DNA from: Octopus bimaculoides
Lineage: Eukaryota
Length of the DNA stretch: 33,102 nt
Reading direction: 5' to 3'
Assembly (NCBI RefSeq): GCF_001194135.2
Contig: NC_068998.1
Coordinates: 42,967,303-43,000,404 of the forward strand
Part shown: positions 1-33,102 of the stretch, one piece after another
Position numbering within the stretch: position 1 is the stretch's first letter
Layout of the letters: each line of letters begins with the position of its first letter
Made by a program: the position numbers and the translations under genes
Notes under the pieces: model-generated
Database searches by the model: none
What the model saw: only the letters and a program-made list of their open reading frames with translations
What the model was told of the DNA's origin: nothing

Positions 1-38
1 TGCCACTACTTTACAGAAGAGGGCCATACCTTCAATTA

Positions 39-420
39 CTAAATACTGTCATGAGATCTTATATGACTAACAAGTCATGCCCTTGACAAACAGCCTCTAA
101 TGCAGATCTTTGAAATATTTATAAGCAGAAAAGTGTCTGGGATTGTAGTTAAGTCCTGTCTACAAAGTGCTCGTTTCAAGATAGATTGTTCAATTCTCTG
201 AGCTTCAAATACTTTACATCTATTGTAGGTCATTTGTTTCCAAACCGATCGATCTTGCGTCATCTGCTCCCAGTCTTCAACTTCCACATTAAGGGCCTTA
301 AGGTTGCTTTTGACAGCATCCCTAAAATATCTCTTAGGTTCATGTCTTGGACATTTACCACGCTGCAATTGCCCATAAAGCAACTGGTTTGGCAACCTGC
401 CATCCTGTGTTCTGTGTAAA
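39..420 (-). mobile_element. RTE-clade LINE, decayed 3' end of the ORF including a terminal C2H2-like zinc finger
   Basis: Minus strand reads HRTQDGRLPNQLLYGQLQRGKCPRHEPKRYFRDAVKSNLKALNVEVEDWEQMTQDRSVWKQ, matching the RTE C-terminal pattern RLPKQLLYGEL..G.R..G.P.KRYKD.LK..L......WE..A.DR..W. The frame continues past the TGA at 75-77 as LVSHIRSHDSI*. Confidence 0.85.
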
Positions 421-647
421 CGTGTGTGTGTGTGTGTGTGTGTTTATGTGTATATTTGTATGTGTGAGTATCAACTCTGAGCCCTTGGAAACCATTAGGC
501 GATTATGCCTAAACTAACATTCACCAGAGTTTTTACCAATCTGTTTTAATATGCTCAGAATAGACACTTTCAACAGTTTAATGTTAATATAACCAGCTTC
601 TCTTTCTCTCTCGGTACACACACACACACACACACACACCTATATAT
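421..647. repeat. (TG)n and (CA)n microsatellites
   Basis: (tg)n at about 423-445 and (ca)n at about 616-639, directly visible. Confidence 0.9.
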
Positions 648-1399
648 NNNNNNNNNNNNNNNNNNNNNNNNNNNNNNNNNNNNNNNNNNNNNNNNNNNNN
701 NNNNNNNNNNNNNNNNNNNNNNNNNNNNNNNNNNNNNNNNNNNNNNNNNNNNNNNNNNNNNNNNNNNNNNNNNNNNNNNNNNNNNNNNNNNNNNNNNNNN
801 NNNNNNNNNNNNNNNNNNNNNNNNNNNNNNNNNNNNNNNNNNNNNNNNNNNNNNNNNNNNNNNNNNNNNNNNNNNNNNNNNNNNNNNNNNNNNNNNNNNN
901 NNNNNNNNNNNNNNNNNNNNNNNNNNNNNNNNNNNNNNNNNNNNNNNNNNNNNNNNNNNNNNNNNNNNNNNNNNNNNNNNNNNNNNNNNNNNNNNNNNNN
1001 NNNNNNNNNNNNNNNNNNNNNNNNNNNNNNNNNNNNNNNNNNNNNNNNNNNNNNNNNNNNNNNNNNNNNNNNNNNNNNNNNNNNNNNNNNNNNNNNNNNN
1101 NNNNNNNNNNNNNNNNNNNNNNNNNNNNNNNNNNNNNNNNNNNNNNNNNNNNNNNNNNNNNNNNNNNNNNNNNNNNNNNNNNNNNNNNNNNNNNNNNNNN
1201 NNNNNNNNNNNNNNNNNNNNNNNNNNNNNNNNNNNNNNNNNNNNNNNNNNNNNNNNNNNNNNNNNNNNNNNNNNNNNNNNNNNNNNNNNNNNNNNNNNNN
1301 NNNNNNNNNNNNNNNNNNNNNNNNNNNNNNNNNNNNNNNNNNNNNNNNNNNNNNNNNNNNNNNNNNNNNNNNNNNNNNNNNNNNNNNNNNNNNNNNNNN
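648..1399. other. Assembly gap (N run), first of 10
   Basis: Other N runs: 8564-8995, 11712-11838, 15115-15455, 17501-17762, 18670-18823, 25298-26288, 27012-27695, 28754-29642, 31045-31054. Confidence 0.99.
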
Positions 1400-1653
1400 A
1401 AAAGACACCATTTCGAGCGTGGTTGTTGCCAGTATCGCCTGACTGGCCTTCGTGCAGGTGACACGTAAAAGCACCTACTACACTCTCTGAGTGGTTGGCG
1501 TTAGGAAGGGCATCCAGCTGTAGAAACTCTGCCAAATTTAGATTGGAGCCTGGTGTTGCCATCCGGTTTCACCAGTCCTCAGTCAAATCGTCCAACCCAT
1601 GCTAGCATGGAAAGCGGACGTTAAACGATGATGATGATGATGATGATGATGAT
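1400..1653 (+). mobile_element. SINE family A (working name), (GAT)n tail; 5' end lost in the gap
   Basis: ggcgttaggaagggcatccagctgtagaaactctgcc...ccaacccatgctagcatggaaagcggacgttaaac(gat)n is about 98% identical to the copies at 16464 and 17288. Confidence 0.9.
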
Positions 1654-1877
1654 GTATATGTGGGGACACAGTGATACTCAATATATTTGTTATAGTAACT
1701 GAAACGAAAGACATGACAGCAATGTTGCTGCCACATATATATATACACACATATATATCAAGAGAGAAAGTGAAACAGGTTGTTCTGCTTTACATAAGAT
1801 TTGTAGAAATCTGTTTCTTGGCTCATTAATGTATTCAAGATATCGGTGGATAACAGCTTGGTTACTCTGATTATATT

Positions 1878-2094
1878 CTTTTCTTCTCCATGCACAAGGC
1901 CCAAAATTTTGGGGGAGTGGGGGCTCAGTCGATTAGATCGATGCCAGTATGCAACCGGTACTGAATTCATCGAAGTTGAAAGGATGAAAAGCAAAGTCGA
2001 CCTTGATGGAATTTGAACTCAGATCTTAAAGACAGACGAAATACTGCTAAGCATTTCACCCGGCGTGCTAATGTTTCTGCCAGCTCGCCACCTA
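1878..2094 (-). mobile_element. SINE family B (tRNA-derived), full length, with 17-bp TSD
   Basis: Minus strand has an A-box-like tggcagaaac and a B-box-like gagttcaaattcc, then gtcgactttgcttttcatcctttc. Flanked by gttactctg(a/g)ttatatt at 1861-1877 and 2095-2111. Confidence 0.92.
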
Positions 2095-2674
2095 GTTACT
2101 CTGGTTATATTAACATTAAACTTTTTGAAAGTGGTTTATTTCTTCTGAGCATTCTAAAACCAATTAGTAGCTAATCTAGTGAAAGTTTTTATTTTTTTTA
2201 GCCATGATTTCCTAATGGTTTCCAAGAGCCAAAGTTGATACACAACTAACACACACAGGAAAGAATTTTTAAAAAATAAACAACAAAAGAATGCATCAAG
2301 ACTCAGGTGCATCACTCCATATTAAACTATCTCGTAGAGGGAGCCACCATAACCAAGAATAGTTCAAAGTAATGCAATTTACATTGGATTAAAAATTATC
2401 ATCATAAACCACCTCTCAACGCTTAACGAATAGAAAGACAGAGCTAATATCAAACGGCAGAGAGTGTGATACTTTTCATTGTGTCAATTACTAAAATCTG
2501 CAAACAATGTTTGACCCTTATATCCTTTCGAGGCCACTCTTCAAAATTATATTATTTCATTCACATCTAAGTCGTTTCGTTTTTCTGTGTGTTTTTTTTT
2601 AAAGTTTTATTTTTTTGTACTAAAAAATCAAATTAAACCCAGTTGATTAGTATGTCTTGTCAATAGAAATAAAT

Positions 2675-2692
2675 AACAACAACAACAACAAC

Positions 2693-2725
<33 letters not shown>

Positions 2726-3200
2726 TGTTGCTATAGTATTAATATTCGTTTTATCATTTTTAATTTTTGTATTTCAAAAAACAAATTTTTATTATTTTCT
2801 CATTATTAATTCCTTGCACACATTTTTATCTTCAACTAATTATTGTATTTGTTTATTTGTTAGTTGTTTTTTGTTTTGGGTTGTTGCTCATATTCTTTTC
2901 TTATTTTTGTACAGTTAATTGTCTTCTTATCTTCATGGTATACTTGTTGTTATTGTTGTGATTGTACTTGTTGACATTATTATAGCGTTTGTTGTTTCCA
3001 AATTGTTGCTGTAACTGTTGATGTTATTTTCATTCTCAACACTAGCGTTCCTATAGTTGTTGTTGTTGTTGTTGTTGTTGTTGTCATGGTTGTTGTTGTC
3101 ATTGTTGTTGTGTTTTTCTGCTGTGGTTGTAGTTGATGTTGGTGTCATTTTTCTTGACATCAATGCTATTCTTTATCTCATTTTGGCGCCGGGTGTTGTT
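2675..3200. repeat. (CAA)n(TAA)n and degenerate (TTG)n trinucleotide repeats
   Basis: Visible arrays at 2675-2724 and 2940-3200. They explain the low-complexity ORFs in this interval. Confidence 0.9.
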
Positions 3201-4045
3201 GTGTTTCTTGTTACTTTTACTGTTTGCCTTCTTCTCTTCGTCTCCGACATCTCTCCTCCAGCATCTCTCCTCTTCCTATCTCCTTTTTTCTTTTCTAACT
3301 ACTTCAACATTATTTCTTCTCCACTTTCTTAACGTGCCATCTCTCTTCTCTAGCATATCACATGAGCCGACAACGAAACTATTACCTAGCGTCTTAGATC
3401 TGCTAGAAACAACAACCAAATCTGCTTCAAATCACTCATTACCATTTTAAAAAAGAATTGTGGTACATGGGAGAATATGTCCAGAATAAACAACAGGGTT
3501 TGTTATGGCTGAATCATTTTTAATCATTTAATCTGTCGGTCAGAAATTACCCTGGGAACAAACAACACCAACGAGCAATAAATACCTCATCTGACTAATC
3601 CCACAGGTAAGAATTGAAAAAAGGTAACATTTGTAGGGATGCAGTATGGTGGGTGGTGGTGTAAATGCACACAAACAAACACACACATTATTTATCTATC
3701 TTATTTTTCCCTCTCTCTTTCTCTCTGTATATATATCTATAGTTGAGAAAAACAGCTCATCAAAGAATGTTATGGTTTATTACTACTACCACCAAGCCTT
3801 ATTCAAACTAATAGTGGAGGTAAATTCCTCTTTGAACAATTTCATACTTATAAACCCTGAAGAGATCATACTAGAAAGGCATAAATTGCTTCATATAAAT
3901 ATGCAATAATATGCAGTTAGAGCAATTGAAACATGTGTTGGATAATTACTATGAATAAACTAATTGGAAATAGACATAAAGTTTGAATGTTCAAATTTTC
4001 AAAATGTATGCTGGGTTATTTTATTCAGTATCTTTCAATACATAA

Positions 4046-4250
4046 TGTGGCAAGGTGTCAGAAACGTTAGCACGCCGGGCGTTACGTTCCGAGTTCAAAT
4101 TCCGCCTAGGTTGACTTTACCTTTCATCCTTTTGGAGTCGATAAATTAAGTACCAGTTACGTACTGGGGTCGATGTAATCGACTTAATCCCTTTGTCTGT
4201 CCTTGTTTGTCCCCACTATGTTTAGCCCCTTGTGGGCAATAAAGAAATAA
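4046..4250 (+). mobile_element. SINE family B copy with an internal deletion and an alternative (D-like) 3' tail
   Basis: cagaaacgttagcacgccgggc...gagttcaaattccgcc...ctttcatcctttt..gtcgataaattaagtaccag..ctggggtcgatgtaatcgact, followed by tccccactatgtttagccccttgtgggcaataaagaaata. Confidence 0.85.
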
Positions 4251-4272
4251 GAAACCTTGCTACAACAAACAG

Positions 4273-4371
4273 TTGGAATCTGGACAGCTCCCTGCTAGCC
4301 AGCTCCTTGTCAAGCCGTCCAACTCATGCCAGCATGGAAAGCAGACTTTAAAATGGTGATGATGGCGATGA
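4273..4371 (+). mobile_element. SINE family A, older subfamily, 3' fragment
   Basis: gtccaactcatgccagcatggaaagcagactttaaaatggtgatgatg matches the family A tail. Confidence 0.75.
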
Positions 4372-4770
4372 CACTTTAAAATCACTTGATAACAATTTAT
4401 GTTACACACATGTAAGCCTTATATTTATTAAATAAATGTATACATACATCTACATTATTCTCATTAGGAAGAGAAAGAAAAAAATTTAATCTTTCGAAAT
4501 TCATCCATTTATATACACAAGCTGTCACAGAGTAGAACTGATGTGTGACATGAAATGACTTGAAATGCATTTCCAAAAAGCATTTTTAAAAGGTTTTCTG
4601 TTTTGCAGAAAATATTTGATGAAACCTAATTACAAACTTAAAACATCACAGAAAGGATCTATTAATATTGTTAAATGTTTCTCAAATGCAAGAACTCTAT
4701 ATATAAACATATGTCTGTACATGGCATACTGCGCAAGCTTCTGCATCAGGGACGGATTGATCTAAGTCTT

Positions 4771-4815
4771 ATGATTCGAATTTGGTAGATGGAAACTATG
4801 TAGAAGACCACATCA
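4771..4815 (+). mobile_element. SINE family C, small internal fragment
   Basis: atttggtagatggaaactatgtagaagacc resembles gatttgatagacggaaactgaaagaagccc of the 12781 copy. Confidence 0.45.
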
Positions 4816-4834
4816 TGTGGATTACGCCTCTAAT

Positions 4835-5062
4835 TTAACTCTTTAATATTTAAACCAGCAACATCCTTCCCATATGTTCTACCTCTTTTGTGTATAAACT
4901 GGCCAGATCTGACCTCTCACACCTACCCTACAATGTCATTCTGAGATAAACCATCACATCATCAAAATCTCAACGCTACATGATAATTACAGATAAATTA
5001 TAAACAATGTGAATAAATAAGCATTTCATTTGACAGAGTAATCTGAATGCTAAAAGGGTAAA
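4835..5062 (+). mobile_element. Non-autonomous MITE with piggyBac-like ends
   Basis: Left end ttaa-ctctttaatattt and right end aatgctaaaaggg-taaa are degenerate inverted termini of the TTAA-CCCTTT...AAAGGG-TTAA type. The right end recurs at about 18005-18063 and 21320-21374. Confidence 0.7.
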
Positions 5063-5129
5063 GGACTAGAATAGTTATACACTGTATCATACCAGTTCTT
5101 ATTGAGAAATTCTTTAAGATCATTGTCAT

Positions 5130-5480
5130 CATGGTGCATCATATGGTTGCAGCGACACTCTAACAAAAGTTTTCAAGGTTAAGCTCAAGTCTTCTTGCTG
5201 CCTGGTCACGTTTGCCCAAACAGCTCATAATATTCTCTCCATCCATTGCATTTTTTCCCTGCCTCTTGATCAACTGCCTCCTTCTCTTCTTTCACTGATA
5301 ACTTTTCAGACCTCTGCTTCAATTAAAGTCGTAATAGGTGAGTTTTTGTCCTTTTTCACACTGTTCAAGAATTGCCGTTTTTCACCTTCTTGTAACACCC
5401 ATTCATATGACTGATGTTCCTTGTAAGCGACTTGTTACATTCTCCTTTACACTCACATTTCAGATGAGTACTAATATCTA
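5130..5480 (-). mobile_element. RTE-clade LINE (BovB-like) 3' ORF remnant, heavily decayed
   Basis: Minus strand, across stops and frameshifts: EM*V*RRM*QVAYKEHQSYEWVLQEGEKRQFLNSV / KLTYY / S*SRGREKMQWMERI. This parallels EMWxxRRML.ISW.EH..NE.VL...KR.LL...KL.YFGH...RSRGR....W...I. Confidence 0.6.
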
Positions 5481-5619
5481 TGGAATACTCATCCGCTTCA
5501 TATATTAATTCCGAGTGTAGGTCCTTCAGTTGAGAGGTGAATAAAATACTCATCAAAACTGATGGAGAATTGAACTAACTAGTGTGTGTATGTGTGTGTG
5601 TTGTAGATAAACAGATCAA

Positions 5620-5880
5620 ATAAAAGGATCAGAAGTCTTTCCTGTGCCATTGAACTCATATGACCATTTTCCCAGATTTTGTGGCATATGTATTTCTCCT
5701 CCTGGATGGGAAGCCAGTTCATCGAAGAATTACTCACTTTTGCCAGCTGAATGGATTGGAGCAATATGAAACGAAATGTTTTTGCTCAAGACCACAAAGC
5801 ATTACTTGACCCAGAAATTGAACCCACAGTCATACAATTACGAGTGCAACATCCTAACCACTATGCCACATGACTTCACA
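5620..5880 (-). mobile_element. SINE family F (tRNA head plus CORE-like segment), diverged
   Basis: Minus strand: tgtgaagtcatgtggcatagtggttagg (A box), gggttcaatttc (B box), gtggtcttgagcaaaaacattt (CORE-like). A related head is at 31705. Confidence 0.7.
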
Positions 5881-5923
5881 CAAATAGACAGAAAGATAGA
5901 TGATGTATATAGAGAAATAAATA

Positions 5924-6120
5924 TGTTTCTTTATTAGCCACACAGGGCTGAACACAGAGGGGACAAGTTACAAAGTAGAGCTTTTCTTTTTGGGGAGGAG
6001 AAGGGAAAAAAATGAAAAACGGGGGGTAGATTTTCGATCAAAAGGGATCGTGGAAAAAAAAAAAAAGATCAGTTGGGGTCGTGTATCACAGAAATGTCAT
6101 GATGTAAAGTGTAAAGGGGG
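5924..6120 (-). mobile_element. Retroposon 3' end D (probable LINE 3' UTR with AATAAA)
   Basis: Ends tcccctctgtgttcagccctgtgtggctaataaagaaaca. Flanked by a 10-bp direct repeat, gaaataaata, at 5914-5923 and 6121-6130. Second copy at about 20003-20067. Confidence 0.7.
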
Positions 6121-6524
6121 GAAATAAATAGATAGAAAGACAAGTAGATAATAGACAAATATATACCTCAACTCACAAACTCAAATCTTTGAGAGTTATC
6201 TTTTTCAGCTTTACATCTTTTTTTTCAAAAAAATTAATTGAAGAAAATAAATTTCAACTTCTGTCGATTTATCTGATATTATGTCAGTCTCAGCAAAGAT
6301 GCTTAAAACATAGAAATTTTAAAAAAGCACCAAAAAAAAACAAAACAAACAAACCAATGCTGCGATTGAAAATCCAATAAAATATGAGCTAAAGTATGTA
6401 CAAGCCATTTATTAAAACAGATATAAGCTAATAAAGTTTTTTAAATATCTTTTTTGTGTTATGTCGCCTTTCAACTTAAGTTATGTGTCTTGGAACCAGT
6501 AACTGTCATAAGTTGAGTTATGCC

Positions 6525-6732
6525 TGTATACATATGTGTGTGTGTATGCATGTGCATGAGCATATATAAAAATATATATTTGCACAGATATATATATATA
6601 TATGTGCAGATATATATATGTGCACACAATATATATATATACACATATATATATATACACACATATGTATACATATATATATAGATATGTATATAAACAC
6701 ACATATTTTTATATATATATATATAATATATA

Positions 6733-6768
<36 letters not shown>

Positions 6769-6836
6769 TGCATGTGTATATGAAACATGCAAAGTGTATT
6801 TGTGCATGTGTGTGTGTATATATATATATATATATA
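6525..6836. repeat. Compound (TA)n/(TG)n/(CA)n microsatellite
   Basis: Alternating purine-pyrimidine array; the source of the I/Y/C/V/H/T ORFs. Confidence 0.95.
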
Positions 6837-7412
6837 CAGGGTGCTATGGGTAAATTGTCACCATTCTATACTACTAGCATCATCCATACATACTGTTTGT
6901 TTTTGATTTTGTTGACTACACAGTATAGTTGGGCACTGTCTGTGAGAAAAACAGTACCATGTTCCAATTCACTCTATCAGAAATTTGGAAATGACATATT
7001 GAAGAGCTTGGCATTCAGGCCGGAAGCTCCAATACAAACATTTCAGAGTGTTTAGGTGGCTATCTGAGGTCAGTGCAATCTGAGGTCAGTGCAATCTGAG
7101 GTCAGTGCAATCTGAGGACATGTACCAAGAGTGATAAAAATCAAGCATCCAGTCAGCATCATATTTGGAGTGATCACTAGCAATGGTGACATTATGCCTT
7201 CATTCATCTTCCCACATGGTCTCAGACACAACATGGTGGCCTACATCAAGTACTTGGAGGAGGTAGTGCTGCCCTGGATCAAGAAGATGGCTGCTGGAAA
7301 ACCCTATGTCTTGCAACAGGAGTCTGCACCATACCACACAAGCAGGAGAACCCAGTTCTGGGTGTTAGACAATTTCTACGACCACACCACCCCTAACATC
7401 TAGCCACCTAAC
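6837..7412 (+). mobile_element. IS630-Tc1-mariner transposon (maT/DD37D-like), internally deleted and 3'-truncated
   Basis: Starts TA-cagggtg, a typical Tc1/mariner TIR start. N-terminus MFQFTLSEIWK*HIEELGIQAGSSNTNISECLG begins at 6959. The catalytic part reads KHPVSIIFGVITSNGDIMPSFIF...YLEEVVLPWI...PYVLQQESAPYHTSRRTQ..DNFYDHTTPNI*PPN (the QQDSAP and WPPNSPD motifs, decayed). The third Asp is not present, so the DDxD spacing cannot be counted. Confidence 0.88.
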
Positions 7413-7424
7413 ATATTGACATGC

Positions 7425-7452
7425 ATATGTACATGTAACAAACATGTATACA

Positions 7453-7529
<77 letters not shown>

Positions 7530-7684
7530 CTTGCTTCTATATGTTGATTCCCTGACGATGAATATATGTGGAATTCCAGCAGCTTTTACTTCTTTGGAGT
7601 AGTGTACACATATATTTTGAAACATATGTAGGAATTAAAGGAACTTTTATTTATGTGTGTTTTGTTCCATTTATTGTTATTATT

Positions 7685-7734
<50 letters not shown>

Positions 7735-7940
7735 TATGTATATATATGTATATTTTAAATTATGTAAATGTTTATAAAATGTTGGTAGTAAATATGAATT
7801 TATGTATATTGGTACACATGTGTGTGTGTGTTTGTGTGTATACATGCTTGTATGTGTGTATATACATGCATATGAATGTGTACATGTATATGTGTGTGCT
7901 GATGTATGTGTGTGTTTGCATGTGCGTGAGTAGACAGTTA
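7425..7940. repeat. Compound dinucleotide microsatellites
   Basis: (tg)n(ta)n at 7455-7525 and 7690-7930. Confidence 0.9.
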
Positions 7941-8239
7941 TATTGCAACAGCTTATAGTATAACTTGGCAAGATTTTGGTTACTGGTGGCTAATAACCAG
8001 CTGAGCAACAGGGGCAGTGAAGGGGCTGAACAAATAAAACCCCCTACTTTGTAAATGAACTTCTGCAGATGAAAAGGTTATAGGTATAAACTTCAATGGC
8101 ACCTGAAATGGTTAAATAACATGAAATTGGTGCCAATATTGTTGCACTACTTGTCATTTGGCTAATTTCACGGAAAGTTCTGAACATTTTGGCACCTAAT
8201 AATTGTTGTACATGTCGTCCAAGATTTCATTCTTTAAGC

Positions 8240-9189
8240 CAGTGTATATATATATTTGTATGTATACATACATATTTGTATGTCTATGTATATATATATA
8301 TGAATATAACGGAATCGCTGAATGAATATTTGTATATGTGTGTGTGTGTGTTTATATATATGTTTAAATGCATGCATGTATGTGTGCATGTGTTGTTATT
8401 CATATGTGCCCCTATTTCCTGGCAGTTTTACAGAAAATGTTGTGCATGTACAAACTGACATGCAAATATTGGCACCCTGACACAAAGACGAGGATGTAAC
8501 TATGAATACACATATATATATAATATATACATACATACACATATATATATATATATATATATANNNNNNNNNNNNNNNNNNNNNNNNNNNNNNNNNNNNN
8601 NNNNNNNNNNNNNNNNNNNNNNNNNNNNNNNNNNNNNNNNNNNNNNNNNNNNNNNNNNNNNNNNNNNNNNNNNNNNNNNNNNNNNNNNNNNNNNNNNNNN
8701 NNNNNNNNNNNNNNNNNNNNNNNNNNNNNNNNNNNNNNNNNNNNNNNNNNNNNNNNNNNNNNNNNNNNNNNNNNNNNNNNNNNNNNNNNNNNNNNNNNNN
8801 NNNNNNNNNNNNNNNNNNNNNNNNNNNNNNNNNNNNNNNNNNNNNNNNNNNNNNNNNNNNNNNNNNNNNNNNNNNNNNNNNNNNNNNNNNNNNNNNNNNN
8901 NNNNNNNNNNNNNNNNNNNNNNNNNNNNNNNNNNNNNNNNNNNNNNNNNNNNNNNNNNNNNNNNNNNNNNNNNNNNNNNNNNNNNNNNNNNNNNNTATAT
9001 GTATGTATATATATATATATATGTATGTATGTATATATATATATGTATGTATGTATATATATATATGTATGTATGTATATATATATGTATGTATGTATGT
9101 ATATGTATGTATATATATGTATGTATTTATGTATATATATGTATGTATGTATATATATGTATGTATTTATGTATATATATGTATGTATG

Positions 9190-9224
<35 letters not shown>

Positions 9225-9585
9225 ATACATGTATGTAAATGTATATGCATTTATGTGTGTGTGACTGTGTGTGTGTCTGTGTGTGAGTATGGGTAGATAT
9301 GCACACATACAAATGTGAGTACCTCTACACAAGCATGTATACAAATCGACACTAAATCTGCTTATAGTCTGTGACATACATACATGTACAAATGAATACA
9401 AACTTGTATACAAAATATAAACACATGGATGCACACAGTATACACACAGTGCACTATTACAGACACACACATACATAAATAGATATGTAGATATGTACAT
9501 ATACACACACTTATATACACACATAGATACATATACGCATACATGTAGACGCATATACAGACAGTCACACATACGCACACACTGA
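8240..9585. repeat. Compound (TA)/(TATG)/(CA) microsatellite region around a gap
   Basis: Directly visible. The 448-aa ORF here is a product of the gap and repeats. Confidence 0.9.
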
Positions 9586-9928
9586 AACAACGATAGTATA
9601 ATGAATGTTGATGGAAGACAAATATTAATTATTTGGTTTAGAAACATTTTTTCATTAACTTTAATGAGAATTGAAAGAAAATGAGACATAATTAGTTTCG
9701 TTTTGACAAAATTTATTATTTGACAAAATTTATTGTGAAGTAACAGAATTGATAGCATACCACACTATGTCTTCATAGGTCACAAGATCAAATCATTCAC
9801 TTTGATATATCAGTTCAAACAATGTTTATGTCAGTCATGAGCAAATAACAGCTCATGGGACTTCCTGATTGGTTGGCACAACTAATAAAAGATAATCTTG
9901 AATTGCTATTAGTAGTCTGTCTGATATT

Positions 9929-10130
9929 AGGTGGAAAGCTGGCAGAACCGTTAGCATGCTTGACAACCGATGTTGGTGTGTTTACCTCCCTGTAACTTAC
10001 CAGTTCAGCAAAACAGACTGATAGAATAAGTACTAGGCTTACAAAGAATAATTCCTGGGGTCGATTTGTTCGACTAAAGGTGGTGCTCCAGCTTGGCCGC
10101 AGTCAAATGACTTAAGCATATGAAAAAAGA
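9929..10130 (+). mobile_element. Chimeric SINE: family B head joined to the family C 3' half
   Basis: aggtggaaagctggcagaaccgttagcatgc (B head) runs directly into ttgacaaccgatgttggtgtg...ctggggtcgatttgttcgactaaagg...gcagtcaaatgact (C 3' half; compare 13015-13170). Confidence 0.8.
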
Positions 10131-10487
10131 AAAAACAGAAAAAAAACATTAATATTTTTTGGTATTTTGTACTAGTAACGAATATATCTTCCCATATGCT
10201 AAATATTTCTCAATATTTTGCAAAACTAATCACTGTATCTACCAATATCCTGTAAAAAAATTTTGTTACATATATTTGCATGAGTAAAGATATGATTACA
10301 TTTTTTGTTTCTCTCGTTGCAACTTATATAATCTTATTGTCCTATAATCTGGAGTTTGTCCATCATACGACATAGTGAACAGAACAACCAAACATAATTA
10401 ATATCCAGATCATAAAACTCCGAAGCACAAAAAAATATAAATTAATATCTTACTCGGCTAGTAATAATATTTGAGGAAAAGCAAATA

Positions 10488-10812
10488 TATATATACTTAT
10501 ATATATATATATGTGTGTGTGTGTGCTTGAGTGTGTATGTGTGTATGTATGTGCGTGTGTGTATATGTGTGTATATGTGCGTGTATGTGCATATATGTGT
10601 ATATGAGTGTATATATATGTGTGAGTGTGTGTATATATATATGTGTGTGTGTGTGTGTGTATATATGTGTGTGTGTATGTGTCTGCATATATGTGTGTGT
10701 ATATATGTGTGTATATGTATACATGTCTCTGTGTGTGTGTATGCATATATACATATATATGAGTGTGTATATATATACATATATATATGTGTATGCATGT
10801 ATGTATGTATAA
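10488..10812. repeat. Compound (TG)/(TA) microsatellite
   Basis: Directly visible. Confidence 0.95.
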
Positions 10813-11374
10813 ATAAAATATAAAATAAAAAATATATAAAAAGGAACTAAATTTAGATTTCTTGGCTTGAGTAGTATCTGAGATAACAACCTAAAGAAAA
10901 AAGAAAGAATCAAACAAACAGATAAATAACTTTAGCAGGGACACCAGATAGATATTTTTTTTTTCATGTGCGTGTGATTTAGTTACGTTTGATAGTGGAA
11001 ACGGGTGAAGGAATATCGGTGAAGAATGTTCAGGAAAAAAAAAAAAGAAAAAGAAAAAGAGAAACAAGCTGGATCACTTAATGTTAATTACATCATTCCT
11101 GATGCGGCGCTAATGAACCCGTCATTTATTTATCATCATGTTGTTATGTGCACTAAATATTGCAGCCCCGCAACTTTCATATGTTACTTTACCAATTCGA
11201 TTCTTTTTCTTGAATTTTTTTTCTGCGGTGGTAGTCGTGGTGGGATTTTTTTTCCATCTCAAAAGCAGTTGTCCATCATACAGCAACTTTTTTTTCTTTC
11301 TTTGTTCCTCCTTTTATAGAATTATTACATCATTTGATGTATTTACATGTCGCTTTATCAGAAAGTGTATTTTC

Positions 11375-11883
11375 TTTTATTATCATTATTATTATCATTA
11401 TTATTATTATTATCCTCATCATCATCATTATTGTTATTATTCCTTTTATTGCTATCATTATTATTTTGAATATTATCACTGGTGGTGTTGTTGTTGTTGT
11501 TGTTTATATTTGTAGATGTGTAAATCTTGTTCAGAAGAAGTGCATTTTCTATTATGTATTAATGGAGGTACACACATGTGCATGCACACTAAACACACAA
11601 ATGCACATGCATGCACACACACGTATACACACACACACACACACATGGAGAGACCAAATTATATTTTCAATGTTGCTTGATGAATAGGAGTGTAACTTTG
11701 TGTGTGTGTGTNNNNNNNNNNNNNNNNNNNNNNNNNNNNNNNNNNNNNNNNNNNNNNNNNNNNNNNNNNNNNNNNNNNNNNNNNNNNNNNNNNNNNNNNN
11801 NNNNNNNNNNNNNNNNNNNNNNNNNNNNNNNNNNNNNNGTGTATACACACACATATGTAGACATATGCATATATATACATGGG

Positions 11884-11916
<33 letters not shown>

Positions 11917-11951
11917 CTACATATATATGTGTGCATATATATATATATATA

Positions 11952-11995
<44 letters not shown>

Positions 11996-12100
11996 TATAT
12001 ATATATATATTCATATATATGTACAAATATTCATACACACCCACATACATATATGCATTCACACATGCATACATACATACATATATACATACATTTATAT
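11375..12100. repeat. (ATT/ATC)n followed by (CA)/(TG)/(TA) microsatellites around a gap
   Basis: Directly visible. Confidence 0.9.
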
Positions 12101-12780
12101 ATTGAAAGATAGAAACACAGAAATGACAAGAAGATGAAAACATGAACAATATTTTTCTTTAGTTTCAATACATAGAACCAGCAAAAAAAAAAAAAGGAAA
12201 ACATAAGCAAAAGATAAACAAAAGAAACATTAATGCAAATATGTACAACCCCCCCCCAAAAAAAAAGTACCAACTTATATATCGACTCACTCTCTCTCAT
12301 GAAAGAAAACTTTTTTTGTTTGTTTGCATGTGCATGGAGGCATGATGGCAAAATGTATATACATATGTGTGTGCATGTGTGAGTGCTTTCATATGCTTGC
12401 GTGTTCGTGTATGTTCATGTGTGTGCGTGTAGTTGTTATGGAATTTCATATTCAAAGCTATGAAGTGGTGATGAGATAAACACTCTCTAAATATTTGCTT
12501 TATTGTTTTTATATTACATCTTGCTTGATTATGATTTTCCCCACCGATGAAAGCCTAAACTATCAGAAAAATCAGTACTGATTCTCCTTTTGACAAATTT
12601 TCTTTTCATTGCATTTTGAATTTTTATTTCAATTATTTTCCTTACCTTTTTTTTTTTTTTCCCATTATCGTAGATATTCTACCAAGAAACCAACCACAAA
12701 AAACCTGCTTTTTGATTTGAGTGTATCTCAGTTAACTTCCCTTATAGATTTGCTTTTGTAGGGACATTATTATTATTATT

Positions 12781-13181
12781 AGGAGTGGCTGTGTGGTAAG
12801 TAGCTTGCTTACAAACCACATGGTTCTGGGTTCAGTCCCACTGCGTGGCACCTTGGGCAAGTGTCTTCTACTATAGCCTCGGGTCGACCAAAGCATTGTG
12901 AGTGGATTTGATAGACGGAAACTGAAAGAAGCCCGTCGTGTATATATATATGTATGTATGTGTGTGTGTGTGTATATGTGTGTCTGTGTTTGTCCCCCAG
13001 CATCGCTTATTGCTTGACAACCGATGCTGGTGTGTTAATGTCCTCGTAACGTAGTCGTTTGGCAAAAGAGAACAATAGAATAAGTACTAGGCTTACAAAG
13101 AATAAGTCCTGGGGTCGATTTGCTCGACTAAAGGCTGTGCTCCAGCATGGCCACAATCAAATGAGTGAAACAAGTAAAAGA
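12781..13181 (+). mobile_element. SINE family C (tRNA-derived CORE-type), full length, with an internal microsatellite
   Basis: A box tggctgtgtgg; B box ggttcagtccc; ggcaccttgggcaagtgtctt matches the CORE motif (MIR: gaccttgggcaagt). Internal (TA/TG)n at about 12940-12990. 3' end is gaaacaagtaaaaga. Confidence 0.9.
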
Positions 13182-13190
13182 ATTATTATC

Positions 13191-13400
13191 AAGGCAGGAA
13201 GCTGGCAGAATCTTTAGTCTGCCAGGCAAAGTGTTTAATAGCTTTTTGTCTGTCTCTGCATTATAAGATCAAATTCTGCCATAATCAAATTTGCTTTTTA
13301 TCTTTCAGGCTCAATAAAGTAAGTGTCAGCCTAACACTGGGGTCAATGTAATTGACTTACCCCTTCCCCCAAAATTTCAAGCCTTGTGCCCATAATAAAA
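13191..13400 (+). mobile_element. SINE family B, diverged copy
   Basis: aaggcaggaagctggcagaatc...ctggggtcaatgtaattgactt...aaatttcaagccttgtgcc, then (att)n. Confidence 0.8.
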
Positions 13401-13435
13401 ATTATTATTATTATTGTTATTATTATTATTATTAA

Positions 13436-13630
13436 AAGGTGGTGAGCTGGTAGATTCGTTAGCACGCCAGGCAAAATGTTCAGCGCTATTTTGTCTGAAG
13501 CTACGTTCTGAGTTCAAATTCTGCCGCGGTCAACTTTGCCTTTCATCCTTTTGGGGGTCGTTGAAATAAGTACCAATTATGCACTGGGCTCGATATAATC
13601 AGCTAGTCCCCCCCCACTTCCCCCCCAAAT
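13436..13630 (+). mobile_element. SINE family B
   Basis: ggtgagctggtagattcgttagcacgcc...gagttcaaattc...gcctttcatcc...taagtacca. Confidence 0.88.
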
Positions 13631-13823
13631 TAAAACAACTGACAAGCAAATCTGTGGTATTGAGCAGAATATTTGCTGTAGCCCATCTTTTATACCAAGA
13701 CAAAACAATGTGCATGATAACACTTCCAATCAGTTAAGTTAAGAAGCCATGAGGGCCACTGCCTGGTACTGCATCAGGGAAATTATTATTATTATTAACA
13801 TTATTATTATTATTAATGTGATA

Positions 13824-14020
13824 AAGGCGGTGAGTGGGCAAAATGCTTCGCGGTATTTTGTCTGTCTTTATGTTCTGAGTTCAAATTACTCTGAGGTCGA
13901 CTTTACTTTTCATCCTTTCAGGGTCGATAAAGTAAGTACCAGTTTTGTCCTGGGGTTGATATAATCGACTGGGCCCCCTCCCCAAAAATTTCGGGCTTTG
14001 TGCCGAAAGTAGAAAAGAAA
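13824..14020 (+). mobile_element. SINE family B with a deletion through the A-box region
   Basis: ggcggtgag|tgggcaaaatgc lacks about 21 bp (ctggcagaatcgttagcacgc) present in the other copies. The rest is intact. Confidence 0.85.
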
Positions 14021-14220
14021 TGTTACCATGCCAGACAAAATACTTGGCGGCATTTCATCTGTGCTTATGTTCTGAGTTTGAATTCTGCTGAGATCGACTT
14101 AACCTTTCATCCTTTCAGGGTCGATGAAATAAGTACCAGTTATGCACTGGGGTTGATGTAATCGACTAGCTCTCTCCCCCAGAATGTCAGGCCTTTTGCC
14201 TTGAGTAGATAGGGTTATTA
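14021..14220 (+). mobile_element. SINE family B, 5'-eroded
   Basis: gttctgagtttgaattc...cctttcatcctttcagggtcgatgaaataagtaccag...ctggggttgatgtaatcgact. Confidence 0.85.
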
Positions 14221-14680
14221 CAAGTGATTTAAGCTTTCTAGCTTCTTGTGAGTTGTGTATTACTTACTTCAGATAGAAGAGTTGTAGGAGGAGAAGTAGT
14301 AGCTAGAAAGTGAATGAGTGTGTGTGTGTATGCGTGCATGTGTGATTGTGATTGTGGTCATGGTGGGAGAAAGGGTAAACTTAGTAATCATGCTTTAAGC
14401 TGCAGATTCTGGCTACAGCATGTAAAAGTGGGGTGTGTGAGTGGGGGCGGGGGTAGGGAGTAAACAGTAAGTTAATTACTCGTTAATAACCTGGCCGGAC
14501 ACCAAAGTGAAAGAGCGATGAGATACTTTATTAAAGTGTGAATTAAGGTCCGTCTCCCTCCTTCCCTTCCTTCTATCCATCCATCCATCCACCCATCTCT
14601 CCATCCTTTCACCCATCGCCACCACCGCATCTCACCCTACACACCCGCCCACCTCCCTGCATACCTGCCTACTTATTTAC

Positions 14681-14809
14681 CTCATGCTGAAGGCAATACT
14701 GGCATTCATCCGTAGCAAAATCACAGAAGAACGGGGAAATGCCGAGAGTGGTGGCGAGGAACACCAATAAAATACAAATAAAAGCTGTATTGCATAAGCC
14801 AAATTTCAT
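14681..14809 (-). CDS. Candidate first coding exon of a secreted protein (hypothetical)
   Basis: ATG at 14809 (A at -3, in-frame TAA upstream) encodes MKFGLCNTAFICILLVFLATTLGISPFFCDFATDECQYCLQHE, followed by a phase-0 GAG|GTAAAT donor. The sequence has a signal-peptide-like n/h/c layout. I recognise no homologue and found no downstream exon. Confidence 0.35.
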
Positions 14810-15494
14810 TATCAGCTTTAGTTCTTAACAAATCAAACAGAGGAGTTGATGTTATTATTTAAAGGAAGAATAATGAAACCCTTACCCTTTTTTTTTTATT
14901 ATTGTGCTTTTGGGTTATTTTTTTTTTGTTGTTGCCCAAATTTGCGTTTTGTTTTATTAGTGTTGTTTCTGCTTCTGTTTATGTTGTGTTTTATTGTTTT
15001 TTTTTTTAGTTCAACCACATCACGGGCCGTTCTTATTTTTTTAATTGCCAAAGAGGCATGTTGTGTACGAGCATTTGTATGTGTGTGTGTGTGTGAGTGT
15101 GTGTGCATGTGTGTNNNNNNNNNNNNNNNNNNNNNNNNNNNNNNNNNNNNNNNNNNNNNNNNNNNNNNNNNNNNNNNNNNNNNNNNNNNNNNNNNNNNNN
15201 NNNNNNNNNNNNNNNNNNNNNNNNNNNNNNNNNNNNNNNNNNNNNNNNNNNNNNNNNNNNNNNNNNNNNNNNNNNNNNNNNNNNNNNNNNNNNNNNNNNN
15301 NNNNNNNNNNNNNNNNNNNNNNNNNNNNNNNNNNNNNNNNNNNNNNNNNNNNNNNNNNNNNNNNNNNNNNNNNNNNNNNNNNNNNNNNNNNNNNNNNNNN
15401 NNNNNNNNNNNNNNNNNNNNNNNNNNNNNNNNNNNNNNNNNNNNNNNNNNNNNNNACTTCACCCTGTATCTACTAAACAAACACAGTGATTTGT

Positions 15495-15660
15495 TACAAC
15501 AACGATGATAATAATGACTGTGACATTGAACATTATTATTATTATCATTATTATTATTATTACCATTATTATTATTATCATCATCATCATCATCATCATC
15601 ATCATTATTATTATTATTATCATTATTATCATTATTATTATTATTATTATCATCATCTTT

Positions 15661-15728
<68 letters not shown>

Positions 15729-16112
15729 CATCATCTTTATCATCATCATCATTATTATCATCATCATCTTCATCATCATCATCATTATTATTATTAACAT
15801 CATTATTATCATCATCATCATCATCATCAGTATCATCATCATCATCATCATCATCACCATCATCATCATTATTATTATTATTATCATTATTATCATTATT
15901 ATTACCATTATTATTATCATCATCTTTATCATCATCATCATTATCATCATCATCATCACCATCATCATCATTATTATTATCATCATCATCATCATCATTA
16001 TTATTATTATTAACATCATTATTATCATCATCATCATCATCGTCATCATTATTATTATTATTATTATTGGTGTTCTTGTTGTTGTTATTGCCGTCCTTAT
16101 TATTATTATTCT
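15495..16112. repeat. Long compound (ATC)n/(ATT)n trinucleotide array
   Basis: About 620 bp of alternating ATC and ATT blocks; gives poly-I, poly-H/Y, poly-D/N and poly-M ORFs. Confidence 0.97.
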
Positions 16113-16344
16113 GTAAGTGATGAGTTGGTTCATTTGAAACACAATGAAGAGCCATAACTCTTACAATGAAACAACTTACCCAAGAAACTCTCAACTAAGA
16201 AATAGAGAGAGTGGTAGTTGTAGTGGTGGTGGTGGGGGGACGAAGAGACAGTAAGGAATCAAACAAGAAAGGAATGGTATTTGTAAGACGGACATGAAGG
16301 GGAAGTTCGTGATTCTGAATCCCCATAGATTTTCTTCAGACCTA

Positions 16345-16389
16345 ATATATATATATATCTAATCTGTTCTCTCCAGATGTATATACGTA

Positions 16390-16467
<78 letters not shown>

Positions 16468-16815
16468 GTTAGGAAGGGCATCCAGCTGTAGAAACTCTGC
16501 CAAATCAGATTGGAGGCTGGTGTTGCCATCCGGTTTCACCAGTCCTCAGTCAAATCGTCCAACCCATGCTAGCATGGAAAGCGGACGTTAAACGATGATG
16601 ATGATGATGATGATACACACACACACACACATATATACACATATACATACACATATATATATACACACGCATATATATACACATATATATATACACACTT
16701 ATATATACACACACACATATATATACACACATATATATATATATACATACAAATATATATACAAACATATATATACATATATATATATACATATATGTGT
16801 ACATATATGTGTGTG

Positions 16816-16847
<32 letters not shown>

Positions 16848-16850
16848 ATT
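16345..16850. repeat. (TA)n and compound (CA/TA) microsatellite hosting a SINE A copy
   Basis: Near-pure (TA)n at about 16393-16463; (CA)/(TA) mix at 16615-16850. Confidence 0.95.
16464..16614 (+). mobile_element. SINE family A, 5'-truncated young copy
   Basis: tggcgttaggaagggcatccagc...gacgttaaac(gat)7. Confidence 0.92.
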
Positions 16851-17049
16851 TTATTAATAGTTACCTAATGAAGGAACATTCATGAATCGCTTGCCACTCT
16901 TCATACTCTTATGACTTTCATGCCTTGACTCTTTCATTTAAGCCCTTGGTCCCCTTCTGGGACACACACAGTATTTGATCTCCCATTACTTATTCCAGCC
17001 CTGAGCTTTTCCTTCTGATTCCAGAAATGTGACATTTGTTTTGGCTTCT

Positions 17050-17240
17050 TCCTAAACATTTCTGTAGCAAGCATGTGTTTGTACAGAGTAAGACCACTAG
17101 CTCCAAATCATAACCCCCTGCCTGGCAGACTAGAAGCTACCCCTTAATCTGGCTTCTTCCCTGTGGTCTACCCAACATGACTGAATCTGCTAGAAAGGCT
17201 GAATTCATCATCAGAATATAACTGGTACTCTTTGTTATAA
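17050..17240 (-). mobile_element. Possible decayed 5' UTR of an RTE-like LINE
   Basis: gtttgtacagagtaagaccactagc...aaccccctgcctggcagac...taccccttaatctggc resembles my recollection of antisense RTE 5' UTRs (gttt.tacggggtgagg..gctagcc...caacccccaacctggaggacc). Unverified. Confidence 0.3.
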
Positions 17241-17249
17241 TGACCTGTG

Positions 17250-17278
17250 TTCCAGTTGATCCAATCCATGGAACAGCA
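17250..17278 (-). mobile_element. SINE family E, short 3' fragment
   Basis: ttccagttgatccaatccatggaacagc matches ttccagttgatccgatcaacggaacagc at about 21069-21096. Confidence 0.6.
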
Positions 17279-17287
17279 CACACACAT

Positions 17288-17500
17288 ATCATCATCATCA
17301 TCATCGTTTAACGTCCGCTTTCCATGCTAGCATGGGTTGGACGATTTGACTGAGGACTGGTGAAACCGGATGGCAACACCAGGCTCCAGTCTAATTTGGC
17401 AGAGTTTCTACAGCTGGATGCCCTTCCTAACGCCGTGTAGTGGGTGCTTTTACGTGTCACCCGCACGAAAACGGCCACGCTCAAAATGGTGTCTTTTATG
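17288..17500 (-). mobile_element. SINE family A, young copy with two internal deletions; runs into the gap
   Basis: Reverse complement of the 1400 copy, lacking gccagtatcgcctgactggc and tctctgagtggtt. Confidence 0.92.
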
Positions 17501-17762
17501 NNNNNNNNNNNNNNNNNNNNNNNNNNNNNNNNNNNNNNNNNNNNNNNNNNNNNNNNNNNNNNNNNNNNNNNNNNNNNNNNNNNNNNNNNNNNNNNNNNNN
17601 NNNNNNNNNNNNNNNNNNNNNNNNNNNNNNNNNNNNNNNNNNNNNNNNNNNNNNNNNNNNNNNNNNNNNNNNNNNNNNNNNNNNNNNNNNNNNNNNNNNN
17701 NNNNNNNNNNNNNNNNNNNNNNNNNNNNNNNNNNNNNNNNNNNNNNNNNNNNNNNNNNNNNN

Positions 17763-17802
<40 letters not shown>

Positions 17803-17806
<4 letters not shown>

Positions 17807-17956
17807 ATGGGCTTCTTTCAGTTTCTGTCTACCAAATCTACACACAAGGCTTTGGTCAGCCTGAAGCTATAGTAGAAGACACTGGCCCAAGTTGTCACAC
17901 AGTGGGACTGAACCCAGAACCTTGTGGTTGGTAAGCAAGCTACTTACCACACGACT
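17803..17956 (-). mobile_element. SINE family C, 5' half
   Basis: gtagaagacactggcccaagt...gggactgaacccagaacc...aagcaagctacttaccacac is the reverse complement of the 12781 head. It ends in (TA)n and a gap. Confidence 0.88.
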
Positions 17957-18004
17957 ACACCAAATCATGTTTGTAGATATGCATAAAACATTTACTCAAG
18001 TACA

Positions 18005-18063
18005 AACATGTGAATAAATAAGTATTACATTTGATATGGAAACCCAAATGCTAAAAGGTTTAT
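18005..18063 (+). mobile_element. Right-end fragment of the piggyBac-like MITE
   Basis: atgtgaataaataagtattacatttga...aaatgctaaaaggttta matches 5006-5062. Confidence 0.6.
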
Positions 18064-19060
18064 TCAAATATTATATCCAGGTTTGTCTAATATGACATAG
18101 TAATTTTAAGAGAGTAAAGTGTAATTCGATGCAGAAAATATAGCTGATTGCTATTTCTAACAGGTCAAAGGACAATACAGAAGATCTACAGTTGAGTGGT
18201 GTAAGCCCTAGTCTCTCAACTAAGTGTAGATAGCTTATAAACATATCTACAGAATGAGGTGATGATCTGACAATAACTAAGTGAGATCACTCATATAATG
18301 CACTACACAGCAGATTGTTATTTGTCAGGCTTACTGACATACGATCTTGTGATAAACATTGTTTACTATGGGTTCAGATTAAAACTTGAATTAACAGGAG
18401 TGACTTACTGCTTCAACCCAAGCTAATTTTTATAGTAAAGCCATAAGAGTTTTCATACACGAAAACATAATAATTTTATGTGCGTGTGAAACTTAGCAGT
18501 CTTAGAAAAAAGATATATATATATATATATATATAATTTTTTTTTCGTGTGTATATAATGTTAATGGCAGACATCTCTCTGAATAAGTTATGAATATAAA
18601 TTCTTCTATGAATCCCAGAAGAATTCTAAAATAGGTAGGTTAGTGGTAATGCATTTAATATATATATATNNNNNNNNNNNNNNNNNNNNNNNNNNNNNNN
18701 NNNNNNNNNNNNNNNNNNNNNNNNNNNNNNNNNNNNNNNNNNNNNNNNNNNNNNNNNNNNNNNNNNNNNNNNNNNNNNNNNNNNNNNNNNNNNNNNNNNN
18801 NNNNNNNNNNNNNNNNNNNNNNNATATATATAGCTGCAAGAATGTCCGGGGAAAAATATCCAGGTATGTCTGCTACATGAAAAATTAATGTTTGTGTAGT
18901 GTGTGTGTGTGTGTGTGTAAATGTATGTCTCACATCAGCAAGCAGAAAAAATATAACTACTTCACTCTGTGAAGACTCAGAGAATGAAAAGCCACTCTTC
19001 CAGAACTGACGTTTGTACTTCCAGGAAAAATTAGAATATGATTTAAATGATTAAATACCA

Positions 19061-19336
19061 GGTTAGGTCAGGTGAGGTGAAGTACGGAGGTATGTGCCCT
19101 TTCAGTGCATCACTGCACCCACCATTCGTTGGTATTTGCTTGGGTTGACCCAGGCAATCTTTTGAGCAGTATCCCAGATAGTCCTCACTTCTGTGAGATA
19201 CTTCCTAATCTGCCCTGACCATGTGACCAACAAAAGCCATCTCCCCAGCTGGAACCTCAGATAAGAGAACATGACATGCAGTTTTCAACTCAGAAAATCA
19301 AGCAACATCACCAGGCAAATGCCCACAAATCATGAG
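19061..19336 (-). mobile_element. RTE-clade LINE 3' end with a (CCTGA)-like tail
   Basis: Minus strand reads DVA*FSELKTACHVLLSEVPAG, then WSGQIRKYLTEVRTIWDTAQKIAWVNPSKYQRMVGAVMH*, then the tail cacctcacctgacctaacc. It resembles RTE ends of the HVARFPE.DPAHRVL...W..QI..Y...AW......Y.R.V.A.M type. Confidence 0.62.
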
Positions 19337-19402
19337 TAAATATCCAAGATCATTTATTGGTAATTAGGGAACCAATAAATTTTGATGACCATTAATTAAT
19401 TA

Positions 19403-19484
19403 TCTTTTACCTGTTATCCTTTACTTGTTTCAGTCATTAGACTGTGGTCATGCTGGGGCACTACCTTGAAGAATTTTAGTTGAC
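19403..19484 (-). mobile_element. SINE family C-type 3' end
   Basis: Reverse complement gtgccccagcatgaccacagtctaatgactgaaacaagtaaagga matches 13138-13181. Confidence 0.8.
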
Positions 19485-19493
19485 TGACAGGAG

Positions 19494-19685
19494 GCATGGG
19501 GGAGACCAAGAATGAGATGGTTGGATAAGATCCATAGTCTCAAAAGGTCACACTTGGGAATCCAGCCAGAAAGACTAATGAATGCTGCTTCTGATAGGAC
19601 CCTAGTGAAGAGGTATGAGGACTCTTTCCCCATGGCCTTCAAGGCAGAGTGAACAGAAAAGACGGCTGAATGGGTGAAATTAACT
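19494..19685 (+). mobile_element. RTE-clade LINE (Expander/Rex3-like) 3' end
   Basis: 19494-19652 reads AWGRPRMRWLDKIHSLKRSHLGIQPERLMNAASDRTLVKRYEDSFP, similar to RGRPRTRW.D....L.W..LGI.PE.L..VA.DR..W..LL..LPP. Confidence 0.68.
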
Positions 19686-19964
19686 TAATCTCACAGTCCC
19701 AGACTGGATTTGAACTCTGAATTATTTAATTTGTAGACAATTCCATGGTAATGTAATTCATGTGAGTCAACTACTGTATTTGAAATGAATAATTAATTTT
19801 TCAATGATGACCTACCAAATCAAAGAATCATGCTGGAGAACAAAGTTTAGTATAAATGTACTTCTATAGATCAGATATCAAATTCCATGGTACTAATAAA
19901 TAAATAAGCAGACTATAAGTCAATAGATAAATAGATTAAAAGTAGACAATAAAACATGGCTGGG

Positions 19965-20165
19965 TAGATAGATAGATAGATAGATAGATGGATAGATAGA
20001 TATGTTTCTTTATTAGCCACACAAGGCTGAACACAGAAGGGAAAAAATACAATGTAGAGCTTTTCTTGTAGATAGATAGATAGATAGATAGATAGAAAGA
20101 TAAAAAGATTGATAGAGAGAGGGGGTAAGAGACAGAAATGGGGAGAGAAAGATAGATTGATATAT
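19965..20165. repeat. (GATA)n microsatellite containing a short D-element 3' end at about 20003-20067
   Basis: tgtttctttattagccacacaaggctgaacacagaaggg...gtagagcttttctt matches 5924-5990 and has (gata)n on both sides. Confidence 0.85.
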
Positions 20166-20859
20166 AAGAAGGTGGACAGATTGATATGTAGGCAGCAAGC
20201 TGGATAGCTAGAGTGGAAAATAGGGAGAAAGATAGAAAACTAAATTGATAGATACACACATCCACACAAACACACACACACATAAATGGATAAGTAGAAT
20301 GGTAAATAAAGGAAATAAATAAAAAAATAAATTAATGAAGTAATAAAATAAAGGTGACTGTTAAGAATTACCATTAGTGGGAATTTCACTGAGAGGAACC
20401 AATAAGCTACGATCGGAAGACATATTGATTTTTTACAATATTCATCAGGTTCTGCTCCAACATCTACATTAATAGAGAGAACAATGGTTGTAATAACAGT
20501 AACAGCAATATCTAACAACAACAACAACAGTGGCACTGACAAAAACAAGAGTAGCAACAACACTGACAACAACAGCTGTAGAGTACCAGTATAGCATTAA
20601 AAGCAATAACAGGAATTGTTCTCTGTTATTGTTGTTATTGTCGTTGTTATCATTAATGGTGGCGATAAGAAACTCTCTTGAAAGCTGAGTCAATGAGGAA
20701 GAGTTACAACTAGACAAAATCTCTAAGCAGTTTCAATGCACAAGTCTATTCTATCCAAGTGGCTAAAAAGTTTCAGCAGAAGGGCACCCTGGAGTTATGA
20801 GCTAGATGTTTCCAGGTCCCCTTAGAGTATAAGAAGTCAAGGGCCCAAACCTGGGCCGG

Positions 20860-20915
20860 ATTAAGATCCATAGAAGCCCTAAGCACCTTCAAGATTTTAG
20901 TGCCTCCATATATGT
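20860..20915 (+). mobile_element. Possible DNA-transposon (MITE) terminal remnant
   Basis: ctgggccggattaag...gaagccctaagcac...gtgcctc resembles the GGGCCGGATTAAG..GGGCCCT termini of non-autonomous DNA elements. Single copy; no partner end seen. Confidence 0.3.
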
Positions 20916-21028
20916 AATTCAAAATATAAACAATAATAAGTTATGAAATGAATTTTTAAGTTTTCAAAATGAAAGAAAACTAAAACAATAAGATGGAAAA
21001 TAATTCCTACTTATATAATGCTTATATG

Positions 21029-21173
21029 ATTGTTGTTGTTGGCACTCCATCACTTATGAAGTCAAGGGTTCCAGTTGATCCGATCAACGGAACAGCCTAC
21101 TCGTGAAATTAACGTGCAAGTGGCTGAGCGCTCCACAGACACATGTACCCTTAATGTAGTTCTTGGGGATATA
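21029..21173 (-). mobile_element. SINE family E, 3' half with (CAA)n tail
   Basis: (ttg)n tail on the plus strand; body ttccagttgatccgatcaacggaacagcc...gtgcaagtggctgag shared in part with 17250. Confidence 0.7.
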
Positions 21174-21175
21174 AG

Positions 21176-21293
21176 GTTTTAGTCAGCTGGAAGGTTTAGT
21201 AGAAGACACTTGCCCAAGGTGCCATGCAGTGGGATTGAACCCAGAACCCTGTGGCTGGGAAGCAAGCTCCTTATCACACAGCCATGCCTACAC
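21176..21293 (-). mobile_element. SINE family C, 5' head
   Basis: agtagaagacacttgcccaaggtgccatgcagtgggattgaacccagaacc is the reverse complement of the tRNA plus CORE head. Confidence 0.88.
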
Positions 21294-21319
21294 CTATGAT
21301 AAATTTTAAAAAAATCAAA

Positions 21320-21374
21320 TTTGAATAAGTAAGCATTACCTTTGACAGAGTAATCTGAAAGATTAAAGGATTAA
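21320..21374 (+). mobile_element. Right-end fragment of the piggyBac-like MITE
   Basis: gaataagtaagcattacctttgacagagtaatctgaaagattaaaggattaa matches 5010-5062. Confidence 0.65.
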
Positions 21375-21395
21375 TAATCTAGACAAGGAAGGACA

Positions 21396-21530
21396 CATCA
21401 TCATTTAATGTCTGTTTTCCATGCTGGCATGGGTTGGTCTGCTTGATAAAAGCTGGGCAGCTGAAGAACTGCCTGGGCTCCATGTCTGTTTTGTCATGGT
21501 TTCTATGGCTGGATGCCCTTTCTAAGACCA
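21396..21530 (-). mobile_element. SINE family A, older subfamily
   Basis: catcatcatttaatgtctgttttccatgctggcatgggttgg...ggctggatgcccttt. Confidence 0.82.
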
Positions 21531-22170
21531 ATGCGGTCTCAGGTAAACAATGTCTGAGGGGAAAAGACAAGTCGAACAAGGTTGAAGAGTACCTCTAATC
21601 ATTGGCTTGCTCACTCAGGACTTTCCTAGGGTTAAACTATTACAATAACGGCAGCAGCAGCAGAAACAGCAGCAACAGCCTATGCTCTCCTAATCTTCCT
21701 AGTCACATGGTGTAGTAATTTGGTAATATTTCTCACCCAATACTGCACAAGTCACAATTATTTGGAATTTAATGTGGTCTATGTTTATTGAGAAATATCT
21801 ATCGATAATAATTGAGCATAAACTATTTTTTATTGAAGAAATATATTGTCGTTTACATGAACTTTTTCCCCCACGAACAGTACAAAACAAATAAATTTTA
21901 TTTTCCTTGGCACTCAAAATTTTATTTGTTATTAAACTGAACAAATATTATCAGAGTTACATTTGTTTTTCTTTATTGTTTTTTTTCTAGTTTTGTTTTC
22001 ATATCATCCAAGATTTGGAAAAAAAAAATAATGAAAATGGAAAAAAAAAAGTTAAAATGAATATTTTAGAAGCTTTTAGATTAGAGAAAATATATTTCAT
22101 TTATTAATGAAAAAATTAACAAATCATATGAACATATCTAAACAATGAAAAAAAAGAAGAAAAATATGTG

Positions 22171-22217
<47 letters not shown>

Positions 22218-22897
22218 GAAATTAATAAAAAAAAAAGCTAATGTAATCAACAATCATTAACTTTACCTAATTACTTTTGTCACCTTTTCTATAGTAATTT
22301 ATTAATTCATAAAACCTTTTGAAACTAAAAGAAAATAGAGTAATTTACCAAAAGGTCAAAAGGTTACTTTTACCAAAAAGAAGAGAAAAACAAAAAGTCT
22401 CTTGTTATATTGTTCAAAAGTTTCTGTCAAGGCAAGGAGGTAAATGTTATGTCTTTATGTTCCATTTGTCTTAATTTTTCCTTGTCTTTTTACATTTTTC
22501 ATGAAATTATCAGATGCTGTATTTTTTTTTTTAATTGATTTCAAAAGTTTGCCTTAAAAACCGGGTTGCTTTCAACTAAAATGCTTTACAAAATAATAAA
22601 CACTAATGAAAGCCTATCACAACCACATTATGTGTGTGATCAGACGATAGCATTACATTGCTATGTCTGTGATTTGTCTTCTTTCTATATCTGATGTAAA
22701 AGACAAGCAGTTTCTATAACAAATCACTCATTCTTGCTCCCCTGAGCAAACCAGACAGCCAGTTTGTCTGTGGTTTCTATGTCTGTAAAAGATAGCAACC
22801 AAATCTTCTTCAAACCACATGCCACAAATTAAAAAAGAAAGAAGAAAAACAAGTGGACAATAGAAAATGTAGTCTTCAATATGTAAATAGATGAAAA

Positions 22898-23500
22898 TGG
22901 TAAACTGGCAGAATCATTAACATGCTGAGCAAAATACTTAGCATTATTTCATCTGTAGTAAAGTTTGTTTGCTAACATAACATGGCAGTCCTGGTTTAGG
23001 ACTAATGTTGCTGTAATTTAGCCCCAGGAGACATCGTCTCCAGCTGGCTATACGACATGATCTGTGTCCTTATATTTTCGAACAAGTGAATCTAGCACCC
23101 CCACTCAGCTCAAAACAATATCTGTGTATCACGATTTCTGGGTTATTTTTCTTCATCAGCACAGAATAATTATTCGGTTAGAGGTGGCGCTGCCAAATCT
23201 CTGTTCGAAATATATAGTTTTCAAAGTGACAACTAGTCACTGATCTATAAATTGGAAAATTACTATTGTTAAATCTCACAATGAGAGATATTCAGCAACA
23301 GTACTTTGGAGTAAAGATTGTCCTAAACCAAGACTGCCATGTTATATTGGCAAACAATCTTTACTACAAAGTACTGTTACTGAATATCTCTCGTTGTGAG
23401 ATTTAAAAATAGTAAATTTCTAATTATTTCATCTGTCTTAATATTTCGAGTTCAAATTCCATCGAAGCTGACTTTGCCTTTCATCCTTTCAGGGTTGATA
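22898..23500 (+). mobile_element. SINE family B split by a 466-bp insertion
   Basis: Head gtaaactggcagaatcattaacatgc...attatttcatctgt (to 22956) resumes at 23423 as attatttcatctgtcttaatatttcgagttcaaattcc...gcctttcatcctttcagggttgata. Confidence 0.85.
22957..23422. mobile_element. Fold-back insertion with nested inverted repeats and a 14-bp TSD; class unknown
   Basis: 22954-23002 is inverted at 23320-23368 (45/49 identical). Hairpin arms 23255-23321 and 23354-23420 (62/67). TSD attatttcatctgt at 22943-22956 and 23423-23436. Confidence 0.8.
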
Positions 23501-23504
23501 TTTT

Positions 23505-24216
23505 ACGTATTACCATGGTAATGTGGTGATGCACCATCTTGCCGAAAATAAAACTCCACATCTTCAAAGACTTCTTCAATGCTTGGCATAATACATTGTC
23601 ACAAGTTAAAGAAAATGGAACCAGGTACAATACCATCAAACAAGAATGGCCCAAGTAATCCTTATGATGATAAACCACTCTGCATTGTAACTCCTTGTTA
23701 TTAAGAGGATGTTCTTCTGTAAAATGCAGATTCTCAGGTACTCAGTAGGTTCAAGTATCTTGGTTAATTGAGCATTTTATGTTAAATGTAGTCTCATCAC
23801 ACCAAACAATCTTTGTTGAAAAGTGTAATTATTCCAAAAAATCTTGCCAAGTACCAATTGCAAAACTCTGCCCTTAGGTCAAGGACATCTTCATTGAAGG
23901 CATGGATCTTTCTTGGAATTCAGCATTTCAAAGTGCAATGGACACTCAAAATTATTATTTCGGTCTCAAAACCTGCTTTCTGTGCAGATTTTCTTAAACA
24001 TTTTTCTAGTACACTTTCTTGCTGTGTGGGTCTTATCAATGCCTGCAGTCTTCTTGAATGTTTCTTGTGGACAGGACATTCTGAACAATTCCACCTGCAT
24101 CAATCTTATCTCTGATTCGAGTGATGGTAAATCACATAGGTATATTTCTTTGACACTCTCTCTCCACCACTAAATTTTCATTGCATCACAACTCCATTTT
24201 CCTTTGTTGAAAGCTC
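23505..24216 (-). mobile_element. Decayed Tc1/mariner-superfamily transposase (DUF4817/HTH-type lineage)
   Basis: Minus strand, with stops and frameshifts: TITRIRDKIDAGGIVQNV; IHAFNEDVLDLRAEFCNWYLA; TKIVWCDETTF (first Asp); GVT...GLSS*GLLGPFLFDG; VEFYFRQDGASPHYH (second Asp). The third acidic residue and the TIRs are not seen. Confidence 0.88.
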
Positions 24217-24927
24217 TATATTAAAGATATTTCATGATTCTTTTTTGTTCATATTAGTCTTTTCACTGTTTTTTTCTTATAAATCTATTCACATTTCATG
24301 ACCTCAGTTTCATAATGAGAATGAAATGATATTTGTATTGTAAGGTTAGTCACGCACTCTGCATTAAATAACAAATTATCATAGGAATACTAGTATTACA
24401 CACAAAATCATCAATGCCAGATTTAAAATTATTCAACAGTTAACACTTTTCAGATTTTAGAGTTTATTCTATGAATACTGCAGTTGTGTATCATGCTTTT
24501 GTCCGTGTTTTGTAATTAATAAACTTTTGTTATTAATTGCATTTTCATTGAGCATTATTTCTTTTTTTTTTGTGTGTGTGGAATTGTAAGTATATATGAT
24601 CATAGTGTTATCCGTTTATGCATTTCTATATGATTTTATCACATGTATTGTATTATAAACTGTTGCAATGGCTCCTTGGTGTAACTGCATGGCCAACCAA
24701 CAAGAAAGAGTCATACTTGTTTGCCCAATGTGGCAGATTGAGTCATGACATTTACAACTTCCATGTATACAGAGTAATTTGTACGTTGGTTTGCTTGACT
24801 GAAATGCATTTGGTGGTTTGTGACATTGTGGTTTTGTGTTGATGAGAAGGTTTTTCATTCAAGCGTTTTGTAATATATTCTAAATATGAGCTTGTGGCTT
24901 AGGTTTGATGCCTGGAGAATTCTATTT

Positions 24928-26470
24928 TATATGTATGTATACATACATACATACATACATACATATGTAATCATGTATATATTTGTATACATAAATGCAT
25001 ACACATACATGTGTGTACATATATAAATATACATATGTGTGGTATACTTCTGTGGTATATGTATATGTGTGTGCAGGTGTGTATATATATTTATGTATAT
25101 ATATATGTGTGTATATATATACATATATGTATATATATACATATATATGCAAATATACATATATGTATATATATATACATATATATGCAAATATACATAT
25201 ATGTATATATATACATATATATGCAAATATACATATATGTATATATATACATATATATGCAAATATACATATATGTAAATATATACATATATATGCANNN
25301 NNNNNNNNNNNNNNNNNNNNNNNNNNNNNNNNNNNNNNNNNNNNNNNNNNNNNNNNNNNNNNNNNNNNNNNNNNNNNNNNNNNNNNNNNNNNNNNNNNNN
25401 NNNNNNNNNNNNNNNNNNNNNNNNNNNNNNNNNNNNNNNNNNNNNNNNNNNNNNNNNNNNNNNNNNNNNNNNNNNNNNNNNNNNNNNNNNNNNNNNNNNN
25501 NNNNNNNNNNNNNNNNNNNNNNNNNNNNNNNNNNNNNNNNNNNNNNNNNNNNNNNNNNNNNNNNNNNNNNNNNNNNNNNNNNNNNNNNNNNNNNNNNNNN
25601 NNNNNNNNNNNNNNNNNNNNNNNNNNNNNNNNNNNNNNNNNNNNNNNNNNNNNNNNNNNNNNNNNNNNNNNNNNNNNNNNNNNNNNNNNNNNNNNNNNNN
25701 NNNNNNNNNNNNNNNNNNNNNNNNNNNNNNNNNNNNNNNNNNNNNNNNNNNNNNNNNNNNNNNNNNNNNNNNNNNNNNNNNNNNNNNNNNNNNNNNNNNN
25801 NNNNNNNNNNNNNNNNNNNNNNNNNNNNNNNNNNNNNNNNNNNNNNNNNNNNNNNNNNNNNNNNNNNNNNNNNNNNNNNNNNNNNNNNNNNNNNNNNNNN
25901 NNNNNNNNNNNNNNNNNNNNNNNNNNNNNNNNNNNNNNNNNNNNNNNNNNNNNNNNNNNNNNNNNNNNNNNNNNNNNNNNNNNNNNNNNNNNNNNNNNNN
26001 NNNNNNNNNNNNNNNNNNNNNNNNNNNNNNNNNNNNNNNNNNNNNNNNNNNNNNNNNNNNNNNNNNNNNNNNNNNNNNNNNNNNNNNNNNNNNNNNNNNN
26101 NNNNNNNNNNNNNNNNNNNNNNNNNNNNNNNNNNNNNNNNNNNNNNNNNNNNNNNNNNNNNNNNNNNNNNNNNNNNNNNNNNNNNNNNNNNNNNNNNNNN
26201 NNNNNNNNNNNNNNNNNNNNNNNNNNNNNNNNNNNNNNNNNNNNNNNNNNNNNNNNNNNNNNNNNNNNNNNNNNNNNNNNNNNNNNNNATATATATGTGT
26301 GTGTGTATGTGTGTATATGTATATATATATATGTGTGTGTGTATGTGTGTATATGTATATATATATATGTGTGCGTGTATGTGTGTATATGTATATATAT
26401 ATATGTGTGCGTATATATATATATGTATATATAAATATGTGTGTGCGTATATATATATATATGATTATTT
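24928..26470. repeat. Compound TA-rich micro/minisatellite (36-bp units) spanning a 991-bp gap
   Basis: gcaaatatacatatatgtatatatatacatatatat repeats start at 25149, 25187, 25223, 25259 and 25295. A different unit of about 36 bp follows the gap. Confidence 0.92.
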
Positions 26471-26697
26471 ATGCATGTATATTCATGTAAATATGTGCGT
26501 ATGTTTATATCTTCCTTCTTTTTTAATGTCCATGTGTTGCATGTTTGATCCTGAACATGTCATCATTTCATTTTCATGGGCAGGGCTTATATCCCTGATT
26601 CCCCTTCATATAATGGTAGTCCTCTCGTTATTTTTATTCTTTGAAGAGTATTCACAGAAAGAAGATTATTTTGTAGGGTCAATTTTGTTCATGTTTT

Positions 26698-27011
26698 ATC
26701 TATCTATCTATCTATCTATTTATCTATCTGTCTGTCTGTCTGTCTGTCTGTCTAATCTATCGAACTATCTGTCTAATCTGTGTATGTATGTATCTATCTA
26801 TCTATCTACGTCTGTCTGTCTAATCTATCTATCTATTTATCTCTCTCCCTATCTATCTGTCTGTTTGTCTGTCTGTGTGTCTAATCTATCTATCTATTTA
26901 TCTCGTTCTCTATCTATGTATCTGTCTATCTGTCTAATCTATCACTCTCTCTCTCTATTTGTCTGTCTGTCTAATCTAGCTGTCTAATCTATCTATCTAT
27001 CTATCTATCTA
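26698..27011. repeat. (TATC)n/(TGTC)n tetranucleotide array
   Basis: Directly visible. Confidence 0.95.
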
Positions 27012-27695
27012 NNNNNNNNNNNNNNNNNNNNNNNNNNNNNNNNNNNNNNNNNNNNNNNNNNNNNNNNNNNNNNNNNNNNNNNNNNNNNNNNNNNNNNNNN
27101 NNNNNNNNNNNNNNNNNNNNNNNNNNNNNNNNNNNNNNNNNNNNNNNNNNNNNNNNNNNNNNNNNNNNNNNNNNNNNNNNNNNNNNNNNNNNNNNNNNNN
27201 NNNNNNNNNNNNNNNNNNNNNNNNNNNNNNNNNNNNNNNNNNNNNNNNNNNNNNNNNNNNNNNNNNNNNNNNNNNNNNNNNNNNNNNNNNNNNNNNNNNN
27301 NNNNNNNNNNNNNNNNNNNNNNNNNNNNNNNNNNNNNNNNNNNNNNNNNNNNNNNNNNNNNNNNNNNNNNNNNNNNNNNNNNNNNNNNNNNNNNNNNNNN
27401 NNNNNNNNNNNNNNNNNNNNNNNNNNNNNNNNNNNNNNNNNNNNNNNNNNNNNNNNNNNNNNNNNNNNNNNNNNNNNNNNNNNNNNNNNNNNNNNNNNNN
27501 NNNNNNNNNNNNNNNNNNNNNNNNNNNNNNNNNNNNNNNNNNNNNNNNNNNNNNNNNNNNNNNNNNNNNNNNNNNNNNNNNNNNNNNNNNNNNNNNNNNN
27601 NNNNNNNNNNNNNNNNNNNNNNNNNNNNNNNNNNNNNNNNNNNNNNNNNNNNNNNNNNNNNNNNNNNNNNNNNNNNNNNNNNNNNNNNNNNNNNN

Positions 27696-28500
27696 CCTCC
27701 TCCTCCTCTTCCACCCTCCTCCTACACCACCTCTTCCTCCACACCTCTTCCACCTACACCACCACCACCACCACCACCTCCGCTCCTCCTCTCTTCATCT
27801 TGACCATTACCACCACCACCACCACCACAACTGTCATCATCATCATCTTCGTCATCATCATCATCATCATCATACTCATCCTTCTCTTCTGCTCTCTCAT
27901 CAGCATCGTTTTCATTACGATCACCACCAACGCCAGTATCATTTAGACATCATCATCATCATTACCATCATCATCATCTACATTGTCAGCACTTCCTTCA
28001 TTTACTCATCATTACCATCAGCATTGTCCACCTTACCTTCAAAATCACCACCATAACCATCAACTCTGCTTATAAACACTATTACCACCACCACCACCAC
28101 CGTCACATTATCTTCATCAGCAGCAGCAGTACTAATTGTAGCAACAGCATCAGTGGCATCATCATCATTGTCATTGTCATCATAATCATCACCGTCCTCC
28201 TTGTTGTCATCAATTCTGACAACACTGCTTCTGTCACCACCATTGTCTCTAGTACTGCAACCACCCCACTCCGACACCAACGCCAATATCGCCACAACTA
28301 ACACCACCACCAACACCACCATCACCAACAACATCAACACTGACACCACTACTGACACCGCACCGTCATCACTGCCAACACCAAAGCCACCACACCACCC
28401 CCACTACTACTACCACCACCACCACCACCACCATCACCACCACCACTTAACGATCACTGCCATTTTCTCATTCTTCATTCTTGTCATTGTTATCATCATT
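27696..28500. repeat. Cryptic trinucleotide array grading (CCT)n to (CAC)n to (CAT)n and (CAA/CAC)n
   Basis: Directly visible low-complexity sequence. Confidence 0.9.
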
Positions 28501-29644
28501 CATTCCGTTTGCTCTTTTACCGTTTCCTTTCACTAAAAGAACTCCATGCAAAGGAATAAAAAAATATGAATATTGTTAAATTTAATGTCGTTATAAATTG
28601 ATTCATTAAATTGCAGGTATAATTTAATGAATCCTTTTTAATTTAATCCACCTCACTAACTGACATAATTGCCAAAATTGTTCTGAAGCCTAATCTACAT
28701 AAATTGACTGAAGGTGAATCTCTTCAACGAATTTGTATTTTAATTTGTATTTTNNNNNNNNNNNNNNNNNNNNNNNNNNNNNNNNNNNNNNNNNNNNNNN
28801 NNNNNNNNNNNNNNNNNNNNNNNNNNNNNNNNNNNNNNNNNNNNNNNNNNNNNNNNNNNNNNNNNNNNNNNNNNNNNNNNNNNNNNNNNNNNNNNNNNNN
28901 NNNNNNNNNNNNNNNNNNNNNNNNNNNNNNNNNNNNNNNNNNNNNNNNNNNNNNNNNNNNNNNNNNNNNNNNNNNNNNNNNNNNNNNNNNNNNNNNNNNN
29001 NNNNNNNNNNNNNNNNNNNNNNNNNNNNNNNNNNNNNNNNNNNNNNNNNNNNNNNNNNNNNNNNNNNNNNNNNNNNNNNNNNNNNNNNNNNNNNNNNNNN
29101 NNNNNNNNNNNNNNNNNNNNNNNNNNNNNNNNNNNNNNNNNNNNNNNNNNNNNNNNNNNNNNNNNNNNNNNNNNNNNNNNNNNNNNNNNNNNNNNNNNNN
29201 NNNNNNNNNNNNNNNNNNNNNNNNNNNNNNNNNNNNNNNNNNNNNNNNNNNNNNNNNNNNNNNNNNNNNNNNNNNNNNNNNNNNNNNNNNNNNNNNNNNN
29301 NNNNNNNNNNNNNNNNNNNNNNNNNNNNNNNNNNNNNNNNNNNNNNNNNNNNNNNNNNNNNNNNNNNNNNNNNNNNNNNNNNNNNNNNNNNNNNNNNNNN
29401 NNNNNNNNNNNNNNNNNNNNNNNNNNNNNNNNNNNNNNNNNNNNNNNNNNNNNNNNNNNNNNNNNNNNNNNNNNNNNNNNNNNNNNNNNNNNNNNNNNNN
29501 NNNNNNNNNNNNNNNNNNNNNNNNNNNNNNNNNNNNNNNNNNNNNNNNNNNNNNNNNNNNNNNNNNNNNNNNNNNNNNNNNNNNNNNNNNNNNNNNNNNN
29601 NNNNNNNNNNNNNNNNNNNNNNNNNNNNNNNNNNNNNNNNNNAT

Positions 29645-29775
29645 ATAGGGATAATTCACACAAAAAAAAACAACAGACGAAGACAGGTGGTGTAGACAAC
29701 AAACAGATGTATTAGTTTAATGCTCGGGAAGGAGCCTATGCTCTTCCACAGAAAGGAACGCAGAAAGAAACAAGG
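29645..29775. mobile_element. Possible Penelope-like or other interspersed repeat remnant
   Basis: gataattcacac...gacgaagacaggtggtgtagacaacaaacagatgtattagtttaatgctcgggaag..gagcctatgctcttcc matches a repeat I recall from octopus DNA. Single copy here; the class is a guess. Confidence 0.25.
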
Positions 29776-30215
29776 AGAAAAAAAGAAAAAAAGGAGAGAA
29801 AATATATGTGTGTGTGTGTGTGTATGTAAAAACATATATATATACACACACACACACACACAGAGTAATTGCTTGACTATTGTGGGTGTTATGTTTACAT
29901 TCCAAAGTCTCTCTCAAAAATAATTAAAATCTAAACAATATACAAATAGCTATCGGCTACAAAAACCTGCAATACACTGAAGAGTCTGCAATATAAATTT
30001 ACATATATTAGACAGAAAAAATCTACGACATACTGAGTGCGTGATAGGTGAACCGTGATGTATTGAGTGCACGATAGGTAAACCACAATATGATGAGGGA
30101 TTACTGTATATACATATATATGTATAATATATATAGTATATATTATATATATACTATATATATACATATATGTATATTATATATATATATACATATTATA
30201 TATATATAAATATAT

Positions 30216-30378
30216 GACCGGCTTCTTGCAGTTTCTGTCTACTAAATCCGCTCACTAGACTTTGGTCGTTCTGAGGTTATAGTAGAAGTCACTTGCCCAA
30301 AGTGCCATGTAATTGAACTGAACCCAGAACCATGTGGTTGGGAAGCAAATTTCTTAGCACACAGCTATGCCTGCACCT
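30216..30378 (-). mobile_element. SINE family C, 5' half
   Basis: ggcttcttgcagtttctgtctactaaatcc...atagtagaagtcacttgcccaaagtgcc...gaacccagaaccatgtggttggga. Confidence 0.88.
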
Positions 30379-30739
30379 GGAGAAGTTTTAACAATAGATT
30401 TATGCTTCATAATCTAATGAGGATCTGAGCTAGAAGCAATATTGGATTTATAAAAGATGGTAATCAGGCTGCTTTAGAGATCAACTCTGAAGGTGTTATG
30501 GCGGAAGGGTTTAATGTGCAGCAATTCTCTCATATGGACTAACCTTATATGCAAGGAGGAAGGAGAGAAGGAAGAGGTAAAAGCTGAAGGAGGAGGAGGA
30601 GGAGGAGACAATGCTGACATCAGTGATGCCAATACAACCACTACTACTAATAATGTGTAATAACTTGAATTCCAAAGCCATATTCTTTACTTACCATCCA
30701 AGATTTTTCAAAATTAGACAACAGTACTTGTCATTTTAT

Positions 30740-30968
30740 ACAATCTATCTATTTATCTATCTATCTATCTATCTATCTATGTTTGTATGTATGTGCACAT
30801 ATGTGTATATATATATATGTATGTATGCACACACACACACACACACATGTATGTATATACACATATGTATGTATTCCATGGTATATAAGTCTATAGCCAA
30901 TAGTTTCCACATGATTTTCTTTGAACCCAAACATCTACACTTGATAATTAAGTTAAGTTAAACTGATA

Positions 30969-31044
<76 letters not shown>

Positions 31045-31110
31045 NNNNNNNNNNTATATATATACACATATATATATATATACACATACATATATACACA
31101 TACACATGCA
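30740..31110. repeat. (TATC)n, (TA)n and (CA)n microsatellites
   Basis: Directly visible. Confidence 0.92.
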
Positions 31111-31147
31111 TGCAATCATATATAATCTTAATAACATTTATATCAAA

Positions 31148-31305
31148 GTTGGCAGTGTGTTCAGTGGTTTCTTTCCCAACCACATGGTTCAAGGTTCAGT
31201 CCCTCTACATGGAATCTATGGCAAGGGTCTTCTACAACAGCTCCAGGCTGACTGAAACCTTGTCAGTAGATTTGGTAAATGGAAACTACAAGAAACCTGT
31301 CATAT
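31148..31305 (+). mobile_element. SINE family C, 5' half, strongly diverged
   Basis: cccaaccacatggttcaaggttcagtccc...ggcaagggtcttctac...gatttggtaaatggaaactacaagaaacctgtcatatata. Confidence 0.78.
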
Positions 31306-31704
31306 ATATGTATCTTTAAGTTTTACTTGTTTCCGCCTTGCAGAATTTTCAGTCTAATGAATCAACCCTTTACTTCACTTTTTAAATGCCGGTACTTACT
31401 ATATTGGTTCCTTTTTCCAAACCACCAGCTGTCAACTGGTGGAAGTGGAGCAGGGGGCTTTGCTTATTACTATTCACCTCAGTGAGAAAAAAAAAAACTA
31501 AAAAAACCTTCATTTTGCAGTTGAATGATTCATATTTGAAAGGACACCCAACCAACAGTAAAATTAACTGTTTCAGAATTTGATCTCTGAAAGTATGTGA
31601 AGGGTGAAAACGAATGTGAAATAATAAGAAAAATGGATATTTCATTTATTAACAGTTTTTTATATCAACCTGCCCATGGCAATTTCTATGATGCACACAT
31701 CCTG

Positions 31705-31760
31705 TGTGAAGATGCATGACTTCGTGGTTAGAGTTTTCAGCTCACGATTGTGAGCTGAAC
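31705..31760 (+). mobile_element. SINE family F head remnant
   Basis: tgtgaagatgcatgacttcgtggttagagttttcagctcacgattg resembles the reverse complement of 5835-5880. Confidence 0.5.
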
Positions 31761-32321
31761 TCCTGTATTAAGTTGCCCAGGCAGCAGCAACACGACCATG
31801 ATTTCATGTAAAACATGTACCTGTAACCAACTCAGCATCAGGGCCTCGACTTCTTGATGCAGTATTTCAACTACTGTGTTGACTACAAACTGGTATTATT
31901 ATTCTTGTGTCTATGAACTTGCTTCACACTTCAATAGCTATAGAATCTCACTGACATCCTCATTGTCATCCTTATATGTTCTTAACACACACATACATCT
32001 ATGTCTACACACACACATTTTGTTCTCATGGCAGCCTGTCTATTATTCTGTATACATGATACACGCACAGACACACATTTTAACATACCAATAAATACTA
32101 TATTAATCATTCTACACGGTTGTGTTTTTTTGTTTTTTTTCATCTTTCAATTATTTGTACTGTTCCAATTTCTCTTTCTTGTATCAGCTATGTGATGTAG
32201 TACTAAAAAGCCGCTCTCTCTCACCTCACATCATGCGGTCCCTTACACTAACAACAGGGTTAAAAGTATTTAATTTGTGTGACTTAAATCTTAACTGGAG
32301 ATACAACAGAAGTCAACGAAC

Positions 32322-32348
32322 AGGTCACAGAACACAGGTCAAAGGTCA
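32322..32348 (+). promoter_or_regulatory. Candidate nuclear-receptor response element (perfect DR1 plus an upstream half-site)
   Basis: AGGTCA at 32322-32327, then AGGTCA-A-AGGTCA at 32336-32348. Confidence 0.45.
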
Positions 32349-33047
32349 AACAGAGTTGCAATGAGAAACTTTTGTAAAATTCTCTACAGTATTTGGTCAT
32401 GGTTCTTCATGGTCTAAATTTCAAAATCTTCCTTTTAGCCACTCAATTCGAACCAGTCAAGTGCAGGAGTCAAATCGCAAGTGAAAGACAATAACCGGTG
32501 CAAGTGAACAAATATCAAAAATAATTCTTAAATTATATCTAAGCAACAATATCAAATACAGATGTCTGCGGATTAAAAACATCTGAAGAATTGTCTGCCA
32601 TAGCAATGAATTATTGCATTAAAAGATAAAAGACTGCCATGATTTTTGCTTTGTTTCAATTTAGTTTTCCTATAATTGTCTCCTGATTCTTTGCTCACTA
32701 ATTCTGTCATTTTTGATTACTTTTCAAAAATATATATCTACCATTTCCATCTTCTCATATTGTTATCCCTCTCATTATTTTCCATCTCTGCTTTCGCACC
32801 ACCACCCCCTTTCATATTCTCACCCCTTTTGTTCTTTCTTTCTTTCTTTCTTTCTTTCATAACTTCCTTCTTCCTCTCTTTCACTGCTTCATTGTCTTCT
32901 ACCTTTTCCAATCATCCATTCACTCTCTTTCTCTCAAAATAGTTGATATCAATTCATTAATGCCAATCTAAGTAGGTTTGTATACATACATACTTTCACA
33001 TACACACACTCACATAATAAGCATATGTGTGTGTAGACTTATGTATA

Positions 33048-33097
<50 letters not shown>

Positions 33098-33102
33098 TAT
33101 AT

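What the first reader, a model, noticed from the sequence alone, without database searches (positions are those of the whole stretch)
22943..23436. Fold-back, circularly permuted 466-bp insertion with a 14-bp TSD inside a SINE
Call A a ~100-bp module (gaaa(a/t)ttactatt...ggtttaggac). The insert is: the 3' half of A (22954-23002), a unique middle, the 5' part of A (23255-23321), then a complete inverted A (23320-23420). The forward part is a 353-bp circular permutation (tgtagtaaag at 22954 recurs as tggagtaaag at 23307). The strand switch falls on a 5-nt microhomology (attgt), creating a 67-bp-arm hairpin with a 32-nt loop. The middle has small palindromes (ggagac-atc-gtctcc; gtgac-aacta-gtcac). 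A 14-bp TSD with no tail is longer than TA, TTAA or 8-9-bp DNA-transposon TSDs. Options are a tandem or circular template captured with a template switch, a twin-primed retro-insertion, or an undescribed hairpin-ended element. This is the most unusual structure in the window.
Basis: partly seen in the sequence, partly recalled or inferred. Interest (0 to 1): 0.7.

Follow-up and report, generated by a model that had tools for sequence, protein, structure and literature searches.

The report
Octopus retroelement copy with fold-back end
The odd 466-bp insert is real, but it is best read as one copy of a small non-coding octopus retroelement that was copied in from RNA with a strand switch at one end, a known kind of messy retrotransposition and not a new kind of mobile element.

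Summary
A 466-bp insert (22957-23422) sits inside an octopus SINE between two perfect 14-bp repeats. Five other SINE copies in the window carry that 14-mer once, uninterrupted. The insert is 1.03 turns of a 353-bp unit followed by a 101-bp inverted module A, forming a 72-bp-arm hairpin. All three junctions have 2-3 nt of microhomology, so the duplication is 8-14 bp. The arms differ by 8%, so this is not an assembly artefact.

New evidence: about 57 kb of other octopus DNA held one relative, in O. vulgaris. It is 254 bp, has its own perfect 14-bp duplication, starts at exactly the same element base, and stops before the fold-back region. One constant end with a variable other end is the signature of target-primed reverse transcription. 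It makes the window's left end the element's 3' end, with the sense strand on minus. Two small hairpins carry compensatory changes between the copies.

Best reading: a non-autonomous retroelement whose fold-back is a 5' inversion made at integration. Penelope-like elements typically produce a partial tandem plus an inverted copy plus a one-sided tail. LINE twin priming on a multimeric transcript is not excluded. No hammerhead ribozyme, terminal inverted repeats or ORF were found. It is a new member of a known kind, of modest interest.

The parts
22893..22956 (+). Left part of the host SINE (tRNA-like head side). It ends with the first copy of the target duplication.
   Evidence: It aligns with five other SINE copies in the window.
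22943..22956 (.). Target-site duplication, copy 1 (ATTATTTCATCTGT). The last 3 nt (tgt) could equally come from module A, which is microhomology.
   Evidence: The 14-mer is present once in other SINE copies.
22957..23321 (-). Direct segment of the insert, 365 bp, or 1.03 turns of a 353-bp unit. It reads A(55-101), then the middle, then A(1-67). In the inferred minus sense, its left end (22957) is the constant 3' end of the element.
   Evidence: The 353-bp period is shown. The O. vulgaris relative R1 starts at exactly this base and is collinear up to about 23222.
22988..23002 (-). 5-bp stem-loop GTCCT-ggttt-AGGAC, about 32 nt from the inferred 3' end. It recurs in the inverted copy at 23320-23334.
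   Evidence: R1 has TCCC-gtaa-GGGA at the same place, where one T-A pair has become C-G, changed on both sides.
23003..23249 (-). Middle of the unit. It is non-coding and holds the palindromes 23027-23041 and 23226-23240, plus an imperfect inverted repeat of about 36-nt arms (about 23071-23108 against 23183-23216).
   Evidence: (no Pfam match). R1 keeps the 23027-23041 hairpin with a compensatory G-C to A-T change.
23250..23321 (-). Forward 5' part of module A, which is the left arm of the large hairpin.
   Evidence: 66/72 identical to the inverted copy. Hairpin fold.
23320..23422 (+). Inverted segment: a complete module A in the opposite orientation, plus 'ta'. It contains the 32-nt loop (23322-23353) and the right hairpin arm (23354-23425). 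It is read as the 5' inverted piece of the insertion. Its outer 54-56 nt run past the element's normal 3' end into the next unit, like the 'tail' of a Penelope-like element.
   Evidence: The comparison with Penelope-like elements comes from PMC3846280 and PMC8557442.
23423..23436 (.). Target-site duplication, copy 2. The first 3 nt (att) also continue the module A homology, which is microhomology.
23437..23507 (+). Right part of the host SINE (B-box-like ttcgagttcaaattcc and the conserved ctttcatcctttcagggt core).

Best explanation
The insert is one copy of a small (353-nt unit), non-coding, non-autonomous retroelement family found in octopus genomes. It entered a SINE by target-primed reverse transcription (TPRT).

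Orientation. The element's sense strand is the window's minus strand. Its constant 3' end is at 22957, and a conserved stem-loop lies about 32 nt inside that end.

Proposed steps:
1. The first cDNA strand was primed on the nicked target through 3 nt of microhomology.
2. It ran back through slightly more than one unit. The template therefore carried module A at both ends. It could have been a partial tandem (pseudo-LTR-like) transcript, a multimeric transcript, or less likely a circle.
3. The other target end primed a second cDNA on the template about 55 nt beyond the normal 3' end, again through 3 nt of microhomology.
4. That second cDNA copied module A in the opposite direction.
5. [quoted passage not shown] This produced the 72-bp-arm hairpin and an 8-14 bp target duplication.

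Which enzyme did this is not resolved. The combination of partial tandem, inverted copy at the 5' end and one-sided read-through tail is what Penelope-like element (PLE) machinery typically produces, and I favour it slightly. LINE twin priming on a multimeric transcript would give the same product.

Shown: the anatomy, the duplication, the empty site, the shared end with a second copy, and the absence of a ribozyme, TIRs or an ORF. Inferred: the RNA intermediate, the sense strand, the order of events and the enzyme.
For: (1) It is a real insertion with a duplicated target and an intact empty site in paralogous SINEs.

(2) There is microhomology at all three junctions: tgt, att and gt. That is the reported signature of 5'-inverted, twin-primed copies. 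The 14-bp duplication lies at the L1 peak of 14-16 bp (PMC2912911).

(3) A second family member, R1, lies in O. vulgaris at L003 14983-15236:
- nhmmer E = 2e-10.
- It has its own perfect 14-bp repeat, TAATCAATACTTTT. By my estimate the chance of this is about 2e-5.
- It starts at exactly the same element base as the window copy.
- It is collinear with the window copy only as far as about 23222. For the last 51 nt, 9 of 1000 shuffles reach the collinear score, against 337 of 1000 for an alignment to the window's right end.
One constant end and a variable, truncated other end is the pattern TPRT leaves.

(4) Two hairpins keep their pairing through changes on both sides between the two copies. 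This suggests selection on the structure of a single-stranded intermediate.

(5) The three A pieces differ from each other by the same amount, 66/72 and 45/49, both 92%. That is expected if they were identical at a single event.

(6) Known Penelope-like insertions show a partial tandem (pLTR), an adjacent inverted 5'-truncated copy that overlaps the direct one, a one-sided tail that continues the unit, 8-10 bp duplications or microhomology junctions, and non-autonomous derivatives (PMC3846280; PMC8557442).

(7) O. vulgaris has 30 recently active Penelope families and 13 L1-Tx1 families (PMC13282606).
Against: - Only one solid relative was found, so the claim of a constant 3' end rests on two copies.
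- No autonomous partner with a matching 3' end turned up in the sampled DNA.
- No hammerhead ribozyme is present, although canonical PLE pLTRs and metazoan retrozymes have one. Only Naiad/Chlamys-type PLEs lack it.
- The direct 'pLTR' overlap is only 13 nt, and the 54-56 nt tail is longer than the 30-40 nt reported.
- PLE duplications reported in Adineta vaga are 8-10 bp.
- For classical twin priming, the two cDNAs overlap by 67-72 nt on the template, which is large.
- R1 stops before the fold-back region, so it cannot show whether longer family members inherit the fold-back.
Confidence: 0.6

Rival explanations
1. The fold-back is inherited. On this reading the whole 466 bp is the standard full-length form of the family, a structured SINE-like element whose master copy already contains the inverted module A. 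This copy would then be an ordinary full-length insertion.
For: R1 ends before the fold-back region, so it does not exclude this. The unit and the hairpin are strongly structured. Compensatory changes show that structure matters in this family.
Against: The homology of the inverted A continues 3 nt into the target duplication. That is expected from primer annealing at integration and is otherwise a coincidence of roughly 3-5%. The hairpin arms differ by exactly as much as the other duplicated piece, 92% in both cases, which fits a single moment of origin. The right end has no promoter-like or tRNA-like head.
Confidence: 0.15
2. DNA-level capture. A staggered chromosome break was repaired by copying from a 353-bp tandem array or an extrachromosomal circle, with a microhomology-mediated template switch to the opposite strand (fold-back repair). 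No RNA or transposition machinery would be involved.
For: There is microhomology at all three junctions. The template is longer than one unit. Fold-back inversions with short spacers are known products of such repair (titles listed).
Against: A diverged relative in another species has its own 14-bp duplication and starts at exactly the same base. That points to a mobile family with a defined end, not a one-off repair patch. A clean 8-14 bp duplication is typical of endonuclease-staggered integration.
Confidence: 0.08
3. A hammerhead-type metazoan retrozyme. This would be a PLE-dependent tandem unit that self-cleaves, circularises and is copied from a circular RNA by rolling-circle reverse transcription.
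For: The unit is 353 nt, GC is about 37%, the duplication is longer than 4 bp and the copy is longer than one unit. All of this matches the published description: units of 150-450 bp, 350-390 bp in mussel and 330-353 bp in axolotl (PMC7229834; bioRxiv 2026.07.22.740005). Folded as a circle, the minus-sense unit is more stable than shuffles (z = -4.2).
Against: No hammerhead or other self-cleaving ribozyme was found on either strand, even at E <= 10. My own descriptor scan of the tandem unit also found none. The single CTGATGA has no helix II or GAAA partner.
Confidence: 0.07
4. A new kind of DNA element with a fixed 14-bp target duplication and a hairpin end.
For: Both known copies have exactly 14-bp perfect duplications. 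From my own knowledge, no described eukaryotic transposon superfamily makes 14-bp duplications.
Against: There are no terminal inverted repeats under any boundary choice between 8 and 14 bp. Only one end is shared between the two copies. Microhomology at the junctions is not expected from cut-and-paste ends. Fourteen bp is simply the mode for L1-type TPRT, and n = 2.
Confidence: 0.05
5. An assembly or library artefact, such as a chimeric fold-back read or a collapsed repeat.
For: The window is a gapped draft with 10 runs of N. Authors note that tandem/inverted PLE structures trouble short-read assemblies (PMC8557442).
Against: The arms are only 92% identical, whereas artefactual fold-backs are perfect. 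The nearest gaps are at 18670-18823 and 25298-26288. The insert has a clean duplication and an intact empty site in paralogous SINEs.
Confidence: 0.03

Closest known systems
Insertions of endonuclease-positive Penelope-like elements (Penelope/Poseidon, Neptune, Naiad) and their non-autonomous derivatives
   Same: Several features match: a copy longer than one unit (partial tandem, or pseudo-LTR); an inverted 5'-truncated copy lying directly against the 5' end and overlapping the direct copy; an extension on one side only that continues the unit's sequence; a short target duplication or microhomology junction; and 5' truncation in other copies. Non-coding cargo carried between pLTRs is also known (PMC3846280, PMC8557442). 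PLEs are active in octopus (PMC13282606).
   Different: No PLE reverse transcriptase or GIY-YIG gene, and no PLE 3' end with matching sequence, could be linked to this element. There is no hammerhead. The direct repeat is only 13 nt, the tail is 54-56 nt against the reported 30-40, and the duplication is up to 14 bp against the 8-10 reported in a rotifer.
5'-inverted LINE-1 insertions made by twin priming, and tailless retrocopies
   Same: The target duplication is at the 14-16 bp mode. There is microhomology at the 5' junction, the 3' junction and the inversion junction. The inverted piece lies at the 5' side (PMC2912911).
   Different: There is no poly(A) or other tail. The two segments overlap by 67-72 nt on the template instead of abutting. 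The template must contain module A twice. The nick sites do not resemble TT/AAAA.
Metazoan non-LTR retrozymes (tandem units with a type I hammerhead, expressed as circular RNA)
   Same: The unit size (353 nt), low GC, a duplication longer than 4 bp, the greater-than-unit copy and self-paired RNA all match (PMC7229834).
   Different: The defining hammerhead ribozyme is absent. No tandem array was seen.
DIRS-type retroelements (inverted terminal repeats plus an internal complementary region, circular intermediate)
   Same: Both show circular permutation together with inverted pieces of the same module.
   Different: DIRS elements make no target duplication and encode a tyrosine recombinase. This insert has a clear duplication and no ORF.

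Membership tests
Penelope-like element insertion (non-autonomous derivative) | Partial tandem: the direct copy is longer than one unit (pseudo-LTR) | tested here: met
   The direct part is 365 bp, or 353 + 12-13 bp. The repeat is very short, however.
Penelope-like element insertion (non-autonomous derivative) | An inverted 5'-truncated copy directly adjacent to the 5' end of the direct copy | tested here: met
   The inverted A at 23320-23422 abuts the direct part with a 2-nt overlap. The orientation is inferred from the end shared with R1.
Penelope-like element insertion (non-autonomous derivative) | A one-sided tail that continues the unit beyond the normal 3' end | tested here: inconclusive
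   The inverted copy runs 54-56 nt past the position where the direct copy and R1 end. The published tails are 30-40 nt. This rests on two copies only.
Penelope-like element insertion (non-autonomous derivative) | A 3' end or pLTR sequence shared with an autonomous PLE (RT plus GIY-YIG) of the same genome | not testable with these tools
   No eukaryotic genome or repeat library was available. No match was found in 57 kb of sampled octopus DNA.
Penelope-like element insertion (non-autonomous derivative) | A hammerhead ribozyme in the pLTR (canonical clades; absent in Naiad and Chlamys) | tested here: not met
   The Rfam scan at E <= 10 and my own motif scan found none.
Metazoan non-LTR retrozyme | A type I hammerhead ribozyme in every unit | tested here: not met
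Metazoan non-LTR retrozyme | A low-GC unit of 150-450 bp, repeated head to tail | tested here: inconclusive
   The unit is 353 bp with GC about 37%, but only 1.03 turns are present here and no array was seen.
LINE twin-primed (5'-inverted) retrocopy | A target duplication with microhomology at the 5', 3' and inversion junctions | tested here: met
   The duplication is up to 14 bp and the microhomologies are tgt, att and gt.
LINE twin-primed (5'-inverted) retrocopy | A poly(A) or LINE-type 3' tail, and inverted and direct segments that abut on the template | tested here: not met
   There is no tail at either end. The segments overlap by 67-72 nt.
tRNA-, 5S- or 7SL-derived SINE | A Pol III head related to a small RNA gene | tested here: not met
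   ARAGORN and Rfam found nothing in the insert. The box-like motifs I read by eye have the wrong spacing.
MITE / TIR DNA transposon (including Foldback elements) | Terminal inverted repeats at the very ends, and a superfamily-specific duplication of 2-11 bp | tested here: not met
   The ends AGTAAAG... and ...AATTTCTA are not inverted repeats under any boundary choice. The inverted repeat is internal and asymmetric.
Helitron / Helentron | No target duplication, insertion at an A/T site, and 5' TC with a 3' CTRR end and subterminal hairpin | tested here: not met
   A duplication is present and the termini do not match on either strand.
DIRS retroelement | No target duplication | tested here: not met
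   A perfect 14-bp duplication is present, with a verified empty site.

The most novel reading that the evidence does not exclude
The family could be a ribozyme-free counterpart of animal retrozymes. On this reading it is a structured, about 353-nt non-coding RNA of cephalopods that is copied from a tandem or circular template by Penelope-like (perhaps Naiad-type) machinery. Its 3' stem-loop would serve as the recognition signal, and it would integrate with a near-fixed stagger of about 14 bp.
Probability: 0.15. Interest if true: 0.55.

Novelty: new member of a known kind. Interest (0 to 1): 0.3.

Why it matters
Octopus genomes are about two-thirds repeats, and a large share is unclassified. 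Insertions that combine tandem and inverted pieces are routinely mis-annotated or mis-assembled. This locus is a clean, datable example with an intact duplication, a verifiable empty site and all junctions readable. It shows how such a composite arises in one integration event, and it gives a probe for a family that automatic pipelines probably label 'unknown' or 'unclassified SINE': the 353-nt unit, the constant 3' end and the conserved stem-loop. If the partner turns out to be a Penelope-like element, this would be a ribozyme-free non-autonomous PLE derivative in a mollusc. That bears on the open question of what PLE machinery recognises. If the partner is a LINE, it is just a tidy twin-priming case.

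Tried and rejected
- Other copies in the window: none.
- Protein-space search with the insert's longest frame: no hits.
- Exact look-up of two window ORFs: not on record.
- Exact DNA patterns from module A in metagenome contigs and prokaryotic genomes: none, as expected for animal DNA.
- The 17-mer shared by the two copies gave 59 bacterial and 14 viral hits. These are chance: I expect about 69 matches in 596 Gb, and none extends beyond 22 nt.
- Ribozymes, tRNA, snRNA and miRNA: only sub-threshold, generic hairpin matches (mir-559 scored 35.9 bits against a gathering score of 95).
- My own hammerhead descriptor on the tandem unit: nothing.
- Pfam on the insert's ORFs: nothing.
- Helitron, DIRS, MITE and Foldback readings were rejected on termini and the duplication.
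- R1's right end as a homologue of the window's right end was rejected by a shuffle test (337 of 1000 shuffles scored as well). Both right junctions do read ATTTCTAAT, and I leave that unexplained.
- A weak third relative, L003 6219-6353 on the minus strand, matching window 23197-23337 at E = 1e-4, was not relied on.
- Tandem organisation around R1: none.
- The supplement of the O. vulgaris repeat paper holds no sequence library.
- Sampling more octopus DNA was limited to three loci, because only three octopus proteins were returned.

Full report
**What the window is.** The 33-kb window is animal DNA from a gapped draft assembly. It has 10 runs of N totalling 4,642 nt, GC of 34% and a CpG observed/expected ratio of 0.38. 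It has no tRNA genes and no Rfam matches at gathering score. A mariner-like fragment at 7116-7400 has as its only protein hit an uncharacterised protein of Octopus bimaculoides. The window shares repeats at 80-90% identity with loci fetched from O. bimaculoides and O. vulgaris. It is therefore octopod DNA. The species was not proven.

- ATTATTTCATCTGT occurs at 22943-22956 and 23423-23436, 14/14 identical.
- With the 466 bp between the repeats removed, the joined flanks align across the junction to five other copies of the same SINE in the window.
- In four of those copies the 14-mer is present once and uninterrupted; the fifth is gapped across it. This serves as an internal empty-site test.
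- The nearest assembly gaps are more than 1.8 kb away.

**Anatomy of the insert**:

| Piece | Coordinates | Note |
|---|---|---|
| Module A, positions 55-101, forward | 22957-23002 | 45/49 identical to the inverted copy, counted from 22954 |
| Middle | 23003-23249 | 247 nt, non-coding |
| Module A, positions 1-67, forward | 23250-23321 | 66/72 identical to the inverted copy |
| Complete module A, inverted | from 23320 | followed by 'ta' |

- The forward part is 353 + 12-13 bp, so it is 1.03 turns of a 353-bp unit.
- The inverted A and the forward 5' part form a hairpin with 72-nt arms and a 32-nt loop (-62.4 kcal/mol as DNA, z = -19.6).

Two refinements matter for the mechanism.
- Module A homology continues 3 nt into each copy of the duplication: tgt on the left and att on the right. 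Both outer junctions therefore have microhomology, and the true duplication is 8-14 bp.
- The strand switch shares 2 exact nucleotides (gt) and sits at the base of a small stem-loop (GTCCT...AGGAC).

The three A pieces differ from one another by the same amount, 92% in both comparisons. This fits a single event followed by equal decay. It also rules out a chimeric-read artefact, which would give perfect arms.

**What it is not.**
- No hammerhead or other self-cleaving ribozyme, tRNA-like head or small-RNA gene was found, even at E <= 10. Only generic hairpin matches appeared, far below threshold.
- A hand-written hammerhead descriptor run on the tandem unit found nothing.
- The short ORFs have no Pfam match and no relatives among 5.8 billion proteins.
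- The ends (AGTAAAG... and ...AATTTCTA) are not inverted repeats under any boundary choice. MITE, Foldback and Helitron readings fail on this. DIRS fails because the insert has a duplication.

**A second copy changes the picture.** No eukaryotic genome collection was available, so I sampled octopus DNA through three annotated proteins: L001 and L002 from O. bimaculoides and L003 from O. vulgaris, about 57 kb of non-N sequence. A profile search found one clear relative, R1, at L003 14983-15236 (E = 2e-10).
- R1 is 254 bp and is flanked by its own perfect 14-bp repeat, TAATCAATACTTTT.
- For that particular 14-mer to recur within 600 nt by chance, I estimate a probability of about 2e-5.
- In ungapped register, R1's first base falls exactly on the first base of the window insert, and both copies begin AGT.
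- R1 is collinear with the window copy for about 200 nt at 67% identity.
- Its last 51 nt also fit the collinear continuation, ending opposite window position ~23222. Nine of 1000 shuffles score as well. For an alignment to the window's right end, 337 of 1000 do.

So two diverged copies, in different species and different flanks, share one end to the nucleotide and differ at the other. That is the pattern left by target-primed reverse transcription: a constant 3' end and variable 5' truncation. It makes the window's left end the element's 3' end, with the sense strand on minus.

Two small hairpins keep their pairing between the copies through changes on both sides:
- GTCCT/AGGAC in the window against TCCC/GGGA in R1.
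- GGAGAC/GTCTCC in the window against GGAAAC/GTTTCC in R1.

This hints at selection on a single-stranded intermediate. The first hairpin lies about 32 nt from the inferred 3' end, where stringent reverse transcriptases usually read their templates. That last point is inference from general knowledge.

**Mechanism.** In the minus sense, the window copy reads as an inverted module A (plus 'ta'), then A'(35-101), the middle and A'(1-47). This is a direct copy slightly longer than one unit, with an inverted partial copy against its 5' end. The outer 54-56 nt of that inverted copy run beyond the normal 3' end into what would be the next unit. The template must therefore have carried module A on both sides of the middle. 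It could have been a partial tandem, a multimer or a circle. Both target ends must have primed synthesis.

Two known processes give this product.
- **Penelope-like elements (PLEs).** Their ordinary insertions are described as partial tandems (pseudo-LTRs), with an adjacent inverted 5'-truncated copy that overlaps the direct one, a one-sided tail that continues the unit, and 8-10 bp duplications or microhomology junctions. Non-coding or host cargo mobilised between pLTRs is also reported (PMC3846280; PMC8557442). The Naiad and Chlamys clades lack hammerheads. O. vulgaris has 30 recently active Penelope families (PMC13282606).
- **LINE twin priming.** This gives 5'-inverted copies with microhomology at the 5', 3' and inversion junctions, and duplications that peak at 14-16 bp (PMC2912911). 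L1-Tx1, CR1, RTE and Dong-R4 LINEs are also active in octopus.

I favour the PLE-style route slightly, because it accounts for the greater-than-unit copy and the read-through tail without extra assumptions. The data cannot separate the two routes.

Metazoan retrozymes match on unit size, GC and duplication length (PMC7229834), and they are thought to be PLE derivatives (bioRxiv 2026.07.22.740005). The defining ribozyme is absent here, so the insert cannot be filed as a retrozyme.

**Rivals.**
- The fold-back could be inherited from a master copy, since R1 stops short of that region. The 3-nt continuation of homology into the duplication and the equal divergence of all duplicated pieces argue mildly for formation at integration.
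- DNA-repair capture of a tandem or circular fragment is hard to square with a second dispersed copy that has the same end and its own duplication.
- A transposase with a fixed 14-bp stagger is suggested only by two copies both showing 14 bp, and 14 bp is also the TPRT mode.
- An assembly artefact is unlikely, for the reasons given above.

**Limits.**
- The family is defined by two copies plus one weak third match.
- No autonomous partner was identified.
- The sense strand, the RNA intermediate and the order of events are inferred.
- A genome-wide census of copies would settle most of this in an afternoon.

**Verdict.** This is a real and nicely preserved composite insertion. It is explained by known variants of retrotransposition, and it belongs to a probably unannotated non-autonomous octopus retroelement family. 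It is a new member of a known kind, and its interest is modest.

Noticed in passing
L003 (O. vulgaris OX597835.1) 6258-7157: A near-perfect palindrome with 448-nt arms, 99% complementary and only 4 nt between the arms. Each arm contains a SINE copy. It is either a very young fold-back duplication or a long-read assembly artefact.
   Followed up: partly
L003 14983-15236, with repeats at 14969-14982 and 15237-15250: A 254-bp relative of the window insert, with its own perfect 14-bp target duplication. Both right junctions, here and in the window, read ATTTCTAAT, although the right ends are otherwise not alignable. This is unexplained.
   Followed up: yes
window 13440-14125; also 1977-2083 (minus strand) and 4087-4152: At least six copies of the same tRNA-related SINE lie in 33 kb. 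Three of them sit in a head-to-tail cluster within 700 bp.
   Followed up: partly
window 12812-13006, 17865-18014 and 30246-30425; L003 15589-15897; L001 18515-18622: A second short repeat family. Its spurious ORFs all read ...GLNPEPCG..., and it is often followed by a microsatellite or an assembly gap.
   Followed up: no
window 1-443 (minus strand): The 3' end of a LINE. It is 85-86% identical to copies in O. bimaculoides (next to an annotated RVT_1 gene, LOC106879754) and in O. vulgaris. It has no similarity to the insert, so it is not the insert's partner.
   Followed up: partly
window 7116-7400 (+) and about 23484-23741 (-): Decayed Tc1/mariner-type transposase remnants. The second lies immediately to the right of the host SINE and reads ...FRQDGASPHYH... 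Neither has a Pfam match above threshold.
   Followed up: partly
window 648-1399, 8564-8995, 15115-15455, 25298-26288, 27012-27695, 28754-29642 and four shorter runs: Ten assembly gaps. Most are bordered by TA/CA-rich microsatellites. The very low GC values in the composition profile are produced by these N runs.
   Followed up: yes
window about 23071-23108 against 23183-23216: The middle of the unit contains its own imperfect inverted repeat with about 36-nt arms. Folded as a circle, the minus-sense unit is more stable than shuffles (z = -4.2).
   Followed up: partly
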